Sequence record: PX104378.1 | DNA: 64,000 bases | Strand: one strand, 5' to 3' | Source: a phage | In this document: positions 1-64,000 of the stretch, piece after piece | How positions within the stretch are numbered: the first letter of the stretch is position 1 | How the letters are laid out: every line of letters begins with the position of its first letter | Made by a program: the position numbers and the translations under genes | The notes under the pieces: generated by a model | What the model saw: only the letters and a program-made list of their open reading frames with translations | The model's database searches: none | Told to the model about the DNA's origin: nothing

Positions 1-218
1 TTTTTGTTGACGCTGTTAATCAATTGGCCTTTCTTGATACTACGAAACGGTTTACCGAACAACACAAAGCAAAGCGCCTCGATCATGGTCGATTTACCAG
101 CACCGTTAACACCAGTGATTAGTGTCTTTTTGAATCCGTCTAGCTGAATCTCAACAGGTTCAGCACCTACGCTCATTATATTTTGATAGCGCAAGGTTTT
201 AAAATTTAACTTTGCCAT
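1..218 (-). CDS. 46: gp46 recombination endonuclease subunit (Rad50/SbcC-like ATPase), N-terminal ~72 codons; gene continues beyond left edge
   Basis: Minus-strand translation from ATG at 218 reads MAKLNFKTLRYQNIMSVGAEPVEIQLDGFKKTLITGVNGAGKSTMIEAL..., matching the T4 gp46 N-terminus including the Walker A motif. Confidence 0.85.
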   Translation of the reverse strand, partial: MAKLNFKTLRYQNIMSVGAEPVEIQLDGFKKTLITGVNGAGKSTMIEALCFVLFGKPFRSIKKGQLINSVNK

Positions 219-462
219 TAATCCACTCCGCAATCACACATTCCATAATATTAAATGCTAACACATCTTCATCAATGTTGTAAACACTTGCCGCCTTCAC
301 TTTAACTAATGTGTCTCTGCGATCTGGCAACATGATAACATAATCCAGTGTCGCCGGATCATATGTCATAAAGGGATCAATGTAAATCCCTTTATTCAAT
401 GCCAGATATTCGCGAAGACCTTCTATAACCCTGTGTCTAAGGTAGGTCATCGATAGAATCAT
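199..462 (-). CDS. hypothetical protein (87 aa)
   Basis: ORF tiling the minus-strand gene block; 3' end overlaps gp46 start; no recognisable motif. Confidence 0.45.
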   Translation of the reverse strand: MILSMTYLRHRVIEGLREYLALNKGIYIDPFMTYDPATLDYVIMLPDRRDTLVKVKAASVYNIDEDVLAFNIMECVIAEWINGKVKF

Positions 463-1055
463 TTTAGTTTATGTTCCTCTAAAAATTCTTCAATTTCACC
501 TTGCAGGTCTTCCGCTTGCTGTTCCAGAATATCGCGAAATTCACCTACAGTCAAGCGGTAATCACATTTCACCAGTCGATGCGGGAGAATATACCCTTTA
601 TACATTGTCTCTGACGCTTCCAGGAATACCCCGCTATGCATGACAGAGACCCAACCTGTTAGCGTCAATGGGGTATTCGGAAAATAATACTTGCTGGATT
701 GTTTCCACTGGACGAAAGCACCATATACAATCGGATTATATTCACCAACCACACTCTTAATAATGGATTCTACTTTGTCTTTTACAAAGTCGCCAATGCC
801 CATAGTCACCATCAACTCTTGTGGGTGAATCACTTTAAGGTAACGACGGTAGCCGTCATCATACCACAGCTTAACCACTGGCTGACCCCACATTTTAGCA
901 ATGCGCGCTTTCAGATAACCATAGATCGGATTCTTGTAATATGATTGTTTTAGTGTGTATGCGTGCACCAATTCAATAAAATATTCCACTGCTATCGAAT
1001 CAGGATCAGCCGCGACCATAGTCGTATTCATAATATGTTCCTCGTTCAATTTCAT
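459..1055 (-). CDS. hypothetical protein (198 aa)
   Basis: Long minus-strand ORF between genes 47 and 46; no recognisable motif. Confidence 0.5.
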   Translation of the reverse strand: MKLNEEHIMNTTMVAADPDSIAVEYFIELVHAYTLKQSYYKNPIYGYLKARIAKMWGQPVVKLWYDDGYRRYLKVIHPQELMVTMGIGDFVKDKVESIIKSVVGEYNPIVYGAFVQWKQSSKYYFPNTPLTLTGWVSVMHSGVFLEASETMYKGYILPHRLVKCDYRLTVGEFRDILEQQAEDLQGEIEEFLEEHKLK

Positions 1056-1323
1056 ATTGTTTCAGGTCTTCTAAAAGTTCATCCACTGCTTGTTTCAGCA
1101 CATGACGTAGCGTAAAATAATAGCTTTCATCAAATTCTATTTCCGCGCGAGGAATAGAGCGAAACTTACACTTAACGGTAGTATCAGTGAGTCGCTTTTC
1201 GACCATCATCCGAACTTCTTCATGCTCTTTAGAATACCATACATCAACGGAGATCCCCTTGCGTCGAGCAAACATAGGCAATGCCGCATTAAATTCCATT
1301 ACCTTTTGTGCAAGTGTTTTCAT
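1006..1323 (-). CDS. hypothetical protein (105 aa; start uncertain)
   Basis: Minus-strand ORF; overlaps downstream ORF by 50 nt so true start may be internal. Confidence 0.4.
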   Translation of the reverse strand: MKTLAQKVMEFNAALPMFARRKGISVDVWYSKEHEEVRMMVEKRLTDTTVKCKFRSIPRAEIEFDESYYFTLRHVLKQAVDELLEDLKQYEIERGTYYEYDYGRG

Positions 1324-1583
1324 CGTACAGACTCCATAGATCCACGGGCAATTACATTCTGGGTAATATCAGCAACCTTACGGGATATGATGTTTGTTAG
1401 CCCCTCTTTGGTGATATTTTCACGATCAAATGGGATTTCGTCATGAGTCCATAAACCATAGTTAGACCGAAATGATAGCATATACTGACCATCTCGCACA
1501 ACCTCAAATACATGGATCTTAGTGAATTTCGATAAACCTTCGTTGATTTCTTTCAGTGCATTAGTAATCATAACAACCTCCAA
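1320..1583 (-). CDS. hypothetical protein (87 aa)
   Basis: Minus-strand ORF directly downstream of a PeSL-type promoter (1597-1625) and a GGAGG-like RBS. Confidence 0.5.
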   Translation of the reverse strand: MEVVMITNALKEINEGLSKFTKIHVFEVVRDGQYMLSFRSNYGLWTHDEIPFDRENITKEGLTNIISRKVADITQNVIARGSMESVR

Positions 1584-1596
1584 TCAATTTTTAGAG

Positions 1597-1625
1597 AGTA
1601 TAACGGGGATTTCTCCCCGCGTCAA
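1597..1625 (-). promoter_or_regulatory. PeSL-type early promoter (TTGACG-N17-TATACT), spacer forms hairpin
   Basis: Minus strand reads TTGACGCGGGGAGAAATCCCCGTTATACT; spacer GGGGAGAAATCCCC is palindromic. Confidence 0.6.
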
Positions 1626-2660
1626 CTAACTTTTTGCGCTATTTACTTCGGCTAAAAGTTCATCAGAAATACGCTTGACCGCCGCAAGTTCATCCGGTTC
1701 TAGGTTTTGTTCTTCCAGATATTCGTAAACCATTTGAATAGTGCTTTTAACCTCAATAACACCAGTTTCCTGTGATGCGCTACTCTCCAGCTTATGGACC
1801 ACTTTTAGCTTGTGTACAACGGCCTCTAACGCGCTTTCTAACTTAGTTAACCCATTATCAGCGACCGTTGCGATAAGACGCACACTAAGCCCCTTATAGC
1901 GTTCTACATCGATTTTATCATCTGACGGGTAAGTGATACGCACATGATAAGTTTTGTCATTCTGGATAAACTCTTTTTTGTGTGTATCGGTATCGAATAC
2001 CCAAAAACCACGCGGATCGTTTTCGTCACCAGCCGTTAGTGTGTATGGTGTACCGATATACGTTACGTTACCGCCATCGCTGATAGTATGAAAGTGACCA
2101 GAAAACACTTCACGATATTTCTTGAGGAAGTCCGCGCTATAACCTTCGGATTTTAGCCCTTTATAGAAATAGTAACCAGACAATTCCCAATGGCCTACAC
2201 AATATTCGCTGAATGAGTTTTGAATAAACTCTAAAATCTCTGATTTATTGTCATCACAAAACCACGGGAACAGATCAAATGATACACCATCAAAGGTGAC
2301 TGTTTCCGGTTTATCAATAACCTTAATGCAATCATACTGGCTTAACACTTCACGCGGTGCGTTAGGCTGGATCTTGTTTCGTTTAAACATATCATGATTC
2401 CCGACCGTGGTATAACAAGTAATACCAGCCTCTTCCAGTAGCGGGATAATTTTCGTTCTATTAAAACGCATAGTTGCATGTGTGATTGCTTTTCGGCAAT
2501 CAAACCAGTCCCCTGTCTGAATCCATGCCTTAATATTATGTTTTTTTGAATAATCGACTGCCTTTTTAATAGTATCAAGAATATACTCATGTATCCACGG
2601 ATCATCGTTGCCGATACCAGTATGCAGATCACCTAAAAGCAAAATTTTCATATTATACAT
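1626..2660 (-). CDS. 47: gp47 recombination endonuclease subunit (Mre11/SbcD-like phosphoesterase)
   Basis: Translation (KILLLGDLHTG..GDWFD..GNHD..GHFH..GDENDPRGFW) aligns along its length with remembered T4 gp47; AGGAGA RBS upstream of ATG. Confidence 0.9.
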   Translation of the reverse strand: MYNMKILLLGDLHTGIGNDDPWIHEYILDTIKKAVDYSKKHNIKAWIQTGDWFDCRKAITHATMRFNRTKIIPLLEEAGITCYTTVGNHDMFKRNKIQPNAPREVLSQYDCIKVIDKPETVTFDGVSFDLFPWFCDDNKSEILEFIQNSFSEYCVGHWELSGYYFYKGLKSEGYSADFLKKYREVFSGHFHTISDGGNVTYIGTPYTLTAGDENDPRGFWVFDTDTHKKEFIQNDKTYHVRITYPSDDKIDVERYKGLSVRLIATVADNGLTKLESALEAVVHKLKVVHKLESSASQETGVIEVKSTIQMVYEYLEEQNLEPDELAAVKRISDELLAEVNSAKS

Positions 2661-2666
2661 AATCTC

Positions 2667-3221
2667 CTAAAAATTTTTAACACCATATTCACCAAAATAA
2701 AGATCAACCGCTTTGTCATAAGCTCTAGCCGCATCTTCTTCGTTGACATAATACCCAAGAGATATTAGTTTATCATTATTTCGTATTCTTGCAACCCATT
2801 TCTTCGTATGTTTATGCCAGCTAACTCCTTTATACTTGCTTGCTTTATTCTTGTACTTTCCAACGTTACAAGCATTTTTCTTTGCGTCGGACTCTCTAAG
2901 ATTGCGCGGTGCGTTGTTTAAAGGATTTCGGTCTATATGATCTATAATTTCTGGTTGTGTTCCATGCTCAAGAAACCATACAACACGATGTACATATGGC
3001 TTTAAAACCCTCCCATTATCCATAACGATTGCAATTTGGAGATGATCCTGACTTTTAAAAGTTTTTACTTTATCTCCTGCCTTATAAAACTTTCCTTCGT
3101 AATTCTTTCCTCCGGCTCGGCTATTCTTTAAATGATAAAGAATACCCTCATCGTCATGTCTATATCTTTCTCTTATAATTCGTTGCGTTTCTTCATCCCA
3201 CAATTTGGAACGTCTACTCAT
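2667..3221 (-). CDS. HNH homing endonuclease with C-terminal AP2-type DNA-binding domain
   Basis: HNH motif HIDRNPLNNAPRNLRE and AP2-like segment YKGVSWHKHTKKWVARIR..LGYY..EEDAARAYDKA; GAGAGGAAGA RBS. Confidence 0.75.
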   Translation of the reverse strand: MSRRSKLWDEETQRIIRERYRHDDEGILYHLKNSRAGGKNYEGKFYKAGDKVKTFKSQDHLQIAIVMDNGRVLKPYVHRVVWFLEHGTQPEIIDHIDRNPLNNAPRNLRESDAKKNACNVGKYKNKASKYKGVSWHKHTKKWVARIRNNDKLISLGYYVNEEDAARAYDKAVDLYFGEYGVKNF

Positions 3222-3312
3222 AGTCTCTTCCTCTCTTCGTTTTCGATGCTCTCACTATATCACAGAAAAATAAAAAGGGAAACCCCTTTCAGAGTCTCCC
3301 TTATAAAAGCCA

Positions 3313-3600
3313 TTACAGCATACTTAATACCGTTTGCCGTGTACTAACCCACATAGCAGAAAGCAGTTCTGGCGTGTGTGGCTGTTTGTAGATATCACGC
3401 AATTTTCCGATAGCGTAGATATACGCATCACGGTTATCATCGATGATAGCTTGTTCAGCCCACCGCTTAAGGCGTGCAATCTCTCGCGAGTTCTTACGCA
3501 AGATCTTTTCCGCTTTCTTAGCGGCTTTCGCCTCTAGTTCTGCTTGTACTTTGTCTACTTCATTCACTACAATCTTGTCATGTTGTTCATCGTAAGTCAT
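3313..3600 (-). CDS. hypothetical protein (95 aa)
   Basis: Minus-strand ORF, tiles with neighbours. Confidence 0.45.
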   Translation of the reverse strand: MTYDEQHDKIVVNEVDKVQAELEAKAAKKAEKILRKNSREIARLKRWAEQAIIDDNRDAYIYAIGKLRDIYKQPHTPELLSAMWVSTRQTVLSML

Positions 3601-3601
3601 A

Positions 3602-3835
3602 TTATTTTCCTTCTGGGATATAGTCGATGATTAAAGAAAACTCATCTTCTGATACATTATAGCTATGTGAGATTGTACCCGTCAAGACCTCAAGATCCGG
3701 TGATTTGATATTGCACGGATCGATAATCACCGGAACGCCGCAATCTCTCAAAAATAATTTGGCGAAATACGGCACAAGGTCAGTTTCAAACTCTGCTTCT
3801 TCCAGCAAACGGGAAATGTTAATTTTCAATCTCAT
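3602..3835 (-). CDS. hypothetical protein (77 aa)
   Basis: Minus-strand ORF immediately downstream of gp55, small overlap. Confidence 0.45.
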
Positions 3836-4352
3836 AAAATTGGTCCAGGCTAGGCAATTCCTCGGTCAATACATCTTCAACCTTTGGCGCTTTCGGTTTA
3901 TTGACCGATTCCTCGTAGTTGTTGATCTTATCGTAAATGTCCTGTATGAATGCCTCATCAGCAATCTGGCACATATCAGCGTCGCGTTCGTCATATACAT
4001 GATGCACAAAATATTTGTATTTTGCGGCTGTCGCTGTTCTCTCTTTTTTAATGCGCTGTACAAAAGCATTAAAGCACGCTTGCGTGATGTAAGCATGAGG
4101 ATTTTTATACTTTGTCTCGTCAAAATTAATCAAACCCTTGACCGCCGCTTCGATTCCATCGTCGATCATTTCTTCGCGCCATGTTTGACTATAGCCAGAA
4201 AAGTTAAAACGCCGTGATAGATTTTTAGAGATTTGCATAATTGCTAGGCCGATTTGGTTGCTCATAGGCACTTGTCGACCTTCGGCTGCAATTCGTTGTT
4301 TCCAACGACAAATTTCTTCGTAAAGCTCTTTATTGTTTACATAATCAGACAC
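3819..4352 (-). CDS. 55: gp55 sigma factor for late transcription
   Basis: YVNNKEL...[54 protein letters not shown] matches T4 gp55 almost residue for residue; apparent GTG start after GAGGGTG RBS. Confidence 0.9.
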
Positions 4353-4392
4353 TTCGCACCCTCGCTATTATTTAGGAAATAACCCTTTCGGG

Positions 4393-5862
4393 CTATTCCC
4401 CATTGCCATTATACTTTCTTTGCTTAGTTATCCACACTCTAACCATCTCTACTGATTCACCGTCAGACGGATCAAGAGTTTTTCCTTTTTTCTTCATGCG
4501 GTACTTAAATCCGTTAAATCTTGCATTCTCTTGCTCGTTAAAGTCGAACATCTTTTTAAATGATTTTCGCCCTTTACGCTCACCACATTCTAGCGGAATC
4601 ATTCGGTCTGTTATTACATTGGCATTAGGTAGAAACGTTTTTAGATAATCTACCAACGCCCAATCAGGAACATATAGATTAACATTCTCCTTGCTCTCGT
4701 TGTCTCTCAGGTTACAACGCAAACATAATTGAAATGCTGGTTCCAGATAATCAGACACATGACGCGCTTTCAAAAACTCATTTGTCGGGAGATCACAACT
4801 ATTAGCAAGACCTTTTAAAATATCAATCTCCCATCGTTGAGGGTTAAAGCTGAACATCACCGCAACATTTTTATGATGAATGTAAGAGTTAAGACCATAA
4901 GACCCGTAAGGTATCCGCTCACCAATACCATTTGTACACGCTTCACGGTCCCGATTCACGGTATAAATGAAGTCATCACCACATTCATTTTTAACCATAT
5001 CAACAAGACGTTCAAAGGTATTGTTTGTTTCTGACTGGTGACGCGACCAGCGTTCGGAGTCCGTCATAAGGATGATATTAACTCTATCTGTATTTTTATA
5101 CTCTTTGAAATATAGTCTGGATTCTAGCGCACTCGGAACAAAATCGCAATTTGCATAGTATCGTAGATACTTCCCGCTATATGTATCAAAGAGATTTGCA
5201 CATGCTATCGTAACCTTTTTAAAGTCTCCCCACGTACCGTGTTTGTTATCGTTCAAGAAAACAATTTTCGACCCATTCTTCCGGTGTCCTTCGTTATGTT
5301 TTACCATAACGTTGATTTTCTTCTCTAATAACGCCTCATAAAGCCCTCTAAGAGAAGAATCGATCATATCAGTACCATCCTTTGCACTTTCTATCTTTTC
5401 TTTGATAGCGGCCTTCTCAGAGTCTTTTAGAACTAGGTTCTGTAGGCATTCCGATTCGTCGGCGATTGGTTCGCAATGCTTCGTGATAAGTTCAAGATTA
5501 GACTTAAACGGATACTCATTAAATTCAACCAGTTGAGGAACTTCATCAATGTAAAGAGCATATTCACTAAACATTTTTGAACGCTCCATATTAGATAACG
5601 CTGTATGTGTGATGAATATCACATCAGCACCATCTTTAACTGATTGCATTATCGACGCTTGCACTGTCTTAAGGCTTCTTAGTCTGGTGCTATCAATCAA
5701 GACAGCACGACCGCCCATTCTTTTAAACTTATTGTAAGATTGTTCACTTAAAACACGAGATGGCGAAGCAATAACCGCTTTTTCTTTTGTCTCTAGGACG
5801 TGGGAAAGTATAGCATCAGTTTTCCCCGCCGCTGGCAATGCGATTAATGTTTCAATCTTCAT
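4393..5862 (-). CDS. putative P-loop NTPase (489 aa), function unknown
   Basis: N-terminal Walker A-like ALPAAGKTDA and Walker B-like YIDEVPQ; occupies the position where T4 has a-gt, to which it shows no similarity. Confidence 0.6.
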   Translation of the reverse strand: MKIETLIALPAAGKTDAILSHVLETKEKAVIASPSRVLSEQSYNKFKRMGGRAVLIDSTRLRSLKTVQASIMQSVKDGADVIFITHTALSNMERSKMFSEYALYIDEVPQLVEFNEYPFKSNLELITKHCEPIADESECLQNLVLKDSEKAAIKEKIESAKDGTDMIDSSLRGLYEALLEKKINVMVKHNEGHRKNGSKIVFLNDNKHGTWGDFKKVTIACANLFDTYSGKYLRYYANCDFVPSALESRLYFKEYKNTDRVNIILMTDSERWSRHQSETNNTFERLVDMVKNECGDDFIYTVNRDREACTNGIGERIPYGSYGLNSYIHHKNVAVMFSFNPQRWEIDILKGLANSCDLPTNEFLKARHVSDYLEPAFQLCLRCNLRDNESKENVNLYVPDWALVDYLKTFLPNANVITDRMIPLECGERKGRKSFKKMFDFNEQENARFNGFKYRMKKKGKTLDPSDGESVEMVRVWITKQRKYNGNGE

Positions 5863-6149
5863 TAGAAACCCTTACGTCGTGCTTTCTGGCATTTCTTGAT
5901 CATTTTATCAGAAATTTCGCGCTTAGGTGCAATCTCTTTCACACCGAAAGCACTAATGCCAAATTCAGAGAGAATATATTCAACCAACAATTCACGCACA
6001 CGCGCTTTACCGATATTCACGCCGTTATTTTTCAGATATGTCTGGCCTTCGACTTGCATCAGATCTAAATCCGCGTCGGTAATATTGATTTCTTCCATGC
6101 GCCCAAATCGAGAATAAACCATGTGTGCGATTGCATTGTGTACTAACAT
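5862..6149 (-). CDS. hypothetical protein (96 aa)
   Basis: Start moved to internal ATG at 6149 preceded by GAGGAATATATT RBS. Confidence 0.45.
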   Translation of the reverse strand: MLVHNAIAHMVYSRFGRMEEINITDADLDLMQVEGQTYLKNNGVNIGKARVRELLVEYILSEFGISAFGVKEIAPKREISDKMIKKCQKARRKGF

Positions 6150-6170
6150 AATATATTCCTCACTCAAGAA

Positions 6171-6329
6171 TTACTTAATGATACTGACTTTACCAGATCC
6201 GTGACAATGAGCGCAACACCCATCACCACGCAATCCTGTTCCGTTACAGTGTTTACACTTCTTCAACGGTAAAGTCATTATAGCAAATAAAGCAATAATG
6301 AACACCGAAACTAAATTCTCAATAATCAT
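6171..6329 (-). CDS. small hydrophobic protein with CxxC..CxxC zinc-ribbon tail (52 aa)
   Basis: Not in ORF track (<60 aa); translation MIIENLVSVFIIALFAIMTLPLKKCKHCNGTGLRGDGCCAHCHGSGKVSIIK; fills a gap between two genes. Confidence 0.3.
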   Translation of the reverse strand: MIIENLVSVFIIALFAIMTLPLKKCKHCNGTGLRGDGCCAHCHGSGKVSIIK

Positions 6330-6588
6330 AAATCGCCCTCAGTTCTTTATAGCCTCCAATGTGCTCGTTGTCAATGAATATCTGGGGGTATACAAACCGG
6401 AGGCTCTTTGAGTTTAGCCTCCCCGCCAGTTCTTCAATCATATCACGGTCGGGAATAATGTCAACCCCGACCTGCTTGAATACTGGTTTAAGTGTATACG
6501 GAATACCCAGATCATCCAGTAGCTTCATTGCACTAATACAACCATAACAATGATAAGCCTCTTTCGGTATACCGTATATCTCGATCAT
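6319..6588 (-). CDS. glutaredoxin-like protein (NrdH-like)
   Basis: N-terminal CYGC redox motif, ~89 aa, C-terminal GGY..L motif typical of glutaredoxin fold. Confidence 0.7.
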   Translation of the reverse strand: MIEIYGIPKEAYHCYGCISAMKLLDDLGIPYTLKPVFKQVGVDIIPDRDMIEELAGRLNSKSLRFVYPQIFIDNEHIGGYKELRAIYDY

Positions 6589-7082
6589 TTCTCAGCCTTT
6601 AATCTTTCTAGTTCTTCTTCCAGTTCCTTGATCCGTTGGTCACGTTCAAAGTCACGCTGTAACTTAGTGGCGAATACTCGTTTAAACTGATTGTAATCAT
6701 CGATTTTAAACACTTCTTCTTCGCCATAGCGACGCACAGAAACTTCGTAGTTGTTGAAAAATTGTTCCAACATTGCATCAGTAGTCAGTTCTGACGACAC
6801 CACTTTAAAATAACGTTCTTCTGATTGCAAAAACCAGTTGTGCGCGTATTCCCGTACATCATCAACATCTCGACAGGTGTATGTTTTTCCATCAATTTCA
6901 ATCGCAGAAACATATTCGATATCTGACGCAATTTTTTCAAAAGCGATAACTTTAAATGTACGGTCACCGATAAAGTCTGCTATTGCATCATTTGCAACAC
7001 TGGTTGCAAAGGCTTTCCGCGCTCGCTCGTTTTTCCACTGATAGGTCATACCAACAACAAACATATTACCATCAACAAACAT
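6585..7082 (-). CDS. hypothetical protein, paralog family A
   Basis: Contains VGMTYQWKNERARKAF and FKV..DG..YT domain shared with ORFs at 7084, 7930, 8402, 13320, 14555, 15136; charged coiled-coil C-terminus; start at ATG 7082 after GAGG RBS. Confidence 0.55.
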   Translation of the reverse strand: MFVDGNMFVVGMTYQWKNERARKAFATSVANDAIADFIGDRTFKVIAFEKIASDIEYVSAIEIDGKTYTCRDVDDVREYAHNWFLQSEERYFKVVSSELTTDAMLEQFFNNYEVSVRRYGEEEVFKIDDYNQFKRVFATKLQRDFERDQRIKELEEELERLKAEK

Positions 7083-7089
7083 ATTACCA
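7054..7089. repeat. tandem direct repeat 2 x 17 bp (CAACAAACATATTACCA) with 1-nt spacer
   Basis: Read directly; 18-nt period keeps frame and duplicates the start-codon context of ORF 6585-7082 (NMFVDG / NMFVVG). Confidence 0.7.
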
Positions 7090-7917
7090 ACCTCGCTCTT
7101 TACCAATCAAAAATTCAACTTCACGACGTTTAATGTCTTCTTGAAGGTCTTTAATCTTCTGGCGATCTTGCATGATTTCATCCATCTTGTCAAGTGCCGC
7201 AATGAAATCATCGAAACGTTCAAAGGTTTTACCTTCATTTGCTTCGCCAAATTTAACCATTGTCAGGCCATAACGACTACTAAAAAGACGCTTCAACTGT
7301 CCAACGACCTTAGAATCATCGTTCACCTTTTCTTCTGGTTCTTTCACGGTTTCAACTTCACGAAAATATTTTCGTTCAAGCCCAACAAACCACACAGCAT
7401 CAACATCATCATCAACACCCGCCGAATGAGGATTAAATGTTCCACAAACATTATCATTATTGATGTCGATCATAGTAACGAAACCAACAGAATCAACGGA
7501 AGATACCGTAAAAGTCTCATCTCCTATCCAATCAGCAATTTTACGGTTGATATTAGAACAGTGAGAAAACGTCACTTTTGCGTTTACATCCTTCCAAATA
7601 TAAGTTTTACCAACTTCCCATTTAGGAGGAACTTCTTCAACTTCACGAAAGAATTTTATATCAAATGGACTAAACAAATATGTTGACGTCCAAATGTCTT
7701 TTCCTGTAGCCGTTTTCGCCGTATGATAAACACCGTCTAGCTCTATTACATTAATCCAACCATCACCTTCGTTCTCGATGATGGTAAATGGCTTGTCACC
7801 AATAGCTGCACTGATATCGCTGTTAAGTGGAGAAAGAACACCTTCTCCGTTAGTAATAAACTCAGTTTTAGCGTTTTCATCTTTCCAAGTGTAAGTTTTA
7901 CCAATTTCCCATTTCAT
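7084..7917 (-). CDS. hypothetical protein, paralog family A (two repeat domains)
   Basis: MKWEIGKTYTWKD at N-terminus and second internal copy PPKWEVGKTYIWKD. Confidence 0.6.
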   Translation of the reverse strand: MKWEIGKTYTWKDENAKTEFITNGEGVLSPLNSDISAAIGDKPFTIIENEGDGWINVIELDGVYHTAKTATGKDIWTSTYLFSPFDIKFFREVEEVPPKWEVGKTYIWKDVNAKVTFSHCSNINRKIADWIGDETFTVSSVDSVGFVTMIDINNDNVCGTFNPHSAGVDDDVDAVWFVGLERKYFREVETVKEPEEKVNDDSKVVGQLKRLFSSRYGLTMVKFGEANEGKTFERFDDFIAALDKMDEIMQDRQKIKDLQEDIKRREVEFLIGKERGW

Positions 7918-7929
7918 AATATATTCCCC

Positions 7930-8397
7930 TTAACCGATTTTATCAAGTTCGTTTAATGCTTTCTCAGCTTCCTGTATAGCTTGCACTCTTTCCGGCATTT
8001 TGTCAAGAAAATCTTTCAACTCTTCAAAACTGGAGATATGACGCAAGGCGTTAGCACCGATAGCCGCATGTGATTTGCATTCAAAGCGGATTTTATAATT
8101 ATCCATCGCCAACTTGAGAAGATCAATTAATTTAGATTCTTCTGGAATAATAATTTCTTCAAATCTGCTACGGTCATGATCCAGAAACCAACAATATAGA
8201 CCTACATCGGTTGAACTCATATAAGTTCCATCATGAAGATAAACAGACCGCACGTATCCTTTTTTCGCATCAACCGACGCAACTTTAAACGGTAATCTCA
8301 GATATTTCAAATAATCAACATCATACCATTTTAAAAAATGGTCTGCATCTTTTACATCTTTCCAGGCATAGGTCTTACCAACTTCCCATTTCAACAT
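7930..8397 (-). CDS. hypothetical protein, paralog family A
   Basis: N-terminal MLKWEVGKTYAWKD..FKVASVD domain. Confidence 0.6.
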   Translation of the reverse strand: MLKWEVGKTYAWKDVKDADHFLKWYDVDYLKYLRLPFKVASVDAKKGYVRSVYLHDGTYMSSTDVGLYCWFLDHDRSRFEEIIIPEESKLIDLLKLAMDNYKIRFECKSHAAIGANALRHISSFEELKDFLDKMPERVQAIQEAEKALNELDKIG

Positions 8398-8401
8398 AAT
8401 A

Positions 8402-8947
8402 TCACCTTTCGTTTTTGATACGTGATTCTAATTGGATCATACGGTCGCGCGTTTGTTTGTATTCTCGGATAGCACCGATCCGGCTAGGCATACCATCCAG
8501 TACGCTCTTAATACCTTCTAGGGTAGTGATTTTAGCAATGCTATTATGTAACCCCATCTTATCGATCAACTGAATGTCGTAGGCTTCCATAAGCAGACCC
8601 AGACGTTCTAATGTTAAATCCGGTTCTTGTTCTTTATCTTCTTCCTTTTCTTCCGGTTCTGGGATTTCTTTGTCAATAGTAGCTTCGGTAAAGAAACGAC
8701 GCTCACCAGCCCAAAACCACACACCGTAACAGTTAATAGGGGATTCTTTTAAAGTCATGGAGTCGAAATCACTACCAATAATAGTAATTTCTCTAACATC
8801 ACCATCGTCATCAATGTCTTCTACCTTAAACGGGCGACCAGCCAACAAGTCCACAATACATCCGTTAATACCCGACGAAAATTTAGTCAGTTCAGCTTTC
8901 GACGCTTCGCATTTAATATTGTAGATTTTACCTACTTCCCATTCCAT
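8402..8947 (-). CDS. hypothetical protein, paralog family A
   Basis: N-terminal MEWEVGKIYNIK..RPFKVEDIDDDG domain; start at ATG 8947 after GAGGTGATTATT RBS. Confidence 0.6.
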   Translation of the reverse strand: MEWEVGKIYNIKCEASKAELTKFSSGINGCIVDLLAGRPFKVEDIDDDGDVREITIIGSDFDSMTLKESPINCYGVWFWAGERRFFTEATIDKEIPEPEEKEEDKEQEPDLTLERLGLLMEAYDIQLIDKMGLHNSIAKITTLEGIKSVLDGMPSRIGAIREYKQTRDRMIQLESRIKNER

Positions 8948-8957
8948 AATAATCACC

Positions 8958-9461
8958 TCAAATAATTTTCACTGGAATACTATTAACAATCTTGTATTGT
9001 ACTTGATTGTCAGACCCCCGCCACGGCTTCTTCGTTGGCATATCTTTAATATAACGCCCATCGATGAACATGTCAACCGATTCTACAATTTTTCTTTGCT
9101 CATCATTCAATTGGTCAAGGGTATAACCAGACCATAGCCAAATATCTTTATTTGGCATCCATGATTTTACTTCATCGATGATCCGCTGTACACCCTTTAA
9201 ATTGCGTTTATACAATGGATCGCCACCTAAGAATGTTAGCCCCTGAATAAAATCAGGTCTAAGCAGATCCAGAATCAACCCCATTGTATCATCGGTGAAT
9301 GGTTCCCCGTTCTTAGGATTGAGTAGGCTAGCATTAAAGCAACCATCACATGCGTGTGAACATCCGGTAACGTAAAGGGAGACTCTCACTCCCTCACCGT
9401 TAACCATATCACAATCTTTAATATCGGCATAGCGTAGTTTGCCGTATGTATCAGAACTCAT
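8958..9461 (-). CDS. nrdG: anaerobic ribonucleotide reductase activating protein NrdG (radical SAM)
   Basis: CxxxCxxC cluster motif CSHACDGCFN, ~167 aa, adjacent to nrdD as in T4. Confidence 0.9.
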   Translation of the reverse strand: MSSDTYGKLRYADIKDCDMVNGEGVRVSLYVTGCSHACDGCFNASLLNPKNGEPFTDDTMGLILDLLRPDFIQGLTFLGGDPLYKRNLKGVQRIIDEVKSWMPNKDIWLWSGYTLDQLNDEQRKIVESVDMFIDGRYIKDMPTKKPWRGSDNQVQYKIVNSIPVKII

Positions 9462-9603
9462 ATTCAATTACCCCGAACTCGTTTACAATCTGCGCTTTAT
9501 AGTAACCACCGCGAGATGCCAATAGATAAGCTGGGCTTAGGTATTCGTATTCACGGATTTCTACTTGTGCGTTTTCAGTTTCCCAAATCAGTAAAGTCCA
9601 CAT
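9451..9603 (-). CDS. small hypothetical protein (50 aa)
   Basis: ATG at 9603 immediately after PeSL leader/RBS GGAGAATCAAAT; the longer track ORF would contain the promoter. Confidence 0.3.
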   Translation of the reverse strand: MWTLLIWETENAQVEIREYEYLSPAYLLASRGGYYKAQIVNEFGVIEYEF

Positions 9604-9645
9604 ATTTGATTCTCCTGTAAAGTTGTATCTCGTCTTGATGAATAT

Positions 9646-9674
9646 AGTATAGGGGATCTCGCGATCCCCGTCAA
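9646..9674 (-). promoter_or_regulatory. PeSL-type early promoter (TTGACG-N17-TATACT) with hairpin spacer
   Basis: Minus strand TTGACGGGGATCGCGAGATCCCCTATACT followed by leader and GGAGAATCAAAT RBS. Confidence 0.6.
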
Positions 9675-9678
9675 GCAT

Positions 9679-10206
9679 TTATTTTAAATTTTTTCGAATG
9701 TATTCAGACCATTCCTTCCCTGTCAGTTCGGTCCCATTCTGGAAACTGAAATATTCATACGGCATCGAGTCAAGATAAAACAGGATCATACATCGCGCCA
9801 TATAATACCAATCACGATTAAAGTAAACTACGTTATCACCAGTACCATCAGCACCTTTATCATAACCATCGCGGGTACGGGCGACCCATTGAATGGTATC
9901 ATTTTTCTCACGGATAGTAACAGGTTCCCAATATCCAGCACATCCAGCATGACCACACGAACAAGTAAGGAAATATTGACCTTTTGCTTTGTTGTCATCC
10001 CATTCACGATGAATTGGTTTGATTTCGTGAAACATTGCCAAACAATCATGATTATGCAACACTGGCTTACCATCAATCAATGCATGGAATGTATACAAAC
10101 GACCCGTAGACAAATAGCTATCCTCACGCTCAACCAGTTCAATAGCAATCTTTTTAGCTCGTTCTTTGTGTCGTTGTGCTTTACGCTTACGGTTTAATGA
10201 TTTCAT
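9679..10206 (-). CDS. hypothetical protein (175 aa)
   Basis: Start at ATG 10206 after GAGGTGAAT RBS; Cys/His-rich segment CSCGHAGCAGYW. Confidence 0.5.
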   Translation of the reverse strand: MKSLNRKRKAQRHKERAKKIAIELVEREDSYLSTGRLYTFHALIDGKPVLHNHDCLAMFHEIKPIHREWDDNKAKGQYFLTCSCGHAGCAGYWEPVTIREKNDTIQWVARTRDGYDKGADGTGDNVVYFNRDWYYMARCMILFYLDSMPYEYFSFQNGTELTGKEWSEYIRKNLK

Positions 10207-10223
10207 ATTCACCTCACACATTA

Positions 10224-10763
10224 TCAAAGGTCGCGATATAGTACATTATGAAAATGAGAACTTGCATTACCAATATTGTAGATAATAAATTCTTCATCCG
10301 GCGCTTGCGCTACAAATTGAGTATGAGCAACCGCCACAACCTTAAAAATACGATCCGTGATCTTGTGTTTAATTTCTGCCCCTACTTCCATAGGAACATA
10401 TTCATTTGTTTCTGTTTCAGTCGCAAAACAGCCATCTTCTTCATAAGCACGAACAAATCGGTCGCACTCAGTACGCTTAACAAATTCAAGAGTATACAAT
10501 TCTCGTGAATTGTCGGTATAGACCAATACAGAATTATTATGATAGCGAATCACATACAGGTTATTATCATCGTCAATTACGCAAAAGCTACGGATTCCTT
10601 CGCCTATACTCCAGCAGATATTAACCACGGTTCCTCTAATAAAAAAACTTTCCTTTAAATTAAAACTAGTCAATGTGCTAGCGTGCATTTTAACAACAAC
10701 ACCATCGCCAATTTCCAGTTTACGAAGTTTAACTTCTTTGCTCAGTACACAAAACATCATCAT
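10224..10763 (-). CDS. hypothetical protein (179 aa)
   Basis: ORF directly downstream of PeSL promoter 10793-10820 and GAGAGGACAAC RBS. Confidence 0.5.
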   Translation of the reverse strand: MMMFCVLSKEVKLRKLEIGDGVVVKMHASTLTSFNLKESFFIRGTVVNICWSIGEGIRSFCVIDDDNNLYVIRYHNNSVLVYTDNSRELYTLEFVKRTECDRFVRAYEEDGCFATETETNEYVPMEVGAEIKHKITDRIFKVVAVAHTQFVAQAPDEEFIIYNIGNASSHFHNVLYRDL

Positions 10764-10792
10764 GTTGTCCTCTCGTTGTTTTCGATGTGAGC

Positions 10793-10820
10793 ATTATACA
10801 TTAGCCAATCATGTTGTCAA
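10793..10820 (-). promoter_or_regulatory. PeSL-type early promoter (TTGACA-N16-TATAAT)
   Basis: Consensus hexamers on minus strand; conserved leader GCTCACATCGAAAACAACGAGAGGA before ATG 10763. Confidence 0.7.
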
Positions 10821-10835
10821 CACCCCAAAACGAAA

Positions 10836-10858
10836 AAGCCGACCCTTTCGGATCGGCT
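10836..10858 (-). terminator. intrinsic terminator after nrdD (part of PeSL)
   Basis: Hairpin AGCCGATCCGAAAGGGTCGGCT followed by T-run on minus strand. Confidence 0.6.
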
Positions 10859-10863
10859 GAAAA

Positions 10864-12726
10864 TTACATATGCTTAACGCGGTTTACCATCTCAGAGTGT
10901 TTCCCGTGGTTAAATGGACGCAGATCAACAGATCCAAGATATCCACTAACGCGACGGATAACATTCATTTTTTCCAGATTATCATTACCGCAATCAGGAC
11001 AAACAAAACCAAACTCGGTCGCTCTCATTTCCTTAGTAGATCCGCATACATGACACACATCAGAAGGGGTATTAACACCGAAGTAGTGCAATTTATCCAT
11101 TGCATAGTCTACTACAGTTTCAAGACCTTTCAGGTTGTTTTTCATGTCTGGGAACTCAACATAAGAGATCATGCCACCGGACGCCAGCCAGTGATAATCT
11201 TTCTCAAAGTCGATTTTCTCAAATGGAGTGACTTTCCGGTCTACGTCAAGGTGGAATGAGTTGGTGTACCAGTCTTTATCGGTAGCACCCTTAACAATAC
11301 CAAATTGCTCTCGGTCCAGTCGATTAAATCGATAGCAAAGGCTCTCGGCTGGCGTACCGTAAAGACTAAACCCAAGTCCGGTTTCGTCCTTCCATTTTTC
11401 AGTATAATGACGCAAGATCTTAAGAATATGTTTACCGTATCGCTGCGCATCTTCCGAATCAAACGGATGAACACCAAACAGGACGCTCAATACCTCATGT
11501 AAACCAATATATCCAAGAGAGATACTAGCGCGACCATCTTTCAACACTTCCAAAATTTCATCGTTTTGATGAATACGGAAAAATGCACCTTCTGTATACA
11601 GCACCGGAGCAACATTGGCTTTAGCCCCTTTTAAAGCGTCTACGCGACTCATGAGCGCATCAAAGCAAATAGGCATACGATTGGCTAGCTCTTGTTCGAA
11701 TAGCTCAATTCTGCGCATTACAGACGCTTTACCAGCACGACGCGCGGCAATAAGGGCAATACGCGGAAGATTCAGAGTCACAACACCTAAGTTATTACGT
11801 CCGTCTAATACTTCTTCGCCTTTCTCATTATGCCAAACACCCAGGAAGCTACGACAACCCATCGGGCTAACCGGAACACTAGATCCAGTGATACTACGGT
11901 TATTCTTCGCAGAGATATAATCAGGGTAAAGACGCTTACTAGAACATTCCAATGCAAGTTGCTTAATGTCGTAGTTCGGATCTTCCGGTTTAAGGTTTAA
12001 TCCTTCTTCTAAGAACATCACCAGCTTAGGAAACACCGGAGTGATACCATCTTTACCTAAACCTTTAGTTCGAACGTTCAGGATCGCTTTCTGAATCAGT
12101 TTTTCTTCCCAGCTAGTACCCATACCAAAGGTTAAAGTCACAAAAGGCGTTTGACCATTGGTAGAGAACAAAGTGTTGATCTCATATTCCAACGCCTGAT
12201 ATCCGTCTAACGTTTCTTTTTCTGTCTTCTCTTGTGCATAGAGAGTATCAGCTTTGATTCCGTAGGTTTCGGCATCAGCAAGGTGTTTATGATATGTTTT
12301 CTCAACGTATGGCGCTAAAACCTGATCAATGTTTGCTATGGTAGTTCCGCCATATTGATGACTTGCCACCTGTGCGATAATTTGAGCGGTTACAGCACAT
12401 GCAACACCGATTGATTTCGGACTTTCGATTTGTGCACTACCCAATTTAAAACCATTCTCTAACATGTCTTTGAGATTAACAAGACAGCAGTTAGTAAACG
12501 GCATAGCGGGTGCATAATCCATATCATGATAATGAATATCACCGTCTACATGCGCTTTATAGATGTGCTCAGGTAACACGGTTTTAGCAATCTGTTTAGA
12601 CACAGCGCCAGCAATCAGATCTCGACGTGTCGGGAATGTTCGCGCGTCTTTGTTCGCGTTCTCTTTGCTTACTTCGTTTTCTTTACCCGTTGCGATCTCT
12701 GTAATGTCTTTGATTAGTTTTTCCAT
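10864..12726 (-). CDS. nrdD: anaerobic ribonucleoside-triphosphate reductase NrdD (class III)
   Basis: 620 aa; C-terminal zinc ribbon CHVCGS..CPDCG and glycyl-radical motif RVSGYLGSVD; uninterrupted ORF. Confidence 0.95.
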   Translation of the reverse strand: MEKLIKDITEIATGKENEVSKENANKDARTFPTRRDLIAGAVSKQIAKTVLPEHIYKAHVDGDIHYHDMDYAPAMPFTNCCLVNLKDMLENGFKLGSAQIESPKSIGVACAVTAQIIAQVASHQYGGTTIANIDQVLAPYVEKTYHKHLADAETYGIKADTLYAQEKTEKETLDGYQALEYEINTLFSTNGQTPFVTLTFGMGTSWEEKLIQKAILNVRTKGLGKDGITPVFPKLVMFLEEGLNLKPEDPNYDIKQLALECSSKRLYPDYISAKNNRSITGSSVPVSPMGCRSFLGVWHNEKGEEVLDGRNNLGVVTLNLPRIALIAARRAGKASVMRRIELFEQELANRMPICFDALMSRVDALKGAKANVAPVLYTEGAFFRIHQNDEILEVLKDGRASISLGYIGLHEVLSVLFGVHPFDSEDAQRYGKHILKILRHYTEKWKDETGLGFSLYGTPAESLCYRFNRLDREQFGIVKGATDKDWYTNSFHLDVDRKVTPFEKIDFEKDYHWLASGGMISYVEFPDMKNNLKGLETVVDYAMDKLHYFGVNTPSDVCHVCGSTKEMRATEFGFVCPDCGNDNLEKMNVIRRVSGYLGSVDLRPFNHGKHSEMVNRVKHM

Positions 12727-12744
12727 TGTATCACCTATGAAAAA

Positions 12745-12760
12745 GCGGGATTTCTCCCGC
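12745..12760 (-). terminator. intrinsic terminator-like hairpin upstream of nrdD
   Basis: GCGGGAGAAATCCCGC followed by T5 on minus strand, after ORF 12771-13265. Confidence 0.5.
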
Positions 12761-12770
12761 TCGTTGATAG

Positions 12771-13265
12771 TTATTTTACCAGTTCTGCTAATTCTTTTTC
12801 CGCCGCTTCCAGTTCAGCTTTCAGTTGTTTAATCTCTTGTCGCTTCTTATTAGCGGCTTCCTGCTTACTATTTCGGATAACCTGATCTAGATATGAATCC
12901 CACTCATGAATATTTTTGATAATGTAACCGTCAACGTTCAGAACTTTAATATTAAGAACTTCTTCCAGCTTACTTAAAGAACGTTGTGTTTCGGGGAAGA
13001 AATAGTCATATTCACCTCGGTCAAACCAGTAGCGTATGCCAGCTTTATCTAAACGACGATGCAATTCATCAAAATCTCTACCATCTTCGACGATGAGTTT
13101 GTCTACATCGCCATTACAGTTAACAGAGACTTTGAATCTAATATTATCAACCCCACCAAAAACATCAATAAGGATAGTTCCTATCGTGTTATCCGCGCTT
13201 CCAGTATCCATAAAAGATTCTAGTTTTTCTTGATTAGTAACGTACCAAACATCTTGTTTCCACAT
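12771..13265 (-). CDS. hypothetical protein (164 aa) with coiled-coil C-terminus
   Basis: ORF downstream of PeSL promoter 13296-13323; C-terminal KQLKAELEAAEKELAELVK. Confidence 0.5.
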   Translation of the reverse strand: MWKQDVWYVTNQEKLESFMDTGSADNTIGTILIDVFGGVDNIRFKVSVNCNGDVDKLIVEDGRDFDELHRRLDKAGIRYWFDRGEYDYFFPETQRSLSKLEEVLNIKVLNVDGYIIKNIHEWDSYLDQVIRNSKQEAANKKRQEIKQLKAELEAAEKELAELVK

Positions 13266-13295
13266 AATATAATCCTCTCGTTGTTAAGTGGGAGT

Positions 13296-13323
13296 ATTAT
13301 AGCATACTCCCTTCGCATGTCAA
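13296..13323 (-). promoter_or_regulatory. PeSL-type early promoter (TTGACA-N16-TATAAT), hairpin spanning spacer/-10
   Basis: Minus strand TTGACATGCGAAGGGAGTATGCTATAATACTCCC. Confidence 0.65.
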
Positions 13324-14498
13324 GCACTAACTTTTTTCTTTACTGCTTTCACCTTCTGGCGAATTGCTCGAATCTCTTCGATCTCTTTTTCAGTCTCTTT
13401 AACAATTTCTTTGCGATTCTGAATATCTGTATCGAGATTATCATCAAGTTTAGGCAGCATGTCAATCAAGAACTTTTTAAAGTCTTTCAGGTTTCTGATA
13501 ACAGCACCTTCACCCATTACCGCCACCCCTACACCATCCGGCAGATCGCCAAACAGTTTAACCAGTTCAGACAGATGATCATGATCTTCTAGTGCTTCTT
13601 CCGGTTCAGATGGCAGTTCAACAAAGTTATAACGTTCATCATTGCTGATCAGGTGATACCAGCAAAGCCCGAATGATTTCGGTGTATATTCTACACCATC
13701 AATTTCAACCGAGTCAACACTTCCATAATCATCTACTTTAGTTACCTTAAATCCTTGTCCCAGCTTTTGAACAATTTCAACAACATGACTTGATACAGTT
13801 TCAGCGGTAAACCAATATGGCAAATTATGCTGATTTGGCTTGTAGCGTTCACCTACTTTAAATCTCTGACCAGCCGCTTGCATAGCATGAAATTGTTGTT
13901 TCGTGATTTCCGCGAAGTATTCAAATTCGCCACCATCAAACACACAAGCCCATTGTTCACAAAAACGATCTGCCTTAACAGTTTCACCTTTCGCGGTGAT
14001 CATGGTAGCCGACCCGTGAAATTCTTCTTCAACTAAAAAGCCATATTCGACAAAATCAACAAGTTTCATGGCTTCTTTGTGCTCTGGATCATGCTCTCCC
14101 CAGAATCGCTTAAATTCTTGCAAACCTTCCGGGGTAAACGAATAGCACTTACCTTTTTCAAAGTAAGTAGGCATTGCATCGTCTTTCTTGTTCATCGCTT
14201 CGTATGCCTCTTTTGAGATGCGTTTAAAGTATTTGCGCTCATTGTGCATAATCATAGTAGCCCAATAATCCACAATATCATTAGCGGAATAAACTACATC
14301 TCCAGCTTCAATAGTAATAACATGACCGTGGTCATCTTTTTCTAATACTTTAAAGCCCTTTTCTACGATTCCAGCAACCCGAATATGACCACGGCGCGAA
14401 GCATCGGTCAGAATAATTGAATAGCGAGAAAAGTCTAGAAACTCATCTTTACCGCCTTCACGGAATGCATAGTAATGCCCTTCAAAGAATTTAGCCAT
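13320..14498 (-). CDS. hypothetical protein, paralog family A (about three repeat domains, 392 aa)
   Basis: Repeated GFKVLEKDDHG.. / GFKVTKVDDYGSVDSVEIDGVEYT and ERKYFKRISKEAYEAM segments. Confidence 0.6.
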   Translation of the reverse strand: MAKFFEGHYYAFREGGKDEFLDFSRYSIILTDASRRGHIRVAGIVEKGFKVLEKDDHGHVITIEAGDVVYSANDIVDYWATMIMHNERKYFKRISKEAYEAMNKKDDAMPTYFEKGKCYSFTPEGLQEFKRFWGEHDPEHKEAMKLVDFVEYGFLVEEEFHGSATMITAKGETVKADRFCEQWACVFDGGEFEYFAEITKQQFHAMQAAGQRFKVGERYKPNQHNLPYWFTAETVSSHVVEIVQKLGQGFKVTKVDDYGSVDSVEIDGVEYTPKSFGLCWYHLISNDERYNFVELPSEPEEALEDHDHLSELVKLFGDLPDGVGVAVMGEGAVIRNLKDFKKFLIDMLPKLDDNLDTDIQNRKEIVKETEKEIEEIRAIRQKVKAVKKKVSA

Positions 14499-14529
14499 AA
14501 TATAATCCTCTCGTTGTTTAGATGGGAGT

Positions 14530-14558
14530 ATCTTACTACTCCCGTTTCATCATGTCAA
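14530..14558 (-). promoter_or_regulatory. PeSL-type early promoter (TTGACA-N17-TAAGAT)
   Basis: Same GGGAGTA..TACTCCC hairpin module as at 13296 and 15440. Confidence 0.6.
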
Positions 14559-15121
14559 GCGTTAAATGACTTTTTAATCTCTTTCAGTTCTTCCACTTTC
14601 TCGGCGCTGAATTTAGCGTAGGTATCATGTCGAATAATTTCACTTTCAAGAAAGGTTTCCAGTCGAGATCTATTTTCAATAAGGAACTCTTTCAGGTCTT
14701 CCGCGTTCTTGACAAAGATTTTATTGTCGGTAATGTCATCTTCAATCGCAAAGGAGATAGAGCGAACTTTACCAAACAAGTTAATCAGATCTTCCAGAGA
14801 TTCTTCTTTCTTAACTGGTTTCATTTCTTCAAACTGCTTTTTAGTGATGCGTTTAAAGTATTTGCGCTCGTTTGCAGCAATCAGAACAGATGCACCTTCA
14901 TACCCATGAGTTTCTACCAGATACACACGCCCCATCGCATCAACAGTGAGAACTTTAAAGCCGTTACAAAGCACGTCATACAAGAACTTATTATGTTGCG
15001 GACATCGTTTGATAAATTCTGCGGCTGTTTCTGCACTACGGAAAGTATAGTAACGACCTCGTTCAAAAACAGCATCATTTGAAGACTTAGCCGGATACAA
15101 TTTATACGTTTTCTGTACCAT
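14555..15121 (-). CDS. hypothetical protein, paralog family A
   Basis: NGFKVLTVDAMGRV..ERKYFKRITKKQFEEM; start at ATG 15121 after GAGGATTATATT RBS (alternative ATG 15139). Confidence 0.55.
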   Translation of the reverse strand: MVQKTYKLYPAKSSNDAVFERGRYYTFRSAETAAEFIKRCPQHNKFLYDVLCNGFKVLTVDAMGRVYLVETHGYEGASVLIAANERKYFKRITKKQFEEMKPVKKEESLEDLINLFGKVRSISFAIEDDITDNKIFVKNAEDLKEFLIENRSRLETFLESEIIRHDTYAKFSAEKVEELKEIKKSFNA

Positions 15122-15135
15122 AATATAATCCTCTA

Positions 15136-15408
15136 TCATTTCACTAATTGAACAGCACGGAACAGAATGCGCTCACACGGAAGCAGCATAAATTCCCAAC
15201 GCGGATCAAAGTCTTTAGCGGTGTATGTTTTCCCATCAACCGAGATTTCACTTACATAACCAACAGGTGACACTTTAAGAACAGTAAACCCATTCTTGAT
15301 GACTTCGTAGGTATCTTTCACCCCTTCGTATTCATCATCTAAGAAGTCTTTATGTGCTTGCTCAGATTTAAAAACATAGGCCACACCGGATTTAAACATC
15401 TTACGCAT
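15136..15408 (-). CDS. hypothetical protein, paralog family A (single domain)
   Basis: FKSEQAHKDF..NGFTVLKVSPVGYVSEISVDGKTYTAKDF; start at ATG 15408 after GGAGAATCAACA leader. Confidence 0.5.
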   Translation of the reverse strand: MRKMFKSGVAYVFKSEQAHKDFLDDEYEGVKDTYEVIKNGFTVLKVSPVGYVSEISVDGKTYTAKDFDPRWEFMLLPCERILFRAVQLVK

Positions 15409-15439
15409 TGTTGATTCTCCTTCTTGATTAGATGGGAGT

Positions 15440-15468
15440 ATTTTACTACTCCCATTTCTTATTGTCAA
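15440..15468 (-). promoter_or_regulatory. PeSL-type early promoter (TTGACA-N17-TAAAAT)
   Basis: Minus strand TTGACAATAAGAAATGGGAGTAGTAAAATACTCCC then GGAGAATCAACA RBS. Confidence 0.6.
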
Positions 15469-15471
15469 CTA

Positions 15472-15945
15472 CTATCTTAATCTTTGTATAAATTGTTTCT
15501 TATACTTCTTCGTGATCTCTTCTCTTGTATCAGCGTCGCAGTAATCGAAACATTCCGCGTCCATAATAGCAACCATCTCCGCGCGTGTCAAGCGTGAAAA
15601 TCGTTTTACTTTATCAACAGCATACTGAGGATGTAAATGATTGTTGGTGTAGTCTCCTTTGATGTAATTAACATAGTTTGTAGCCCAAACAACGAAATCA
15701 GCACCTAAAGCACCAACACCAAACCGTTTAAAGTCTCCGGTCAACGATCCTTCTAGGCGGTTGCAACACGAATGAAGCAATCCCCTTACGCGGCCTTGCC
15801 CTTTACCATCTAGATCGTGGTCGTGGTCAAGATGGTTTTTGCTCATATCCTCAAAAAGTGGCAATTGACAAAGGGGGCAAATGCCCCCCTGTTTTTCGAA
15901 TAGTTCTTGTTTGTACTCTTTAGCACTCTTAGCAGTCAGTAACAT
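15472..15945 (-). CDS. 49: gp49 endonuclease VII (Holliday junction resolvase)
   Basis: MLLTAKS..CPLCQ..HLDHDHDLDG..GRVRGLLHSCCN matches T4 EndoVII including zinc-binding cysteines; 157 aa as in T4. Confidence 0.85.
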   Translation of the reverse strand: MLLTAKSAKEYKQELFEKQGGICPLCQLPLFEDMSKNHLDHDHDLDGKGQGRVRGLLHSCCNRLEGSLTGDFKRFGVGALGADFVVWATNYVNYIKGDYTNNHLHPQYAVDKVKRFSRLTRAEMVAIMDAECFDYCDADTREEITKKYKKQFIQRLR

Positions 15946-15969
15946 AAATTCACCCTCCAAAGAAGGTAT

Positions 15970-16251
15970 TTAACCATTAATCTTGTTTTTGACTACAAAG
16001 GATCGGAACTCATCAAAGCCACCAATATAATCACCATTATAGAAAATCTGCGGCATGGTGGCAATAACTTCTACCCCTGCGCGATCCTGAATGTCGGCAA
16101 TGATAGAATCAATCTTTACCGGACGACCGTTTTCGTCTACACCATCATTAACCGGAATGTAGATGTAAGGGATCTTACGCGATTCACAAAGGCGCTTTGC
16201 ATTCTGGCAATACTTACAGTTGTAACCTTCAAAACCAAAAATTTCTACCAT
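15970..16251 (-). CDS. nrdC: glutaredoxin/thioredoxin NrdC-like
   Basis: CKYCQNAKRL..MPQIF.NGDYIGGFDEFR resembles T4 NrdC (CVYCDNAKRL..MPQVF..GGFDQL). Confidence 0.75.
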   Translation of the reverse strand: MVEIFGFEGYNCKYCQNAKRLCESRKIPYIYIPVNDGVDENGRPVKIDSIIADIQDRAGVEVIATMPQIFYNGDYIGGFDEFRSFVVKNKING

Positions 16252-16259
16252 GTTATACC

Positions 16260-17072
16260 TCAATCTACGTTAGTTACATAAACTTCTTGCGTATCAGAAG
16301 ACTTACCACCTGAACGATCTAGGCAATAGGTCTTATTCAACAGGACGCAGTTTAAATCATTCCGCTTGATAAAGTCAAGGAGATGATCATTTACCTTTCC
16401 CTTATGATGTGTGACATTACTGATACCAAACTGAAAACCACGCGCCATAATAGATTCTACCCACTGATAGAATTTAATCTCTTCCTCGTCACTCCAAAAC
16501 TTATTATATTCCGCAGAAGTGATAAGGTATGGAGGGTCCAAATAAACGAAATCACCCGGCAAGATCTCGATCTCGTCATATCGTCCAGAAGTAAAATTGA
16601 TTCGACCGTCTTTGTTTTCTTCCTTAAAATTCAGGACACGCTCTACCGCGTTTTCGTTAAAAGTCCGGCGACCAAAATTAGCATTAAATTCGCCCTTCCG
16701 GTTATGGCGGTTAATGTTGCTAAAACTATGTTGAATCAACACAAACAGAGATAGCGGATCTGGATTCTCGTTATACTTCTTGCGGAATGCCATGTAAGCA
16801 TCTTTATCATCACGAGACAAACCATTTTCGGCAATAATCCGCTTGATCGTAGAAACCGGATCAGGACACTCGTCAATCGCTTTGTACGCTTCAATTAAGC
16901 GGTGATCATAGTCATTAGCCAGCACATCCCCTTCGACGTACAGAGACACGCTCAAGCCGCCACAAAAGGCATCAACAAAGCGGTTATAGTGCTTAGGGAA
17001 ATACTTACTAACACCCGGCAATAACTTTTCCTTATTGCCAGTATAGGGAATTAAACCTAATGCTTTCTTCAT
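16260..17072 (-). CDS. dam: DNA adenine methyltransferase Dam
   Basis: YTGNK..FVDAFCGGLSV..DFVYLDPPYLITSAEYNKFWSDEEE matches T4 Dam motifs (FxGxG and DPPY). Confidence 0.9.
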   Translation of the reverse strand: MKKALGLIPYTGNKEKLLPGVSKYFPKHYNRFVDAFCGGLSVSLYVEGDVLANDYDHRLIEAYKAIDECPDPVSTIKRIIAENGLSRDDKDAYMAFRKKYNENPDPLSLFVLIQHSFSNINRHNRKGEFNANFGRRTFNENAVERVLNFKEENKDGRINFTSGRYDEIEILPGDFVYLDPPYLITSAEYNKFWSDEEEIKFYQWVESIMARGFQFGISNVTHHKGKVNDHLLDFIKRNDLNCVLLNKTYCLDRSGGKSSDTQEVYVTNVD

Positions 17073-17503
17073 TATCCCTTCCTCAAATAAGTTCGCTCAA
17101 TCTCTACCAGTTCGAAAAATTCTTGCCAGTCGCAAGGAAAATTGCAGTTTCCAAAATGATCCTCTTTGTAAAGTTCTTTACCGGATGACAGCTTAATATC
17201 TGTTACGCTGTAGTATCCGCAACAATCGCAATCACCCTCTGTATATTCTGTTTTGGTAGGAATATCCATCATTGCCAGATACAAAGGTACATCGTCTTGC
17301 TCAAAGTTCATGTAACCTTCATGGTCGAATGAAACAAAGTTATCATCGCCACCGAAAGGGATATAATGGTCATAATCGGTTACAGGTTGACCGTGTAATT
17401 CCCATTCTACAATTTTAACATTACCGCTAAACTTGATACCCATAATTTCAACAAGAAAATGAGTATCGTCAATGTAAATCTTACTAGGAGTTGGATAAAC
17501 CAT
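17072..17503 (-). CDS. hypothetical protein (143 aa), Cys-rich
   Basis: ATG after GAGGATTATATAATG RBS; CDCCGYY and CNFPC segments. Confidence 0.5.
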   Translation of the reverse strand: MVYPTPSKIYIDDTHFLVEIMGIKFSGNVKIVEWELHGQPVTDYDHYIPFGGDDNFVSFDHEGYMNFEQDDVPLYLAMMDIPTKTEYTEGDCDCCGYYSVTDIKLSSGKELYKEDHFGNCNFPCDWQEFFELVEIERTYLRKG

Positions 17504-17513
17504 TATATAATCC

Positions 17514-17807
17514 TCATATCTCAGAGAATAGAATCTCTGTTAGCTTCACTGACTGCTCTCTGAATGTTAGCGTATACTCGAAAGGAAAGTCAACACCTAA
17601 TTTCAGAAGAGAATAGCCTACCGCCTCTTTATGCTTATCGGTTAGGGCGATCCTAACCAATTCCCGTTGAATCTCTTTAGGCGGTGAATGGATAGTAACA
17701 CGGGTATCGTGTAATGTCCAGTCACCATTACGAATCAAGATTAACGGTTTATCGTCATTAAAGATCACCGACCCCTTTCCGGTCGGTGAGTGTTTTATAC
17801 TAATCAT
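17514..17807 (-). CDS. hypothetical protein (97 aa)
   Basis: Minus-strand ORF, ATG at 17807. Confidence 0.45.
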   Translation of the reverse strand: MISIKHSPTGKGSVIFNDDKPLILIRNGDWTLHDTRVTIHSPPKEIQRELVRIALTDKHKEAVGYSLLKLGVDFPFEYTLTFREQSVKLTEILFSEI

Positions 17808-18021
17808 CAAATTCTAAGAAATATTCTGGAACGATATAACCGTTAAAGTCATTGCACTTATAAAAATGTGGTGCATTTAATGCTGGATGAGCATTAGTAA
17901 AGAGTTTACCCTCTAGAAACAGAATGTAATTAATAGGTCTAATACCGACAGAATCAGGATCTAAACCTTTTTCTTTCAGTTCAGCCAGCGTTAAAACTCG
18001 TCCAGATCGTAACTTAGCCAT
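17800..18021 (-). CDS. hypothetical protein (73 aa)
   Basis: Minus-strand ORF, tiles with neighbours. Confidence 0.45.
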   Translation of the reverse strand: MAKLRSGRVLTLAELKEKGLDPDSVGIRPINYILFLEGKLFTNAHPALNAPHFYKCNDFNGYIVPEYFLEFDD

Positions 18022-18307
18022 GATTTACCCCCAATTCATCAAGATTATGTCGCAGCATTTCAGAGTATTTTTCTACTTCCTTGATCTTAGTGTGGATCTC
18101 CACGATCTCATCTTCACTATCAGAAAGTTTAATGGCAATTGCTAGCGTGCTTTTACCAGCTTTCATAGTCTCTTTCCGTTCAACCAATAGATCCGCGTGT
18201 TTCAGTAGCAGTTCTTCACGTCGAACATAAGCGACGGTCAAAGCCTCATCAGCGATTTCTAAAGCATTTTCAGCAACACCAACAACCATTTTACGAGTAG
18301 ACAGCAT
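18014..18307 (-). CDS. hypothetical protein (97 aa)
   Basis: ATG after GAGGTGAATTT RBS. Confidence 0.5.
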   Translation of the reverse strand: MLSTRKMVVGVAENALEIADEALTVAYVRREELLLKHADLLVERKETMKAGKSTLAIAIKLSDSEDEIVEIHTKIKEVEKYSEMLRHNLDELGVNHG

Positions 18308-18321
18308 AAATTCACCTCACA

Positions 18322-18630
18322 TTATTTCACGTTAACGCCGTCATCAATCCAGCCGACGCTATTTTGTTTAACAGTTTTACCATAGGATGCATACTTAATC
18401 AAGCATGGTTTAACATCATTATCAAATCTTCCTAAACGTACTCCCAAATCAGGAATATCCATGTATGCGGCTTTATATCCCCATGTGCCGTATTCAGAAT
18501 CAATCTCAACCGGACGGCCTTTAAAAGCATACACTACACCGTGACGGTCAACGATAACATAGCGATAGCCAGCCGGAAGATACACAGTTTCGCCGTAAAC
18601 TTTAACTGGAGTAGCAGAAGAGATAAACAT
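18322..18630 (-). CDS. hypothetical protein (102 aa)
   Basis: ATG at 18630 followed upstream by GAGGATTATATT RBS and PeSL promoter 18665-18693. Confidence 0.5.
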   Translation of the reverse strand: MFISSATPVKVYGETVYLPAGYRYVIVDRHGVVYAFKGRPVEIDSEYGTWGYKAAYMDIPDLGVRLGRFDNDVKPCLIKYASYGKTVKQNSVGWIDDGVNVK

Positions 18631-18664
18631 AATATAATCCTCACATCGTTCATTTGATGCGGTC

Positions 18665-18693
18665 ATTATATGATAACCGCATTTTCATGTCAA
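18665..18693 (-). promoter_or_regulatory. PeSL-type early promoter (TTGACA-N17-TATAAT)
   Basis: Minus strand TTGACATGAAAATGCGGTTATCATATAAT with GCGGTTATCA..TGACCGC hairpin. Confidence 0.65.
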
Positions 18694-18699
18694 CAGTTT

Positions 18700-19008
18700 T
18701 TAAAAATCTTCTTCCGGTTTATATCGACCGTCATCGACTGGTTTTGGACTGAATCCGGTATGTTTGCGCGGCTTCGCTTCCGGTTTCCCCGCGATCGATA
18801 GTCCAAGCCATTTAAGAAGTTTGTATGAGTAAGCGATGGTCACAACTACCCACGTTAAAGGCCATACAATAGAACAAATGGCATATGCTCCGGTATCGAC
18901 CTCTTTGGTGTCCTTATCGAATCTGGCATACAAGCAAATTATAAGATAGGTGATCATTGCACCAGTAGGCCAGATATAAAGAACATTAACAATATCTTGT
19001 GTTGTCAC
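18700..19008 (-). CDS. hypothetical membrane protein (102 aa), GTG start
   Basis: Strong AAGGAGG RBS 5 nt upstream of in-frame GTG at 19008; hydrophobic segments. Confidence 0.5.
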   Translation of the reverse strand: MTTQDIVNVLYIWPTGAMITYLIICLYARFDKDTKEVDTGAYAICSIVWPLTWVVVTIAYSYKLLKWLGLSIAGKPEAKPRKHTGFSPKPVDDGRYKPEEDF

Positions 19009-19018
19009 GTTATCCTCC

Positions 19019-19297
19019 TTACATGTCTTGCAGTGCATAAAAGCATTTTTCTTCGTAGTCATAGAAAATGTCAAAGTATGCTTTTTCTACATACTCGCCA
19101 TTGATCCAAGCGGCAGTAACAATCAGAGTGGTCCAGTTAGATCCGCTCTCAACCGTAAAGGTTTTAATACCCAGCTTCGCTGCTAAGTCGAACGCAAACC
19201 GGACGCAACCACGGCAGGAAGTGATATTGGAAGTTTTGATTTTGATGCCACCGCGAGTTTTAGAAATTTCTACTTTAGCGAAAGACAGGTTGCTCAT
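19019..19297 (-). CDS. hypothetical protein (92 aa)
   Basis: ATG after PeSL leader GGAGAATCAAA; promoter 19340-19368 upstream. Confidence 0.5.
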   Translation of the reverse strand: MSNLSFAKVEISKTRGGIKIKTSNITSCRGCVRFAFDLAAKLGIKTFTVESGSNWTTLIVTAAWINGEYVEKAYFDIFYDYEEKCFYALQDM

Positions 19298-19339
19298 TTT
19301 GATTCTCCTTAAGAAAGTGTGTTTCGTTTTGATGTGTGT

Positions 19340-19368
19340 AGTATAGGGGATACGTGATCCCCTGTCAA
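19340..19368 (-). promoter_or_regulatory. PeSL-type early promoter (TTGACA-N17-TATACT) with hairpin spacer
   Basis: Spacer GGGGATCACGTATCCCC palindromic; conserved leader ACATCAAAACGAAACACAC. Confidence 0.65.
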
Positions 19369-19376
19369 CAACTTTT

Positions 19377-19640
19377 TTATGATTTTAGTGAATTAACTAC
19401 TACATCAAAATGATGTACAGAGCACACCTTACGAAACACGTATTCATCATGTTTAGGAATCTCCCCTAACCTCTCTATTTCGCTCGCTAACACGATAAAC
19501 CGTTTATCCGGTACATTTACCTTATATGCTTCAACAACGCACGGAAAACGCGTTTTAGCGAGTTCGGGATAGTTTTCTGACTCCATCAGGACAATGAATA
19601 CTCTGTTACATTGATTGTAGAATCCTGTTTTTGATTTCAT
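19377..19640 (-). CDS. hypothetical protein (start uncertain)
   Basis: Track ORF overlaps upstream gene by 100 nt; internal ATG at 19640 chosen. Confidence 0.35.
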   Translation of the reverse strand: MKSKTGFYNQCNRVFIVLMESENYPELAKTRFPCVVEAYKVNVPDKRFIVLASEIERLGEIPKHDEYVFRKVCSVHHFDVVVNSLKS

Positions 19641-19944
19641 TAAGTTTTCTTCTCTGTGCAATTCGTGCAATCTTCCTTTCATGATTTCGTTGGTTCTTGT
19701 CTTCACAGTTTACCCATTCAACAAGATCTTTACCTAACTCGAAAGCCCATTCTCGGTCTTGCTTTACGTTTTGTAGGTATGGACTTTCCGACACTCTACG
19801 AAGTGATGTTGTCGTAACAAGAATGATCCCAGGAATGGTCGGATGTTCCTTTCCATATACAATAGGACGCGAGTCACTATCAATACCCTGTAAGAAAGTG
19901 TATCCTGAATCACTTAGAATCATATACATTTTCATTTCACACAT
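19606..19944 (-). CDS. hypothetical protein (112 aa)
   Basis: ATG at 19944 after GAGGAAGCTGTG RBS. Confidence 0.45.
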   Translation of the reverse strand: MCEMKMYMILSDSGYTFLQGIDSDSRPIVYGKEHPTIPGIILVTTTSLRRVSESPYLQNVKQDREWAFELGKDLVEWVNCEDKNQRNHERKIARIAQRRKLNEIKNRILQSM

Positions 19945-20201
19945 CACAGCTTCCTCAACCAGTTATTAAAGCGAGCAAACCATGATGCTTTTCGTGCTTC
20001 TTTTACTTTATGTGCACGAAAACCACTGAAACACCATTCATAATCATCACCGAAACATGATTCAACAGGAACACCCGCATTTCGTAGTTCTCTGGTCTTT
20101 ATCATGAATCCTTGACATAAGGGGCGACCTTCAACAATGATAGGAAGTTTAACTTTTTCCATGAAAGTATACCCAGCACGGTCAATAATTTCAATCTTCA
20201 T
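19944..20201 (-). CDS. hypothetical protein, paralog family B (MKIEIID..VKLPIIVEG)
   Basis: Shares N-terminal ~55 aa with ORFs 20220-20417 and 22543-22764; RBS GAGGATTATATT. Confidence 0.55.
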   Translation of the reverse strand: MKIEIIDRAGYTFMEKVKLPIIVEGRPLCQGFMIKTRELRNAGVPVESCFGDDYEWCFSGFRAHKVKEARKASWFARFNNWLRKL

Positions 20202-20219
20202 AATATAATCCTCAATTAG

Positions 20220-20417
20220 TTATACTGCCCATGCTTCATTTGCACGAAAACACCATTCATACTCAGGAAAATAACCTTTAATTGGTACGCCAGCTTTTTG
20301 TAGTTCCTGCGTTTCTACAAGATAATCAAGCCCATATCGACGACCTTCCACAATAATAGGAAGTTTAACGCCATTCATGAAAGAAAATCCACCATCATCA
20401 ATAATTTCAATTTTCAT
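20220..20417 (-). CDS. hypothetical protein, paralog family B
   Basis: MKIEIIDDGGFSFMNGVKLPIIVEGR..AGVP, tandem with 19944-20201. Confidence 0.5.
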   Translation of the reverse strand: MKIEIIDDGGFSFMNGVKLPIIVEGRRYGLDYLVETQELQKAGVPIKGYFPEYEWCFRANEAWAV

Positions 20418-20661
20418 TTACATTATCTCCATAGATCTTTCCATCAATATCAATTTCACCAGCGCGAACATCTAGGATAAGATGTGGTAGGTGAATGCAG
20501 TTTTCCCAACCTACTCGCTTCATTTCTGCTACAGTAACGTAAGCCCATCCGTTCGCTGTAATAAAGTCTACTTCAACCTTGAGAGGAAAGCAAGACTTTT
20601 CTATGTCTTCGAATCCGACAATGTGTTTTGTTGTTGAATATGGAATATATCCGGTGATCAT
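20407..20661 (-). CDS. hypothetical protein (84 aa)
   Basis: ATG after AAGGAGATCACAAA RBS. Confidence 0.5.
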   Translation of the reverse strand: MITGYIPYSTTKHIVGFEDIEKSCFPLKVEVDFITANGWAYVTVAEMKRVGWENCIHLPHLILDVRAGEIDIDGKIYGDNVNEN

Positions 20662-21092
20662 TTTGTGATCTCCTTATACTCAACACGCCATAAACGGGTC
20701 GCCCATGATAAACGCTCATAACGCTGGCAGAAATCAGACCATAGATATTGTGTACCGTCTTGCATAGTTGAAATATGCGTTTTCTCTCCTACTTTCACGA
20801 ATGAAGTATTCGATTTTGTGATCTCGACCGGAGTATATCCGAAAGCTGGTTCCAAGTCAACATCTGAACTAAATGCCAATTTAACAGAATTTGTTTTTTT
20901 GACCGCTGTCCGGTTTCCTTCTGGGTATAGCACAGCAGGTTTAGCGCCTAAGCGGATAAACTCAGTGTTTTTAATGAACAGAATATCATGATAACCGTCA
21001 TATTCCGACACTTCCATAGTAACAGGAAAATCGACATGTTCTAAACCTGGTAGATCTCGCATATCATGAAATGTAGCCATCAACTTTTTCAT
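20658..21092 (-). CDS. hypothetical protein (144 aa)
   Basis: Start at ATG 21092 after GAGGAATACAAG RBS. Confidence 0.45.
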   Translation of the reverse strand: MKKLMATFHDMRDLPGLEHVDFPVTMEVSEYDGYHDILFIKNTEFIRLGAKPAVLYPEGNRTAVKKTNSVKLAFSSDVDLEPAFGYTPVEITKSNTSFVKVGEKTHISTMQDGTQYLWSDFCQRYERLSWATRLWRVEYKEITK

Positions 21093-21102
21093 CTTGTATT
21101 CC

Positions 21103-21300
21103 TCACTCTTCTGTTTCATTTCTTTTATATGGTACTATAACAGGATTAATACAGCAAGCACCAATTACGTTATGAGCACCACAATTTAAGCATTTATAGT
21201 CATGGAACTTATTAAGGAATCGACCAAACTCATAACCGACTAGCGCCGCATGTACTTGAGTCTCGATCTCATCCATATCAGCCAATGTTTTAACCTTCAT
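21103..21300 (-). CDS. small Cys-rich protein (65 aa)
   Basis: CLNCGAHNVIGACC zinc-binding-like cluster; start at ATG 21300 after GAGGATTATACT RBS. Confidence 0.4.
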   Translation of the reverse strand: MKVKTLADMDEIETQVHAALVGYEFGRFLNKFHDYKCLNCGAHNVIGACCINPVIVPYKRNETEE

Positions 21301-21310
21301 AGTATAATCC

Positions 21311-21601
21311 TCAAATGGTAGTTTTGCGAAGATGGTCATTACATGCTTTTAATGCATCAGTCGCGGTGTCATAGCGAGTATTATCATAGCACCAGTAACC
21401 ATCTGTCAACTGATAAATCAATCCATCCCTTTTAGCTTCGATGAAAGATAACTCTTTGAAAGTTTCTACTTTCTTTGCTGATACTCCACGGTCACGGCGC
21501 TTATAGAGTTTAGCTAAAATGCGTTCAGCTTGTTCCTCTTTATCACCAGACAGATCCCAAATAATGTTGCGGATATGTTTGATTAATTGTTCAGTGGTCA
21601 T
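21311..21601 (-). CDS. hypothetical protein (96 aa)
   Basis: ATG after PeSL leader GGAGAATCAAAG; promoter 21631-21658. Confidence 0.5.
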   Translation of the reverse strand: MTTEQLIKHIRNIIWDLSGDKEEQAERILAKLYKRRDRGVSAKKVETFKELSFIEAKRDGLIYQLTDGYWCYDNTRYDTATDALKACNDHLRKTTI

Positions 21602-21630
21602 CTTTGATTCTCCTTAGTTGGTATGTGTGC

Positions 21631-21658
21631 ATTATAGCACTATGATTTTCATTGTCAA
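21631..21658 (-). promoter_or_regulatory. PeSL-type early promoter (TTGACA-N16-TATAAT)
   Basis: Consensus hexamers; leader and GGAGAATCAAAG RBS before ATG 21601. Confidence 0.7.
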
Positions 21659-21675
21659 CAACTAAAAACAAAAAA

Positions 21676-21695
21676 GGCTATCCAGAAGGATAGCC
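21676..21695 (-). terminator. intrinsic terminator after the gp38-like gene
   Basis: Perfect 8-bp stem GGCTATCC/GGATAGCC with 4-nt loop followed by T-rich run on minus strand. Confidence 0.7.
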
Positions 21696-21702
21696 CATAA
21701 AA

Positions 21703-22488
21703 TTACACGCGAGCACCGTAGATCGTGCCTACTTTATCCCAGCGTGGAGCATTACCAGTAACAGCCTTACCAGCCGCACCACCAGAGTGAACAGTTCCTC
21801 CAGTACCACCTTGAATATATGAAGATTTGCCAGCAGATCCCAAATCTCCACCATTTCCTCCATAGTGAACCCCAGAAACAGTGCCTTTACCTGGGGCAGA
21901 AATTGTACCAGCAGATGCTGCCGCTGCGCCGCCTCCTGCCTTACCAGCCGCACCAAATGGACGGCCTCCGCCGCCGCCAAATATCATATCCATTTGAGGG
22001 AAAGGATGGTATCTAGCACCAGCACCGCCACCACCACCACCACCAATAATACCATTATTGTTTATTCTTAAACGAGTTCCAATTCCGTTATTTATTGCAT
22101 TTCCTCCTGCTCCGCCAGCAGAGTTACTTCCGCCATTTCCTCCCCGACCTAATACATGAACACCAGAGTTAATAATGAGTGTTACATATTCGTTTGTTAG
22201 TGAGCTAGGGAAATCAAGACAAGGAACGCCAGTAGAATGGGAAACAATATTACCGGTGATAGTAATTACTACCGGAGTAGATCCTTGTGCTTTCATCCAG
22301 TTAATAAGAGTGTCTTTATTGTAAGAGTTACTAGCGCCAATGCTATAATGAATCTCTTTAGAACGTCCGACCATCGCTGACATATACGCCGGACGACCTA
22401 AGCGTACAGCTTGCATTGCGGCGCTCATCCACCGTTGACCAGTCTCAGCAACAGCCGATGATCCGACCCAACCTGCTTTAATTGCCAT
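21703..22488 (-). CDS. gp38-like glycine-rich receptor-binding adhesin homolog (T2/S16 type)
   Basis: N-terminus MAIKAGWVGSSAVAETGQRWMSAAMQAVRLG resembles the gp38 attachment domain; C-terminal half has glycine-rich motifs GRGGNGGSNS, GGGGGGGAG, GGGGGRPFGAAG, GGNGG separated by short variable segments; ends ..WDKVGTIYGARV. Confidence 0.7.
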   Translation of the reverse strand: MAIKAGWVGSSAVAETGQRWMSAAMQAVRLGRPAYMSAMVGRSKEIHYSIGASNSYNKDTLINWMKAQGSTPVVITITGNIVSHSTGVPCLDFPSSLTNEYVTLIINSGVHVLGRGGNGGSNSAGGAGGNAINNGIGTRLRINNNGIIGGGGGGGAGARYHPFPQMDMIFGGGGGRPFGAAGKAGGGAAAASAGTISAPGKGTVSGVHYGGNGGDLGSAGKSSYIQGGTGGTVHSGGAAGKAVTGNAPRWDKVGTIYGARV

Positions 22489-22542
22489 AAAGTTTCCTCA
22501 CAAGAAAAGCCCCATTTAAGGGGCATTGATTAATAATATTAC

Positions 22543-22764
22543 TTAGATGACCTCTGCTTCACCATTCAGGAAGAAAGACCATGTTTTGTTAGGACAGCGA
22601 AGCGCCCATGATTCAGCAGTTTTAACACCAGCTTCGAACAATTGACGGCTGGTTACTTTAGCCATACCATCTTCGATGGCAACGTTTTCAATAATCATCG
22701 GGTACTTAGCGCCACGCATGAAACCGAAGCCAGCGGAAGATTTGATAATTTTAACAGTTGCCAT
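22543..22764 (-). CDS. hypothetical protein, paralog family B
   Basis: MATVKIIKSSAGFGFMRGAKYPMIIEN..EAGV parallels MKIEIID..VKLPIIVEG..AGVP; PeSL promoter 22806-22834 upstream. Confidence 0.5.
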   Translation of the reverse strand: MATVKIIKSSAGFGFMRGAKYPMIIENVAIEDGMAKVTSRQLFEAGVKTAESWALRCPNKTWSFFLNGEAEVI

Positions 22765-22805
22765 TTTTGATTCTCCTAGAAAGTGTATCTCGTTTCGATG
22801 TGTGT

Positions 22806-22834
22806 ATTATGCAATAACACCGGATCACTGTCAA
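22806..22834 (-). promoter_or_regulatory. PeSL-type early promoter (TTGACA-N17-CATAAT)
   Basis: Conserved leader ACACATCGAAACGAGATACAC and GGAGAATCAAAA RBS. Confidence 0.6.
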
Positions 22835-22852
22835 CACTTTCTAAGAAAAATT

Positions 22853-23137
22853 TTAAATTAATCGAATATAGCCCAGAATTTCAGCACCTTTAGCCAGTCC
22901 TAAAACTTCCCATTCAAGGTCGCCGTAGTCATAATTTGCAACCATCAACTGACCATTTTTCATGCAGCAATCATGAGAGAAAATTTGCCCCGCATAAACT
23001 ACGATAGTAATAAACTTTCCTGATTCTGGCGGTGTGGAAGACAAAGCGACCATATGACCATTCAGCTTAGTCACCAGTGATGGAACAATAAAATTCGGGC
23101 TTACCTGAATACCGTTAAATTCGTTTGTGTCTTTCAT
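22853..23137 (-). CDS. hypothetical protein (94 aa)
   Basis: Minus-strand ORF, tiles with neighbours. Confidence 0.45.
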   Translation of the reverse strand: MKDTNEFNGIQVSPNFIVPSLVTKLNGHMVALSSTPPESGKFITIVVYAGQIFSHDCCMKNGQLMVANYDYGDLEWEVLGLAKGAEILGYIRLI

Positions 23138-23484
23138 GCCATACCCCTTAAAACACTAATAGCATAATCATGCTGGTTATTCATAATATCAATTGCATTG
23201 TGATAACGAGCTAAACCATCAAGGATAAATTCTTGTTTATCCTGTTTTAGCTTAGTATCACGCGCAGCCATAAGAGCATCAAGAACAGGTCCAAAGTGAT
23301 TATCTAATTCATCTTCGGTCGCAATGTTTCCTATGGCCTCATCGATCCGTGATTCCAATGCTTGTTTTTCGTTGACCACTTGCTGGGTATATTCCAGAAC
23401 ATCAAGAATATCGCGGGTAACATCTCCGTGATAAGGTATTCCCGCATGAAGGTGATCAATTAGTCTTTGAATGTCAATGTTCAA
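23134..23484 (-). CDS. hypothetical protein (116 aa), TTG start
   Basis: Strong AGGAGGG RBS 6 nt upstream of in-frame TTG; no ATG available. Confidence 0.45.
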   Translation of the reverse strand: MNIDIQRLIDHLHAGIPYHGDVTRDILDVLEYTQQVVNEKQALESRIDEAIGNIATEDELDNHFGPVLDALMAARDTKLKQDKQEFILDGLARYHNAIDIMNNQHDYAISVLRGMA

Positions 23485-23819
23485 TTGTAACCCTCCTCTG
23501 AAAGTACATCCCAGATCGTTGCGTCAAGATGCATTAAATTCCACATAATAGAATCATAACTACCTAAGCCAGAAGTAAAAATTACATCACACTGGCGATA
23601 GGTCTTATGAAAATCGGTGGCTGTCTCTGCATCAATAGGCATATCGTCACCGGAAAGCACCAGACATTTAAGAATCATAACTCTGTTAGCCGTTGGCGCT
23701 TGCTTAGTCTTTTCAGCATATTTTTCGATGATCCGTTTTGCCTTTTCTTCTTTGATACGTCCAGACCAAATCCGGTTTCGGTATTGATTCATAATAATTT
23801 CAATCACATCATTTTGCAT
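23481..23819 (-). CDS. hypothetical protein (112 aa)
   Basis: Minus-strand ORF, tiles with neighbours. Confidence 0.45.
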   Translation of the reverse strand: MQNDVIEIIMNQYRNRIWSGRIKEEKAKRIIEKYAEKTKQAPTANRVMILKCLVLSGDDMPIDAETATDFHKTYRQCDVIFTSGLGSYDSIMWNLMHLDATIWDVLSEEGYN

Positions 23820-24018
23820 TCTTCACGGTCTCCATAATTGTTTTGTAAGCCAGTTTAAGATGATCACCGAAAAACTTTGCAGTGTTACCCTTCGGATCGC
23901 GAAGCATGGTTTCTACGATCTCATCGGCAGTAACAATTTCTCCTTTCTTTGCTGCATGTCCTACCATATACTTCAAAGTTTCTTCGGAAGCAAGTGCTGC
24001 GGCTACTGGATTAATCAT
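23809..24018 (-). CDS. hypothetical protein (69 aa)
   Basis: ATG after PeSL leader GGAGAATCAAA; promoter 24048-24076. Confidence 0.5.
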   Translation of the reverse strand: MINPVAAALASEETLKYMVGHAAKKGEIVTADEIVETMLRDPKGNTAKFFGDHLKLAYKTIMETVKNAK

Positions 24019-24047
24019 TTTGATTCTCCTTTGTTGTCGATGTGTGC

Positions 24048-24076
24048 ATTATGCTATACCCTATTCCGGTTGTCAA
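24048..24076 (-). promoter_or_regulatory. PeSL-type early promoter (TTGACA-N17-CATAAT)
   Basis: Terminator hairpin immediately upstream, leader and RBS downstream. Confidence 0.6.
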
Positions 24077-24093
24077 CACCTAAAAACGAAAAA

Positions 24094-24113
24094 AGCCACC
24101 CTTTCGGATGGCT
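24094..24113 (-). terminator. intrinsic terminator after the 715-aa gene
   Basis: Hairpin AGCCATCCGAAAGGGTGGCT followed by T6 on minus strand. Confidence 0.65.
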
Positions 24114-24125
24114 TTTGATTATATT

Positions 24126-26273
24126 TTATTCACGTCCATTTGTATAGTAGTGTTTGAATCGCCCATAGCCAGTTTCAATAGACATATCCTTCTGGCGGAC
24201 AATCGCCCAATAACCATTACACGAATCTTGAAGATACAAATCCTTACCTTTTAGGAACTCATTAAAGATAGTGATTTGCCAGTCATAGTAGACAGAATCT
24301 TCAAGTTTATCCATCCAACCATGCGGATCTTCCATCAATTCGACAAGCTCATCAATTACCCAATACGGACACGGACTAAATCGGCCTTTGCTAAACTCGT
24401 TAAACATAGTAACAATTTTAACTTCCGGTCTAGGTTCATCCGGTCGCACAGGACGTTTATTAACTACAACCTGAACATATTTTGTATACCCGACAATCTC
24501 GCCAGGATCTAGTTCATCGTTGCTGTTTTTATCAGCAAATGCAACAAATCGATAAACACCAGCATCCTCTAGCGTAACGTTTGCTTTACGGTAAATCGGA
24601 CTTCTTGAGTCCTCCATGTCCATTTTAACACCGTTTTTACTAAACTCATAAGTCGGAACATATGAGGCTGGCGGTTTTAGCATGGTTGCTTCTAGCGTTA
24701 GGGTATCACCTTCCGTAACCTGTACCGGATGAGGACCGTCAAACTCCATATTCGGCACTACTTCAACATGATAGGTCGAACGACCAGCAATATCAAAATC
24801 AGTATGTGCACTAAATGGATCTTTACTAGGACTATCACGATATTCATGCGCCCAGATGCCGTTATGGTCTCGGTCCGCAGAGTCGGTGATCTTATATTCC
24901 TTAGTACCTAGCGGAAGTTCCGTTACTTTAACGTCGTTTTTGGTGATAACCAAAGTTCGCGTTTGTTCGGGATCATCGCTAGCTGGCGGTTCAGGATCTA
25001 TGATCTTGAGAACAATCGGTTCACCCACTTCAATATTACGATAATCATACTCTTTATCATAAATATCAAGCATACGACGATCATAAAATAATGGGCGACC
25101 GTTAGGAATCACCTGTTCACCCGCTGGATTGGCAGGAGCAACCAACAATTGAAGCGCAACGCTGTTATCATATTGCAATCCAGATAGCGTTATCCGGTCA
25201 TAACCCTCATCGCCATATTTTTTACTTTGTAGTTTCTTACCGCCAAGCATCCACGTAAAGTAAACATTGTTAGTAAGCATACCATAATGACGATTCCATG
25301 AGCTATCGGCTTGCATCACTGGCATATCAAGGTTTACTGTAGACCCAGAAGGATAACGAAAATCAATAGCACTAAAATCACGGCTAAAAAATTCGTTTTC
25401 TTTTACGTTAACCGTGAATTGATGACGTTGCCCGTCAATATATTCAGTTCCAGCACCAGGTCCATTAACAACCTTATACGCACGAACAAAAGCAACATAA
25501 ACTCCGGCATCTGACGGTTGAGCATGTTTAGTTACATACAAAGTCTTATCTTTAGACTCATAAACCAAACTACCATCATTGCGCTCTAGTCGATATCGGA
25601 CAATAGTATATTCCGCCTGATTTGGTGCATCATCCTCTACGGTAAAATAAGCAGGTGCATATTTTTGTACGTTGAATACTTCCTTATTTTCAGTGATGTT
25701 TGCATAGAAAGGATATACAAATTTAACCTCACCATGTTCATCACTCAATTCCATTTTATATGTACCGGAAAATTCAGGCCAAGCGAATTTTGCAATTTTA
25801 AATTCACGATGGTCTAACCCCAGATCACCATCAACGGAATCAACCAAACCATCATTATAATAAAGGTCAACCGAAATATTAGGCTGGATATGACTACGAA
25901 AAACAATCTTTGCCTTGATTTCATCACCAATATTAAAAGACGTCGGCGGGTATACATGTTCCACATATGGATTATCAAAAAGTTCAAAGGTGAAGTTTTC
26001 CGTGCCGATATCTACGGATTCGCCAGAAAGATTTTCATCATCTTGAGCAAAACCACGAACATTAACAGACCAACCTGTTTTATCTTCCTCTTTAACAGAT
26101 TTTAGCGGAAAGGATGGACCATCTGTCATTGTGATCAACTTATCATTCTTTTTCCACAAATAACCTTTTCGTCTTTTCTCTGGGTCTTCCGACTCAGCAA
26201 CAATAGAACATTCAAAAGTATGAGGAAGCCAAATTTGTGAGTTAATTGTAGTGTTTTTAATTTCTGCTGGCAT
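24126..26273 (-). CDS. large hypothetical protein (~715 aa) with Ig-like repeat signatures
   Basis: Recurrent D-x-G-x-Y motifs (SDAGVYVAFVRAYKV, EDAGVYRFVAFADK) typical of Ig-like beta-sandwich domains; start at ATG 26273 after AGGGGGA RBS; no signal peptide. Confidence 0.6.
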   Translation of the reverse strand: MPAEIKNTTINSQIWLPHTFECSIVAESEDPEKRRKGYLWKKNDKLITMTDGPSFPLKSVKEEDKTGWSVNVRGFAQDDENLSGESVDIGTENFTFELFDNPYVEHVYPPTSFNIGDEIKAKIVFRSHIQPNISVDLYYNDGLVDSVDGDLGLDHREFKIAKFAWPEFSGTYKMELSDEHGEVKFVYPFYANITENKEVFNVQKYAPAYFTVEDDAPNQAEYTIVRYRLERNDGSLVYESKDKTLYVTKHAQPSDAGVYVAFVRAYKVVNGPGAGTEYIDGQRHQFTVNVKENEFFSRDFSAIDFRYPSGSTVNLDMPVMQADSSWNRHYGMLTNNVYFTWMLGGKKLQSKKYGDEGYDRITLSGLQYDNSVALQLLVAPANPAGEQVIPNGRPLFYDRRMLDIYDKEYDYRNIEVGEPIVLKIIDPEPPASDDPEQTRTLVITKNDVKVTELPLGTKEYKITDSADRDHNGIWAHEYRDSPSKDPFSAHTDFDIAGRSTYHVEVVPNMEFDGPHPVQVTEGDTLTLEATMLKPPASYVPTYEFSKNGVKMDMEDSRSPIYRKANVTLEDAGVYRFVAFADKNSNDELDPGEIVGYTKYVQVVVNKRPVRPDEPRPEVKIVTMFNEFSKGRFSPCPYWVIDELVELMEDPHGWMDKLEDSVYYDWQITIFNEFLKGKDLYLQDSCNGYWAIVRQKDMSIETGYGRFKHYYTNGRE

Positions 26274-26293
26274 GTATCCCCCTGTGACTGACA

Positions 26294-26692
26294 TTAAGCC
26301 AGTCGAGTGAGTTTATAAATTGTTTTAAAGCATAGAACTTTTATATCGTCTAAAACGCTCTGTAACGAGCTATCAACATCATTATAAATCTCACTAGCCA
26401 TTTGCGTTAACTCTTGCAAATAGGCAATTTCGCTAATCTCCTTGCGGACGACCAACGTTGGCTGATAACGACCAGTGATCCCAATATTGGTTTCAGTGAA
26501 ATTATCAACCAATTCTTGCATTTCAAGATAGAACTCTTCGAGAGCCTTATGTTTTGCATAAGATCCCGGACCAGTTACCCCAAAATGCGCAGAATGCATA
26601 TAAGTAACACTCATCAGACATTCACCGATAAAGCGGTCAACTTTATTAGCTTTCCCCTCTTCGGACGTCTTTCGAAAATCACTGAATTTCAT
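26294..26692 (-). CDS. hypothetical protein (132 aa)
   Basis: Start at ATG 26692 after GGAGAATCGAGAAC RBS. Confidence 0.4.
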   Translation of the reverse strand: MKFSDFRKTSEEGKANKVDRFIGECLMSVTYMHSAHFGVTGPGSYAKHKALEEFYLEMQELVDNFTETNIGITGRYQPTLVVRKEISEIAYLQELTQMASEIYNDVDSSLQSVLDDIKVLCFKTIYKLTRLA

Positions 26693-34771: not shown

Positions 34772-35024
34772 AGAATGAAATTTTCACAGACACAATTTTA
34801 CCATAAGTGAAGAATGAATATACATTATCGAGATATTCAACGTCACCTACAATCACATCAAACTGCGGATCAGCAACCGCCGCAACATATTCTACCAGTT
34901 CATCAAGAGAATGCAACTTAATTTCATCAATTCGGCTGTATTTGGTTGCATCTTTGATTTTAAAACCACGTTGTTTCAGCTTATCAATTAGAATTTCACG
35001 CGGAGTTTCAAACAGTTTGCTCAT
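34704..35024 (-). CDS. hypothetical protein (106 aa)
   Basis: ATG after GAGGATTATATT RBS. Confidence 0.5.
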   Translation of the reverse strand: MSKLFETPREILIDKLKQRGFKIKDATKYSRIDEIKLHSLDELVEYVAAVADPQFDVIVGDVEYLDNVYSFFTYGKIVSVKISFCENVEVLASEPEKPTDNGPTAA

Positions 35025-35045
35025 AATATAATCCTCACATTAAAT

Positions 35046-35246
35046 CTAAAATTTGTTAACGACGAATTGCATAATTAGACTAATCACAAACATTGCAAAC
35101 CAAGTATAAATGCAACAGATAAAAGCTACATACAATTCAATCTGGTCAGAGAATACACCGGGTAAAAGCATTAGCAAAATAACAACAGTAAAGACGCTAG
35201 CGATACCCGCAACAAAACCAATATCATTTTTACTAATCGTCATCAA
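35046..35246 (-). CDS. small hydrophobic protein (66 aa)
   Basis: TM segments. Confidence 0.4.
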   Translation of the reverse strand: MMTISKNDIGFVAGIASVFTVVILLMLLPGVFSDQIELYVAFICCIYTWFAMFVISLIMQFVVNKF

Positions 35247-35452
35247 GTCACCGTTTTGTAAAGAAACACAATAAAATCCAAGACAAGAAAGACAGTGTAA
35301 ATGATCATCGTCAAGACAGTAAACACTGTCAAATTTTCATCGTTAGTTAATTCATAGTCGCCCATCCATACAATCACAAGATATAGCATTGAAAGAATGG
35401 AAGCACCTACGAAGTTAAAAAACATATTCTTGAGCGTCATATTAACAACCAT
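35243..35452 (-). CDS. small hydrophobic protein (69 aa)
   Basis: TM segments. Confidence 0.4.
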   Translation of the reverse strand: MVVNMTLKNMFFNFVGASILSMLYLVIVWMGDYELTNDENLTVFTVLTMIIYTVFLVLDFIVFLYKTVT

Positions 35453-35624
35453 CGCGGCTTAAGTCAACAGCAATTGCATACAGCATAATGAATATGCTAG
35501 CAGATCCGAGAATCAATGCACCCTCACATTTTGAAACTCGCTCATCAAAATGTAACATTATCCATCCGAGGATGTTAAAGGCGCAGACCGCGCCTATGTT
35601 CTCTAACCAATTAATCTTTTTCAT
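35442..35624 (-). CDS. small hydrophobic protein (60 aa)
   Basis: TM segments. Confidence 0.4.
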   Translation of the reverse strand: MKKINWLENIGAVCAFNILGWIMLHFDERVSKCEGALILGSASIFIMLYAIAVDLSRDGC

Positions 35625-35632
35625 AATATACC

Positions 35633-35959
35633 TTAGAAAGAAACAGTTTTCAAGAAATCCAGATTTTTAGTACCGAAAACAGAAAAGTAGTGTTTTCCTT
35701 TTTCGGTTTTAGAGAAAGCGATTGTCTTCTCTACATGGTGACGGAAGCCAGACAGACGATCACCCAGGTCAAGGCGGCAAGCGTAAGTAGTGCCGTTTTC
35801 GAAAGTAACCTCGATTTGAGTTTTGTCATATTCGCTTTCATAGGCTTTTGCTGCCGCGTCCTGTGCTTTACGCTCGAAGTCTTCGAAGTGGAATACTTCG
35901 TTTGCGTTAGCGAATACAGAAGATTCAGAGAAGATAACTTTAACAGATACTGGTTTCAT
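35633..35959 (-). CDS. hypothetical protein (108 aa)
   Basis: ATG after PeSL leader GGAGTATCAAA; promoter 36002-36030. Confidence 0.55.
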   Translation of the reverse strand: MKPVSVKVIFSESSVFANANEVFHFEDFERKAQDAAAKAYESEYDKTQIEVTFENGTTYACRLDLGDRLSGFRHHVEKTIAFSKTEKGKHYFSVFGTKNLDFLKTVSF

Positions 35960-36001
35960 TTTGATACTCCTTAGTAGTTCGTGTTTCGTTTCGATGGGTG
36001 T

Positions 36002-36030
36002 ATTATGCTATACACCCTCTCGCGTGTCAA
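36002..36030 (-). promoter_or_regulatory. PeSL-type early promoter (TTGACA-N17-CATAAT)
   Basis: Leader ACACCCATCGAAACGAAACAC identical to copies at 36980 and 38966. Confidence 0.65.
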
Positions 36031-36039
36031 CAACTTTTT

Positions 36040-36228
36040 TTAGTCTTTTTTCATAATTTCTAGAGCAGTTTCTACAGCACCTTTCCAACCTTCCCACATA
36101 ATGGACATAGTAAGGAAGTTAAAGCACCCGCAGGAATCAACCTTTTTAGAGATAAACCATTCTACAAACGCTTCGCTCATACCATGCTCTTTAGCGGATT
36201 CGCGTAATTGTTCAATTTGGTCTTCCAT
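36040..36228 (-). CDS. hypothetical protein (62 aa)
   Basis: ATG after GAGGTGATACT RBS. Confidence 0.45.
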   Translation of the reverse strand: MEDQIEQLRESAKEHGMSEAFVEWFISKKVDSCGCFNFLTMSIMWEGWKGAVETALEIMKKD

Positions 36229-36250
36229 AGTATCACCTCAACACTTAACG

Positions 36251-36445
36251 TTATTCAAACTCAAACGGTCTATTCAACCTATTGTAAAAGTACATATAAC
36301 AAGCAAAATTATGCTTTGGCTGTACCGTATCAGATAGACACGCTTTTACAGCCTCGCGGTCCGATGGGTCTACACCCTCAGCTTTAAGTAATGCTAAAAT
36401 CTGGTTATAGCGTACTCTTAGTTGTACTAATGGTTTATCCCCCAT
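36251..36445 (-). CDS. hypothetical protein (64 aa)
   Basis: Minus-strand ORF, tiles with neighbours. Confidence 0.45.
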   Translation of the reverse strand: MGDKPLVQLRVRYNQILALLKAEGVDPSDREAVKACLSDTVQPKHNFACYMYFYNRLNRPFEFE

Positions 36446-36454
36446 ATTACCCCC

Positions 36455-36682
36455 TTATAGTTGATCAGCAATGTATGCGGTGCATTTGCGGAGTTTAGCC
36501 ATAGCACCACCTTTCATGTCGCTTGCGCCTACAATGTTCATGATCTCTAAGCGATCAGCCGGATTCAGTCTAGTAGCCCAGATCTGGTTAGCCAGTTCCA
36601 TTTTACCCATCTGCGGTTCCATCTCAAACATTTCACGCTCAAAGTCGATAATTTCTTTTGCTGCGTCTTTAAAGTTAATCAT
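36455..36682 (-). CDS. hypothetical protein (75 aa)
   Basis: ATG after PeSL leader; promoter 36712-36740. Confidence 0.5.
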   Translation of the reverse strand: MINFKDAAKEIIDFEREMFEMEPQMGKMELANQIWATRLNPADRLEIMNIVGASDMKGGAMAKLRKCTAYIADQL

Positions 36683-36711
36683 TTTGATTCTCCTGTTCAG
36701 TTGATGGTTGT

Positions 36712-36740
36712 ATTGTAGGGGAGTTATCCTCCCCTGTCAA
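36712..36740 (-). promoter_or_regulatory. PeSL-type early promoter (TTGACA-N17-TACAAT) with hairpin spacer
   Basis: Spacer GGGGAGGATAACTCCCC palindromic. Confidence 0.6.
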
Positions 36741-36748
36741 CACTTTTA

Positions 36749-36934
36749 TCAGAAATATGCAATATAGTTTGCCAGTCCTACAGAGTCATCATTCGGCATT
36801 GCTTTTACTGCCAGTTCAAACCCTGCTTCAACTTTCTGTTTAGCGGATTCTTCGTTATAACCCCAGATTACCAGAATAGCTACTACGTTTTCTTTGCTTA
36901 CTGCTTTCAGTGCTTTAGTGATGCGACGTGCCAT
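36749..36934 (-). CDS. hypothetical protein (61 aa)
   Basis: ATG after PeSL leader GGAGAATCAAATT; promoter 36980-37008. Confidence 0.5.
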   Translation of the reverse strand: MARRITKALKAVSKENVVAILVIWGYNEESAKQKVEAGFELAVKAMPNDDSVGLANYIAYF

Positions 36935-36979
36935 AATTTGATTCTCCGTTTAAGAAAGTGTGTTTCGTTTCGATGGGTG

Positions 36980-37008
36980 TATTATGCTATAGGCCGGATC
37001 TGGTGTCA
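36980..37008 (-). promoter_or_regulatory. PeSL-type early promoter (TTGACA-N17-CATAAT)
   Basis: Leader ACACCCATCGAAACGAAACACAC and GGAGAATCAAATT RBS. Confidence 0.65.
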
Positions 37009-37042
37009 ACAACTTTTTTAAAAAAATTTTAGGCAATAAAAA

Positions 37043-37062
37043 AGCCACTCCGAAGAGTGGCT
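37043..37062 (-). terminator. intrinsic terminator
   Basis: Perfect 8-bp stem AGCCACTC/GAGTGGCT, loop CGAA (TTCG on minus), followed by T6 on minus strand. Confidence 0.7.
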
Positions 37063-37210
37063 TATAGGGAAGGTAGCGAATCTTCCTTGTCTCCAACCTG
37101 CTAGCGGCCTAGCAAGTGAATGCTTTAGCGTACCGGATAGCCCACATACGCTGTAATAAATGCGGCTAGGTGACGTCCAAATCATTCTAACCGCGCTGTC
37201 TTTAGTTCAC
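37063..37210 (-). ncRNA. candidate small non-coding RNA or structured leader (~150 nt), speculative
   Basis: ORF-free stretch bounded by a late-promoter match (37214-37221) and intrinsic terminator (37043-37062); contains internal inverted repeats; not a canonical tRNA. Confidence 0.25.
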
Positions 37211-37212
37211 TA

Positions 37213-37431
37213 TTATTTATATCGCTTTCTCTCGCGACGTTTTTGATCTTCTTCCTTGATAGAGTTAAATGCATCAAAAAGACACATGACACTAATAATA
37301 AACATAACCGTATTTTCTACGATATCCCACGGCTTCGCATCAGTACAGATCCCCCAAACGGTAAGAAATGCAAATAAGGCAGAAGAGATCACAAGAATGA
37401 TACTTGCTAAGATATAAAAAGTCATTTTCAT
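37213..37431 (-). CDS. small hydrophobic protein (72 aa)
   Basis: TM segment plus basic tail. Confidence 0.4.
   Translation of the reverse strand: MKMTFYILASIILVISSALFAFLTVWGICTDAKPWDIVENTVMFIISVMCLFDAFNSIKEEDQKRRERKRYK
37214..37221 (-). promoter_or_regulatory. T4-type late promoter TATAAATA (minus strand)
   Basis: Exact TATAAATA on minus strand overlapping the stop codon of ORF 37213-37431. Confidence 0.45.
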
Positions 37432-37622
37432 GGTTTTACCTCAATTCTTCGATATTCATCACACATCCACGCAGTAAGCAAGAATCCCAACACATAAGCA
37501 ACAAAATACGTTAATGCTTCTTCTGGTTCGGTGCTATGCGCCATCATCAGACCAGCGAGAAAGGTCTTAACAATTACATTTAAAATAATTAGCCACGCAA
37601 ATAATTTCATCGTTTGCCCCAT
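37428..37622 (-). CDS. small hydrophobic protein (64 aa)
   Basis: TM segments. Confidence 0.4.
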   Translation of the reverse strand: MGQTMKLFAWLIILNVIVKTFLAGLMMAHSTEPEEALTYFVAYVLGFLLTAWMCDEYRRIEVKP

Positions 37623-37846
37623 TTCGGTCGAGTCTTTTCAAACTTATACATTCCGTAACAATCTCGAATCATCCACGTAACAAAAGCACCAGTCAACGCA
37701 GACAATACACAGAAGAAGTAAAACGGTCCGGTTGCATTATCAACATGAGCAAGCCAGGTAAAGAAAACACATGCTAAGAATGTAAAGAACATCATAAAGC
37801 ACAAGAAAGCGAAATATTTTATACTACTCATAGCGCCACCATACAA
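37607..37846 (-). CDS. small hydrophobic protein (79 aa)
   Basis: TM segments. Confidence 0.4.
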   Translation of the reverse strand: MYGGAMSSIKYFAFLCFMMFFTFLACVFFTWLAHVDNATGPFYFFCVLSALTGAFVTWMIRDCYGMYKFEKTRPKWGKR

Positions 37847-37924
37847 AAGATCATAAGAAAACCCAACGCAATAAGAATTGCATCAAATTTAGTGAACTCA
37901 GGTCCACCTATCAACATCATTCGT

Positions 37925-38167
37925 TCATAGCGTACAAAGCCATTTAAAAGCACCACATAAAGCGAGCAGAATACTAGGTATAAACGAGATCAAAACAAGT
38001 TTGCAAAAATCATCTAAGGAAACACCGGAATAGCTACCTACTGTAACAACACCGATCATCAGACACAGAAAGAAAACAAATGCAATCATAAACAAAGTAT
38101 TGCTAAACAGTTTAATGATCATTAGACACCCCACGACGATCAATTTCAAAAACTTTTTTATCATCAA
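37925..38167 (-). CDS. small hydrophobic protein (start uncertain)
   Basis: TM segments; overlaps upstream ORF. Confidence 0.35.
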   Translation of the reverse strand: MMIKKFLKLIVVGCLMIIKLFSNTLFMIAFVFFLCLMIGVVTVGSYSGVSLDDFCKLVLISFIPSILLALCGAFKWLCTL

Positions 38168-38315
38168 CGAAGCATGTCACAACTGCCTCGTTGACTTCCG
38201 CAAATTGTTGTGTTACCCACTTAAGGTCAGAGCGAAACAATGTTCTATTAATAACAAATGTTTTACCGCTCTTATCCTTACCCATAAATTTTGCTTTAAC
38301 CATATCAAATTCCAT
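38112..38315 (-). CDS. hypothetical protein (67 aa)
   Basis: ATG after AAGGTGATAAT RBS. Confidence 0.4.
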   Translation of the reverse strand: MEFDMVKAKFMGKDKSGKTFVINRTLFRSDLKWVTQQFAEVNEAVVTCFVDDKKVFEIDRRGVSNDH

Positions 38316-38324
38316 ATTATCACC

Positions 38325-38483
38325 TTATTTGCTAATCGCTAAACCCAATCCGAAGAGAGCACCCGATGCTACAGTATACCCGAAAGTTTCAAAGGCAGTA
38401 AAGATATCTAAGCCACCAGCTAACAGAGTTGCAGTAAACAGAGTACCAGCTACGAACATAAAAGTTTTACCGATAAATTTCAT
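38325..38483 (-). CDS. small hydrophobic protein (52 aa)
   Basis: Not in ORF track; MKFIGKTFMFVAGTLFTATLLAGGLDIFTAFETFGYTVASGALFGLGLAISK; ATG directly after PeSL leader GGAGAATCAAA; promoter 38516-38544. Confidence 0.4.
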   Translation of the reverse strand: MKFIGKTFMFVAGTLFTATLLAGGLDIFTAFETFGYTVASGALFGLGLAISK

Positions 38484-38515
38484 TTTGATTCTCCTTTCGT
38501 TTGTTTGTGGGGGGT

Positions 38516-38544
38516 ATCTTACTACCCCCGTTTCATGTTGTCAA
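38516..38544 (-). promoter_or_regulatory. PeSL-type early promoter (TTGACA-N17-TAAGAT) with hairpin
   Basis: GGGGGTAGTAAGATACCCCCC hairpin; GGAGAATCAAA RBS before ATG 38483. Confidence 0.6.
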
Positions 38545-38550
38545 CTATTT

Positions 38551-38928
38551 TTAAGAATATTTTACTTCGTCTACAATGTCTTTCATGACATTGATTTCCA
38601 TTCCGGTCAGAACACGTTGGAACATGTGCTGCACATACGCTTTCAGGTATTCATTTGATGGCTTGCTATCGAAAGTCTTTTTAGTGTAGTAGTCATCACC
38701 GAAAGCTACTGTAATTACATTTTCGTCGTCGTTCCAAGCGATATAAGCAAATTTGCCGTTATCCCAGAAGCGAGCACTAATTGCTACTTTTGTTGAATCG
38801 AATCCTACTTCGCTGTGAGATTCAAGAACTACTTGCGTGCCAGTTTCTTTATGAATGTAGTAGCGGGATACTAAGTCAAAGTTACGGGTGTAGTGACATT
38901 CGAATTTATCTTTAAACATCATCATCAT
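38551..38928 (-). CDS. hypothetical protein (125 aa)
   Basis: Start at ATG 38928 after PeSL leader; promoter 38966-38994. Confidence 0.5.
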   Translation of the reverse strand: MMMMFKDKFECHYTRNFDLVSRYYIHKETGTQVVLESHSEVGFDSTKVAISARFWDNGKFAYIAWNDDENVITVAFGDDYYTKKTFDSKPSNEYLKAYVQHMFQRVLTGMEINVMKDIVDEVKYS

Positions 38929-38965
38929 TTTGATTCTCCTAAGTGTGTTTCGTTTCGATATGTGC

Positions 38966-38994
38966 ATTATGCTATAGTCGTTTATGGTTGTCAA
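38966..38994 (-). promoter_or_regulatory. PeSL-type early promoter (TTGACA-N17-CATAAT)
   Basis: Leader ACATATCGAAACGAAACACAC and GGAGAATCAAA RBS before ATG 38928. Confidence 0.65.
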
Positions 38995-39011
38995 CACCTA
39001 AAAACAAAAAA

Positions 39012-39030
39012 CCCCGAAAAATTTTCGGGG
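39012..39030 (-). terminator. intrinsic terminator after gene 57B
   Basis: Hairpin CCCCGAAAATTTTTCGGGG followed by T-run on minus strand. Confidence 0.65.
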
Positions 39031-39037
39031 TATAAAA

Positions 39038-39508
39038 TTACAGTTTGGTCGTCCACTCCAGGTCTAGATCTTCGACATACTCATGAGATCGGACAATCTC
39101 TAAATCGAACTCTAGGTCAGTGCCAAATTTACGCGCACCAACATCATAAGAAAGCGTGATATGCGGTACATATTCAGGATAATCCCACGTCGCACCTAAA
39201 GCAGTGCCGATATCGTGTCTGAATTGCATGTAGTCGCTTTCAAATGCCAGCACAAGCGCATTAGTACCGGATTGAGTTTCAAACACTTTCAGATGACACA
39301 GAGAGCCTAAAAACTTTTCACCCTCTTCCGGGATAAACGGAACATAGACACGAGAATATAAGATAGTGCTATGCAGTTTATCACGAGGAACGGCATTAGG
39401 CAGATCGTAGAACTCCTGCAATTTTTCAATGCGGTCTAGTGTATCCTCAGTGAATTTAACCGCCGCATATGTACCTTTAACGGATTCTCGAAACGGGGTC
39501 ATAATCAA
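39038..39508 (-). CDS. 57B: gp57B-like protein, 2H phosphoesterase superfamily
   Basis: Two H-x-T/S-x motifs (HSTILYS, HITLSYD) ~90 aa apart; position immediately downstream of 57A as in T4. Confidence 0.7.
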   Translation of the reverse strand: MIMTPFRESVKGTYAAVKFTEDTLDRIEKLQEFYDLPNAVPRDKLHSTILYSRVYVPFIPEEGEKFLGSLCHLKVFETQSGTNALVLAFESDYMQFRHDIGTALGATWDYPEYVPHITLSYDVGARKFGTDLEFDLEIVRSHEYVEDLDLEWTTKL

Positions 39509-39771
39509 GCCTCCGTGATCAGTTCTACTTCCTCTTTAGCGTCTTCCGCTGCTTCGTCTTTAGGGAGAAGTGCTTTTACTTCTTCGACGATAGCATCAAG
39601 GGAAACAGTGCCATTTTCATCTGGCTGAATACCCAGAATGCGTACCAGTTCCATCAATACACGCTCACGATCTTTCAGTTGGCCTTCTAAGAATGCGGCT
39701 TTTTCTTGAGTGTCAAACAGACGTACTTTCAGGACATTAATCATTTGTTCATGCTGATTGGACATATTCAC
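39505..39771 (-). CDS. 57A: gp57A chaperone for tail-fibre assembly
   Basis: 88 aa; LKVRLFDTQEKAAFLEGQLKDRERVLMELVRILGIQPDENG parallels T4 gp57A; adjacent to gene 1. Confidence 0.8.
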   Translation of the reverse strand: MNMSNQHEQMINVLKVRLFDTQEKAAFLEGQLKDRERVLMELVRILGIQPDENGTVSLDAIVEEVKALLPKDEAAEDAKEEVELITEA

Positions 39772-39797
39772 ATCTCCTACTTGTTGATAACTTTTTA

Positions 39798-40454
39798 TTA
39801 AATGTTCGCGAGAATCGCGCTTTCAAATTCTTCTAATGTACCATTATTTATGATAATGGTTTCACCGTCAATAGGCAAAATTCCTTTTTCGGTGGAGTGA
39901 GTCGATACAATACCAGTATCACGCTGAATATGCAACACCTTAGCACCCATAGCACGCATGAGAGCAATTTCAATAGGCTGACGCACATCAACCACTACAA
40001 AATACCCTTCTTCATTTTTGCGCTTCATAAACTCATTCACGAAGAGATTACACCAATAAAGCGGATTGATCAAGTTAACCATTATATCAGTACCGAGAGT
40101 GGTTAACATGAGACGAATAGACCAGACGTTATTATGTTTTTCGCCGATCTCATTAACGACCTTGTAAATCTCAGCCAGACGATCACAAGTAAAGGAACTA
40201 CCGCCATACTTCGAATCTAACATAAGCAGACACTGAATAAACCACTTATGCGCGGTATAGGTATCAATACCTAGATCGGCTTCTCTGTCACGCCCTAACC
40301 CGTCAAAGTCAAGATAAGTCAGTCCTAATTCCGGTTGACATTCGCATAAGATTTCTTTGATCGGTGCTGCCAGTTGATAACTATGTCCATCAATGATTAA
40401 CGCGGCAGTGTCTTTTCCTACTCGCTTTTTACCACAAAGTGCAATCAATTTCAT
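39798..40454 (-). CDS. 1: gp1 deoxynucleoside monophosphate kinase
   Basis: MKLIALCGKKRVGKDT P-loop and overall similarity to T4 gp1; T4 synteny 57A-1-3-2-4. Confidence 0.9.
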   Translation of the reverse strand: MKLIALCGKKRVGKDTAALIIDGHSYQLAAPIKEILCECQPELGLTYLDFDGLGRDREADLGIDTYTAHKWFIQCLLMLDSKYGGSSFTCDRLAEIYKVVNEIGEKHNNVWSIRLMLTTLGTDIMVNLINPLYWCNLFVNEFMKRKNEEGYFVVVDVRQPIEIALMRAMGAKVLHIQRDTGIVSTHSTEKGILPIDGETIIINNGTLEEFESAILANI

Positions 40455-40469
40455 TATATAAGCCTCTTA

Positions 40470-41060
40470 TTACTTTCTAAAAGCAGGGTGCATAGCTTTA
40501 ATACCTTCCACCCGCTGACGATCCGCCGCCTGAATTGCAGGGCGAGGAACGATCAGTTGACCATCACGTTCAATGCTCATTGTTTTAAATGGAAGAATTG
40601 CAGTACATACCAGAGATTCATGCATATCATCGGTGTATGTTAACTCAAGTTCCCCCAATTGTGAACACCAACAACCATAAAAGTTAAAGGTGCATACAAT
40701 GTTACGGCGTTCATTGTCCATCATGTGAACTTGAACGGCTTCCGGCATTGAATCCTTCCACGCAGTGGAGTTACCGTTATTGTAGTCTACTATAGAAAGC
40801 ATCCATGTGTAAAGGTTTAGATAGCTTTCCAAATGCTCATCGACAATAAACCGGACTACCAACGGGTCAAACTCTACATGACTAGACGGATAATCAGCGA
40901 CCGCCAAACCATATTGACCAGCAACTTGCTTAGTCGGTGGAATGGTTATAGCAGGAAGTGTAACACCTTGAGCATTTAAAGTAAAGCCTTTTGTTAGTTG
41001 TCCATCTGGAATATTGATCTGCCAGTTGCTAGGGTTAGCATAGTTAAAGAGATTAGACAT
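40470..41060 (-). CDS. 3: gp3-like tail completion / sheath stabiliser protein
   Basis: Assigned mainly by position between genes 1 and 2 and size (196 aa); sequence similarity not verified from memory. Confidence 0.6.
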   Translation of the reverse strand: MSNLFNYANPSNWQINIPDGQLTKGFTLNAQGVTLPAITIPPTKQVAGQYGLAVADYPSSHVEFDPLVVRFIVDEHLESYLNLYTWMLSIVDYNNGNSTAWKDSMPEAVQVHMMDNERRNIVCTFNFYGCWCSQLGELELTYTDDMHESLVCTAILPFKTMSIERDGQLIVPRPAIQAADRQRVEGIKAMHPAFRK

Positions 41061-41249
41061 TACTGATTCCTCAAATGAAAATATTTATTAACAATTGTCG
41101 CTTTGCGACGTGCCGTAGGCACTGACTACTTTTTAACCGAAACAAATTTTTATTATTCTAAAGATCTTTCTTCGTTTTGGTTATGTTTTAACCAATAACT
41201 ATATTTTTATACAGTAATAAATAAAACGGGTACTATACGAGGACTTCTT

Positions 41250-41504
41250 ATGACAGAAGACATTTTGTTAAAACTCTATGATCGTTTGGACAACGAATTG
41301 GCAACATTGCGGGGTGAAGTTCTCTATTTGTCTAAATGCAATACAGATCTGCTTAAGCAGATTGCAGAAAGGGATGACCAAATAAAATCCCTTTCAGGTG
41401 CATTACGTGATCGCGACAAGGCATTAGAGATTTTACAGCGTGTTACCAATAAGGAAGAATTAAAAGACTTCTTGCATGGTTATGCTCATGCTATCGATCT
41501 ATAA
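41250..41504 (+). CDS. hypothetical coiled-coil protein (84 aa)
   Basis: Plus-strand ORF with GAGGA RBS inside the minus-strand block, followed by a bidirectional terminator. Confidence 0.5.
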   Translation: MTEDILLKLYDRLDNELATLRGEVLYLSKCNTDLLKQIAERDDQIKSLSGALRDRDKALEILQRVTNKEELKDFLHGYAHAIDL

Positions 41505-41511
41505 TAAAAAA

Positions 41512-41530
41512 AGCCCGTCATTGACGGGCT
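41512..41530. terminator. bidirectional intrinsic terminator between plus-strand ORF 41250-41504 and gp2
   Basis: Hairpin AGCCCGTCA/TGACGGGCT flanked by A-run on one side and T-rich on the other. Confidence 0.65.
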
Positions 41531-41535
41531 TAATC

Positions 41536-42357
41536 TTATGCATCCTTCCAAACTTTCCTTGCGTCGTATTTCTTGCCTTTTGACATAAACTGATATGTAG
41601 GCATATAGATAATATTGCTCCAGTCTTTCGGGCTAATCTCAACAAGTTTTGTTTTAATGTGTCCTGGTAGATATGCTTTGATCATGTGGTCACTTCCACG
41701 CATACCTTTTACATCGCTCCATTTGATTTTTAAGCGTGTTTTATTGCTCAAGGTAGGAGTAGATGCATATTGCTTTAAAAGTGCTTCTAGAAACTGCTGA
41801 CGGGCTTTAGGCGTTACATAGTGTAAGTTAAGACCCAGCATTGCAGTATTACCCGCCTTTGTCTTAGAATCACCCAGACAAATGATCAGCGGGAAAACAT
41901 CCCAATATGGCAAAGTGTCTTTATACTTCGCATCATACATAAAGGTATAGATTCGCCCTACTTGCGGTTTTACAATCTGGTGTCCCTTTATTCCCGCTTT
42001 TATTGTTTTAGTAAACCACTCCTGTGATTTTTCTTTAGGACGACTCTTTGATACAGCACGCATAGACGCACGAAAATCATTAATCATCATCATTGCGCGT
42101 TGCTGCTTATTGAGACCCTTTGCACCTTTCCCTTTTAGTTTTTCAACTTCTATAGCTGTTTTAATTTCGCTGGCATAACGAGACATACTTTTAGTGAAAG
42201 TCGCATAGGCTATTCCCTTAGAATCTGCAAATGCTTTAGCTGTCATGCCTTTGGCTTTTGCTTTCGCAAATTCTACACCCAATTCGACCCACTGTTTAGA
42301 CTTTCGTTTTTGGGGAGACGGCTTTTCGTCTTCTGTGATTATTTCAAATACGCTCAT
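41536..42357 (-). CDS. 2: gp2 DNA end protector protein
   Basis: 273 aa vs T4 274 aa; synteny 3-2-4; similarity recalled for the central YDAKYKDTLPYWD-like region. Confidence 0.85.
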   Translation of the reverse strand: MSVFEIITEDEKPSPQKRKSKQWVELGVEFAKAKAKGMTAKAFADSKGIAYATFTKSMSRYASEIKTAIEVEKLKGKGAKGLNKQQRAMMMINDFRASMRAVSKSRPKEKSQEWFTKTIKAGIKGHQIVKPQVGRIYTFMYDAKYKDTLPYWDVFPLIICLGDSKTKAGNTAMLGLNLHYVTPKARQQFLEALLKQYASTPTLSNKTRLKIKWSDVKGMRGSDHMIKAYLPGHIKTKLVEISPKDWSNIIYMPTYQFMSKGKKYDARKVWKDA

Positions 42358-42368
42358 AATATTATCCT

Positions 42369-42842
42369 CTATTTGTTAAGCCCTTTAAAGCCAAATACTT
42401 TCTTTAATGCATGTTCGGTTATGATCTTAAACTCCATGTTATGCTTTTGGCACAATTTCACGGCAGCTAACCATTTTTCAGTATTTTTTGTGTACGTCCA
42501 TACTTCATGCATATACCGTTGCTTTGTCTTCGCGGTCATTCTTTTTGGCTTTTCTGGTGGTCTTGTCTCTTTAGCTGGTTTAACTTCCCATAAATGCTCC
42601 TTACCATCATCAAACTTAACGTAAAAATCCATAAAGTATCTGTGTCTTTTTCCGTCTGTTGATGACTCATAAGGAATTACTACGGTCTCTGATCCCCATT
42701 TTGCAACTCTAGGATTGCGGTCTAAAAATTTCATTATATGTAATTCCCAACTTGACCTGTAGACGATTTTTTTCAGGTCGCCTTTATACTTCTCCGGGTT
42801 TTCAGGTCTATATTTACCCTTATATGTGTTGCAATTACCCAT
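42369..42842 (-). CDS. 4: gp4 head completion protein
   Basis: KYKGDLKKIVYRSSWE..VVIPYESS..RHRYFMDFYVKF..LWEVKPAKETRPPEKPKRMT parallels T4 gp4. Confidence 0.85.
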   Translation of the reverse strand: MGNCNTYKGKYRPENPEKYKGDLKKIVYRSSWELHIMKFLDRNPRVAKWGSETVVIPYESSTDGKRHRYFMDFYVKFDDGKEHLWEVKPAKETRPPEKPKRMTAKTKQRYMHEVWTYTKNTEKWLAAVKLCQKHNMEFKIITEHALKKVFGFKGLNK

Positions 42843-43537
42843 TATACCACCTTCTTCTTGCAGTTGTCACCATGCCATCTAACATAATTTCCCTGATTGG
42901 CTGTTTTTCCACAATGAGGACAGGTGAAATACGGACGAGACTTTGACAATTCACTATATTTTTGTTTCATTTCTGGCGTGTTATGAATACGTTTCCATTT
43001 CTCTACGTTTTCTTGTGACAACTTTCTACCCTTACCCGCTTTAGAGATGTTGTCTCTCCATTCTTGTGTAATTTCTCTTGACGCAATATTTCTTTTATGT
43101 TCTTCTGTAAACACTCTACCTTTTAATGAAGCAGATAATTTCTGTCGATGTTCCTCAGATAATTTAATTCCTTTTCTCTTTCCTTTAGTTGCTTCTGATA
43201 TTCTGCGTCTAGTCTCTTCGGATCTTTTTCTTCCTGTATGAAATTTTCTTGAAGTCTCGACCGCAAGTTTTCTTACCCACTCAAATTGTTTATTGTTATA
43301 GTTGGTAGACCCCATCAATATTTTCGCCGCATGTACAATTCCGTGATGTGTTGGATGCATTTTTGCTAAAAGTTGATGAGCAACAAAATGTTCAGACCCC
43401 GTTAATTCAACTATATTTTCTGGACTATCATCGCCTCCCATACAACGAGGAATAATATGATGTTTTTCTTTATATCCGTCAAGCGTTCTATGCTTTGCGC
43501 GTTCAATTAATCGATCATAATGTTTTTGATAGTCCAT
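42842..43537 (-). CDS. HNH homing endonuclease (HNH + NUMOD-like repeats + C-terminal zinc finger)
   Basis: HNH signature EKHHIIPRCMGGDDSPENIVELTGSEH, basic repeat region, CPHCG..C tail; stop overlaps gp4 start (TAATG). Confidence 0.8.
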   Translation of the reverse strand: MDYQKHYDRLIERAKHRTLDGYKEKHHIIPRCMGGDDSPENIVELTGSEHFVAHQLLAKMHPTHHGIVHAAKILMGSTNYNNKQFEWVRKLAVETSRKFHTGRKRSEETRRRISEATKGKRKGIKLSEEHRQKLSASLKGRVFTEEHKRNIASREITQEWRDNISKAGKGRKLSQENVEKWKRIHNTPEMKQKYSELSKSRPYFTCPHCGKTANQGNYVRWHGDNCKKKVV

Positions 43538-43552
43538 TTTAGCACCCTTTAT

Positions 43553-43560
43553 TATAAATA
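43553..43560 (+). promoter_or_regulatory. T4-type late promoter TATAAATA for gene 53
   Basis: Exact TATAAATA 32 nt upstream of gp53 ATG at the start of the plus-strand late block. Confidence 0.7.
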
Positions 43561-43592
43561 CATAATACTATTTATCAATTGAGGGTGCTAAA

Positions 43593-44147
43593 ATGCTCTT
43601 TTCTTTCTTCCCTGCCATTGAATACAACGGCAAGATGATTACTGACATTGTGCGCAATTACCGCGCATATTTCAACGCAATAATTTCTGATTATAACATA
43701 CAAACATATTACATTCAAGGTAGTCCACGACCGGAACAAGTTGCATATGAAGTATACGGAAACCAGCAACTTTATTGGATCTTGCTGATGCTTAATGACG
43801 TATACGACCCGTTCCATGACTGGATCACCGATCAAGAGACAGCATATGAGTCAGCCGAACAGCGATATGCAAATGTAGGAGGAAATCAAGTATTATACCA
43901 CGTTGATATTGACGGAAACAAGTATTGGAATCTTACCGAATATCCGAAAGGATCAAGCAATTGGTATGATAAAGGAGATATTCATCATCGTCATTTGCAG
44001 TTTCATGGTGCATTATCGGCAGTAGACACTCTGGAAGATGCGATTCTCCGCAATGAGGAACGACGCAAGATCAAGATCATAGATCCTACACAAATTAAAC
44101 AATTTATTAACGCATTCATTCGAGAAATGGAAAAGGCTGATGTGTAA
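43593..44147 (+). CDS. 53: gp53 baseplate wedge protein
   Basis: MLFSFFPAIEY..YYIQGSPRPEQVAYEVYGNQQLYWILLMLNDVYDP parallels T4 gp53; TATAAATA late promoter 32 nt upstream. Confidence 0.9.
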   Translation: MLFSFFPAIEYNGKMITDIVRNYRAYFNAIISDYNIQTYYIQGSPRPEQVAYEVYGNQQLYWILLMLNDVYDPFHDWITDQETAYESAEQRYANVGGNQVLYHVDIDGNKYWNLTEYPKGSSNWYDKGDIHHRHLQFHGALSAVDTLEDAILRNEERRKIKIIDPTQIKQFINAFIREMEKADV

Positions 44148-44158
44148 GGTGATTAATT

Positions 44159-45958
44159 ATGCTAATGTTTAATAACTCCGTTAAATGGTTTACCGGAATT
44201 GTAGAAAACAGAGAAGACCCATTAATGTTAGGCCGAGTTCAGGTTAGGATTCATGGTATACATCCTTCGCTATCCGCACACGGTGACATTCAAGGTCTTC
44301 CAACCGAAGATCTATTATGGATTACGCCAGTGCAAGATATTACAAGCGCGGCGATCTCCGGTATAGGTCAAAGCCCTACTGGTATTGTTGAAGGTTCAAT
44401 GGTATTTGGTTTGGCTTTAGATGAACGTTATTTAAACTGCGTTATTCTGGGTACTATTGCCGGACAATATACAGAGAAACCACTCACTACAGAAGGTTTT
44501 TGCGACCCTTCTGGTGCATATCCTCGTTATATTGGTAATGATGTTAATATTCTTGCTCGTGGCGGTATTAACCCAGAAACCGGACAAACAACAAAACCTG
44601 ATAGTGTCTATATTCGAGATGAAAACACTGGGGTTGCAGTAAATCCAGACGACGAGCCATTAGACCAAATTCCGGTTGACGATAACCCAGAATACACAAT
44701 AGAAAAAATGCTGCGGGGCGATGAGGGATATCGCGAGAAATGGTATCTTGATTCAGAAGGATATCCGACAATAGGCATCGGGCATTTGATCATTTATAAG
44801 AAAACCAGTGATCTGGGTATTATCAATAATGAACTTTCTAAGCTGGTAGGGCGTGAAGTTACAAACGGAAGACTTACAGCCGAAGAAGTTAGTAAAGTAT
44901 TTGCTGACGATATAGAAAAGACTCGTCGTGATATGCGCAAACATCCACGAATTGCACCTGTCTATAATAAGTGTAATGCTTCTCGTCGTATGGCATTAGA
45001 AAATATGGCGTTTCAAATGGGTGTTGGTGGATTGGGTAAATTTAAGAATAGTCTTGCTGCAATGTTAGCGGAAGAATGGAAACAAGCCTATGATGGATTA
45101 CGTCAATCTGTATGGGCTAACCAAACTCCAGGACGTTCAAGCCGTGTATCTAAAATTATTTTAACTGGTAACTTAGAATCATATGGCGTAATTGCTCCAA
45201 AGAAAGAGGAATCAATTTCGGATGATCCGCGAGCACGTTTGAGAAATGCCCGTATTGCTGCCTATAAGACGCAGAGAGCAGAAGAAGACCCAGAAGCACC
45301 GTTTACCCCACAAGACACACGAATCATGTTTAAAGAGCCTAAGAGTTCGTATTCTGCAAGGTATCCTTATAACCATGTGTACGAGTCAGAGAGCGGTCAT
45401 ATTATCGAGATTGATGATACTCCTTCTCACGAACGTTATCACCGCAAACATCCTTCTGGTACATTTGAAGAAACCAGACCGGACGGAACGAGGGTAGAAA
45501 AGATTGAAGGTGATGACTATTTGATCGTTAAGCAAGGCCGCAAAGTCAACGTTAAAGGAAATCTGCAAGTTGTTGTTGAAGGTGACGCGCAAGTTTATTA
45601 TATGGGTAATGTAATGCAAACCGTTGATGGAAACGTTACTGAATTTGTTCGTGGTAATGTTAATCAGACCGTCGAGGGTACTGCAAATATGCATGTTGTC
45701 GGTGATGTTATCGCACAGCTTGACGCTAATTTGACGGCTAACGTCAAGGGTAATGCTGAATTAATGATCGAGGGTAACACTACCGAGACAATTAAAGGTA
45801 ACTATGATTTAACCGTTGAGGGTAATTTTAATATGACCGTCAATGGCACTAAATCAGATCAGGTTAATGGTGACTGGTCCCGTAATTGTGGTGCAAGCGT
45901 TAAAGATATTGCATCCGGTACAGTTAAAATTGATGGTAGCCGTATTGATCTTGGGTGA
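44159..45958 (+). CDS. 5: gp5 baseplate hub subunit / tail lysozyme
   Basis: N-terminal OB-fold region like T4 gp5, lysozyme signature LDSEGYPTIGIGHLI, C-terminal VxGxxxxxV beta-helix repeats. Confidence 0.95.
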   Translation: MLMFNNSVKWFTGIVENREDPLMLGRVQVRIHGIHPSLSAHGDIQGLPTEDLLWITPVQDITSAAISGIGQSPTGIVEGSMVFGLALDERYLNCVILGTIAGQYTEKPLTTEGFCDPSGAYPRYIGNDVNILARGGINPETGQTTKPDSVYIRDENTGVAVNPDDEPLDQIPVDDNPEYTIEKMLRGDEGYREKWYLDSEGYPTIGIGHLIIYKKTSDLGIINNELSKLVGREVTNGRLTAEEVSKVFADDIEKTRRDMRKHPRIAPVYNKCNASRRMALENMAFQMGVGGLGKFKNSLAAMLAEEWKQAYDGLRQSVWANQTPGRSSRVSKIILTGNLESYGVIAPKKEESISDDPRARLRNARIAAYKTQRAEEDPEAPFTPQDTRIMFKEPKSSYSARYPYNHVYESESGHIIEIDDTPSHERYHRKHPSGTFEETRPDGTRVEKIEGDDYLIVKQGRKVNVKGNLQVVVEGDAQVYYMGNVMQTVDGNVTEFVRGNVNQTVEGTANMHVVGDVIAQLDANLTANVKGNAELMIEGNTTETIKGNYDLTVEGNFNMTVNGTKSDQVNGDWSRNCGASVKDIASGTVKIDGSRIDLG

Positions 45959-45966
45959 GGTAACTA

Positions 45967-46533
45967 ATGGTTGAAATTCTTCCGATGAGTTCAAAATTGG
46001 AGGATATCAGCGAGCGAGAACTCTTTGAGGTGGTGTTCTCTTATAAAGCAACGCCACCTGATGCAAACACCACATACACGATTAAAGAGTTTAAGATCAG
46101 CGAGTATCGCCCTAATAAGGGCGTTACCGTTGAAGAAACTAAAATATCTGGTGAGTATCGGGATAGTTTTTCGCTTGGCGCGGATTCTCTTAAATATATA
46201 ACGAAAGATAGAATTAAAAAATCTGCCGGAAGTTTTGATGATTTACCAGATCCAACTACCGCAGATCTATATTATTTTAACGCTCCTACACGTCTACAGG
46301 AGGTTTATACTTATAAAGTAACCCTAACCTATATCCAATCTGTTTCAGAGTCTTCTGGGGGGTCTGGTGAAGGAAATAGTGGTGGTTCCAATAGCCGAGA
46401 GGGTGCTGGTGAAACTAATCCGCCTCCGGTAGTAACCGAGCACACAATAGAGAAAGTTTATACTCAAACCGTTTTTGGAAATTGGGATGTGTGGAGTAAA
46501 CAGTTAAGAGATTATGTACATAGGGGTGTTTAA
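45967..46533 (+). CDS. 5.1: gp5.1-like baseplate-associated protein
   Basis: Position between genes 5 and 5.4 as in T4; Gly/Ser-rich central linker. Confidence 0.55.
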
Positions 46534-46826
46534 TGGCTGGATTATCCTACGATAAAGCTAAAACTACAGGGCACGGAAACTACCCACCTACGGTAATTAA
46601 TGCAACTCAATCTAAGGTATTTGTTGAGGGTATCCCTGTATTAGTCGAAGGAGACCCAATTACACCACATACAAAAACAACAAAGCCTTATGATACACAC
46701 GGGGGAACTACGGTCGCCAGTACCCCGAAAGTATTTGTTACCGGAAAGAAAGCAATTCAAATGGCAGATCGTATTAGCTGTGGCGATACCGTCGCTATGG
46801 CATCACCGAAGGTATTCATAAAATGA
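46533..46826 (+). CDS. 5.4: gp5.4 PAAR-repeat spike tip protein
   Basis: 97 aa; [56 protein letters not shown] matches T4 gp5.4. Confidence 0.9.
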
Positions 46827-48727
46827 CAAAGCAAAAGATTACACAAATTCCTGATATTTTTAATGCTGCTACATTCGATGAAATTAAAAGCGCATTAACA
46901 GACTGGATGAGAAACCAGGAAGAATTTAAAGATTTTGATTTTAATGGTGCTGGTATTAACGTATTGATGGACTTGCTCGCATATAATACCCTTTATATTC
47001 AGCAATTCGCCAACGCCGCGCTATATGAATCTTTTATCAGAACGGCAATTAAGCGTAGTTCAGTTGTTCAAGCCGCGCAAGATTTAGGATATTTGCCAGC
47101 AAGTAAAACTAGTGCATCAACTACAATTATGTTGCATGTATCACATCCACGAAATCCGGCAAGTATTCGAATCCCACGAGGAACTAAATTTATTGCAAGT
47201 GTGGATCGCCAGACTTCTTACCCATTTGTGACTACAGAAGACGTTGTGAGCGTTTTAGGTTCAAATGGTTTATATACGCCTATGCTTAAAGTTGCGCAAG
47301 GTCGTATTGTTCGTACAGAAATGTTATTTGATCCGAAGAAACAAATTCTGATCCGCGATCCTGATATTGACCGCGCTCAGGTTAAGTTGTGGGTAGACGG
47401 TGCTGAATGGAAAGACTGGACACGAGAAAGTATTGTTAATGCAACTGGCGCTAGTAATATTTTCTATATGCGCGAAACCGTAGATGGACATACAGAAATC
47501 TTCTTTGGTGAAGGTGAATCAACTTTATCTGCTGCTGGCGGTGCACTGGAAGCAAATTATATTGGTGGACTTAAGCCGTCAACTGGTGCTAATATTGTTA
47601 TCGAATATATCAGCACTAAAGGCGCGGAAGCTAACGGTTCAGTCAATTTCACATACGCGGATACCCTTGCATCTATCTCTATTGTTAAAATTATTGAGAA
47701 TCCGACAAATGATCGTGATTATGTCGGTGCAGATGGTGGTGGTGATCCTGAATCAATCGAACGTATCCGTGAACTTGCTCCGGTAATGCGTGAATCTCAG
47801 CGTCGTTGTGTAACTGCTTCCGACTATGAGGCTTTTGTTTCCAGCCGATTTGGTAGTATTGTTCAGGCGGTACAGTGTTTCACCGATCGAGAAAAACCAG
47901 GTTATGCTTTTGTTGCTGTTAAGCCTAAATCTGGCTTGCGCTTGACAACTGTTCAAAAAGAAGATATGCGGGATTATCTGGCAAAATATAATCTTGCCCC
48001 TATCACACCGAGCATCATTGACCCTAACTATCTGTATATTAAACAGAATATTAAAGTATCCTATTCAATCAATGACTTATCAGAATCAGAGCAGTGGTTG
48101 CGCGGTGCGGTTATTGATCAGATTGATGCATATTATACCGACGAAGTGGAAATTTTTAACCAGACCTTTAGTAAGTCTAAAATGCTTGCGCGTATTGACA
48201 AAGCTGATGTATCTGTGATAGGTTCTAGTGCAGAAATCGAGATGGTGCGAGAGATCGACAACTTCTATAAAGCGCCTATGGCGGGAATCAAGTTTTTAAA
48301 CCAGTATAAGAGCGGAATCAAGTCTAGTTCATTCAACTTCGAAAAGGACGACAAGCAATATCCGATCCATTATGTAAGTACAGAAATGAACAAAGAATCC
48401 GGTTTGGCTAAATTGCTGGTTGGACCTTTCCCTGTTGGTTCTACAATCGCTTTACCGCACTATTCCGGCACTGATTTTGATAAAGAGATTATCGACGGTG
48501 CGGACCTATACTTTGAGGTTGGAGAGGTTCAGCATTATGAAGACCTTATTTCATGGGATCTGGGTAAACTGAATATCAATAGCGATCGCTTTACTGGTTC
48601 ATATATTGAGTTGACAGCTAAACCGATTGCTGATAACATTTTTACTAAAGACGGTTCTTTGATCGTGTTTGAAAACGATCTCCGTCCTCAGTACACAACT
48701 ATTAGTCTGGAGGCAATTGCTCAATGA
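46823..48727 (+). CDS. 6: gp6 baseplate wedge protein
   Basis: [30 protein letters not shown] and [18 protein letters not shown] match T4 gp6. Confidence 0.95.
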
Positions 48728-51700
48728 TTAAAGCGCCTAGTGTAACTAGCTTGACAATAGAAAAATTGTCTGCTAATCAGGCGTATATCACATGGGATGA
48801 CGTAGGCGAAAACTTCTTTTATTTTGTGGAGTTAGCCGAAACCAGAACAAGAGACGGGGAGATCATCCCCGTCGATGAGTTAAGCTGGGTAAACCTGGGA
48901 TATACTGCCGATCAAAACTGGTTTGAGGACAAAAACCTTTTTCCAGAATATTATTACAAGTTTCGTGTAGCAGTAGCCGCAGAAGGATTTGAACAAAGTA
49001 AATGGATTGAAACAGAAGAGTTTCAGACATTTAAAACAAACGCATATAATTTTTCTATGATGCGAGAGTTCAACCTTGCAAACGAGTTTATAAAGGAAAA
49101 ATTTACATACGATAATAGAGAGTATGTAAAGTTTAATACCGACCTGATTCAAGCATCATTGATGAAGGAAGATTTTGTCTTTAGTCCTGAATATGCAAAC
49201 ATGACAAATATCTCAAACTACATTGTAGTTGATGAGAACTTTCATGAAATACAGGACCACATAGAAAAAGTCTGTACGGACATAAACCGCACAATGTTAG
49301 CGGAAATGAACGGTGTTTTGTACCTTTTCGAACGGTTCCAGCCGATCGTCAAAGTATCAAACGATAAAGGTCAATCATGGAAAGCATACAAGGCTTTTAA
49401 TGATCGTATAGGCAATCCGGTTTCCCGTACATGCGTTTATCAGTCTAAAACCACTACTTACGTTTTAGGATATGACCGAATCTTTTACGGACGACAAGCT
49501 AGCGATACTCGATGGAGCGCGGACGATGTTCGATTTAGTGATGATACGATCACTTTTGCAAAGGTTGGTGACGAGAACGATTTAGGCTTTGATGTTGAGG
49601 TATTTGGCGTATTTTCCAGATTAACAGGCGACACCACAAAATACGCCGAAGCTATGGCATGTAGTGATGACTATTTGTGGGTTGGTGCTAAAGATGTTAT
49701 TCGCCGGATTCGCCTTAAGAATACTCCTGTTGATACCGTACAGGGTTCGCCTACGTTTGGAGAAAAAATATTCGATCCTGATGTTATCCGAGTAACAGGA
49801 AATGATAAAGCTGTCATTCAGAAAATGGATGTGATCGACGGTAAATTGCTTGTATTTGTTACGGGTGAAGTTAAACAGCGTTATCAAGATCCAACTAAAC
49901 CGGAAAACGTTGTTCCGTCAGATGATGCGGGTGTATACTTAATCGGGAGTGATGGTCTGTCTTTTCAGAGAGTATTTGGCAACACTCCGCAGGAAAGGGA
50001 ATATATTCAGCATGGGTTCAGTAATATGTCAACCAATGGTGATGAGGTGTTCATAAGCCATTATAATCATCACTTCGAAAGCATTTTACCTGATCCAGAA
50101 ACTGCCGCGAAATATGAATTGGGCGAAGCTGTAAAATATTCTCAAGAGCCAACTTATCTAACTGATAAGAAAATACATCAAACTACTTTCAGAGCAAGTT
50201 ATGATGATTTGCGTATTTGGGAGTTAGGACCGCAAGCGTATTATAATGAGGCTGATTATACATGGATGCGTCGAAACGGTGTCCGTGTGTGGATCACAAA
50301 TGATAATCGCCCGTTGGTTGTTTATCCAGAGGTTATCTATACTCAAGAAGTTGATACGTCTGGCATTCTTGACCAAAATAGGGTTAACCGAGAAGTTTAT
50401 GATAAAGGGACCGTGACCTGTTATCTTAACAATGTTAAATTTGAAGGATTCAAACAATATGCATCCGGTGTAATGTTCCATAAAAACACGGGAGAGATCA
50501 TAGGATTCTATCAATTTAATTATCGTGTTCGTGATCAGGTTGGTGTATATTGGAAACCTACAAATGTAGCATTTGTTGCTGAATTGCAAAATCAGGTTAG
50601 AGAGGTTCCCTGGGTTCCGGTTCACTACGATCGAGAGCAAGATCCAGATTTGCGACCTTTACTGAATAAGATGACACCGGATAGCTTTTTACTTGAGAAC
50701 GAAAATTTCAGAAAATTCTCTGAATATTATCTGCAATTCTTAAGTGATGGTTCAGGAACATATTATAATAAACTAAAAAATCTGATTAAAAACAAATATC
50801 CACGCGAGCAAGATGCATATGAGTATCTTTGGTCCGAGATGAACAAACGAAACATCTATGCAGATAAAAACAAGAGAGATGCGGTAGTAAGATTCTTTGA
50901 ATCCCGCAAATCAGATTTTTATTCCACTAAGGGCGTGGAGGCTTCTTATAAGTTCTTGTTTAAGTTACTTTATAATGAAGATGTGGAAATTGAGGTTGAA
51001 TCACAAGCCGGACTAGAGTATGATATTGTTGTTAGTTCAACGAACATTGACGAGGATATCGTAGGTCGCACGATTTATACTCCGACCGGACGGGCTAACG
51101 TGACGTATCTTGAAAGGGAATATGAAGGTGGTCGCCTACGCTGGCGAGTAACCATTCATAACCTGATCGGGCGGTTCGAAGAAGGACAAGTGATCAAATC
51201 AGAGAAAACAGCGTTTGAAGGGATGATCCTTGTTGGTGTACGTGGTAAAGAGTTGTTGAGTAGTTCAATCGACTATATCAACCGCTCACGAAGCCAATAC
51301 ACCATGAAGATTAAAAGTGCATTGCCAGTTTCGCGCTATGCAAATGATGTAATGCGATTCGTTCATCCTGTCGGCTTTGGGTTTATCGGTGTTACCCTGC
51401 TTACGATGTTCATTAACAGCGGGTTGAGCATGAAGCACACCGAGACTATAATTCAATCTCTGAAAAATTATAAGTTTGACAGCGGATTGCCTAGCGTGTA
51501 TCCTGATCGGGTGGCAGACCTTGACGTTGACGGAAACATTAAGAAAGACCCGCTTACCGGAAAAGCATTATATTTGACTTCACCTTTAATTGGTGATGAA
51601 TTTCCGGTTCCTCCTGAATATGATCAGGAGAACAGCGAATTGTTCCACGGACTTAAAGCAAGCGAACGAAGATTTGCAATGAGTCCACTGTTTGACCAGT

Positions 51701-51810
51701 CGGCGGTAACATTCTCTATGTTCCGTGAACTTGTAGATAAACGGTTGAAGGATAATATAGGGAATCCACGCGATCCGAAGAATCCGACACAGAGGAAAAT
51801 TAATGGCTAA
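48724..51810 (+). CDS. 7: gp7 baseplate wedge protein
   Basis: 1028 aa (T4 gp7 1032 aa), translationally coupled between gp6 and gp8. Confidence 0.9.
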   Translation: MIKAPSVTSLTIEKLSANQAYITWDDVGENFFYFVELAETRTRDGEIIPVDELSWVNLGYTADQNWFEDKNLFPEYYYKFRVAVAAEGFEQSKWIETEEFQTFKTNAYNFSMMREFNLANEFIKEKFTYDNREYVKFNTDLIQASLMKEDFVFSPEYANMTNISNYIVVDENFHEIQDHIEKVCTDINRTMLAEMNGVLYLFERFQPIVKVSNDKGQSWKAYKAFNDRIGNPVSRTCVYQSKTTTYVLGYDRIFYGRQASDTRWSADDVRFSDDTITFAKVGDENDLGFDVEVFGVFSRLTGDTTKYAEAMACSDDYLWVGAKDVIRRIRLKNTPVDTVQGSPTFGEKIFDPDVIRVTGNDKAVIQKMDVIDGKLLVFVTGEVKQRYQDPTKPENVVPSDDAGVYLIGSDGLSFQRVFGNTPQEREYIQHGFSNMSTNGDEVFISHYNHHFESILPDPETAAKYELGEAVKYSQEPTYLTDKKIHQTTFRASYDDLRIWELGPQAYYNEADYTWMRRNGVRVWITNDNRPLVVYPEVIYTQEVDTSGILDQNRVNREVYDKGTVTCYLNNVKFEGFKQYASGVMFHKNTGEIIGFYQFNYRVRDQVGVYWKPTNVAFVAELQNQVREVPWVPVHYDREQDPDLRPLLNKMTPDSFLLENENFRKFSEYYLQFLSDGSGTYYNKLKNLIKNKYPREQDAYEYLWSEMNKRNIYADKNKRDAVVRFFESRKSDFYSTKGVEASYKFLFKLLYNEDVEIEVESQAGLEYDIVVSSTNIDEDIVGRTIYTPTGRANVTYLEREYEGGRLRWRVTIHNLIGRFEEGQVIKSEKTAFEGMILVGVRGKELLSSSIDYINRSRSQYTMKIKSALPVSRYANDVMRFVHPVGFGFIGVTLLTMFINSGLSMKHTETIIQSLKNYKFDSGLPSVYPDRVADLDVDGNIKKDPLTGKALYLTSPLIGDEFPVPPEYDQENSELFHGLKASERRFAMSPLFDQSAVTFSMFRELVDKRLKDNIGNPRDPKNPTQRKING

Positions 51811-52798
51811 TGAAAATAGTGTGATCTATCGCTCAATCATTACTAGCAAATTCAGAACAGAAAAACTTATGAACTTCTATAATTCTGTAGGCGATGGAGC
51901 AAATCAAATTACAATTTATGGAACGTTTGGACGTTCGGAGCCGTGGTCAGAAAACGAAAAAGAGGTGGGCTTCGCCCCACCTTATCCGACCGATTCAACG
52001 GCTGGTGTTGTTGACATGTGGACCCATATGATGGGGGCGGTTAAGATTAACAAATCACTTCTTGATGCGGTTATCCCTCGTAAAGATTGGGGTGATACCG
52101 GACAGGATAACCCGCGCACATTCTTTATCAATGATATTGTTGTTGTTAACTCAGCACCATATAACCGAACTGATGTTGGTAGCGGCTGGATGATTTACCG
52201 TGTAACCGATGTTCCTGATCGCGGTTACTGCTCGATTTCAAGCATTGACGCTAAAGTAGAGTGTTTGAAGTTGGGCGGAAAGTGGACACCTACTCATGAA
52301 TCAATTGCGCCACCTGTAGGAAAGGGCGATTCTATTGATATGGGTGATGGATATCGTTGGGAATATCTGTACACAATTCCACCTGATGCGGCGATCAACC
52401 GTTGCACCAATGAACATATTGTTGTTCCCTTCCCAGATGAATTGAGACAAGATCCGGCGCGTTGGGGCTATGATAATGTGATCACCTGGTATAATGACTA
52501 TAATCTGCTTTATCGGCTGAAAGTAGTAACTTTGCGTTTTCAGGCTTATATGGACTCTGCGCAATTCCCAACTACCGCGTTAGTGGGTAATACTGGTTTC
52601 CGTCAGTTAAGCATTATCCTTAACCCATTGGAAAAGAAAGCACGCCCTAGCGATCCAGACGTTAAAGCGGTTAAAGATAAGTACCGACCGCAAGACTTAG
52701 AGCCACACTCAGGCGAAATGATCTACATGGAAAACCGACAACCTATCGTTCGGTCATTAGATCAAACAGAACTTGTTTCTGTATTGTTTGAGTTCTAA
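51803..52798 (+). CDS. 8: gp8 baseplate wedge protein
   Basis: SVIYRSIITSKFRTEKLMNFYNS..FGRSEPWSENEKEVGFAPPYPTDS..CTNEHIVVPFP matches T4 gp8. Confidence 0.95.
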   Translation: MANENSVIYRSIITSKFRTEKLMNFYNSVGDGANQITIYGTFGRSEPWSENEKEVGFAPPYPTDSTAGVVDMWTHMMGAVKINKSLLDAVIPRKDWGDTGQDNPRTFFINDIVVVNSAPYNRTDVGSGWMIYRVTDVPDRGYCSISSIDAKVECLKLGGKWTPTHESIAPPVGKGDSIDMGDGYRWEYLYTIPPDAAINRCTNEHIVVPFPDELRQDPARWGYDNVITWYNDYNLLYRLKVVTLRFQAYMDSAQFPTTALVGNTGFRQLSIILNPLEKKARPSDPDVKAVKDKYRPQDLEPHSGEMIYMENRQPIVRSLDQTELVSVLFEF

Positions 52799-52810
52799 GT
52801 GTATGATTTA

Positions 52811-52845
52811 AAAGCCAATTCGAGAGAGTTGGCTTTTTCTATTTT
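52811..52845 (+). terminator. intrinsic terminator after gp8
   Basis: Hairpin AAAGCCAA(ttcgagagag)TTGGCTTT followed by T-rich run. Confidence 0.65.
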
Positions 52846-52850
52846 GGGGG

Positions 52851-52878
52851 TTGACAATCTTGTCTGATAAGGTATAAT
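52851..52878 (+). promoter_or_regulatory. sigma70-type promoter (TTGACA-N16-TATAAT) driving inserted methyltransferase cassette
   Basis: Consensus -35 and -10 hexamers; downstream leader GCTCACATCTAAACAACGGAGGA nearly identical to the minus-strand PeSL leader at 10764-10792. Confidence 0.7.
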
Positions 52879-52907
52879 GCTCACATCTAAACAACGGAGG
52901 ATAAATT

Positions 52908-53165
52908 ATGGCACGTCGTAAATTTACAGATAATTGTGAAGCAATTCAGGTATCCCCTTGCGGTTGGGATGTGATCGCGAACGGTGAAAAGATCGGAGAG
53001 ATCATCGATCATACTCATTCATCACTAGCCGATTACACCGATGAACTATGGGAGGGTATTAATTGCGCTAACGTAACTAAACGATTCAAGACTATTGATG
53101 AAGCTATACATTTTGTGTATAATCCAACTTTCGGTATGTGGAGTAGTAGAAAATGGCACGCGTAA
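52908..53165 (+). CDS. hypothetical protein (85 aa), first gene of inserted cassette
   Basis: GGAGG RBS; starts ATGGCACG (MAR) like the two following genes; follows sigma70-type promoter. Confidence 0.6.
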   Translation: MARRKFTDNCEAIQVSPCGWDVIANGEKIGEIIDHTHSSLADYTDELWEGINCANVTKRFKTIDEAIHFVYNPTFGMWSSRKWHA

Positions 53166-53482
53166 ATATTAAACTGCATTACACAATGGGTAAACCAAAA
53201 CATCCAATGCATAAAGTGTTTTGGGGATTGCATCTTCAAGAAAAATGGCATGATAACTATTGGTTTTGTGACCATGATAAGAAGTGGCATTCTCAAGATG
53301 AAGTTAATGCGATGATGGAACAGGGTATCAAATTTAATTACTCTAATTATGACCATAACATTACTTGTATTCGAAAATTGAAACGGTTTATTCGAAAGAA
53401 TCCGCAATTTAAAAACTTTGTGTTCTTTATGTCTCATGTTTATTTGGGGCATAGCGTTACCGTCACTGCAAAGGTTAAATAA
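53153..53482 (+). CDS. hypothetical Trp/His-rich protein (109 aa), second gene of inserted cassette
   Basis: Overlaps upstream ORF by 13 nt; starts ATGGCACG. Confidence 0.6.
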   Translation: MARVNIKLHYTMGKPKHPMHKVFWGLHLQEKWHDNYWFCDHDKKWHSQDEVNAMMEQGIKFNYSNYDHNITCIRKLKRFIRKNPQFKNFVFFMSHVYLGHSVTVTAKVK

Positions 53483-54321
53483 TGGCACGACTTTCTAAAC
53501 AAGAACAAAAATTACACGACCGAGCAATGGAGTTGATTAATTCAGATCGTCCATTGACATATGAAGAAAAAGAATTTTGCTATAATAACTATCAGGGCGA
53601 TGGGCTAGGTGGTTCCGGTGCATTCTTTACCCCAGAAGGGCTTGCATGGGATTTTACCATCGATGCGCATTGCACAGGAAAAGTATTGGATCTTTGTGCT
53701 GGGATCGGTCGTTTATCTTTTTGTATGTTACATCGTTGTAAGCCAGAAAAGATCGTATGCGTCGAACTAAATTCAGAATTTGCACGTATAGGTAAACGAC
53801 TATTACCGGAAGCAGAATGGATCACCAGCGATGTATTCGAATTTGAGTCAAACGAAAAATTCGATGTTGTGATCAGCAATCCTCCTTTCGGGAAAATCAA
53901 TACAACCGACACAAAGGATGTATTTGAATATACTGGCGGTGAGTTTGAATTTAAGGTTATGACATTAGGCCAGAAGTTTGCCGATGTAGGTTATTTTATT
54001 GTTCCTGCTGGTTCCGCTGGTTTTGCCTATTCCGGTAGACCTTATTATGACGGGACCATGAAGTCTAATAAATATCTAAAATGGAGCAAACAAACTGGTT
54101 TGGTGACTTATGCCGGATGTGGGATCGATACATCAATCTATCGCGATGAATGGCATAGTACCAACGTTTTAACAGAAGTGGTTGAGGTTCGGTATTACGA
54201 GAAAGAAGCCGTAGAAGCGCCTAAATCGCGTCCTAACGAACAAATAGAAGAAAGTAAGGAGATTACCTTACCGAAACAGGAAAGCGAGTCTGGGACTCTC
54301 TCAGACTTGTTTGACATTTAA
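53482..54321 (+). CDS. SAM-dependent methyltransferase (motif I FxGxG + motif IV NPPF)
   Basis: VLDLCAGIGRLS (SAM-binding) followed ~55 aa later by VISNPPFG; start overlaps upstream stop (TAATG). Confidence 0.8.
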   Translation: MARLSKQEQKLHDRAMELINSDRPLTYEEKEFCYNNYQGDGLGGSGAFFTPEGLAWDFTIDAHCTGKVLDLCAGIGRLSFCMLHRCKPEKIVCVELNSEFARIGKRLLPEAEWITSDVFEFESNEKFDVVISNPPFGKINTTDTKDVFEYTGGEFEFKVMTLGQKFADVGYFIVPAGSAGFAYSGRPYYDGTMKSNKYLKWSKQTGLVTYAGCGIDTSIYRDEWHSTNVLTEVVEVRYYEKEAVEAPKSRPNEQIEESKEITLPKQESESGTLSDLFDI

Positions 54322-54325
54322 TTAT

Positions 54326-54352
54326 AAGCCGTCCTTGTGGGCGGCTTTTTTG
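54326..54352 (+). terminator. intrinsic terminator after methyltransferase cassette
   Basis: Hairpin AAGCCG(tccttgtggg)CGGCTT followed by T6. Confidence 0.6.
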
Positions 54353-54361
54353 TATGTATTT

Positions 54362-54369
54362 TATAAATA
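54362..54369 (+). promoter_or_regulatory. T4-type late promoter TATAAATA for gene 9
   Basis: Exact TATAAATA 28 nt upstream of gp9 ATG. Confidence 0.7.
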
Positions 54370-54396
54370 ATACATCATAACATGAGGAATTAAACA

Positions 54397-55251
54397 ATGG
54401 CACAAGTTCCAAAGAAAAGAATAGACACAGGTACGGTCGGCAATCCATCGACTGGCGATATTTTATATGATGGCGGTAATAAAATTAACGATAACTTTGA
54501 TTCAATATATGACGCATTTGCTGATCAGCGGTTTAAAGACGTAGACCACGGAGTGGGAAGAATGGTTATTCATGCAACCGGATACTATCAGAAGCATCCA
54601 CGTCAAAGCTACGCTGGTTCCGCTGTTGAGATTGGGAGTCTACACGATATCGATACAACTCAAGGCGCACTTATTGCTATTCTACCTAAAGCAAAGGTTG
54701 GCGAGGGTGTTGTATTCATAAATAGTAACGGTAGCCTTTCAACGACGACACCGCTCAATATTCGAACTCAAGCAGGTGATTCTATTAGCGGGTATTCCGG
54801 TGATGCTACAATAACACAACCATTTTCAAAAGTCACTGTTTGGTGTACTGCCGTTGAAGGTAGTCGCGTAACATGGCGATTGGGTATCGAAAGTATGTTT
54901 ACCGATACAACAACGCCATTAGATAAAACAGTTAACGTAACTGGAGTAGCAACAAACGTTGCTATTGCCGCAAAAACAGAATACGTTTCCATCAAATTAT
55001 TAACTACCGCTAGCAATACATCCGGTTCAAAAATGCGTTCAAGTGAAACGCTACTGATGATTGATTCTAAAGCCGGAAAAGTTTATGCGACGGAATATGC
55101 AGTTTTGCAGAAGACAGAAGATGAACTATACACGGTTCGTTATTTCATCGGTTCCGGCGATAAAGTATATGCAGAGTATAAGGCCACTGGCGAAAATATT
55201 CGTTTAGCAGTTAAAGCCGTAGACACTATTAAAATCGGGGTTGCTACATGA
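54397..55251 (+). CDS. 9: gp9 baseplate wedge tail-fibre connector
   Basis: PKKRIDTGTVGNPSTGDILYDGGNKINDNFDSIYDAF..HATGYYQKH matches T4 gp9; TATAAATA 28 nt upstream. Confidence 0.9.
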   Translation: MAQVPKKRIDTGTVGNPSTGDILYDGGNKINDNFDSIYDAFADQRFKDVDHGVGRMVIHATGYYQKHPRQSYAGSAVEIGSLHDIDTTQGALIAILPKAKVGEGVVFINSNGSLSTTTPLNIRTQAGDSISGYSGDATITQPFSKVTVWCTAVEGSRVTWRLGIESMFTDTTTPLDKTVNVTGVATNVAIAAKTEYVSIKLLTTASNTSGSKMRSSETLLMIDSKAGKVYATEYAVLQKTEDELYTVRYFIGSGDKVYAEYKATGENIRLAVKAVDTIKIGVAT

Positions 55252-57050
55252 AACAATTAATTAATATCGGTAACGTTGTTGATGACGGTACAGGTGATTA
55301 TCTAAGAAAAGGTGGTCAAAAGATTAATGACAACTTTTCTGAACTTTACACTAAGCTGGGGGATGGTGATATCCCTCATGCATCCGGCGCGTGGAAAACT
55401 CACACACAACCAGTATTAAAACCAAATTTTGGTGATGCATGGGCGATTAATACAACTAACAACGCTGTTTCTGTTGAATTGCCTAAAGGAAGCGCGAGTG
55501 ATTATAATAAAACAATTAAACTTCGTGATGTTTGGCGCTCATGGGCTGCACATAACGTAACATTGAAGCCAGCACAAGGTGATACCATTAAGGGATCTCC
55601 AATCGACCGTGAGTTGTATAAAGATTTCATGGATGTTGAATTGGTTTATTGTGCGCCTGGACGTTGGGAATATGTCGAGAATAAACGAGTAGATACTATC
55701 ACCACTTCCGATTTAAGCACAGTCGCTAAGGAAGTTTATATTGCAACCGAAGGACAAACAGACTTCCCCAATGTGTTTGGTTCCAATACTTACAATATTC
55801 GAAATGTTGAAGTGTATTATCGCGGTAACTTGCTTTATTATGGCAAGGATTTAACCGATGATTCTAACTATGGTTCAATCGGTGAAAACGGTGATATTGT
55901 TCCGCTGGACGGTAAAAGCATTAAATTACGCTTCCCTTGTTCGGCTGGTGATACCATTCAAATCATCACTTATATGGACGGTATCGCATCATTCCGGTCA
56001 AGCTATATTACTCATACAATCCGCGTTTATGAAACAGGAATGACCACTTTGGAATCCATCCCCGGTGAAGTTTGGGTTGGTGAACTAGCTAATAAGAAAG
56101 AATTTACTAATGCTGAATTAGGCGTAAGTAAGCGAGATCTTATTAATCCAAATTCATTTGAATTGCTGATTAACGGTACACAAATGATTAAAGCGGGTGA
56201 TGCGGATTTACCTTCCTTTATTTGTGAAGGTGCTGACGGTGAAACGGAAGAAACCTGCGTACTTGCTGGCGGTCAATGGGTGGAATCTGGGGAAGATTAT
56301 TCATTGATGTTCGACGAAAACAGCGTGGTGACTGGTATTAAATTATCTAAAGCACTAGATAACCGAGACACTATCACAATTCGCTGGTTTAATAATGATA
56401 TCGGAACATTAATGGAATGGGACGGTGTAGGCGGTATTAAAGAAAAAGCAGATAAAATCTATCTTAATAACGAAGATGAAGTTACTCTGACAAATCGAAT
56501 TGAATATACCGATTTCCAGAATCCAAGCCAAGCGACTAAACGCCCAATGGAAGATTATACAGGTCGTGTGATGGATATCTATTCCATATTCGATATTTTC
56601 TATCCTATAGGCACAATTTATGAAAATGCGCATAACCCAGCTAACCCAGCGACCTATATGGGATTTGGTACATGGGTACGTTATGCAGAAAAAGAATTTT
56701 TAGTTGGTTGGTCTTCTGACGCAAGCGATCAAAACTTCGCACTAAACAACAACGATCTTGATACACATGGTCAACCTACACACACCGCAGGTGGTAACGG
56801 TGGTGATGTTGCATACCAGATCAAGAAAAATATGATTCCTGAATTACAGAGCGACGATCGAGTTCTTGTAAAAGATGATAACGGAAATATTATTATCGGT
56901 GGTTGTCAGGTAGACCCTGATGCAGTAGGTCCAGCGTTTACCAAATATCGCGAAGATAATGTTAAAGTTAATCAGGGAAATACCGATCCATCAATGATTG
57001 GTATTCTTCCTCCATACAGAACTGTCTATCGTTGGCTAAGGGTAGGTTAA
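55248..57050 (+). CDS. 10: gp10 baseplate wedge protein
   Basis: 600 aa (T4 602), N-terminal GDYLRKGGQKINDNF parallels gp9/gp10 shared motif; synteny. Confidence 0.9.
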   Translation: MKQLINIGNVVDDGTGDYLRKGGQKINDNFSELYTKLGDGDIPHASGAWKTHTQPVLKPNFGDAWAINTTNNAVSVELPKGSASDYNKTIKLRDVWRSWAAHNVTLKPAQGDTIKGSPIDRELYKDFMDVELVYCAPGRWEYVENKRVDTITTSDLSTVAKEVYIATEGQTDFPNVFGSNTYNIRNVEVYYRGNLLYYGKDLTDDSNYGSIGENGDIVPLDGKSIKLRFPCSAGDTIQIITYMDGIASFRSSYITHTIRVYETGMTTLESIPGEVWVGELANKKEFTNAELGVSKRDLINPNSFELLINGTQMIKAGDADLPSFICEGADGETEETCVLAGGQWVESGEDYSLMFDENSVVTGIKLSKALDNRDTITIRWFNNDIGTLMEWDGVGGIKEKADKIYLNNEDEVTLTNRIEYTDFQNPSQATKRPMEDYTGRVMDIYSIFDIFYPIGTIYENAHNPANPATYMGFGTWVRYAEKEFLVGWSSDASDQNFALNNNDLDTHGQPTHTAGGNGGDVAYQIKKNMIPELQSDDRVLVKDDNGNIIIGGCQVDPDAVGPAFTKYREDNVKVNQGNTDPSMIGILPPYRTVYRWLRVG

Positions 57051-57051
57051 T

Positions 57052-57696
57052 ATGATTTCGAAAACACGTTCAAAAGCTAGTGTATTTTCCAGCGATGCGG
57101 CGTTTATTTCATACGATCCAGGATCGAAAGATCCTGTTATCGGTGGTTCTCGTCCTATCGGTGGTGTTAATGTCGATCAATCAAGAAAAGGTTCCTATGT
57201 AAGCAACGTTCAATCTGCAATTGATGACCTTTATTCGTTGTCAATGATCCGAATTGGTGACGTTTTAGTAACAACAAACTCAACTGCACCACAATCGGCA
57301 GGGCAAATTGAAACATTAACATTTGCAGGAAGTGTTAATAATCAACATAACCCAGAAGCAAAGAAAGTATTAATTGATGTTTTGGGTTATCCATTTATTG
57401 TTGACGTTGGGTCTTCCGGCGTTTCTCTATGTGAGAAAGTAACGGAAAAATTTACCGAACTAATGAATAAAAACATTATGTTCAAAGAAGTAAAAAGAAA
57501 AGGAAGTAGCAACGATCAACTAGAAATTCATTATATCGATTCTCTTGAACATCCACCAACCGATATTAACAAGTACGGAATTACAATCACAGGAAATGTT
57601 GATTCCCCTGCCCGTGTTGGTTATGGTTCATGGTCTCGCATGGGTACAGAAGAGAAATTTGGAACTACCCTATATTATTTCAAACGTATTGCATAA
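57052..57696 (+). CDS. 11: gp11 baseplate wedge / short tail fibre attachment protein
   Basis: 214 aa (T4 219), synteny between 10 and 12. Confidence 0.9.
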   Translation: MISKTRSKASVFSSDAAFISYDPGSKDPVIGGSRPIGGVNVDQSRKGSYVSNVQSAIDDLYSLSMIRIGDVLVTTNSTAPQSAGQIETLTFAGSVNNQHNPEAKKVLIDVLGYPFIVDVGSSGVSLCEKVTEKFTELMNKNIMFKEVKRKGSSNDQLEIHYIDSLEHPPTDINKYGITITGNVDSPARVGYGSWSRMGTEEKFGTTLYYFKRIA

Positions 57697-57707
57697 GGTG
57701 ATGTATA

Positions 57708-59108
57708 ATGGCAAACAATACTATTAACCATGTAAAAGACGATGCTCAATACGTCAAGTTTAACCCTGTAAATGATTGGCCTCAAAGCATTACCAACGTA
57801 CAAGCGGCTTTAGCCGCTATTAATGGATTTGCCGTAAATGGATTACCGGACGCTACGGAAGATACAGCCGGGATCGCTGCAATCGCAACTCAGGAAGAAG
57901 TAAACGACGGTACTGTAGACAATAAGATCGTGACACCAAAAACATTGGCGGTTAAAATGTCACGCCCAGATGCTACAAAAGAAGTAAAGGGTATCACCCG
58001 ATTTGCCACAATGGAAGAATCGCTGCAAGAGAGCAACGAGAACATGGCAATCGGTCCAGATACACTAAACCATTACTTCACCACTAAAAAGGCGTCAGAG
58101 AGCGTTCAGGGGACTATTAAGATATGTTCTCTTGAGGCAGCAAAGATTGGCAGTGATGACACAATGGCAGTAACACCGAAAAAGATGCACACTGCCATTG
58201 CACAGATTGTACCCGGATTAATTCCAGATCAAAACACAGCAACCGAAAGCGCACAGGGTTTAGTTCAGTTAGCAACCAATGCGCAAGTTTTGCAAGGCCA
58301 GATTCGAGAAGGTTTTGCAATTAGCCCTTATGCATTTGCAAATGCTCGCGCCAATGAGAATCAGGCGGGTACTGTTAAGATCGCCAGCCAGTCACAGATG
58401 AATGCTGGTTCAGATGATACTGTAGTTGTTTCTGCTAAGAAGTTTGCAAGCACTAAGGCAACAACGTCTCAATACGGTATTGTTAAACTACGAGACACCG
58501 TAGGAAGTGAGGCTAACGCTGCACTATCAGCAAATGCTAAGGTTCTTCCTAGCACTGGCGGTACGGTAAGCGGAAACGTCTATAAAGGTTCTAACTCAGA
58601 CGGCAACCAGTTTGTTACTAAAAATGAATTAGCGAGTCACGCAATGCCAATTGGTGGTATTATCCTTTCTGGATTCAATGCTGATCGCGGTGACTTCATG
58701 ATCTGTAATGGTCGTTCACTGAATAAAAATCAATATCCGCAATTATTTTCTGCGATTGGTTATACCTTTGGTGGTTCAGGTAACAATTTTAACCTTCCTG
58801 ATATGCGCGGTTTAGTTGCTCGTGGTTGCGATCATGGAAGAAACCTTGATCCAGGCCGTCGATTTGGTTCTTATCAAGAAGACGCAATGCAGAGAATTAC
58901 TGGTAAATTCCCTGTAGCTGACCGCTGGCGCGGTTGGTATGGTGGCGCATTTACTGCACAGCGCGGTCAATGGAGCACGAACTATAAAAACGGTGGGGGT
59001 GATGATTGGGGTTCTACTGTTAACTTTGACTCAGGAAGATCCGTAAGAACGGCTAACGAGACTCGCGTCAAGAGTCTGGCATTAAACTATATCATAAGGG
59101 TGCGCTAA
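57708..59108 (+). CDS. 12: gp12 short tail fibre
   Basis: YVKFNPVNDWPQSITNVQAALAAIN..NGLPDAT and C-terminal NLPDMRGLVARG..LALNYIIRV match T4 gp12. Confidence 0.9.
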   Translation: MANNTINHVKDDAQYVKFNPVNDWPQSITNVQAALAAINGFAVNGLPDATEDTAGIAAIATQEEVNDGTVDNKIVTPKTLAVKMSRPDATKEVKGITRFATMEESLQESNENMAIGPDTLNHYFTTKKASESVQGTIKICSLEAAKIGSDDTMAVTPKKMHTAIAQIVPGLIPDQNTATESAQGLVQLATNAQVLQGQIREGFAISPYAFANARANENQAGTVKIASQSQMNAGSDDTVVVSAKKFASTKATTSQYGIVKLRDTVGSEANAALSANAKVLPSTGGTVSGNVYKGSNSDGNQFVTKNELASHAMPIGGIILSGFNADRGDFMICNGRSLNKNQYPQLFSAIGYTFGGSGNNFNLPDMRGLVARGCDHGRNLDPGRRFGSYQEDAMQRITGKFPVADRWRGWYGGAFTAQRGQWSTNYKNGGGDDWGSTVNFDSGRSVRTANETRVKSLALNYIIRVR

Positions 59109-60877
59109 TGATTGAACAATTAAACATCCACGAGATCCCAAATGTTGACGGTGTACCAGGCGAAGGACAGCACCGTATTAATTGGATCAAGAATGGCGAA
59201 TGTTTAAGCGCAGCAACGACACAGACTGGCAATGACGGGACGCTTAACCGCGCCCCGGTTGCAATTCAAGAAAACGTTGCACGCGTAAACGAAAACGCAA
59301 AATCAACCGTCGCTAAAGTTAACGAGGTTGTAACGGCGGTTAACGATATTAAAACAACTTTAGGGGCAATTTCTGACGGAAGTATCATTGATGTGGTTAA
59401 CCAGACTGTCGCAAAAGTTGAATCCGTCGAAGAGAACTTAGGAGAAACAGCAAAAACTCTGCAAACAACGGTAGACGCTGTATCAGAACTTAACGTCAAG
59501 ATTGGTGATCGCCCCGCTGCCGATCCGAGCACAAGAACAATCTATGATGACATTTCTTTCATCAAACAAGAAATGGGTTCTTATCCTAACTTTAATATTA
59601 ATGGTTCGCCTGATGCGGGTAATTCCGGTTCCGGCATCAAATACCGAGTTATTCAGAATACCGCAGCATTAAACGACCACGGTCGCCGAATCGTTCAGCT
59701 TGAAAACGACTGGCAAGATTCTGACGTAGGCGAGTTAACAAAACAAGTTAACAAAATGCGCAGTGAGATCGGCGACACGTCTCTTGCAACACAAGAAAAT
59801 GTGTATGTTCGTCTCCGCACCAACGCAAGAAACATTGCTAACTTATCAAACGAAGTTCTAGAAGTCAAGAAAGCAATTTTGTTTGATTCAATCCCTGATA
59901 TCGGGACTAAAGTCACTACGCTGGGAACTAATTATGAACGTCTAAACAATGATGTTAATGGTGTAGATTCCGGTATTCGTCCTCGTCTTCTGGCTGTCGA
60001 GAATAAGATCGGAACGCCTCAATCGGCTGGAAGCATTGATTATCGATTAACCAACACAGAGCGAGAATTTTTAGATCTTAAACAGGTTGTTGGTGTAAGC
60101 GGTGCTGACGGTTTGCGCGGTGAAGTTGCTCGACTTTCCAATGAGATTGGTACTGACAGCGATCGACATACTCTAGCCGGACGTCTTAAAGTTGTAGAAA
60201 ACACTCAGGGTCGGTTAGAAGCAAGCGTACAGGACATGGAACAGCTTGTCGGTGATCGCGAATCAGGTTTGACCGCTGGCGTTATTAAACTATCAAGTGA
60301 TATCTATGGTGATGATGGTTCAGAAGATCCATTTACTAAGAAAGGCGTGATTAAAATCGTCAAAGAGCTACAAACATCTAACGGAAACAAAGTAGATGAT
60401 GTACCTGATGACGGTTTCCATTATCTGCGTAAGCGCGGAGAATGGGTGCAAGTTGCATATGCTGCTGGAGCATTTAAAAATACCGCAGATATTACGGTTG
60501 AACTTAACGAACAGGATGTTTATAAACCGATTCCGCTTAACGACATGGCGGCAGAAGTTAATGTGCGTCAAATGGTGAAAAGTGAATCTGTTGTTACCGT
60601 TCAGGACAAAGGTTTATTCCGTTGTGTATTCCGTTGCGCTGTACACGCTCAACATAATGCAACATTCATTGTTGCGATTTTCAAAAATGGACAGATGGTA
60701 TATGAAGCGAAAAATGGTCATTACGGCACAGACGAATTGATCAGCTATTCTACCAGTGCTTTCCTAAATATTGAAAAGGGCGACCAGATTAACATCCGTA
60801 TTAAAGGTGTTTCTCAGGAAGCAGTGGCACAACCAGCACAAATTAAAGAGTTCCTCTTTGGGATTTCTCCGGTATAA
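59108..60877 (+). CDS. wac: fibritin (wac) with additional C-terminal domain
   Basis: N-terminus IPNVDGVPGEGQHRINWIKNGE like T4 wac; coiled-coil body; foldon-like DDGFHYLRKRGEWVQV at ~res 435-450 followed by ~138 extra residues. Confidence 0.85.
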   Translation: MIEQLNIHEIPNVDGVPGEGQHRINWIKNGECLSAATTQTGNDGTLNRAPVAIQENVARVNENAKSTVAKVNEVVTAVNDIKTTLGAISDGSIIDVVNQTVAKVESVEENLGETAKTLQTTVDAVSELNVKIGDRPAADPSTRTIYDDISFIKQEMGSYPNFNINGSPDAGNSGSGIKYRVIQNTAALNDHGRRIVQLENDWQDSDVGELTKQVNKMRSEIGDTSLATQENVYVRLRTNARNIANLSNEVLEVKKAILFDSIPDIGTKVTTLGTNYERLNNDVNGVDSGIRPRLLAVENKIGTPQSAGSIDYRLTNTEREFLDLKQVVGVSGADGLRGEVARLSNEIGTDSDRHTLAGRLKVVENTQGRLEASVQDMEQLVGDRESGLTAGVIKLSSDIYGDDGSEDPFTKKGVIKIVKELQTSNGNKVDDVPDDGFHYLRKRGEWVQVAYAAGAFKNTADITVELNEQDVYKPIPLNDMAAEVNVRQMVKSESVVTVQDKGLFRCVFRCAVHAQHNATFIVAIFKNGQMVYEAKNGHYGTDELISYSTSAFLNIEKGDQINIRIKGVSQEAVAQPAQIKEFLFGISPV

Positions 60878-60883
60878 GAAATT

Positions 60884-60908
60884 AAAGGGGCGTTAAGCCC
60901 CTTTTTCG
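60884..60908 (+). terminator. intrinsic terminator after wac
   Basis: Hairpin AAAGGGGC(gttaa)GCCCCTTT followed by T-run. Confidence 0.65.
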
Positions 60909-60923
60909 TTTATAGGTGATATT

Positions 60924-61856
60924 ATGTCAGGATATGTAACCAATAACCCAAGAGAATTAAAAGACGCTATTCTGCGTCGTTTAGGCGCACCAGTAATTAA
61001 CGTAGAAGTAACAGAAGACCAGATTTACGATTGTATTCAGAGAGCACTAGAACTCTATGGGGAATATCATTTCGATGGTGTGAATAAAGGATATAAAGTA
61101 TTTCGTGTTAGTGCAGAGCAAGCGCAACATGGGGTATTTGATTTAAGCGATTCTGGAGTATTTGCAGTAACTAAAATAATTCGAACAAACGTAGGTAGCG
61201 CGGCTACGATGGATGGTACTGCCGTTTATCCGTGGTTTACCGACTTTCTGTTGGGTTTAGCGGGTGTAAATGGCGGTTTAGGATCTGGCTGTAGTAAATT
61301 TTATGGTCCAAATGCAATGGGCGGTGATCTAGGATATTTCGAACAGCTTATGAGCTATCGAGCCACTATGCAAAATATGCTCAATCCGCTGCCAGATTAT
61401 TGGTATAACAGCGCAAACGGACAACTTAAGATTACAGGAAACTTCCGAGAAGGTGATCTCATTGTTGTTGAATTATATGTTAAAAGCTATGTAGATGTTC
61501 CTGATATGATCGGCGCGGTTGCTGGCTATGCCCATGCAGGAGGATGTTCTACCGCTGGCGGGATTAGCGCCGTTTATGATAATCCAACTGCTGGTTTAAG
61601 CGGGATTGTTGCTGGCATGGGACCGATCAGTGAGAACAAGCAGGGCGCATATAATAACCGTTGGGTTAAAGACATGGCAACCGCTTTCACTAAGGAGGTG
61701 TGGGGGTCAATCATGGCTAAACATCAAGGTCTGCAATTACCCGGTGGTGTCACTGTTGATGGTATCCGAATCATTGAAGAAGCACGCGCCGACATTGAGA
61801 AATTGCGACAAGAACTAGAATTATTAGATCCTCCGTTCGGCATCCTCATGATTTGA
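60924..61856 (+). CDS. 13: gp13 neck protein
   Basis: Near-identical N-terminus to T4 gp13 ([42 protein letters not shown]) and C-terminus LDPPFGILM. Confidence 0.95.
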
Positions 61857-61892
61857 TTTATTGGGGGAGTATTCCCCCATTTGGAGTAACAT

Positions 61893-62633
61893 ATGTTTAA
61901 CACCACTCTTTTTGCTCGCCTTGAATCGCAAAAGGATTATGAGAATACACGACAAACAGAGATTCTCAATCCTTATGTGAACTTTCACAAATATACAAAT
62001 ACTCAGACGTTAGCCGACGTTATGGTCGCAGAAGCTATCCAGATGAGAGGTGTAGAATTATATTACATCCCTCGTGAATTTGTCAAGCCAGATATGATCT
62101 TTGGTGAAGATGTTCAAAGCAAATTCACTAAAGCATGGAAATTTGCGGCTTATATTAACTCGTTTGATGGTTATGAAGGTGCGGGTAATTTCTTCTCTAG
62201 TTTCGGGTATCAAGCTAATGATGAATTAACTTTTACGGTTAACCCCAACCTATTCAAGCATCAAGTAGATGATCAAGAGCCAAAATCAGGTGACTTGATT
62301 TATATTCCAATGAGTAATGATCTCTTTGAAATTAATTACGTCGAGCCATATCAGCCGTTTTTTCAGGCTGGAAAAAATGCCATGCGTAAAATTATTGCAG
62401 AGAAATTCGTGTATAGCGGCGAGGAATTGCGACCAGAATTACAGCGTAATGATGGAATTAATGTTGATGAGTTCGCAGATCTGGATCTTGCACCGATCAC
62501 TAATCTGGACGGGTTAACAGATATCAACTTAGATCAGTACAAAGAAGATAAGCAATTCAGAAGCGAAGGACAAGATTTTATTGATCCGTTTGATCCTATT
62601 AATGGCAAGGGTTCACCTTTCGCCGATTTTTGA
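61893..62633 (+). CDS. 14: gp14 neck protein
   Basis: [35 protein letters not shown] matches T4 gp14. Confidence 0.95.
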
Positions 62634-62659
62634 TAAATACTCATAAACAAGGGGGTCAA

Positions 62660-63493
62660 ATGTTCGGTTGGCACTATAATTCGTCAATTAGACGGTATAT
62701 TGTATTGCTGGGTAATTTATTCTCCGGTGTACAAATTAAAAGGGTGCGTAGTGACGGTGAGCGTTTTATTAAAGTTCCTATCACCTACGCAAAGAAAGAA
62801 AAATTCATGATGAGTCTGGACAAATATAACAATATCTCAAGTGAGGAAGACGTAGCAAAGGTAGAAACTATTTTACCGCGTATGTGTCTTTCTTTGATTG
62901 ATATGACATACGCCCAGAACTTTAAAACCAATATTGCAAATAAGACAGTACCAAAATATACGGCTGATGGAATCAGGAGTGTGACACAATATAACCCTGT
63001 ACCATATAAGTTTACTTTCGAGTTGGGGATTTATACACGTAACGAAGATGACATGTTTCAGATAATTGAACAGATTCTTCCTTACTTCCAGCCTCATTTT
63101 AACTGTAAGATTAAAGAACTACACGGTAATGATGTATGGATTGATCGAGATATTCAGGTCACAATTAGTTCTATTACTCCAGATGAACAGGTAGGCGAAG
63201 ATAAGTTTTCTCGTCGCCGTCTTGAGTGGACCATTATGTTCGAATTTATCGGGTTTATATATCCTCCAGCTACCGACGTTAAGGGGGAAATTAGAACGAT
63301 TTATCTTGATTTTCATGCTAATTCTCGCGAATTAAATCCTAGCGGTAATTTTGAATCAGTGGATCACGAGGTCGTTAAACGTGATGTTGAGCAAGAAGAA
63401 TGGGACGGAACTGTCAAAGAATCATATTCTAGTGATATTCCTGTACCAGTTGCACCAACTCCACCGGGTCCACGTATTGTAAGAGAATTTTAA
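62660..63493 (+). CDS. 15: gp15 tail sheath stabiliser / tail completion protein
   Basis: MFGWHYNSSIRRY..FIKVPITYAKKEKFMM..QIIEQILPYFQPHFN matches T4 gp15; start at ATG 62660 after AAGGGGG RBS. Confidence 0.9.
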   Translation: MFGWHYNSSIRRYIVLLGNLFSGVQIKRVRSDGERFIKVPITYAKKEKFMMSLDKYNNISSEEDVAKVETILPRMCLSLIDMTYAQNFKTNIANKTVPKYTADGIRSVTQYNPVPYKFTFELGIYTRNEDDMFQIIEQILPYFQPHFNCKIKELHGNDVWIDRDIQVTISSITPDEQVGEDKFSRRRLEWTIMFEFIGFIYPPATDVKGEIRTIYLDFHANSRELNPSGNFESVDHEVVKRDVEQEEWDGTVKESYSSDIPVPVAPTPPGPRIVREF

Positions 63494-63506
63494 GAGGTAA
63501 TTTATT

Positions 63507-64000
63507 ATGTCAGATCTAGGCTTAGATATGAAGCAATTAATGAATTTCGAAAGTCTAGGTCTTCCGGGGTCATTCGACGCGGAAGAAGATCGAGTGAGTT
63601 ATGATCCGCTCGTCTTGACTCCGGTCGAAAGCCATCCAGAAGATCGTAATATTGACTTACAACGAGATTATAATGAGGCACGCCAGAACATTCATTTTCA
63701 GAATCAGATGATGATGGACGCAGCAAAGATTTATCTTGAACTTGCAAAAAATAGTGAGTCTCCGAGGTTCCTACAAGCATTTAACGGCCTCATGCAGCAA
63801 ATGAGCAACAACAATAAAGAATTGCTGAATATCCATAAGGATATGAAGAAAATCACCGAGCAAGCTGGAGAGAAAAAGAAAGATAATACTCCAGCCGCAC
63901 CAGTTAATATCCAGAATGCGACCGTCTTTATGGGTTCTCCTAGTGATTTAATGGATGAAATCGAAGACGAGGAAGCGCGAGTTATTGAAGGTGAGACAGT
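63507..64000 (+). CDS. 16: gp16 terminase small subunit (partial, runs off right edge)
   Basis: NIQNATVFMGSPSDLMDEIEDEEA and HFQNQMMMDAAKIYLELAKNSESPR match T4 gp16; no stop before window end. Confidence 0.9.
   Translation, partial: MSDLGLDMKQLMNFESLGLPGSFDAEEDRVSYDPLVLTPVESHPEDRNIDLQRDYNEARQNIHFQNQMMMDAAKIYLELAKNSESPRFLQAFNGLMQQMSNNNKELLNIHKDMKKITEQAGEKKKDNTPAAPVNIQNATVFMGSPSDLMDEIEDEEARVIEGET

Follow-up and report, generated by a model that had tools for sequence, protein, structure and literature searches.

The window, by which we mean the whole 64,000-nt stretch of phage DNA that was analysed, belongs to an RB49-like phage of the genus Krischvirus, the RB49-type, T4-like coliphages. On its minus strand, the genes are ordered 57B–ORF125–ORF124–dmd–...–ORF118, and the element considered here follows ORF118, ∼2 kb downstream of the 57B homologue. 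In the direction of transcription, the end of this 72-aa ORF gives way to ∼150 nt without a conserved ORF, then to an intrinsic terminator and finally to an early promoter (Table 1). The latter drives the next gene (61 aa, DUF7421, 36749–36934) and forms the downstream boundary of the element, while itself lying outside the RNA. Early promoters are found upstream of the element, with no terminator between, and it is therefore located inside the early ORF124–dmd–...–ORF118 operon, as its 3' untranslated end; it follows that the unit is not exclusively late. The GC content of the element is 50.7%, compared with ∼38% in the flanks, and the phage genome is densely packed (94.5% coding). The region is hyperplastic and mosaic, being rich in promoter-early stem-loop (PeSL) cassettes, a concept introduced elsewhere (PMC2839356), and it belongs to the dmd/Acb1 counter-defence neighbourhood.

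Table 1. Features of the element and its flanks, in the direction of transcription
Feature	Coordinates	Strand	Remarks
Upstream 72-aa ORF (RB49p118, phrog_15168, hydrophobic)	37213..37431	-	Last gene of the early operon; the element forms the 3' UTR of this operon
Exact T4-type late-promoter motif TATAAATA (-13 to -6)	37214..37221	-	Overlaps TAT AAA TAA (Tyr-Lys-stop) of the 72-aa ORF
Predicted late transcription start (G), 6 nt past the motif	37208	-	From the T4 rule (PMC1524935) and the sequence; ∼58,884 in RB49
Predicted non-coding RNA, ∼171 nt: 14-nt unpaired 5' end, H1–H4, terminator hairpin, U-tail	37036..37208	-	Fold, conservation, ORFs broken
Hairpin H1, 8-bp stem GCGGUUAG/CUAGCCGC plus 4-bp apical extension	37162..37194	-	Fold
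55-aa ATG ORF	37018-37185	-	Runs through the terminator; intact in only 2/19 variants
Hairpin H2, 7-bp stem AGCGUAU/GUACGCU	37127..37152	-	Hypervariable loop: substitutions and 1–2-nt indels
Hairpin H3, 8-bp stem CUUGCUAG/CUAGCAGG, loop GCCG	37097..37116	-	Invariant
48-aa TTG ORF	36950-37096	-	Runs through the terminator; frameshifted in 3 variants
Unpaired GGAG, H3–H4 linker	37091..37094	-	Might be cut by RegB endoribonuclease in early transcripts
Hairpin H4, 5-bp stem GGAAG/CUUCC, 9-nt loop AUUCGCUAC	37068..37086	-	Fold
Intrinsic terminator, 8–9-bp stem, UUCG loop, U6-A-UU tail	37036..37063	-	Stem 37063-37042
Early sigma-70-type promoter (TTGACA-17-CATAAT), repeated PeSL-type cassette	36981..37009	-	Pe:58699, score 43.6

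A preliminary description of this locus had reported an exact late-promoter match on the minus strand at 37214–37221, and the motif is indeed present there. In T4, TATAAATA occupies positions −13 to −6 with respect to the transcription start (PMC1524935), and the gene for gp55, the late sigma factor, is annotated in RB49. Taken by itself, the number of motifs in the window is uninformative (4, against 6.8 ± 2.4 in shuffled sequences). The placement, however, is far from random. Across a complete krischvirus genome there are 14 exact copies, and the other 13 all lie ∼21–61 nt upstream of an ATG on the same strand: 11 precede called genes that are 108 aa or longer, one precedes rI and one only a 9-aa ORF, the motif at 37221–37214 being one of the two in the genome with no substantial ORF behind it. 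The second atypical late motif is located behind the major capsid gene (OZ035808 10546). Within the coding interiors of that same genome the motif does not occur at all, although ∼13 copies would be expected under a codon-shuffle null. From the placement of the other 13 copies and this absence, we infer that the motif at 37221–37214 is probably a working late promoter. Moreover, it is retained in 18 of the 19 distinct variants of the element, even though one synonymous change would destroy it, and two of the 13 other copies likewise overlap a TAT-AAA-TAA gene end. No gene starts ∼20–60 nt downstream of it; 277 nt separate it from the next start on the same strand, which lies past both the terminator and the early promoter, and the unit is, therefore, ORF-free. 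More generally, an exact TATAAATA proves to be an almost perfect predictor of late promoters in Krischvirus, coding interiors having been cleared of the motif on both strands. The late promoters listed by Nolan et al. (2006) do not include one at this site, and in one metagenome contig (L013) exactly TATAAATA is deleted and the RNA body is retained.

The strong, perfect 8-bp intrinsic terminator that had been proposed at 37043–37062 is confirmed: its stem comprises 9 bp, with five GC pairs, closed by a UUCG loop and followed by T6-A-TT. The same terminator was predicted independently by Nolan et al. (2006), using TransTerm, with a score of 100 (RB49 58720–58737). ARNOLD assigns it −16.1 kcal/mol in both G37-3 and G2248, it is annotated in several GenBank records, and in FL15 its loop is flipped from UUCG to CGAA with the stem intact. 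The ORF125/57B terminator sits straight after its own gene; here, 150 nt with four hairpins precede the terminator, a hairpin load far beyond that of the other terminators of the genome. It counts against the RNA-gene reading given below that a copy of TATAAATA with a strong terminator 170 nt behind it occupies the least harmful kind of site for a non-functional motif to persist.

Based on these features, the best explanation for the element, to which we would attach a probability of roughly 0.55, is that it encodes a non-coding RNA of ∼171 nt with two sources: late in infection it would come from a promoter of its own, whereas early on it would be the 3' end of the dmd operon transcript. This RNA gene (37208–37036, minus strand) would be specific to RB49-like phages (Krischvirus). 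By the early route, host sigma-70 polymerase would initiate at the early promoters upstream of ORF125/ORF124, proceed through dmd–ORF118 and halt at the intrinsic terminator, with the element forming the 3' untranslated end of the mRNA. By the late route, the gp55 polymerase would start at TATAAATA within the Tyr-Lys-stop end of ORF118, with its +1 G at 37208, and stop at the same terminator, thereby releasing a discrete ORF-free RNA made up of four stem-loops (H1–H4), the terminator hairpin and a U-tail.

It is possible, albeit on balance doubtful, that the element is only a structured 3' UTR of the early dmd–ORF118 operon, affording exonuclease protection or aiding termination, with TATAAATA being an inactive or unimportant by-product of the gene end. 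The element certainly lies within the early transcription unit, the contig that has lost the motif keeps the body, the motif is missing from the published late-promoter list, and the strong terminator nearby would make a stray promoter nearly harmless. However, wherever else the motif would be non-functional it has been purged, all of its other copies are at promoter positions, and it persists in all but one of the variants despite being removable by a single synonymous change; additionally, 150 nt and four hairpins far exceed what accompanies the other terminators here. An unlikely explanation is that of a late leader or attenuator, whereby the late promoter would re-express ORF117 onward through partial read-through of the terminator, with the hairpins having a modulating role. 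The proximity of the next same-strand gene fits this, and a structured leader ending in a terminator is the usual layout of an attenuator; nevertheless, the terminator is strong and invariant, the downstream gene has a very strong early promoter of its own, no anti-terminator pairing with the 5' arm of the terminator is seen in the minimum free energy (MFE), centroid or consensus folds, and no riboswitch or leader family of Rfam is matched.

The element is found in 59/59 krischvirus records at no less than 96% identity and in seven distinct metagenome or virome contigs, and 19 distinct variants of it are represented. It is single-copy in the genome: a search with the covariance model of the element yielded no second copy there, the runner-up (23 bits) being a look-alike terminator that ends a 404-aa ORF. 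The conserved block consists of the element, the downstream promoter and ORF117 (93–100% identity), such that the conservation of the element exceeds that of the upstream ORF118, but not that of ORF117. Searches for distant homologues (distant blastn, IMG/VR patterns, metagenomes and a protein search with the 72-aa neighbour) recovered only krischvirus-like sequences that are at least 93% identical; conservation could, therefore, partly reflect recent common descent. Among E. coli genomes, plasmids and 185,579 species genomes, the element is absent, save for terminator look-alikes and one chance 21-mer. A host or plasmid origin was considered and rejected, the only matches being to the generic terminator hairpin, as was an origin from a bacterial genome: of two scans, one had no hit and the other only a 21-nt match in Ciceribacter, whose flanks are unrelated and which is about what chance would give.

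Internal inverted repeats had been noted previously and are confirmed; the predicted fold arranges them into four hairpins. The loop region of H1 harbours the palindrome GACGUC, and its 12 pairs are invariant across 17 sequences, the one change being C to U in the loop in L008. Natural variation among the 19 variants is concentrated in the loop of H2. In the stem of H2, covariation is seen at one pair (G-C, G-U, A-U), and two further pairs go from A-U to G-U and from G-C to G-U, respectively; an apical pair shows G-U, A-U and G-C. A predicted 4-bp lower extension of H3 (UUCA/UGGA) is doubtful, since a C-to-A change disrupts it in OZ035808/kaaroe. In H4, there is one change from A-U to G-U in L008, and PHB13 has an extra C on the 3' side. 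The unpaired linkers AUUUAUUAC, AAAGCAUUCA and UUGGAGACAA are also conserved. Compared with shuffled sequences, the MFE is moderately better (z = −3.1, or −2.2 once the terminator is removed), and 8 of 200 shuffles fold equally well when the terminator is left out. When the named structure is applied to the 17 distinct sequences, 99.9% of cells are paired, a share that falls to 28–46% with slid partners, and all five of the substitution events in the core stems (5/5) preserve pairing (G-C to G-U to A-U, and A-U to G-U). Both-sided covariation is confined to one pair, with 36 of the 44 pairs invariant, and a covariation score as high as that of the element is obtained in 14 of 500 shuffles; the structure test is weak, because the distant-homologue searches returned only such closely similar krischvirus-like sequences. 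As judged from the comparison of the variants, the element is structured and conserved.

It seems distinctly improbable that the element is a neutral remnant, i.e. a decayed cassette or spacer left by PeSL-mediated shuffling and devoid of function. In its favour, the region is hyperplastic, mosaic and rich in PeSL cassettes (PMC2839356), and the 55-aa ORF is still open in both the window phage and RB49; yet the element is kept throughout the 59 genomes of a densely packed phage, its changes cluster in one loop rather than being spread along it, every core-stem substitution preserves pairing, the ORFs have no Pfam or PHROG relatives, and the flanks are considerably poorer in GC. Action at the level of the DNA, for instance as an origin of replication or a site of recombination or protein binding, is very unlikely: the palindromes GACGTC and GCTAGC, three CTAG sites within 150 nt and the adjoining PeSL recombination cassette would be in keeping with it, but the core-stem changes give G-U pairs on the transcribed strand only, and C-A mismatches on the other, meaning that pairing is kept only in RNA from the transcribed strand. 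Furthermore, GC skew does not change locally at the element, which is itself unrepeated.

The claim that ∼150 nt lack a convincing ORF is borne out, both candidate ORFs being broken by stops or frameshifts in most variants and having no Pfam or PHROG family match, whereas all eight of the neighbouring ORFs scanned (8/8) match PHROG. In addition to the frameshifts in the 48-aa ORF (Table 1), a fourth variant carries a non-conservative change from LFGV to LRRV. The ATG of the 55-aa ORF is not preceded by a Shine-Dalgarno sequence and sits within hairpin H1, although the first 10 codons are conserved in all variants but L008. ORFs are annotated across the element in the GenBank records for FL15, Aragogtheria, UPWr_E1 and SFHK24. 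On this evidence, the stretch is non-coding, and the krischvirus ORFs annotated across it in several records are spurious. Despite these annotations and the conserved initial codons, it is thus barely credible that the element specifies a small protein, be it the 55-aa ORF, the 48-aa ORF or a 15-aa N-terminal peptide, MIWTSPSRIYYSVWG, given that most variants interrupt the two long ORFs, which also run through the terminator, that the ATG within H1 has no Shine-Dalgarno sequence before it, and that family matches are lacking.

Regarding known RNAs, the absence of tRNA from the stretch, asserted in the preliminary description, holds for the whole window, in which ARAGORN finds 0 genes, and Rfam yields no tRNA, tmRNA or YrlA-type match even at E ≤ 10. 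Indeed, at gathering thresholds, Rfam 15 gives no matches in the window; the best sub-threshold hits score 23.9 bits, against a threshold of 100, and 22.8 bits, against one of 47, and these are driven by hairpins. The lack of any covariance-model match had been put forward as counting against a small RNA, and for Rfam this is what was found, although this null only shows that the element is a member of no described family. The earlier suggestion that a small RNA or structured leader is plausible is partly supported, by motif specificity, the lack of coding capacity, structure, conservation and the strong terminator.

The T4 rnaC and rnaD RNAs are cut out of the transcript of the tRNA cluster, and rnaC has a tRNA-like T-arm. 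The preliminary description was correct in stating that tRNA and small stable RNA genes occupy this neighbourhood in T4, where they lie on the same strand, 1.4–3.5 kb downstream of 57B, in the order 57B–ipI–trna.2-4–tRNAs–rnaD–rnaC; the location of the element downstream of 57B is a positional analogy only. Like the predicted element RNA, rnaC (species 1, 139 nt) and rnaD (species 2, 119 nt) are small, structured and ORF-free, and, as with the element, their genes share the strand of genes 1–57A–57B and follow these at a distance of a few kb. By contrast, the element RNA has no T-arm of the kind seen in rnaC, and would have its own late promoter and intrinsic terminator, in which it differs from both T4 RNAs. 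Homology to rnaC/rnaD was rejected (local alignment score of 16 against a shuffle mean of ∼15), and the covariance model of the element found zero matches in the T4 tRNA/rnaC/rnaD locus. RB49 has neither tRNA genes nor rnaC/rnaD and, therefore, the element is the sole candidate for an RNA gene in the corresponding region.

The predicted RNA shares its architecture with terminator-ended sRNAs of bacteria and phages, among them the Hfq/ProQ clients derived from 3' UTRs: the 5' segment is unpaired, hairpins follow internally, and an A/U-rich spacer leads to a GC-rich terminator hairpin with a U-tail of six or more residues. A terminator hairpin combined with a U-tail and an A/U-rich spacer is the module recognised by Hfq/ProQ-type chaperones, and an architecture of this type is present (CUAUAA-hairpin-UUUUUUAUU), the likeness being in architecture only. 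The combination of an mRNA 3' end with a predicted internal promoter at the end of the upstream coding sequence corresponds to the 'type I' layout of 3'-UTR sRNAs, but the promoter predicted for the element is of the phage late-sigma (gp55) type, as opposed to the host type. The PeSL cassettes of RB49 and phi1 (Arbiol et al., 2010) share the same hyperplastic early region, and the early promoter at 37009–36981 belongs to this cassette family. However, PeSLs are DNA recombination and regulatory cassettes rather than RNA genes, and the body and hairpins of the element are unrepeated in the genome and much longer than a PeSL stem-loop; the element is not a member of the family, given that the repeats cover 36950–37028 (promoter and 5' UTR) and not 37040–37212. 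ColE1 RNAI also consists of three consecutive hairpins, the last being a terminator, and cmscan aligns H3, H4 and the terminator of the element with it (22.8 bits); nevertheless, this score is far under the gathering threshold (47 bits) and reflects generic hairpin geometry, and the element has no antisense partner on the opposite strand. A mimic of a type III antitoxin (pseudo-ToxI, with tandem repeats of ∼34–36 nt) was likewise rejected, there being no tandem or direct repeats in the element.

If the non-coding RNA is produced as proposed, its action would probably be in trans, through base pairing as a riboregulator or through the binding of a protein. A search of the phage genome for antisense targets gave nothing above the shuffle background, the best duplex at a translation start scoring −49, against −47.5 ± 3.2 for shuffles, although this is a crude test, because the folding of long sequences gives unrealistic gapped duplexes. 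No complementarity to the RNA of 13 nt or longer was found in the phage genome, nor was extended complementarity found to E. coli.

T4-type phages are the best-studied lytic phages, and a folded RNA of this sort looks like a kind so far undescribed for them; a literature search for small RNAs or transcriptomes of RB49 or other krischviruses found nothing relevant. We would tentatively go further, while regarding this as a speculative extension, and propose that the element specifies a small regulatory RNA of the late (gp55-dependent) class, the first from any T4-type phage, i.e. a trans riboregulator or a decoy for a protein or defence system, which would be present throughout the infection and boosted late. 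According to a review from 2010, T4 lacked any functionally characterised small RNA acting in trans, and what rnaC and rnaD do was likewise unknown (PMC3014915); a gp55-dependent regulatory RNA, if true, would fill this gap. The element RNA might also functionally replace the rnaC/rnaD-type RNAs that are missing from RB49. If real, such an RNA gene, conserved but unannotated and served by a late-sigma promoter, would provide a concrete entry point to regulatory RNA in T4-type phages. Finally, RegB cleaves unpaired GGAG, and the regB gene is present in RB49 (PMC3014915); the GGAG in the linker between H3 and H4 may, therefore, be a site for this endoribonuclease in the early transcript.

The element considered here (window 37208-37036, minus strand, the coding strand of the genes around it) falls within what in RB49 is an unannotated 278-bp gap between RB49p118, a 72-aa ORF (ORF118), and RB49p117 (ORF117). 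The surrounding 3.5 kb show 97-98% identity to 59 GenBank Krischvirus phages (RB49, phi1, JSE, GEC-3S and others), and upstream lie, in order, gene 1, 57A, 57B, two ORFs, dmd and five small ORFs. The exact late-promoter motif of T4 type (TATAAATA), the ~150 nt without a convincing ORF, the internal inverted repeats and the terminator named in the preliminary description are all present. The sequence places the element within the early dmd-ORF118 transcription unit, with the strong terminator at its end, and makes it at least a structured 3' UTR; moreover, the late promoter at its 5' edge probably fires, releasing a discrete, ORF-free RNA of ~171 nt. We put the probability of a discrete non-coding RNA gene at this place at roughly 0.55, and slightly favour the view that the element is a phage small non-coding RNA, the support being computational and drawn from one narrow genus.

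Coordinates of the element's features and of its immediate surroundings
Feature	Window position	Strand	Remarks
Late-promoter motif TATAAATA	37221-37214	-	formed by codons TAT-AAA-TAA ending the 72-aa ORF 37213-37431
Hairpin H1	37194-37162	-	predicted fold
Hairpin H2	37152-37127	-	predicted fold
Hairpin H3	37116-37097	-	predicted fold
Hairpin H4	37086-37068	-	predicted fold
Terminator hairpin	37063-37042	-	9 bp, UUCG loop, then T6-A-TT
Overlapping ORF, 55 aa	37018-37185	-	ATG 37185; runs through terminator
Overlapping ORF, 48 aa	36950-37096	-	TTG 37096; runs through terminator
Early promoter	37009-36981	-	near-consensus TTGACA-17-CATAAT, ahead of 61-aa DUF7421 gene
DUF7421 gene, 61 aa (RB49p117)	36749-36934	-	downstream of early promoter

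The window contains four copies of TATAAATA (versus 6.8 +/- 2.4 in shuffles), a count that is uninformative alone; what matters is placement. The other three copies (27015, 43553 and 54362) stand ~28-33 nt before an ATG with a Shine-Dalgarno sequence, the genes being rI and two structural genes. The complete krischvirus genome OZ035808 (162,105 bp) has 14 exact matches, and all 13 others lie ~21-61 nt upstream of a same-strand ATG: behind 11 of them are called genes of 108 aa or more, behind one is rI and behind one (10546) only a 9-aa ORF. In two of the 13, the motif overlaps a gene end TAT-AAA-TAA, the same arrangement as at the element. When codons were shuffled within the 254 predicted genes of OZ035808, 13.0 matches were expected in coding sequence (4.7 sense and 8.4 antisense), as against none observed in coding interiors on either strand, four raw hits (two gene-end promoters and two artefactual ORFs of the crude gene map) having been discounted. 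Evidently the motif has been removed wherever it is unwanted, which makes the 8-mer alone an almost perfect predictor of late promoters in krischviruses.

The motif at the element is kept in 18 of 19 variants, though a single synonymous change would abolish it. This retention weighs against a pure 3' UTR stabiliser, which we consider plausible if unlikely; a caveat to the promoter reading is that a stray motif is least costly where a strong terminator closely follows the promoter. The motif at the element is also one of two in the genome without a substantial ORF behind, the next same-strand gene being 277 nt away, beyond both the terminator and the early promoter; a late leader or attenuator, which would draw on the same late promoter, is improbable. 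In T4, the late motif spans -13 to -6 (PMC1524935), and by this rule the late start would be the G at 37208, giving the RNA of ~171 nt; the activity of the promoter we infer from the sequence. Nolan et al. (2006) gave 17 late promoters for RB49, this site not being among them, and already predicted both the terminator (RB49 58720-58737, 'ORF117c<--ORF118c', score 100) and the early promoter (Pe:58699). A 14-nt deletion in metagenome contig L013 takes out exactly TATAAATAATAG, with the RNA body retained; the deletion (MAVA01000028.1, 3330-3345) is accompanied by two extra A in an A-run, frameshifting the ORF118 C-terminus, and the contig may reflect genuine natural variation or a misassembly.

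The minus-strand RNA is predicted to fold into four hairpins plus the terminator, none of 200 shuffles having as good an energy (z = -3.1); without the terminator, 8 of 200 are as good (z = -2.2). A further 4 bp predicted to extend H3 at its base should be discarded, being disrupted in one lineage. Among the 19 distinct variants (from GenBank phages, IMG/VR, metagenomes and contigs reached via a neighbouring protein), H1, H3 and the terminator stem are invariant, and the H2 loop is the main site of substitutions and indels. All five core-stem substitution events preserve pairing: G-C to G-U to A-U, A-U to G-U and G-C to G-U in the H2 stem, and one A-U to G-U in H4; an apical H2 pair occurs as G-U, A-U and G-C. 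The proposal of a small RNA or structured leader is upheld in part and sharpened by the non-coding character, the fold and the promoter placement. Formal covariation support for the stems is thin: a single pair varies in both partners, no change occurs in 36 of the 44 pairs, and a score as high as the real one turns up in 14 of 500 column shuffles. Identity falls to 79-87% for ORF118 in contigs in which it stays at 93-97% for the element body, an argument from conservation that is only half valid, because the downstream promoter and ORF117 are as conserved as the body and the region is mosaic. A neutral remnant, against which the preserved pairing speaks, we rate as marginally less probable again than a leader. 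The wobble changes keep the pairs only in transcribed-strand RNA, and an element acting at the DNA level is very improbable. The GC content of the stretch is 50.7% versus ~38% in the flanks.

That the stretch encodes a small protein is hardly credible. Two overlapping ORFs can be drawn, and a few GenBank records carry 'hypothetical protein' ORFs across it (XAO14449.1, WWD12111.1, WWT36913.1 and XHY53300.1; one on the opposite strand). Among the 19 variants, the window phage and RB49/GEC-3S alone keep the 55-aa ORF open, a stop or 1-2-nt indels interrupting it elsewhere; three variants carry a frameshift in the 48-aa ORF, and the terminator-loop flip changes that ORF non-conservatively from LFGV to LRRV. 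Neither matches Pfam or PHROGs, whereas each of the eight neighbouring ORFs scanned can be assigned to a PHROG family. The annotated ORFs are very likely spurious, because they are broken in most relatives and lack family matches, and the stretch between ORF118 and the terminator is non-coding.

In line with the preliminary description, in which no canonical tRNA cloverleaf was found, ARAGORN finds neither tRNA nor tmRNA in the window, and RB49 is without tRNA genes (PMC1524935). The suggested covariance search for a known family had a negative outcome, Rfam giving no match at gathering thresholds and, at E<=10, only hairpin-geometry matches (EF3314_EF3315, 23.9 bits, threshold 100; RNAI, 22.8, threshold 47). 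The comparison with T4 holds for position, rnaC/rnaD being found at the equivalent location, on the same strand and a few kb beyond 57B, but not for sequence, as there is no similarity and the element's covariance model finds no match at that locus. Membership of an Rfam family, a tRNA-like RNA, an rnaC/rnaD homologue and a PeSL (promoter-early stem-loop) repeat are all excluded. E. coli, plasmids and other bacterial genomes yielded no counterpart, and in the literature searched no small RNA is described for RB49 or other krischviruses; according to a 2010 review, T4 had no functionally characterised small RNA acting in trans, and the review invited candidates from related genomes (PMC3014915).

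The element has the layout of regulatory RNAs that end in a terminator, and of sRNAs derived from a 3' UTR and equipped with an internal promoter: its 5' end is unpaired, conserved single-stranded linkers separate the hairpins, and an A/U-rich spacer precedes the terminator hairpin and U-tail. We have, therefore, tentatively chosen an RNA acting in trans, by base-pairing or protein-binding, as its most likely function, with low confidence; no antisense target stands out in the phage genome. It would work like other promoter-to-terminator small RNA genes, its unusual point being the late-sigma promoter. More speculatively, the unpaired GGAG between H3 and H4 (37094-37091) is a putative RegB site in the early transcript.

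A second atypical TATAAATA lies outside the window, in OZ035808 at 10546-10553 (+), just past a 528-aa major-capsid-like ORF and two terminator hairpins. The motif is followed only by the 9-aa ORF, which has a Shine-Dalgarno sequence; no convincing ORF is seen over the next ~200-370 nt, up to further small ORFs and the next late promoter. This stretch is 90-99% conserved in 58 krischvirus records and may be another late non-coding unit or long leader.

The early promoter and its 5' UTR are members of a repeated PeSL-type cassette family, such cassettes having been described for RB49 and phi1 (PMC2839356), whereas the ~150 nt from stop codon to terminator have no repeat copy anywhere in the genome by repeat analysis or covariance model. 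PeSL-type families are scattered in the window (35982-36049, 36701-36747, 36950-37028, 38496-38563, 38948-39011 and others). The only secondary covariance-model match is a look-alike terminator, CTATCAGCCATCCTTCGGGGTGGCTTTTTG (OZ035808 14519-14550, minus strand), which closes a 404-aa ORF and shares with the element's terminator a CUAU-AGCCA...UGGCU-U5 design. In phage FL15 (970-990; window 37051-37054), the terminator loop is flipped from TTCG to CGAA with the stem intact, a signature of inversion or template switch within the hairpin. Five independent metagenome/SRA contigs (L004, L009, L010, L011 and L012) end 170-250 nt past ORF118, within or shortly beyond the terminator and early-promoter cassette, the repeated cassettes being probable breakpoints of assembly.

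The RefSeq records of RB49 and T4 name the 57B homologue (39038-39508, minus strand; RB49p126) 'RNA ligase'; in related contigs it falls in the Acb1 Pfam family (PF23474) and, with dmd, it makes the neighbourhood rich in counter-defence genes. Finally, relatives of RB49p117 occur in ~117 non-krischvirus phage records, mainly ~50-kb coliphages and mostly at 60-88% protein identity, which points to gene exchange between T4-like and unrelated smaller phages.

Follow-up and report, generated by a model that had tools for sequence, protein, structure and literature searches.

Gene organization of the locus

The window, by which we mean the entire 64,000-nt stretch of phage DNA analyzed here (PX104378.1), comes from an RB49-like phage (Krischvirus). 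On its minus strand it carries a freestanding, Mob-type HNH endonuclease ORF of 231 amino acids (42842..43537), recognized by its matches to PHROG 655 and the mobE locus. Downstream on the same strand lie the homolog of gene 4, a head completion protein of 157 amino acids (42369..42842; PHROG 218, labelled 'head closure', 3.8e-61; Pfam PF08722, a TnsA-like endonuclease fold, 4.2e-21), and gene 2, encoding the DNA end protector gp2 (41536-42357; PHROG 429, 3e-72). Past gene 2 there is an intrinsic terminator, also on the minus strand (41531-41511), made of the terminator-like site AAGCCCGTCAATGACGGGCTT and a run of T, and we predict a transcription unit HNH-4-2 that ends there (41511-41531). 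The right flank is formed on the plus strand by gene 53, encoding the baseplate wedge protein gp53 (43593..44147; Pfam Phage_gp53, 4.4e-59), and its neighbor gp5 (44159-45958).

The initial annotation described a minus-strand ORF of 231 residues between genes 4 and 53, the stop codon of which overlaps the gene 4 start in TAATG. The ORF is present, with an ATG start, and the overlap can be read directly in the sequence (plus-strand CAT at 42840-42842 and TTA at 42842-44, giving TAATG on the minus strand). The placement between genes 4 and 53 also stands, but the ORF begins at the former ATG of gene 4, so this is not a simple intergenic insertion. Elsewhere in the 64,000 nt of the window we found neither an HNH paralog nor a GIY-YIG motif. 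The locus is a mobile HNH gene of a known kind, already labelled in the database records of sister phages: in ELT4 and MIZ2/3/6 the gene is annotated 'homing endonuclease'.

Domain architecture of the HNH protein

The 231-residue product matches PHROG 655 ('homing endonuclease') at 6.7e-65, and tblastn aligns 99% of it to the mobE locus of T4, T6, and LZ7 at 38.7-40.9% identity (E 1e-36 to 2e-38). Its N-terminal part holds the HNH catalytic core, residues 24-54 (43376..43468, minus strand), a beta-beta-alpha unit with E24, H26, H27, N41, H50, and H54 that was delimited using a family alignment and an AlphaFold2 model of the protein (pLDDT 93.6), in which strands 24-27 and 42-45 are followed by a helix at 47-60. 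E24, H26, H27, G35, N41, E49, and H50 are invariant in the 60-member family alignment. Pfam HNH models reach residues 21-43 below threshold (HNH_5, 15.9 bits against a cut-off of 27.5; HNH, 14.5 against 21.4; HNH_4, 13.7 against 22.0), with E-values of 0.013-0.064, and a precomputed PF01844 match is present in two homologs of the family (P0008 and P0048). The family profile aligns the catalytic HNH motif of EcoKMcrA to residues 21-50 (E 1.4e-4) and also matches the HNH motifs of a group II intron maturase and of Cas8-HNH; the modeled core has local structural matches, each weak, to Cas8-HNH, GVE2 HNH, and Gme HNH. A single-sequence search of PDB sequences with the protein returned nothing useful (collagen adhesin, C2H2 fingers), and an NCBIfam search returned no meaningful family.

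The core is followed by NUMOD3-type helical repeats at residues ~102-185 (42983..43234, minus strand; Pfam NUMOD3, 6.8e-7), a putative DNA-binding module. Residues 102-120 score 29.6 bits against PF07460 (cut-off 20.4), a second stretch scores more weakly, and in the model short helices follow one another at 107-117, 128-138, 145-152, 158-168, and 175-185. The C-terminus is a CCHC zinc finger (C206, C209, H222, and C226; 42860..42922, minus strand), seen in both the family alignment, where its four ligands are near-invariant (at least 90% conserved), and the model, which has a beta hairpin at 203-214 and a helix at 215-221; the region also has weak sequence matches to C2H2 fingers.

The NUMOD-like repeats and the C-terminal zinc finger, both proposed earlier from the sequence, are thus borne out by the above-threshold NUMOD3 match and the conserved CCHC residues, and the HNH residues, mutation of which would speak against an endonuclease, are intact. 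The intact motif, the homology to mobE, and the presence of the gene in a minority of near-identical phages support its assignment as a freestanding HNH endonuclease, probably of the homing type. A packaging-type HNH protein, encoded next to terminase, is ruled out by context and family.

The junction and the initiation of gene 4

In phages with an empty site, the ATG of gene 4 occupies the exact start position of the HNH ORF, which thereby inherits from gene 4 the promoter region, the hairpin-guarded ribosome binding site, and the start codon. Gene 4, now the second cistron, has acquired a new translation initiation region (42840..42853, minus strand), read directly as a Shine-Dalgarno sequence AAGGTGG (42853-42847), a 4-nt spacer, and the ATG within TAATG (42844-42840). 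This AAGGTGG lies inside the 3' end of the HNH gene, in its last codons, and takes the place of AAGGGTGCTAAAATG, through which gene 4 is initiated in empty-site genomes; the new region is identical in 5/5 aligned HNH-carrying genomes. A sigma-70-like site within the HNH 3' end (42870-42841) was not adopted as the promoter of gene 4, since its -10 element overlaps the start codon.

The HNH gene and gp53 diverge from a common control region, a 55-nt intergenic segment (43535..43595) with an inverted repeat of 14-19 nt that covers the Shine-Dalgarno sequence and ATG of the HNH gene (formerly those of gene 4) and of gp53. The resulting hairpin (-27.9 / -28.4 kcal/mol; z -6.8 / -7.9) is lost in transcripts that initiate within its loop, where we find an exact TATAAATA on the plus strand (43553-43560; 15 nt beyond the ATG of the HNH gene and 33 nt ahead of that of gp53) and, on the minus strand, the promoter-like site GATAAATA (43576-43569) and a sigma-70-like TTGATA-16-TATAAT (43578-43551). 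Over the whole window, chance would yield 6.8 copies of the TATAAATA octamer and only 4 are present; by itself the motif is therefore not distinctive in statistical terms.

The initial annotation suggested that the insertion may affect expression of both flanking essential genes. This holds for gene 4, whose leader and start codon have been taken over and which relies on a new Shine-Dalgarno sequence, but not for gp53. The 55-nt control region and the gp53 start differ from empty-site relatives by 0-1 mismatch (the control region is identical in UPWr_E1), so there is no sign of an effect on gp53; the gp53 side has 0-1 mismatch per 100 nt near the junction, and the gp53 protein is 100% identical to that of RB49 and Whisky. 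The junction shows how a mobile gene can be seated harmlessly on an essential late gene, by taking over its leader and start codon and supplying a replacement ribosome site.

Distribution in Krischvirus and the linked gene 4 tract

Comparison of the gene 4-gene 53 junction across related phages, suggested by the initial annotation, reveals a real presence/absence polymorphism. The HNH ORF is present in 6/60 Krischvirus records (6 of about 57-60 genomes), and the others are shorter by ~696 nt, a clean difference. The six carriers, Brandy, ELT4, and MIZ6 among them, are very similar to one another, and the cassette is 99-100% identical among carriers. The flanks of the window have 11 mismatches on the left and 28 on the right relative to the HNH-less UPWr_E1, versus 25-32 and 46-52 relative to the carriers ELT4 or MIZ6; they are thus as close or closer to an HNH-less phage than to carriers, and the cassette sits on different backbones.

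The polymorphism extends into gene 4. Relative to RB49, the first 118 nt of the gene contain 42 mismatches, 11 of the changes nonsynonymous, whereas the remaining ~351 nt (nt 119-471) contain 11 mismatches and no nonsynonymous change. This diverged tract (42725..42842, minus strand; codons 1-40), delimited by these mismatch counts, keeps at least 98.6% identity in the six HNH-carrying records and has 71-77% in 51 Krischvirus records that lack the HNH gene, so that linkage of the carrier-type tract to the HNH gene is complete (6/6 carriers versus 0/51 non-carriers). Within it, codons 34-40 differ between the alleles at 12/21 nt, and codons 2-4 are likewise changed in carriers. Gene 4 of the window remains in frame, with substitutions only. 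Empty-site relatives keep a conserved gene 4 5' sequence, as expected of a target site, and residues 13-41 of gp4 are conserved across genera. The initial annotation had overlooked this replacement of the 5' 118 nt of gene 4 alongside the insertion.

On this comparison, the mobile unit is ~815 nt long (window ~42725-43537) and comprises the HNH ORF together with the first 118 nt of gene 4, and the linked tract probably points to the cut site of the enzyme. We assign a probability of about 75% to the reading that the locus holds a freestanding homing gene of the T4 Mob family (MobE-like) in a cassette of ~815 nt, the product of which would cut the gene 4 of HNH-less phages ~90-120 nt in. As the best reading of the locus, we infer an intronless homing cassette that may be active or recently active, its activity and target both deduced from sequence comparisons.

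The proposed mechanism would begin with co-infection by an HNH-less Krischvirus, in which the enzyme would nick or cut the recipient gene 4 ~90-120 nt downstream of the ATG, at codons ~30-40 (the conserved stretch SSWE...M..LD). Repair of the break by recombination with the carrier genome would then copy all DNA between the break and the endonuclease gene. Copying over this interval would explain both the constant association of the diverged tract with the HNH gene and its end at codon 40. As for the carrier itself, the substitutions would protect its genome from the enzyme it encodes.

Gene 4-linked endonucleases in other T4-like genera

An HNH gene directly upstream of gene 4 is also found in Tegunavirus, Gaprivervirus, Biquartavirus, Tulanevirus, Jiaodavirus, Mosugukvirus, Gualtarvirus, Karamvirus, and Marfavirus, so that the arrangement spans at least ten genera of Straboviridae (Krischvirus and nine others). 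Tegunavirus repeats the Krischvirus junction, with an insertion exactly at the ATG and the initiation region of gene 4 taken over by the HNH gene. Pairs of occupied and empty sites in Jiaodavirus and Tegunavirus reveal a diverged tract of 90 nt that ends at gene 4 nt 89-94 (codon 30-40), and at this position a +1 indel breaks the frame in carrier genomes of Tegunavirus, Jiaodavirus, and Mosugukvirus; in Tegunavirus and Jiaodavirus the indel is found only in carriers. In the HNH tree, which does not follow phage taxonomy, the gene 4-linked copies cluster apart from the nrd-linked MobE and from copies linked to gene 2/3. Recurrence of the same cassette layout in at least ten genera points to a Mob endonuclease lineage with specificity for the 5' end of gene 4.

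The same distribution bears on the direction of change. The HNH ORF might instead be ancestral to Krischvirus and have been precisely deleted in most lineages, as its wide occurrence at the gene 4 site across genera would allow, and the junction alone gives no direction since the upstream 55 nt and the ATG are common to the occupied and empty states. Such a history would nonetheless require many independent, perfect in-frame deletions, each of which had to restore a gene 4 that differs over its 5' 118 nt; together with the discordance between HNH tree and phage taxonomy, and with a carrier tract that is ~30% diverged in a locus otherwise 98-99% identical, as fits import of a foreign segment, this makes ancestral loss very improbable.

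It is also quite unlikely, though less so, that the gene is a defunct or domesticated relic that no longer spreads itself, its patchiness reflecting vertical descent within a single sub-lineage of Krischvirus together with ordinary homologous recombination, possibly with another role such as excluding competitors or working with the nuclease-like gp4. The homing activity is putative, the Krischvirus carriers are only six and very similar, the copy in PM2 is truncated, T4 itself has defunct endonucleases such as I-TevIII (PMC2790892), and the HNH gene always adjoins gene 4, which encodes a protein with a TnsA-like nuclease fold. Against a relic, at least 12 genomes from 10 genera have a full-length ORF with all catalytic and zinc-binding residues intact, the cassette is found on different backbones, and two diverged HNH lineages occupy the gene 4 site within Jiaodavirus, which implies repeated invasion; most phages moreover have no HNH gene, so it is dispensable for gp4 function. 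A homing cassette, active now or until recently, agrees better with these observations.

Comparison with characterized mobile endonucleases

The closest known system is T4 MobE, encoded upstream of nrdB, whose HNH motif is needed for the nick that it introduces into the 5' region of T2 nrdB; recombination points fall within the first 189 nt (PMC2790892). The two proteins are homologous over their full length and share an N-terminal HNH motif, NUMOD3 repeats, and a C-terminal CxxC...H..C finger. Both genes are sporadic in close relatives and lie immediately upstream of the target gene (in the window, the predicted one); both are co-inherited with 5' polymorphisms of that downstream gene and have a one-base stop/start overlap (UAAUG) with a neighbor. 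They differ in site and target, gene 4 here and nrdB for MobE (which lies between nrdA and nrdB), and fall in separate clades of the tree. MobE, promoterless and reliant on transcription of nrdA, is coupled to the gene upstream of it and has an internal terminator, whereas the HNH gene of the window is the first cistron and has taken over the leader and start codon of its host gene; a scan for terminator-like sites found no internal terminator in it.

The behavior of MobE matters for where the enzyme would cut. The same endonuclease could home by recognizing a site that spans the insertion point (the 55-nt leader and the first codons of gene 4), in which case splitting the site would by itself give immunity and the 118-nt tract would be passive co-conversion from a diverged donor. 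An insertion exactly at the gene 4 ATG in both Krischvirus and Tegunavirus is what a break at the insertion point would produce, and the altered codons 2-4 of carriers fit as well. We nevertheless consider this unlikely, as characterized Mob enzymes nick away from their own gene (MobE in the nrdB 5' region; PMC2790892), and a tract that ends at codon 30-40 in three genera, with a carrier-only +1 indel there in two of them, is not expected of a random co-conversion end. We therefore favor a cut within gene 4, near the end of the tract.

A second parallel is T4-type mobA, which together with the 50-nt bypass element of gene 60 forms a mobile DNA cassette in which the change in gene 60 protects the carrier from its own nicking (Bonocora et al. 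2011, as summarised in bioRxiv 10.1101/2022.08.31.505936). There, as here, the Mob HNH gene is accompanied by an altered sequence in the essential gene next to it, and the +1 indel at the tract end in gene 4 of Tegunavirus, Jiaodavirus, and Mosugukvirus adds to the likeness; gene 4 of the window differs in being in frame with substitutions only, and its putative protective role is suggested by correlation.

Intronless homing is also known from T4 SegF and SegG, GIY-YIG enzymes that make a double-strand cut in the neighboring gene of an endonuclease-less phage, with obligatory co-conversion up to the endonuclease gene and marker exclusion (reviewed in PMC2988022). By analogy, the HNH gene of the window is a freestanding endonuclease gene between conserved genes that may home with co-conversion, although it belongs to the HNH family and lies at gene 4, whereas SegF and SegG are of the GIY-YIG family and at other loci. 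Intron-encoded HNH endonucleases with NUMOD modules, such as the nickase I-HmuI and I-TevIII, likewise place extended modular DNA-binding elements after an HNH catalytic domain; the gene of the window is freestanding rather than intron-encoded, and sequence, profile, and structure searches gave no significant match between its product and these enzymes.

Implications and a wider scheme

Taken alone, the gene adds another member to the freestanding homing endonucleases of T4-like phages. What the comparison contributes is a testable prediction, with the nick or cut placed at gene 4 nt ~90-120 and a co-transferred unit of ~815 nt. Biased marker inheritance around genes 2-4-53 is predicted for phage therapy cocktails that mix Krischvirus and Jiaodavirus.

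A more ambitious scheme, which we offer tentatively and hold to be doubtful, has the HNH gene and the first 90-120 nt of gene 4 spread as one cassette across at least ten T4-like genera, targeting codons ~30-40 of gene 4 and bringing its own immunity determinant, in the form of dense substitutions in Krischvirus and of a frame-breaking +1 nt in Tegunavirus, Jiaodavirus, and Mosugukvirus. The frameshifted phages would then either recode gene 4, through a +1 slip at UUU-C, or make a two-piece gp4 by means of a conserved internal Met behind a GGGAG Shine-Dalgarno sequence. If true, this would add a second natural example to that of mobA and the gene 60 bypass, in which a homing endonuclease imposes unorthodox expression on an essential gene. 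The frameshifted gene 4 alleles of these other genera, if confirmed, would tie homing endonuclease immunity to recoding or gene splitting and would matter more than the locus described here.

Exact-pattern scans of a viral contig collection returned no match to the frameshifted (TGGGAGCARTTTCATGATG) or the intact (TGGGAGCAYTTCATGATG) Jiaodavirus site. The 80 gene 4 loci sampled from IMG/VR are skewed to intact genes, as split genes score lower, and among the best 60 tblastn matches to intact gp4 all are intact, HNH-less genomes. Four loci (L025, L032, L039, and L041) have a gap of ~1 kb between gp53 and gene 4 that was considered as a further insertion; by direct reading of the sequence, without a family scan, it appears rather to hold a gp48-like baseplate gene.

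Identity of the HNH ORF

The 231-aa ORF at 42842-43537 on the minus strand, which begins with ATG, belongs to a phage of the T4-type, RB49-like genus Krischvirus whose 41500-45000 region shares 99.0% identity with phage Brandy and 97-98% with RB49 and numerous other phages. Database matches bear out its placement by the initial annotation between the minus-strand completion genes and gene 53: on one side lie gene 4 (42369-42842, minus strand; PHROG 'head closure', 3.8e-61; Pfam TnsA-like endonuclease N-terminal domain PF08722, 4e-21) and gene 2 (41536-42357, minus strand), and on the other gene 53 (43593-44147, plus strand; Pfam Phage_gp53, 4e-59) and gene 5, both on the strand opposite the HNH ORF. 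The overlap between the HNH stop and the start of the next minus-strand ORF, gene 4, can be read in the sequence as TAATG. The gp4 'head completion' protein also gives weaker matches to restriction-endonuclease models and is labelled 'head completion nuclease' in some records.

PHROG 655 'homing endonuclease' spans the whole HNH protein (6.7e-65), which has relatives in 1124 records of the phage collection searched, including the mobE locus between nrdA and nrdB of T4, T6 and LZ7 (39-41% identity over 99% of the query). NUMOD3 exceeds its Pfam threshold, and the Pfam HNH models reach only sub-threshold scores at residues 21-43, so the nuclease assignment was checked separately by alignment, structural model and profile search. 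In a 60-sequence homolog alignment, E24, H26, H27, G35, N41, E49 and H50 are invariant and C206, C209, H222 and C226 are conserved at 90% or more; all are intact in the window protein, including the HNH motif residues whose mutation would have counted against the assignment. The AlphaFold2 model built from this alignment is confident (mean pLDDT 93.6) and shows a beta-beta-alpha unit (strands 24-27 and 42-45, helix 47-60), followed by a row of short helices and a small hairpin-plus-helix finger at 203-221. Searched against PDB sequences, the alignment profile matches residues 21-50 to the catalytic HNH motif of EcoKMcrA (E 1.4e-4), with weaker matches to a group II intron maturase and Cas8-HNH. 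Fold searches with the whole chain gave weak results: unrelated helical-repeat proteins were drawn in by the helical repeats, and HNH domains appeared as local matches only. Alignment, model, NUMOD3 and profile thus agree, and we confirm both the presence of this ORF between genes 4 and 53 and its description as an HNH endonuclease with NUMOD-like repeats and a C-terminal zinc finger.

The first identification was therefore correct: judged by its sequence, the product is a putative, uncharacterised freestanding HNH homing endonuclease of the well-known Mob type. Sister genomes already label the ORF 'homing endonuclease' (ELT4, MIZ2, MIZ3 and MIZ6) or 'endonuclease' (PTE-Eco09). What the analysis adds is the structure of the cassette, the take-over of the gene 4 start, a lineage that keeps to this site in several genera, and a definite prediction of where the enzyme would cut.

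Insertion point and expression of the flanking genes

Comparison of the gene 4-gene 53 junction in relatives, as had been proposed, shows a sporadic element: it is found in 6 of 60 Krischvirus records (Brandy, ELT4, MIZ2, MIZ3, MIZ6 and PTE-Eco09), and the remaining records are shorter by 696 nt at the site. RB49 and UPWr_E1, in which the site is empty, have between genes 4 and 53 the same 55 nt that here separate the HNH ATG from the gp53 ATG; hence the HNH ORF starts exactly at the former start codon of gene 4 and reuses its ribosome site, AAGGGTGCTAAAATG. Gene 4 now starts at TAATG, preceded by AAGGTGG (42853-42847) within the final HNH codons, a start region that does not differ among the carriers aligned. 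The suggestion that the insertion may affect expression of both flanking genes consequently holds only for gene 4, whose start was taken over and replaced; the control region and gp53 are unaltered (0-1 mismatch). No terminator-like site was found within the HNH ORF, and the first strong one on its strand lies after gene 2 (41531-41511), which argues that HNH-4-2 is likely a single transcription unit.

The control region contains an inverted repeat of 14-19 nt (43535-43553 / 43577-43595) that spans both the Shine-Dalgarno and the ATG of each divergent gene, such that the start of HNH (formerly of gene 4) and that of gene 53 are mirror images. RNA of either strand folds into a hairpin of about -28 kcal/mol (z -6.8 and -7.9), whose loop holds TATAAATA on the plus strand and, on the minus strand, GATAAATA and a sigma-70-like TTGATA-16-TATAAT; a transcript that begins within the loop has no 5' arm and stays unfolded. 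The exact T4 late-promoter octamer TATAAATA (43553-43560, plus strand) lies 15 nt past the HNH start codon and 33 nt ahead of the gp53 ATG. It occurs 4 times in the 64-kb window against 6.8 expected by chance, so its significance rests on position and conservation rather than statistics. The octamer is scarce despite the many late structural genes in the window. The same arrangement has precedents among T4 late genes and homing endonucleases: in several of these, a hairpin with a late promoter inside it sequesters the ribosome site in read-through transcripts (PMC2988022), and by analogy we infer that the hairpin would act likewise here. Since relatives with an empty site have the hairpin too, the HNH gene acquired it from gene 4.

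A linked gene 4 tract and the predicted cut site

When the window is aligned with four further carriers and eight non-carriers, identity in the flanks is 98-99% everywhere but in 42725-42842, which corresponds to nt 1-118 of gene 4. Relative to RB49, 42 nt are changed in codons 1-40, affecting 25 codons and 11 amino acids; in codons 41-157 just 11 codons are changed, every one synonymously. The 118-nt tract is found at 98.6% identity or more in exactly the 6 carrier records and at 71-77% in the 51 other Krischvirus records. The window flanks resemble the non-carrier UPWr_E1 at least as closely as they do the carriers ELT4 or MIZ6. By these comparisons the unit is ~815 nt long, comprises the HNH ORF and gene 4 codons 1-40, and is carried by different backbones. 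A third gene 4 allele, in the HNH-less phages Whisky, JEP8 and G2494, is diverged over ~450 nt (equivalent to window ~42400-42842), and has one extra codon. Because its codons 32-41 are those of the carrier allele, it could be either a target with natural resistance or related to the donor.

Mismatches between occupied and empty sites, counted per 30 nt from the gene 4 ATG, fall off at a similar distance in three genera: 9, 8, 12, 12, then 0, 1, 0, 2 for the window against UPWr_E1 (no gene 4 indels); 11, 11, 5, then 0, 1, 6 for the Jiaodavirus KpV477 against KP179 (indels at nt 50 and 89); and 11, 6, 10, then 0, 2, 1 for the Tegunavirus phiR1-RT against its empty-site counterpart L037 (indel at nt 94). 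Upstream of the ATG, the Tegunavirus HNH leader is identical to the gene 4 leader of the empty genome. In intronless homing, the DNA from the break to the endonuclease gene is always co-converted. For MobE, recombination points lie inside the first 189 nt of nrdB (PMC2790892). By this rule and precedent, the break would be expected where the tract ends, ~90-120 nt downstream of the gene 4 ATG; alternatively, the target may span the ATG junction. The gp4 segment encoded at ~90-120 nt, which we take as the predicted site, is conserved from genus to genus (YRSSWE...M.WLD), and conserved coding sequence is the usual kind of recognition sequence for homing enzymes.

Occupation of this site beyond Krischvirus

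Outside Krischvirus, the most similar homologs (41-60% identity) immediately precede gene 4 in all cases examined: Tegunavirus (phiR1-RT, TG1), Gaprivervirus (UPEC07), Biquartavirus (avDM2), Jiaodavirus (KpV477, Roth78), Mosugukvirus (PM2, truncated), Gualtarvirus (PSTRCR_121), Karamvirus (Ent31), Marfavirus (R3_1) and Tulanevirus (phage 25, IME13), where the 53-5-5.1 block is rearranged and HNH still adjoins gene 4. In most Tevenvirinae, the final HNH codons (..NGL*) overlap the first codons of gene 4 (ATGGCTTATAG) by 11 nt. The PM2 gene (L020 1801-2321) retains 129 aa, with the zinc-finger end persisting in another frame, and has the look of a copy in decay.

A neighbour-joining tree places the gene 4-linked proteins in a single group, whose two sub-groups do not follow phage taxonomy, with nrd-linked MobE as sister group; a distinct set of HNH genes between genes 2 and 3 (BW-1, UPEC07, PSTRCR_121 and L043) falls outside. 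Such Mob-like genes occupy the gene 2-gene 3 junction in several Tevenvirinae (L007 2501-3160, L017 3741-4275, L021 3716-4251 and L043 2883-3191), and in UPEC07 and PSTRCR_121 HNH genes flank the gene 4-2 pair on both sides. The element is sporadic in Jiaodavirus as well: of 172 matching records, 36 align over at least 80% of the KpV477 query, which corresponds to presence of the HNH gene, and ~743 nt are absent from most of the rest. Jiaodavirus has one member in each sub-group: KpV477 and Roth78 carry HNH genes that are strongly diverged in DNA sequence at the identical site, which suggests replacement or independent invasion.

A gene 4 frameshift in carriers of other genera

Gene 4 of phiR1-RT and TG1 (independent isolates), PM2, Roth78 and KpV477, all carriers, has one additional nucleotide between TGGGAG and an internal ATG at about codon 33. 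The insertion lies at nt 89-94, just past the conserved SSWE codons, in three genera outside Krischvirus. In KpV477 a -1 at codon 18 compensates for it, leaving 13 residues scrambled. Gene 4 is in frame in the empty-site phages L037 and KP179 and in the best 60 tblastn matches of KP179 gp4. Among annotated Jiaodavirus records, carriers have two 'head closure' pieces and non-carriers one. The conserved Met36/37 of gp4 has GGGAG 7-11 nt ahead, and internal initiation there could produce the nuclease-like C-terminal domain; a +1 slip at UUU-C is another possibility. A parallel exists in T4 mobA, where the gene 60 bypass insert shields the carrier from MobA nicking (bioRxiv 10.1101/2022.08.31.505936). 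The window gene 4 is intact and has no frameshift, so this correlate is a lead outside the verdict; if confirmed, the frameshift/immunity reading would matter more than the HNH ORF itself.

Left of ~42000 (window 41000-42000 compared), PTE-Eco09 diverges by 20-50% from the window and has a different 1143-nt gene in place of the 84-aa ORF at 41250-41504, another mosaic boundary near the cassette.

Follow-up and report, generated by a model that had tools for sequence, protein, structure and literature searches.

The locus

The DNA analysed here (the window: the whole stretch of 64,000 nucleotides in record PX104378.1) comes from a Krischvirus, an RB49-like coliphage (~97% nucleotide identity). 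Between its baseplate genes 8 and 9 lie three overlapping ORFs that encode proteins of 85, 109 and 279 aa, the last of them a methyltransferase (Table 1). The first two ORFs overlap by 13 nt and the second and third by TAATG (1 nt); each of the three starts with ATGGCACG (Met-Ala-Arg). The two genes follow each other directly in T4, where the end of gene 8 is at 87155 and the start of gene 9 at 87219. The cassette is absent from ~1380 other Straboviridae records, and relative to these and to T4 it is an insertion between gp8 and gp9, as a first-pass annotation made from the letters had proposed. The features which that annotation described are real, all of them lying at the positions it gave or a few bases off, and its picture of an insulated unit holds as well: terminators are predicted at both sides, and a consensus early promoter stands at the head.

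Table 1. Features of the gp8/gp9 cassette, its flanks and Dam, with positions in the window
Feature	Position	Strand	Basis or remark
Gene 8, baseplate wedge subunit, left flank	51803-52798	+	Pfam PF09215 Phage-Gp8 E=1.8e-143; phrog_977
PeSL stem-loop / predicted intrinsic terminator	52810-52845	+	12-bp stem 52810-52837, then T-run; terminator scan
PeSL sigma-70 early promoter (predicted), TTGACA-N16-TATAAT	52851-52878	+	12/12 to consensus
PeSL leader, conserved	52879-52907	+	Shine-Dalgarno GGAGG at 52896-52900
85-aa ORFan, variable cargo	52908-53165	+	phrog_16603
109-aa Trp/His-rich ORFan, variable cargo	53153-53482	+	phrog_12630
279-aa methyltransferase ORF	53482-54321	+	
Methyltransferase catalytic core, aa 1-237	53482-54192	+	N-terminal helices and 7-stranded Rossmann fold
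Motif X, GAFFTP, aa 46-51	53617-53634	+	
Motif I, LDLCAGIG (LCAGIG aa 71-76)	53686-53709	+	
Motif IV, NPPF, aa 133-136	53878-53889	+	
Methyltransferase acidic linker, aa 238-271	54193-54294	+	disordered, length-variable
C-terminal peptide TLSDLFDI, candidate gp45 sliding-clamp-binding motif	54295-54318	+	
Intrinsic terminator ending early cassette (predicted)	54326-54352 (hairpin to 54347)	+	9-bp stem, 6 GC pairs, T-run
Gene 9 late promoter, T4-type, TATAAATA	54362-54369	+	exact match
Gene 9, baseplate wedge / tail-fibre connector, right flank	54397-55251	+	Pfam T4_gp9_10_N E=1.4e-40; phrog_967
Dam	16260-17072	-	DPPY motif

The late promoter of gene 9 sits 27 nt 5' of the gp9 start, and no such late box occurs inside the cassette or 5' of it. 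The word itself is found 4 times in the window (6.8 expected) and so is not over-represented, meaning that only its position is informative. The GC content of the methyltransferase gene (~0.40) is genome-like and bears no mark of recent foreign origin; both small ORFs are lower (~0.34-0.35).

An early promoter element of known type

The predicted terminator, the promoter and the leader together form an element of known type, the PeSL (promoter-early stem-loop), described in RB49 and phi1 by Arbiol et al. 2010 (PMC2839356). The order of parts is the same: a stop codon, an AT-rich tract, a stem-loop, a near-perfect TTGACA-N16/17-TATAAT, a leader, a Shine-Dalgarno sequence and the ATG of an ORFan. 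Here a stem-loop fit to end upstream transcription comes right after the gp8 stop, and the promoter (12/12) is followed by GGAGG and an ATG. Similar copies are spread over the genome. From hairpin through -35, -10 and leader to the Shine-Dalgarno sequence, the region aligns with minus-strand early cassettes at 10.8, 13.3 and 21.6 kb of the window, the leader TATAATGCTCACATC..AAAC..GGAG being common to those at 10.8 kb and 21.6 kb. TTGACA-N16-TATAATG with at most one mismatch occurs 4 times in the window against 0.28 expected, in agreement with the earlier suggestion that promoter and leader are of the same type as those of the minus-strand cassettes; the perfect TTGACA-N16-TATAAT has a single match within 51.5-55.5 kb. 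The GEC-3S record already annotates the upstream terminator, the -35/-10 boxes and the downstream terminator at this cassette. In two diverged relatives, L017 and L020, the PeSL hairpin aligns with the gp8/methyltransferase junction, a matching hairpin closes the cassette and the layout of the gp9 late promoter is the same.

Two things set this copy apart from the PeSLs of RB49/phi1. Its 3' boundary is a plain terminator plus a late promoter instead of a second PeSL, and its cargo is fixed in the genus, whereas theirs varies between close relatives. PeSL promoters of RB49/phi1 were active in lacZ fusions (PeSLs 193/192 and 206/205 were assayed), and a few PeSLs sit in virion modules beside genes of unknown function (PMC2839356). 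Neither the gp8/gp9 locus nor the methyltransferase occurs in the PeSL papers PMC2839356 and PMC4122927 (Comeau et al. 2014). Judging by its consensus and by the other PeSLs, the promoter of the cassette is probably active early, with a transcript expected to begin about 7 nt past 52878.

Fixed and variable cargo

The cassette is not peculiar to the source phage, all ~59 Krischvirus records having it. Since it is fixed in the genus, it is not recently mobile, and the mobile accessory unit envisaged in the first-pass annotation has to be given up. Its three-gene cassette survives in part: the three overlapping ORFs are there, but they do not make a coherent unit, because the slot upstream of the methyltransferase is modular and the pair of small genes travels alone. 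That slot holds no small ORF in L017, one (an unrelated 154-aa ORF) in L020 and two in Krischvirus. Conversely, rV5-like phages have the 85-aa and 109-aa pair without the methyltransferase, and homologues of the methyltransferase in RB43, in Phynn and in prophages lack both small ORFs. All close relatives carry the genes at this junction, and no known housekeeping function goes with them. By its sequence, the conserved cargo of the junction is the methyltransferase, in a clade wider than Krischvirus.

The methyltransferase

The motifs of the enzyme stand in the gamma-class order X-I-IV, and all three are invariant in 29 aligned homologues. Dam has DPPY, and a second methyltransferase unrelated to Dam, as claimed earlier, is what we see; a duplication of Dam is rejected, the two enzymes being of different class. 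The predicted structure (pLDDT 83.5) is a single Rossmann domain with N-terminal helices, residues 137-237 completing the fold. The model has no separate target-recognition domain (TRD), and there is no HsdS-like specificity gene among the neighbours of the cassette. Two Pfam families exceed their cut-offs, PF07669 Eco57I (28.9 bits, cut-off 25.3) and PF05175 MTS (39.2, cut-off 23); PF02384 N6_Mtase stays below (16.9, cut-off 20.4). In the PADLOC defence library the best matches are DNA methyltransferases, with alignments that begin at motif X. Viral neighbours by structure are DNA methylase modules. By fold, METTL5 and PH1948 rank 2nd and 3rd; the modelled fold by itself cannot tell DNA from rRNA m6A enzymes. 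We take the protein to be a minimal TRD-less gamma-class amino-methyltransferase, with the N6 of adenine as its probable target atom and DNA as its probable substrate. The most informative feature is the clamp-type tail discussed below, which points to DNA.

No cognate endonuclease lies beside the gene, whose neighbours are two ORFans, gp8 and gp9. A classical restriction-modification system is rejected for want of a nuclease, and the methyltransferase is an orphan. Our literature search found no methylome or biochemical report on this family, and a paper on an 'unknown DNA modification' in KP15/KP27 does not address the methyltransferase gene. HPLC/MS of Krischvirus TB34, whose record carries the gp8/gp9 cassette, gave no detectable modified DNA and canonical cytosines (PMC13390438). 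Dense or non-specific methylation of virion DNA thereby becomes less likely, and sparse site-specific m6A is compatible with the result.

A polymerase-like C-terminus

The methyltransferase ends in TLSDLFDI* and the gp43 polymerase of RB49 in ASLTDLFDI*, both at the extreme C-terminus. Six of the final seven residues are identical, as are 17 of 18 nt at the 3' ends of the two coding sequences. In Providencia phage PSTCR6, gp43 ends in ASLSDLFDI, the last 7 residues of which are exactly those of the methyltransferase. The C-termini of 43 gp43 proteins of T4 type give the consensus A[ST]LxD[LMIF]F[DG][FI]*, to which the tail conforms. Among the 208 ORFs of the window the motif occurs only in the methyltransferase and in gp55, a known client of the gp45 clamp (PMC2988020). 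Dam, which ends in ...QEVYVTNVD, has no clamp-like tail. The gp45 gene itself lies outside the 64-kb window. The likeness of this tail to the gp43 peptide is a new observation.

Residues 251-279 are disordered in the model (pLDDT <50). Among homologues the linker is indel-rich and cannot be aligned, yet the terminal peptide is kept; tails of homologues with 65-70% identity read TLTDLFDI, SLSMFDI and TLDFVDFSEI. This arrangement is familiar from the clients of gp45. The C-terminus of T4 gp43 binds gp45 (PMC6212786, PMC2988020), gp55 has a variable unstructured linker before a C-terminal epitope, and the tails of the late-transcription factors gp55 and gp33 carry the same epitope and are interchangeable (PMC2988020). 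In T4 DNA ligase, a loop resembling the gp43 tail was noticed in the same way, and ITC together with a crystal structure later confirmed that it binds gp45 (PMC6212786); the Kd of the ligase peptide is ~10 uM. Like gp43, gp55, gp33 and the ligase (PMC2988020, PMC6212786), the methyltransferase has, in sequence and model, an extreme C-terminal hydrophobic/acidic peptide after a flexible, variable linker; unlike them, it belongs to a class of enzymes with no member among the gp45 clients in the literature searched. By analogy with these clients, its tail peptide, ESESGTLSDLFDI, is a candidate ligand of gp45 and would be expected to bind the clamp, L273, L276 and F277 then lying in the hydrophobic pocket that the gp43 peptide of RB69 occupies.

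Clamp motifs across the family

The family comprises about 700 clusters at 50% identity. The bacterial beta-clamp motif, Q[LQ]xLF or QLxLx[LF], stands at the C-terminus of 18 of 150 representatives at this level and of none of 595 background ORFs. One such member has parA/parB and a relaxase for neighbours, on a contig that looks like a plasmid; another member with a tail shares a phage replication module with two more DNA methyltransferases. Members without a tail (127/247) include those of Aeromonas T4-like phages and enterobacterial prophage copies. The tail of the methyltransferase matches that of gp43 from the same phage in Krischvirus and approximately so in the phage of ERZ27260015 (SLSMFDI and SLSDLFDF). 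The RB43/KP27/Phynn clade has another conserved tail, [LN]FTF[RT]IE, that matches none of the gp43, gp33 or gp55 tails of the same phages. Strict co-variation of methyltransferase and gp43 tails thus fails for RB43 and Phynn, and we therefore do not claim clamp binding for FTF[RT]IE. In these two phages the gene for the homologue is part of the replication cluster, flanked by those for the gp41 helicase and the gp61 primase. A literature search found no clamp-binding bacterial or phage methyltransferase. We give even odds to a wider reading, in which phages, prophages and plasmids share a widespread family of minimal adenine DNA methyltransferases without a TRD, this enzyme among them, whose members have repeatedly gained a clamp peptide matched to their own replisome (QLxLF for the host beta clamp, [ST]LxD[LM]FD[IF] for T4-type gp45).

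A possible role for the enzyme

We suggest, with a probability of roughly 0.6, that the protein is a clamp-tethered, replication-coupled orphan DNA methyltransferase, expressed from an early PeSL transcript and probably serving anti-restriction. The PeSL would create an insulated early transcript within the late baseplate operon, and the conserved cargo of this transcript would be a minimal orphan N6-adenine DNA methyltransferase. Made early, the enzyme could dock on gp45 clamps at replication forks and on those left behind on new DNA. The clamp would give it affinity for DNA and one-dimensional tracking, standing in for the missing DNA-recognition domain, and adenines of nascent phage DNA would be methylated during synthesis. 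Protection would thus be coupled to replication, shielding the DNA from host restriction or from other methylation-sensitive defences. Krischviruses lack the T4 pathway to hydroxymethylated and glucosylated cytosine, and TB34 has canonical cytosines (PMC13390438); hence they need other means to survive restriction.

Alternative readings

Several other explanations can be considered. The enzyme might be an orphan anti-restriction DNA methyltransferase that diffuses freely, its likeness to gp43 being a by-product with no clamp role, such as illegitimate recombination with the 3' end of gp43 might leave behind. The 17/18 nt identity could be the scar of such an event, half of the family works without a tail, and the tail of the RB43 clade is unlike that of its own gp43. 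We nevertheless regard this as rather unlikely, because the tail has been kept across homologues of 65-70% identity while the linker decayed, and because many lineages appear to have gained, independently of each other, a motif that suits their own clamp, beta or gp45 (18/150 versus 0/595).

A methyltransferase acting on RNA or protein in host takeover (HemK/PrmC-, RsmC- or METTL5-like), an option left standing in the first-pass annotation, is very improbable. Several GenBank records do label the protein PrmC or 'release factor glutamine methyltransferase'. This label fails the curated cut-off: NCBIfam TIGR03534 (PrmC) scores 37 bits against an equivalog cut-off of 199.1 and covers residues 64-137 only, and the RsmC profile (31 bits, cut-off 295) likewise covers just the SAM-binding core, from residue ~60. 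Motif X (GAFFTP) and the N-terminal helices align with DNA methyltransferases, the genomic contexts are replication genes, other DNA methyltransferases and plasmid par loci, and clamp-binding tails would be sensible on DNA only.

There is also little chance that the three genes encode one complex, with the 85-aa and 109-aa proteins as specificity or regulatory subunits. The translational coupling, the common Met-Ala-Arg start, the retention of all three genes in every Krischvirus record and the lack of a TRD in the methyltransferase would all suit such a complex. It is difficult to reconcile with L017 and L020, with the homologues in RB43, Phynn and prophages or with the rV5-like pair, where the presumed partners are separated. 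Moreover, the 85-aa gene of RB49 is annotated as two ORFs whose halves match in different reading frames. This protein is found in 62 phage records (Krischvirus and three rV5-like phages) and is absent from L017 and L020. For the 109-aa protein, a set of 5.8 billion proteins yields just 5 clusters; it occurs in Krischvirus in two allelic forms (at least 95% and ~72% identity), and the rV5-like copies, which have no methyltransferase beside them, show ~69%. Its AF2 model, built from a 6-sequence alignment, has a pLDDT of 58, too low to interpret. Neither small protein matches anything in Pfam, NCBIfam or PADLOC, consistent with the earlier remark that they have no recognisable motif. The best explanation is that these ORFans are passengers of the PeSL slot, exchangeable for others, and not subunits.

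That the tail is mainly regulatory, competing with gp43, gp55 and gp33 for gp45 and so tuning replication or the late-transcription switch, with methylation secondary, would fit an epitope shared with late-transcription factors whose tails are interchangeable (PMC2988020) and presumably early expression from a very strong type of promoter, but it is a far-fetched reading of an enzyme whose catalytic motifs do not vary at all within the family and whose core gains beta-clamp motifs in plasmids and in phages that have no gp55/gp33 system.

Relation to other systems

If the clamp-tethered reading is correct, riding on the clamp would explain how a very fast replicator keeps its nascent DNA protected, and the gp45 'toolbelt' and the list of beta-clamp clients would be extended to DNA methylation. 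As far as our searches show, bacteria and phages have had no counterpart of DNMT1-PCNA until now; this would be the first, and a case of convergent evolution with that eukaryotic pair. DNMT1 methylates in a replication-coupled manner mediated by its PIP box (reviewed in PMC9690074), and in both cases, we propose, a DNA methyltransferase is brought to new DNA by a short clamp-binding motif. The two also differ: DNMT1 is a large maintenance enzyme for C5 of cytosine, and its PIP box is internal, whereas the phage enzyme has ~240 aa, is of N6-adenine type, carries its motif at the C-terminus and presumably acts de novo. The rule of core, linker and clamp motif could also serve to spot replication-coupled methyltransferases in mobile elements, and 'PrmC' mis-annotations in genomes of therapeutic phages would be corrected.

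A further comparison is with M.EcoGIX and M.BceJIII, plasmid replication-associated, single-strand-specific methyltransferases (Fomenkov et al. 2020, PMC7736820). They too are orphan adenine methyltransferases of mobile elements, replication-coupled and read as anti-restriction. Their coupling is to Pol I, by way of a clamp intermediary as those authors speculated, and no clamp motif was reported for them (PMC7736820). T4 Dam, the alpha-class GATC enzyme, is likewise a phage-encoded orphan adenine methyltransferase; it differs in motif order (alpha, with DPPY), in locus and in having no clamp-like C-terminus. From M.TaqI, Eco57I-like enzymes, Type I HsdM and lmo1582/YtxK-like proteins of the gamma class, the phage enzyme is distinguished by having neither a TRD nor an HsdS partner and by a Pfam N6_Mtase score under the cut-off (16.9 versus 20.4), and in size it is nearer to minimal enzymes of the METTL5 type.

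The gp8-gp9 junction

The first-pass annotation had placed a promoter-driven cassette of three genes, one of them a methyltransferase gene, between gp8 and gp9. All of its parts are present in the sequence, and gp8 and gp9 are recognized by Pfam as well. Its interpretation holds in part. The views that the cassette would be expressed early, that it is insulated, that it encodes a second methyltransferase in addition to Dam and that it is likely anti-restriction can be kept, but of the three genes just one is conserved, and the other two occupy a variable slot.

Features of the gp8-gp9 junction and related loci (window positions)
Feature	Position	Remarks
gp8	51803-52798	Pfam
Stem-loop, 12 bp, with T-run	52810-52845	
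Promoter TTGACA-N16-TATAAT	52851-52878	12/12
GGAGG (SD)	52896-52900	
85-aa ORF	52908-53165	start ATGGCACG; overlaps next ORF
Split of the 85-aa ORF in RB49	52908-53165 (equivalent)	comparison locus L001 2609-2855 = RB49 73902-74148
109-aa ORF	53153-53482	start ATGGCACG; overlaps both neighbouring ORFs
Methyltransferase ORF, 279 aa	53482-54321	start ATGGCACG
GC-rich terminator	54326-54347	
Late promoter TATAAATA of gp9	54362-54369	
gp9	54397-55251	Pfam
Dam	16260-17072	minus strand

About 59 Krischvirus genomes, GEC-3S, RB49 and phi1 among them, are 95-97% identical over 3.5 kb around the cassette. By distant blastn the full 3.5 kb is spanned by about 60 Krischvirus records only, and in about 1380 other Straboviridae records gp8 and gp9 align onto about 1.97 kb that is free of the insert. 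In T4, 63 nt lead from gene 8 to the start of gene 9.

Together with the conserved leader and the SD, the stem-loop and the consensus sigma-70 promoter constitute a PeSL (promoter-early stem-loop), an element already described in RB49 and phi1 by Arbiol et al. (PMC2839356). A PeSL has a stem-loop that stops transcription and a very strong promoter, and a few of these elements lie in virion modules, adjoining genes of unknown function (PMC2839356). The promoter-plus-leader pattern occurs four times in the window at no more than one mismatch (0.28 expected), and the copy nearest gp8 lines up with those on the minus strand from the hairpin over -35 and -10 to the leader. The GEC-3S record already annotates the same terminator and promoter. 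Since the cassette is framed by terminators and there is no TATAAATA box inside it or before it, it is shut off from late transcription at either end; gp9 is served by its own late promoter. From the sequence we infer that the cassette is transcribed early. The whole window holds only four copies of TATAAATA against 6.8 expected from shuffles, two of them just upstream of plus-strand late genes (43553 and 54362).

Class and distribution of the methyltransferase

For the enzyme, Pfam gives MTS (39 bits) and Eco57I (28.9 bits, above the cut-off of 25.3), with N6_Mtase slightly under its cut-off; PHROG 3820, 'DNA methyltransferase', matches with E=1e-116. PADLOC finds the MADS mad2 methyltransferase (5e-16) and Type II DNA methyltransferases, in alignments that begin at residue 44-46, in motif X. 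Across 29 homologues there is no variation in GAFFTP (motif X), LCAGIG (motif I) or NPPFG (motif IV). The AlphaFold model (pLDDT 83.5) consists of three N-terminal helices and a single seven-stranded Rossmann domain, and contains no separate target-recognition domain. Several GenBank records carry the label 'release factor glutamine methyltransferase'. It is unsupported, because the NCBIfam scores for PrmC (37 bits) and RsmC (31) fall far below the cut-offs of 199 and 295.

At 50% identity the homologues fall into 711 clusters (E<=1e-30 for 173), and 287 phage records contain one. In RB43 and Phynn the gene sits within the replication cluster, with the gp41 helicase on one side and gp61.1/gp61 primase on the other. 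It is also found in KP27-like, Karam-like, Aeromonas, Sinorhizobium and Dickeya phages and in a Yersinia jumbo phage, while enterobacterial chromosomal copies lie at the edges of prophages or islands. In Salmonella enterica contigs L007-L010 a tail-less homologue (59% identical) lies beside mipA and gapA, at the chromosomal edge of an apparently integrated T7-like prophage with a T7 tail fibre and a T7-type terminase. The start of the methyltransferase in the RB43 record is annotated too far downstream (MDLVESDK...).

A tail resembling that of the DNA polymerase

The core of the methyltransferase (residues 1-237) is followed by an acidic segment, and the model is disordered over residues 251-279. 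The protein ends in ESGTLSDLFDI, and gp43, the phage DNA polymerase, ends in KVASLTDLFDI in RB49. The consensus of 43 gp43 C-termini is A[ST]LxD[LMIF]F[DG][FI], and the last seven residues of gp43 from Providencia phage PSTCR6 (ASLSDLFDI) are those of the methyltransferase. This end of gp43 is the established epitope for binding the sliding clamp gp45, mediated in T4 by 889-EKASLDFLFG-898; gp55 and gp33 carry interchangeable versions of it behind variable unstructured linkers, and the gp45-binding loop of T4 ligase, first spotted by its likeness to this epitope, was later verified by ITC and a crystal structure (PMC2988020, PMC6212786).

Of the 208 window ORFs with 50 aa or more, the methyltransferase and gp55 alone show [ST]Lx(1-2)[LFM][FY] within the terminal 12 residues, and the runner-up match to the gp43 heptapeptide reaches 3/7. 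Homologues that are 65-70% identical keep the tail (TLTDLFDI, SLSMFDI, TLDFVDFSEI) behind linkers that cannot be aligned. In sample ERZ27260015 a gp43 fragment ends in SLSDLFDF and the phage's methyltransferase in SLSMFDI. The last 18 nt of gp43 (RB49, locus L012 7794-7811) and of the methyltransferase gene (window 54304-54321) differ once (GACCTGTTTGACATTTAA vs GACTTGTTTGACATTTAA), which may be a scar left by an ancient graft from the 3' end of gp43.

The cassette itself is already annotated and its regulatory frame already described. What appears to be new is the candidate clamp-binding tail of gp43 type, previously unremarked, together with its putative beta-clamp counterparts in the family. 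These make a directly testable hypothesis and raise the interest of the cassette.

A Krischvirus-like contig of sample ERZ27260015 (L026 879-4020) has its polymerase gene split into ORFs of 496 and 339 aa with a 55-aa ORF between them, another example of the plasticity of the g43 locus remarked on by Arbiol et al. (PMC2839356).

Tails across the family

A tail of at least 8 residues is present in 120 of 247 full-length family members; about half have none. In 18 tails the final ten residues include the bacterial beta-clamp motif in its strict form, Q[LQ]xLF or QLxLx[LF] (proteins ending in QLSLFA, QLTLF, QLALF or QLDLFGGAR, for example); five tails are gp43-like, nine are of the FxFxIE type, 38 others show LF, FL or LL within the final ten residues (relaxed variants such as QISLF, QFSLF, QVQLF and ADLFA included), and 50 are of other kinds. 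All 18 strict cases fall among 150 distant representatives. The background consisted of the 596 ORFs with 100 aa or more in all the loci fetched; a single one has the strict motif, and it is itself a family member. One member, on a plasmid-like contig, ends in QLSLFA and adjoins parA, parB and a relaxase; a second tailed member shares a phage replication module with two further DNA methyltransferases and a primase-polymerase.

Judging by these termini, the type of motif goes with the kind of clamp that the element has at its disposal. Such a match is hard to explain otherwise, which is why we predict that the tail binds the clamp; clamp binding, if correct, implies that the substrate is DNA. 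The RB43/KP27/Phynn clade has a conserved terminal [LN]FTF[RT]IE after a Pro/Glu-rich linker (L013 20046-20780, RB43; L014 20001-20783, Phynn), which matches none of gp43, gp33 and gp55 of the same phage. This clade, and the half of the family that lacks a tail, count against the clamp model.

Other members (320-476 aa) have a long linker and still end in QLSLF or QLTLF. In Dickeya phage JA29 (BFVD A0A384ZXJ6) and in the family proteins P0125 and P0129 (389-395 aa) about 140 extra C-terminal residues replace the short tail.

Possible role

The following scheme can be suggested. The enzyme would be made early from the PeSL promoter, and its tail would dock on gp45 trimers that are loaded at forks and remain on newly made duplex; these two steps draw on sequence evidence. 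Since the enzyme has no target-recognition domain, the clamp could plausibly supply DNA affinity and tracking. We infer further that adenine methylation would thereby be coupled to replication and would shield phage DNA from restriction, in the current cell and in the next infection. The closest parallels are DNMT1-PCNA and two single-strand methyltransferases associated with Pol I, M.EcoGIX and M.BceJIII. Our literature search, an incomplete one, found no clamp-binding methyltransferase of bacteria or phages, and an earlier description may exist.

Krischvirus genomes are without the T4 genes for hmC synthesis and glucosylation. In TB34, a Krischvirus with the cassette, cytosines are canonical and modified nucleosides were undetectable by HPLC/MS (PMC13390438). 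This makes it unlikely that packaged DNA is methylated densely or non-specifically; m6A confined to sparse specific sites, we assume, would probably escape such an assay. The Krischviruses TB34 and SAP are 99.96% identical, yet their reported cytosine states are opposite: SAP has hmC and glucosyl-hmC without genes that would explain them, and TB34 has no cytosine modification (PMC13390438). Each matches window 51800-55300 at 95.5% and both carry the cassette. Their difference is unrelated to the methyltransferase cassette and is a puzzle for the genus.

The variable slot

Metagenomic relatives share the frame (gp8, terminator, TTGACA promoter, cargo, terminator, TATAAATA, gp9) and vary in cargo. 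It is the methyltransferase only in L017-L019 (gp8 88% identical), and an unrelated 154-aa ORF plus the methyltransferase in L020 (gp8 81% identical). The 85-aa and 109-aa ORFs are absent beside the methyltransferase in RB43, Phynn and prophage contexts. Neither protein has a match in Pfam, NCBIfam or PADLOC, and the structure model of the 109-aa protein is unreliable (pLDDT 58). We treat both as ORFan passengers.

In RB49 the 85-aa gene is annotated as two ORFs, RB49p140 and p141; its halves match in different frames, and the RB49 match to the 3,501-nt query is 3,490 nt long, 11 nt shorter. Either the gene is truly disrupted or the 2003 record contains a sequencing error.

The 109-aa protein has just five clusters among 5.8 billion proteins, and two Krischvirus alleles, at least 95% (20 records) and about 72% (most others) identical. 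Its homologue in rV5-like (Vequintavirus-type) coliphages is about 69% identical and adjoins a homologue of the 85-aa protein, without the methyltransferase there, which suggests a two-gene ORFan module exchanged across families. In these coliphages, for instance Escherichia phage HMD-6 (L022 3001-3575), the pair again lies behind a hairpin and a TTGACA-N17 promoter.

Follow-up and report, generated by a model that had tools for sequence, protein, structure and literature searches.

The RB49-type fibritin, with its expanded C-terminal domain, is said to have been described by Letarov in 2005. This domain has since been treated in the literature (Letarov & Krisch 2013), where it figures among some eight named types of fibritin (PMC3797505), and it has been cited as being "unrelated to T4 Wac" (PMC9569957). 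Unlike T4 fibritin, RB49 fibritin is reported to form trimers only with the help of sequences in the "expanded C-terminal domain", its foldon alone not being sufficient (PMC3797505). Since the gene considered here is the RB49 wac gene in a close relative, a whisker of this type with a C-terminal extension is already known, and the gain in annotation is small. A full-text literature search (Letarov 2005 lay outside it) turned up neither an assignment of RB49-type fibritin to the C1q/TNF/BclA fold nor the structure of an RB49-like virion.

The window, to which all coordinates below refer, is the whole stretch of phage DNA that was analysed, 64,000 nucleotides of sequence record PX104378.1. On sequence grounds the open reading frame at 59108-60877 is the wac (fibritin) gene of an RB49-like coliphage, a Krischvirus. 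At the nucleotide level it shares 99.0% identity with that of phage Brandy and 97.6% with that of RB49, and 58 records match it over its full length (megablast). Its product aligns with T4 fibritin at E 9e-50 (aa 6-430 against T4 residues 5-434, phmmer) and matches PHROG 1056, "fibritin neck whisker", at E 1e-186. The RB49 counterpart is a 1770-nt gene annotated "wac, fibritin neck whiskers" within the order 10-11-12-wac-13-14-15; the placement between genes 12 and 13 is the same here, in RB49 and in seven other Krischvirus genomes, with genes for gp10 (600 aa), gp11 (214 aa) and gp12 (466 aa) on the 5' side and those for gp13, gp14 and gp15 on the 3' side. The features of the locus are as follows.

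59108..60877, + strand: wac (fibritin, neck whisker or collar fibre), open reading frame of 589 aa plus stop
59108..59257, + strand: N-terminal neck-binding domain, aa 1-50, from alignment with T4 fibritin and conservation
59258..60388, + strand: segmented coiled-coil shaft, aa 51-427, collinear with that of T4 fibritin
60173..60250, + strand: equivalent of T4 helix alpha11 (T4 residues 361-386), aa 356-381, by alignment only
60389..60463, + strand: foldon, aa 428-452, as judged from Pfam Fibritin_C, conserved residues and an AF2 hairpin
60464..60874, + strand: predicted C1q/TNF/BclA-like jelly-roll head, C-terminal, aa 453-589
60884..60912, + strand: intrinsic-terminator-like hairpin and T-run, directly 3' of the wac stop and before gene 13
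60924-61856: gene 13

The strong hairpin between wac and gene 13 has an 8-bp stem with five GC pairs and a 5-nt loop, followed by TTCGTTTATA. It reads AAAGGGGC-GTTAA-GCCCCTTT plus the T-run and lies 12 nt ahead of the gene 13 ribosome-binding region. Genes 13, 14 and 15 are contiguous in the window, with no homing-endonuclease insert at 61856-61893 or from 62633. Among relatives, homing-endonuclease genes are found after gene 13 in ECD7 (segC), G5211 and MIZ4 and after gene 14 in JSE, while KFS-EC has an unnamed ORF at the post-gene-13 site where MIZ4 has its endonuclease gene.

The N-terminal domain is of familiar type, with aa 7-84 aligning to the T4 fibritin fragments 1ox3 and 2ibl (E about 5e-15, phmmer) and many invariant columns in an alignment of 17 fibritins. 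Beyond the shaft, the motif DDGFHYLRKRGEWVQV (aa 434-449, nt 60407-60454) displays the foldon signature P-x-D-G-x-x-Y-[VL]-R-K-x-G-E-W-V, which matches the end of the Pfam Fibritin_C profile (PF07921). That profile covers aa 368-451 over positions 2-92 of 93 at E 3.8e-29, and its last 25 positions alone score 26.3 bits (E 8.6e-6) against a curated cut-off of 21; because the match is both full-length and above the cut-off for the foldon part by itself, it is not due to chance. In phmmer, aa 425-449 align both with residues 456-480 of T4 fibritin and with foldon tags carried by PDB constructs. With the foldon numbered so that T4 residue n is residue n-30 here (phmmer alignment), D435, Y439, R441 and W446 correspond to T4 D465, Y469, R471 and W476, and all four are invariant or nearly so in the 17 fibritins, down to about 25-30% identity. 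Entropy in the foldon core is 0.25, the minimum of the protein, compared with 0.70 overall (13 RB49-like fibritins), and AF2 places a beta-hairpin here, with strands at aa 438-442 and 445-449. The segment at aa 428-452 is thus a genuine T4-type foldon.

It is highly improbable that the motif is a chance or vestigial resemblance, with only the terminal domain trimerising. C1q/TNF domains, the class to which the terminal domain is assigned below, are generally known to trimerise autonomously, and the confidence of the AF2 monomer in the foldon is only moderate (pLDDT 59-78), although low monomer confidence is expected because a foldon is stable only as a trimer. RB49 fibritin is also reported not to fold if it has only the foldon motif to rely on (PMC3797505), which speaks for this reading. 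Against this stand the end-to-end Fibritin_C match, the retention of the four residues in distant fibritins and a dN/dS of 0.07 in what is the most conserved segment of the fibritin. The earlier note had allowed that its foldon-like match might prove spurious; the profile match, invariant residues and lowest entropy all indicate that it is not.

Unlike in T4, the foldon is not at the extreme C-terminus. The motif is followed by 140 residues, about 132 of them past the position aligned with the T4 C-terminus, and the foldon as delimited here by a domain of 137 residues. The earlier note had correctly recognized this arrangement of a foldon-like segment and an extra region of ~138 residues, which it placed at 60459-60877; the end is right, being the last base of the TAA stop, and the start falls on the second base of codon 451, one base out of frame. 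Internal foldons are also seen in the metagenomic fibritins P0021 (1006 aa) and P0022 (736 aa), where foldon-like motifs such as YVRKSENW, YGRKDGAW, YARRDGMWE and YGRKDNKW number two to six and lie amid beta-rich segments; an internal foldon with further domains after it is therefore a recurring design.

The C-terminal region was modelled with AF2 as a monomer, using aa 425-589 aligned with 13 homologues. The model has a mean pLDDT of 87.8 and a pTM of 0.80, with values above 90 for nearly all residues past aa 453. The head is predicted to be all-beta except for one short helix, in agreement with the beta-strand-rich character ascribed to this region earlier, and to form a compact 10-stranded jelly-roll whose first strand is separated from the foldon hairpin by only ~3 residues. 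Its structural relatives include Caprin-2 C1q (score 15.0), Ectodysplasin (14.7), BclA (14.5), TWEAK (14.3) and ExsFA (14.2), followed by C1q, cerebellin and collagen VIII NC1 (13.5-13.9), and the alignments to the C1q/TNF/BclA relatives extend over 115-125 residues at 2.0-2.7 A. Relatives from phages are the tail fibre of cyanophage A4 (14.5), the short tail fibre CBD of cyanophage A-1(L) (13.8), PRD1 P5 (12.8), the TM4 gp23 receptor-binding domain (12.3) and the lactococcal phage 1358 RBP (11.1). In a Foldseek search of BFVD the top match was a 594-aa fibritin-like protein, followed by many phage proteins annotated with C1q domains or collagen repeats. One further BFVD match, A0A1J0MHA5 of Klebsiella phage KPV15, is a stand-alone protein of 159 aa that spans the foldon-plus-head model at 24% identity and a TM of 0.75-0.78. 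KPV15 is of the KP15/RB43 type, a group whose fibritin is described as having Ig-like domains instead, and A0A1J0MHA5 may be a small protein of its own that resembles a whisker tip.

Sequence profiles point in the same direction at lower strength. BclA_C matches the head with 21.8 bits (E 1.8e-4, below the gathering threshold of 38 bits) and C1q with 18.5 bits (E 2.4e-3, below the threshold of 23.7 bits). BclA_C is found at E <= 0.01 in five of 14 homologues, with a best E of 3.9e-7, and one homologue, P0018, bears a precomputed PF18573 (BclA_C) hit. A profile of foldon plus head searched against PDB sequences recovered foldon-tagged constructs only, without any C1q or BclA chain. We prefer to call the head C1q/TNF-like by predicted fold, and not a sequence-defined member of PF00386 or PF18573. 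An intramolecular chaperone of the Peptidase_S74 type was considered and set aside, there being no Pfam match and the fold being C1q-like, not S74-like. The fold is readily obtained from public predictors together with precomputed Pfam hits.

The head is found at identical length in all 58-59 Krischvirus records, with 74-99% identity (tblastn), and is 94% identical in amino acids to that of RB49. Outside the genus, tblastn detects it at 25-33% identity in Serratia phages WSPA, 4S, PS2, Muldoon and SP1 and in Cronobacter phage vB_Cdu_VP8, always inside wac genes, and the WSPA fibritin has the same coil-foldon-head layout. A comparison with the wac genes of related phages, as the earlier note had advised, thus returns the same domain in Krischvirus, Serratia and Cronobacter fibritins. 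An exhaustive phmmer search of 1.84 billion representative proteins with the head gave nothing credible beyond fibritins and no cellular donor family; the matches P0023-25 were judged spurious, these being highly repetitive proteins. A word-indexed search with the head by itself returned two database gene calls only, P0001 and P0002, each of 110 aa and beginning at the internal Met480 of the head (window 60545). An internal start there was rejected, since no Shine-Dalgarno sequence precedes that ATG, and both are most likely fragments from broken assemblies.

Selection was estimated as dN/dS (Nei-Gojobori) from nine Krischvirus wac genes, all of 1770 nt and free of indels. The ratio is 0.05 in the N-terminal domain, the minimum of the protein, 0.09 in the shaft, 0.07 in the foldon and 0.16 in the head. 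With its value of 0.16 the head is a functional domain under constraint, evolving at a somewhat higher rate than the other parts of the fibritin. By entropy, conservation is very high in the C-terminal half of the head (aa 541-589), and its variation peaks at aa 461-500. Constant length in Krischvirus, purifying selection and high model confidence together mark the extra region as a genuine, conserved domain.

Heads of the C1q/TNF type are obligate trimers. They cap trimeric stalks at the C-terminus, and there they start the folding of the stalk and set its register, as in C1q, collagen VIII and X, adiponectin and BclA. Attachment to a trimeric coiled coil and a foldon implies that the head of the present protein would be trimeric as well. 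Three heads would then pack around the fibre axis to give a globular knob at the whisker tip, foldon and knob would act jointly as the C-terminal nucleus of trimerisation and registration, and the coiled coil would zip from that nucleus toward the N-terminus; the knob would probably double as an interaction surface. Such a nucleus would explain why RB49 fibritin depends on its expanded C-terminal domain. We regard a folding nucleus of foldon plus knob as the best-supported mechanism, in which we infer the trimer packing, and we give a probability of roughly 0.6 to the complete reading, that RB49-type fibritin ends in a foldon and a trimeric C1q/TNF-like knob which forms the folding nucleus and probably also an interaction surface.

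What such a surface would contact is the weakest step of this proposal. The earlier note had suggested a distal binding or sensing domain; the domain stands, and binding of host glycans and sensing survive only as alternatives of low probability, taken up below. Co-occurrence of the head with the RB49-type extension of gp36 makes the long tail fibre of the phage itself, close to the knee, the more likely candidate partner. RB49 gp36 has 496 aa and that of T4 221 aa, with only aa 1-171 of the former common to T4-like phages. Its C-terminal 225 aa are also present in gp36 of Krischvirus, Serratia phages 4S, Muldoon and PS2 and Cronobacter VP8, and the groups of phages with this region are the groups with the head. 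Covariance of wac and gene 36 was reportedly noted by Letarov in 2005 and is reproduced here with current genomes. Across genera this co-occurrence may simply be shared ancestry, and at fine scale the two regions are not co-inherited, ECD7 having a gp36 region identical to that of RB49 and a largely JSE-type head. In RB49 gene 36 (L003 25157-26647), the product repeats T4-gp36-like elements past aa 171, with GDTMTG/GDIMEG motifs at ~166, ~256 and ~392 and NKP..AD motifs at ~233 and ~475, so that the extension looks like added fibre modules and not like one foreign globular domain.

For T4, the whisker is reported to touch the long tail fibre, when this is retracted, through helix alpha11 of its coiled coil, which meets the gp35 kneecap, and not through its tip (10.64898/2026.03.06.709160). 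A segment aligned with alpha11 is present here (aa 356-381), and RB49 gp35 is collinear with T4 gp35 across the domain of that contact (26% identity, E 1e-26); the gp35-alpha11 contact could therefore persist, and the head may not be needed for it.

The most variable stretch of the fibritin is the coiled coil and loop at the end of the shaft, aa 383-425 (window 60254-60382), where entropy is 1.10 compared with 0.70 overall; this stretch is flanked on one side by the conserved equivalent of alpha11 and on the other by the foldon, itself highly conserved, and within gene nt 1201-1260 the RB49-type and JSE alleles are only ~42-45% identical. On a larger scale, a block of ~5.3 kb at about 55600-60850 of the window is only 60-85% identical in nucleotides to JSE. 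It holds the C-terminal part of gp10, gp11, gp12 and wac and ends within the last ~30 nt of wac, and its flanks (gp9 with the N-terminal part of gp10, and gp13 onward) are 98-100% identical to JSE. The block, at 55.6-60.85 kb, looks like an allelic cassette or a single import linking the short-tail-fibre genes with fibritin. The ECD7 wac gene (L004 148-1917) is itself a recombinant, 98-100% RB49-like over nt 1-1440 and 98-100% JSE-like over nt 1441-1740, with the breakpoint inside the head at about aa 470-480, the larger part of the head having been swapped between lineages; the ECD7 head is 82% identical to that of RB49 and 94% to that of JSE, and its gp36 C-terminal region is 100% identical to that of RB49.

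The position of wac at the 3' end of this diverged block could be taken to mean that the head is an accessory adhesin or lectin that binds host glycans (LPS, O-antigen or capsule) for reversible adsorption or host sensing, the more so as many of its structural relatives are receptor-binding heads or lectins and as, according to a 2026 preprint, both gp12 and the adjoining fibritin gene hold k-mers specific to LPS sugars. Linkage to gp12, or import of the block in one piece, accounts equally well, however, for the k-mer signal and the divergence of the block. A dN/dS of 0.16 still amounts to clear purifying selection, the head showed no hypervariable segments, its C-terminal half is among the best conserved parts of the fibritin, and neither Pfam nor the PDB profile search detects a lectin or carbohydrate-binding family; T4 whiskers, moreover, have no known receptor role. 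We consider this role unlikely and rate the long tail fibre above it, keeping both as candidate partners.

Somewhat less likely still is a stronger form, in which the knob would be a ligand-binding module that turns the whiskers into a second, head-proximal adhesin system for host-surface recognition or sensing in Krischvirus, Muldoonvirus-type Serratia phages and a Cronobacter phage; the exchange of the ECD7 head would under that reading reflect selection for host adaptation. More doubtful again is an environmental sensor, such as an ion- or pH-dependent switch of conformation or binding at the whisker tip that tunes retraction of the long tail fibres. Many C1q heads are generally known to bind Ca2+ on the trimer axis, which would suit a switch of this kind. 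The T4 whisker-fibre system does respond to its environment (PMC3797505; 10.64898/2026.03.06.709160), but the salt sensitivity of T4 has been ascribed to the charged gp35-alpha11 interface (10.64898/2026.03.06.709160), which RB49 could in principle retain.

Two modest points go beyond the published accounts consulted. As the foldon is retained and is best conserved, the C-terminus is better thought of as "foldon plus add-on" than as "replaced", and the C1q/TNF/BclA class of the predicted head would give a structural reason for its need in trimerisation as well as a candidate binding head. Were the head to bind host glycans, host recognition by T4-like phages would extend to the neck whiskers, which would be relevant to the engineering and prediction of host range in Krischvirus therapeutic phages.

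Among known systems, RB49 gpwac (AAP04366.2) is the same gene, with 589 aa and identical neighbours, and nothing substantive differs. T4 fibritin (PDB 1aa0, 1avy, 2bsg, 3j2o) is homologous and collinear in N-terminal domain, shaft and foldon and is encoded at the same genomic position, and 10 of the 18 residues of the T4 foldon motif (1rfo) are identical here. T4 fibritin stops a few residues past the foldon, whereas here a globular head of 137 aa continues, and the T4 foldon suffices for trimerisation, whereas that of RB49 reportedly does not (PMC3797505). JS98-type and other multi-foldon fibritins likewise have an internal foldon, JS98 with two (PMC3797505); here a single foldon is followed by a C1q-like head in place of a spacer and second foldon. 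The C1q/TNF heads of C1q, Caprin-2, cerebellin, collagen VIII NC1, adiponectin, EDA and the Bacillus proteins BclA and ExsFA are carried on trimeric stalks; the stalk of the whisker is an alpha-helical coiled coil plus foldon, not collagen, and heads of the superfamily share 8-20% sequence identity with the present one. The heads of A-1(L), A4, PRD1 P5, TM4 gp23, the 1358 RBP and the Sf6 needle knob are of the same fold class, and each likewise caps a trimeric phage fibre at its far end; those heads bind host receptors and belong to tail or vertex fibres, whereas the candidate head described here is on a neck whisker.
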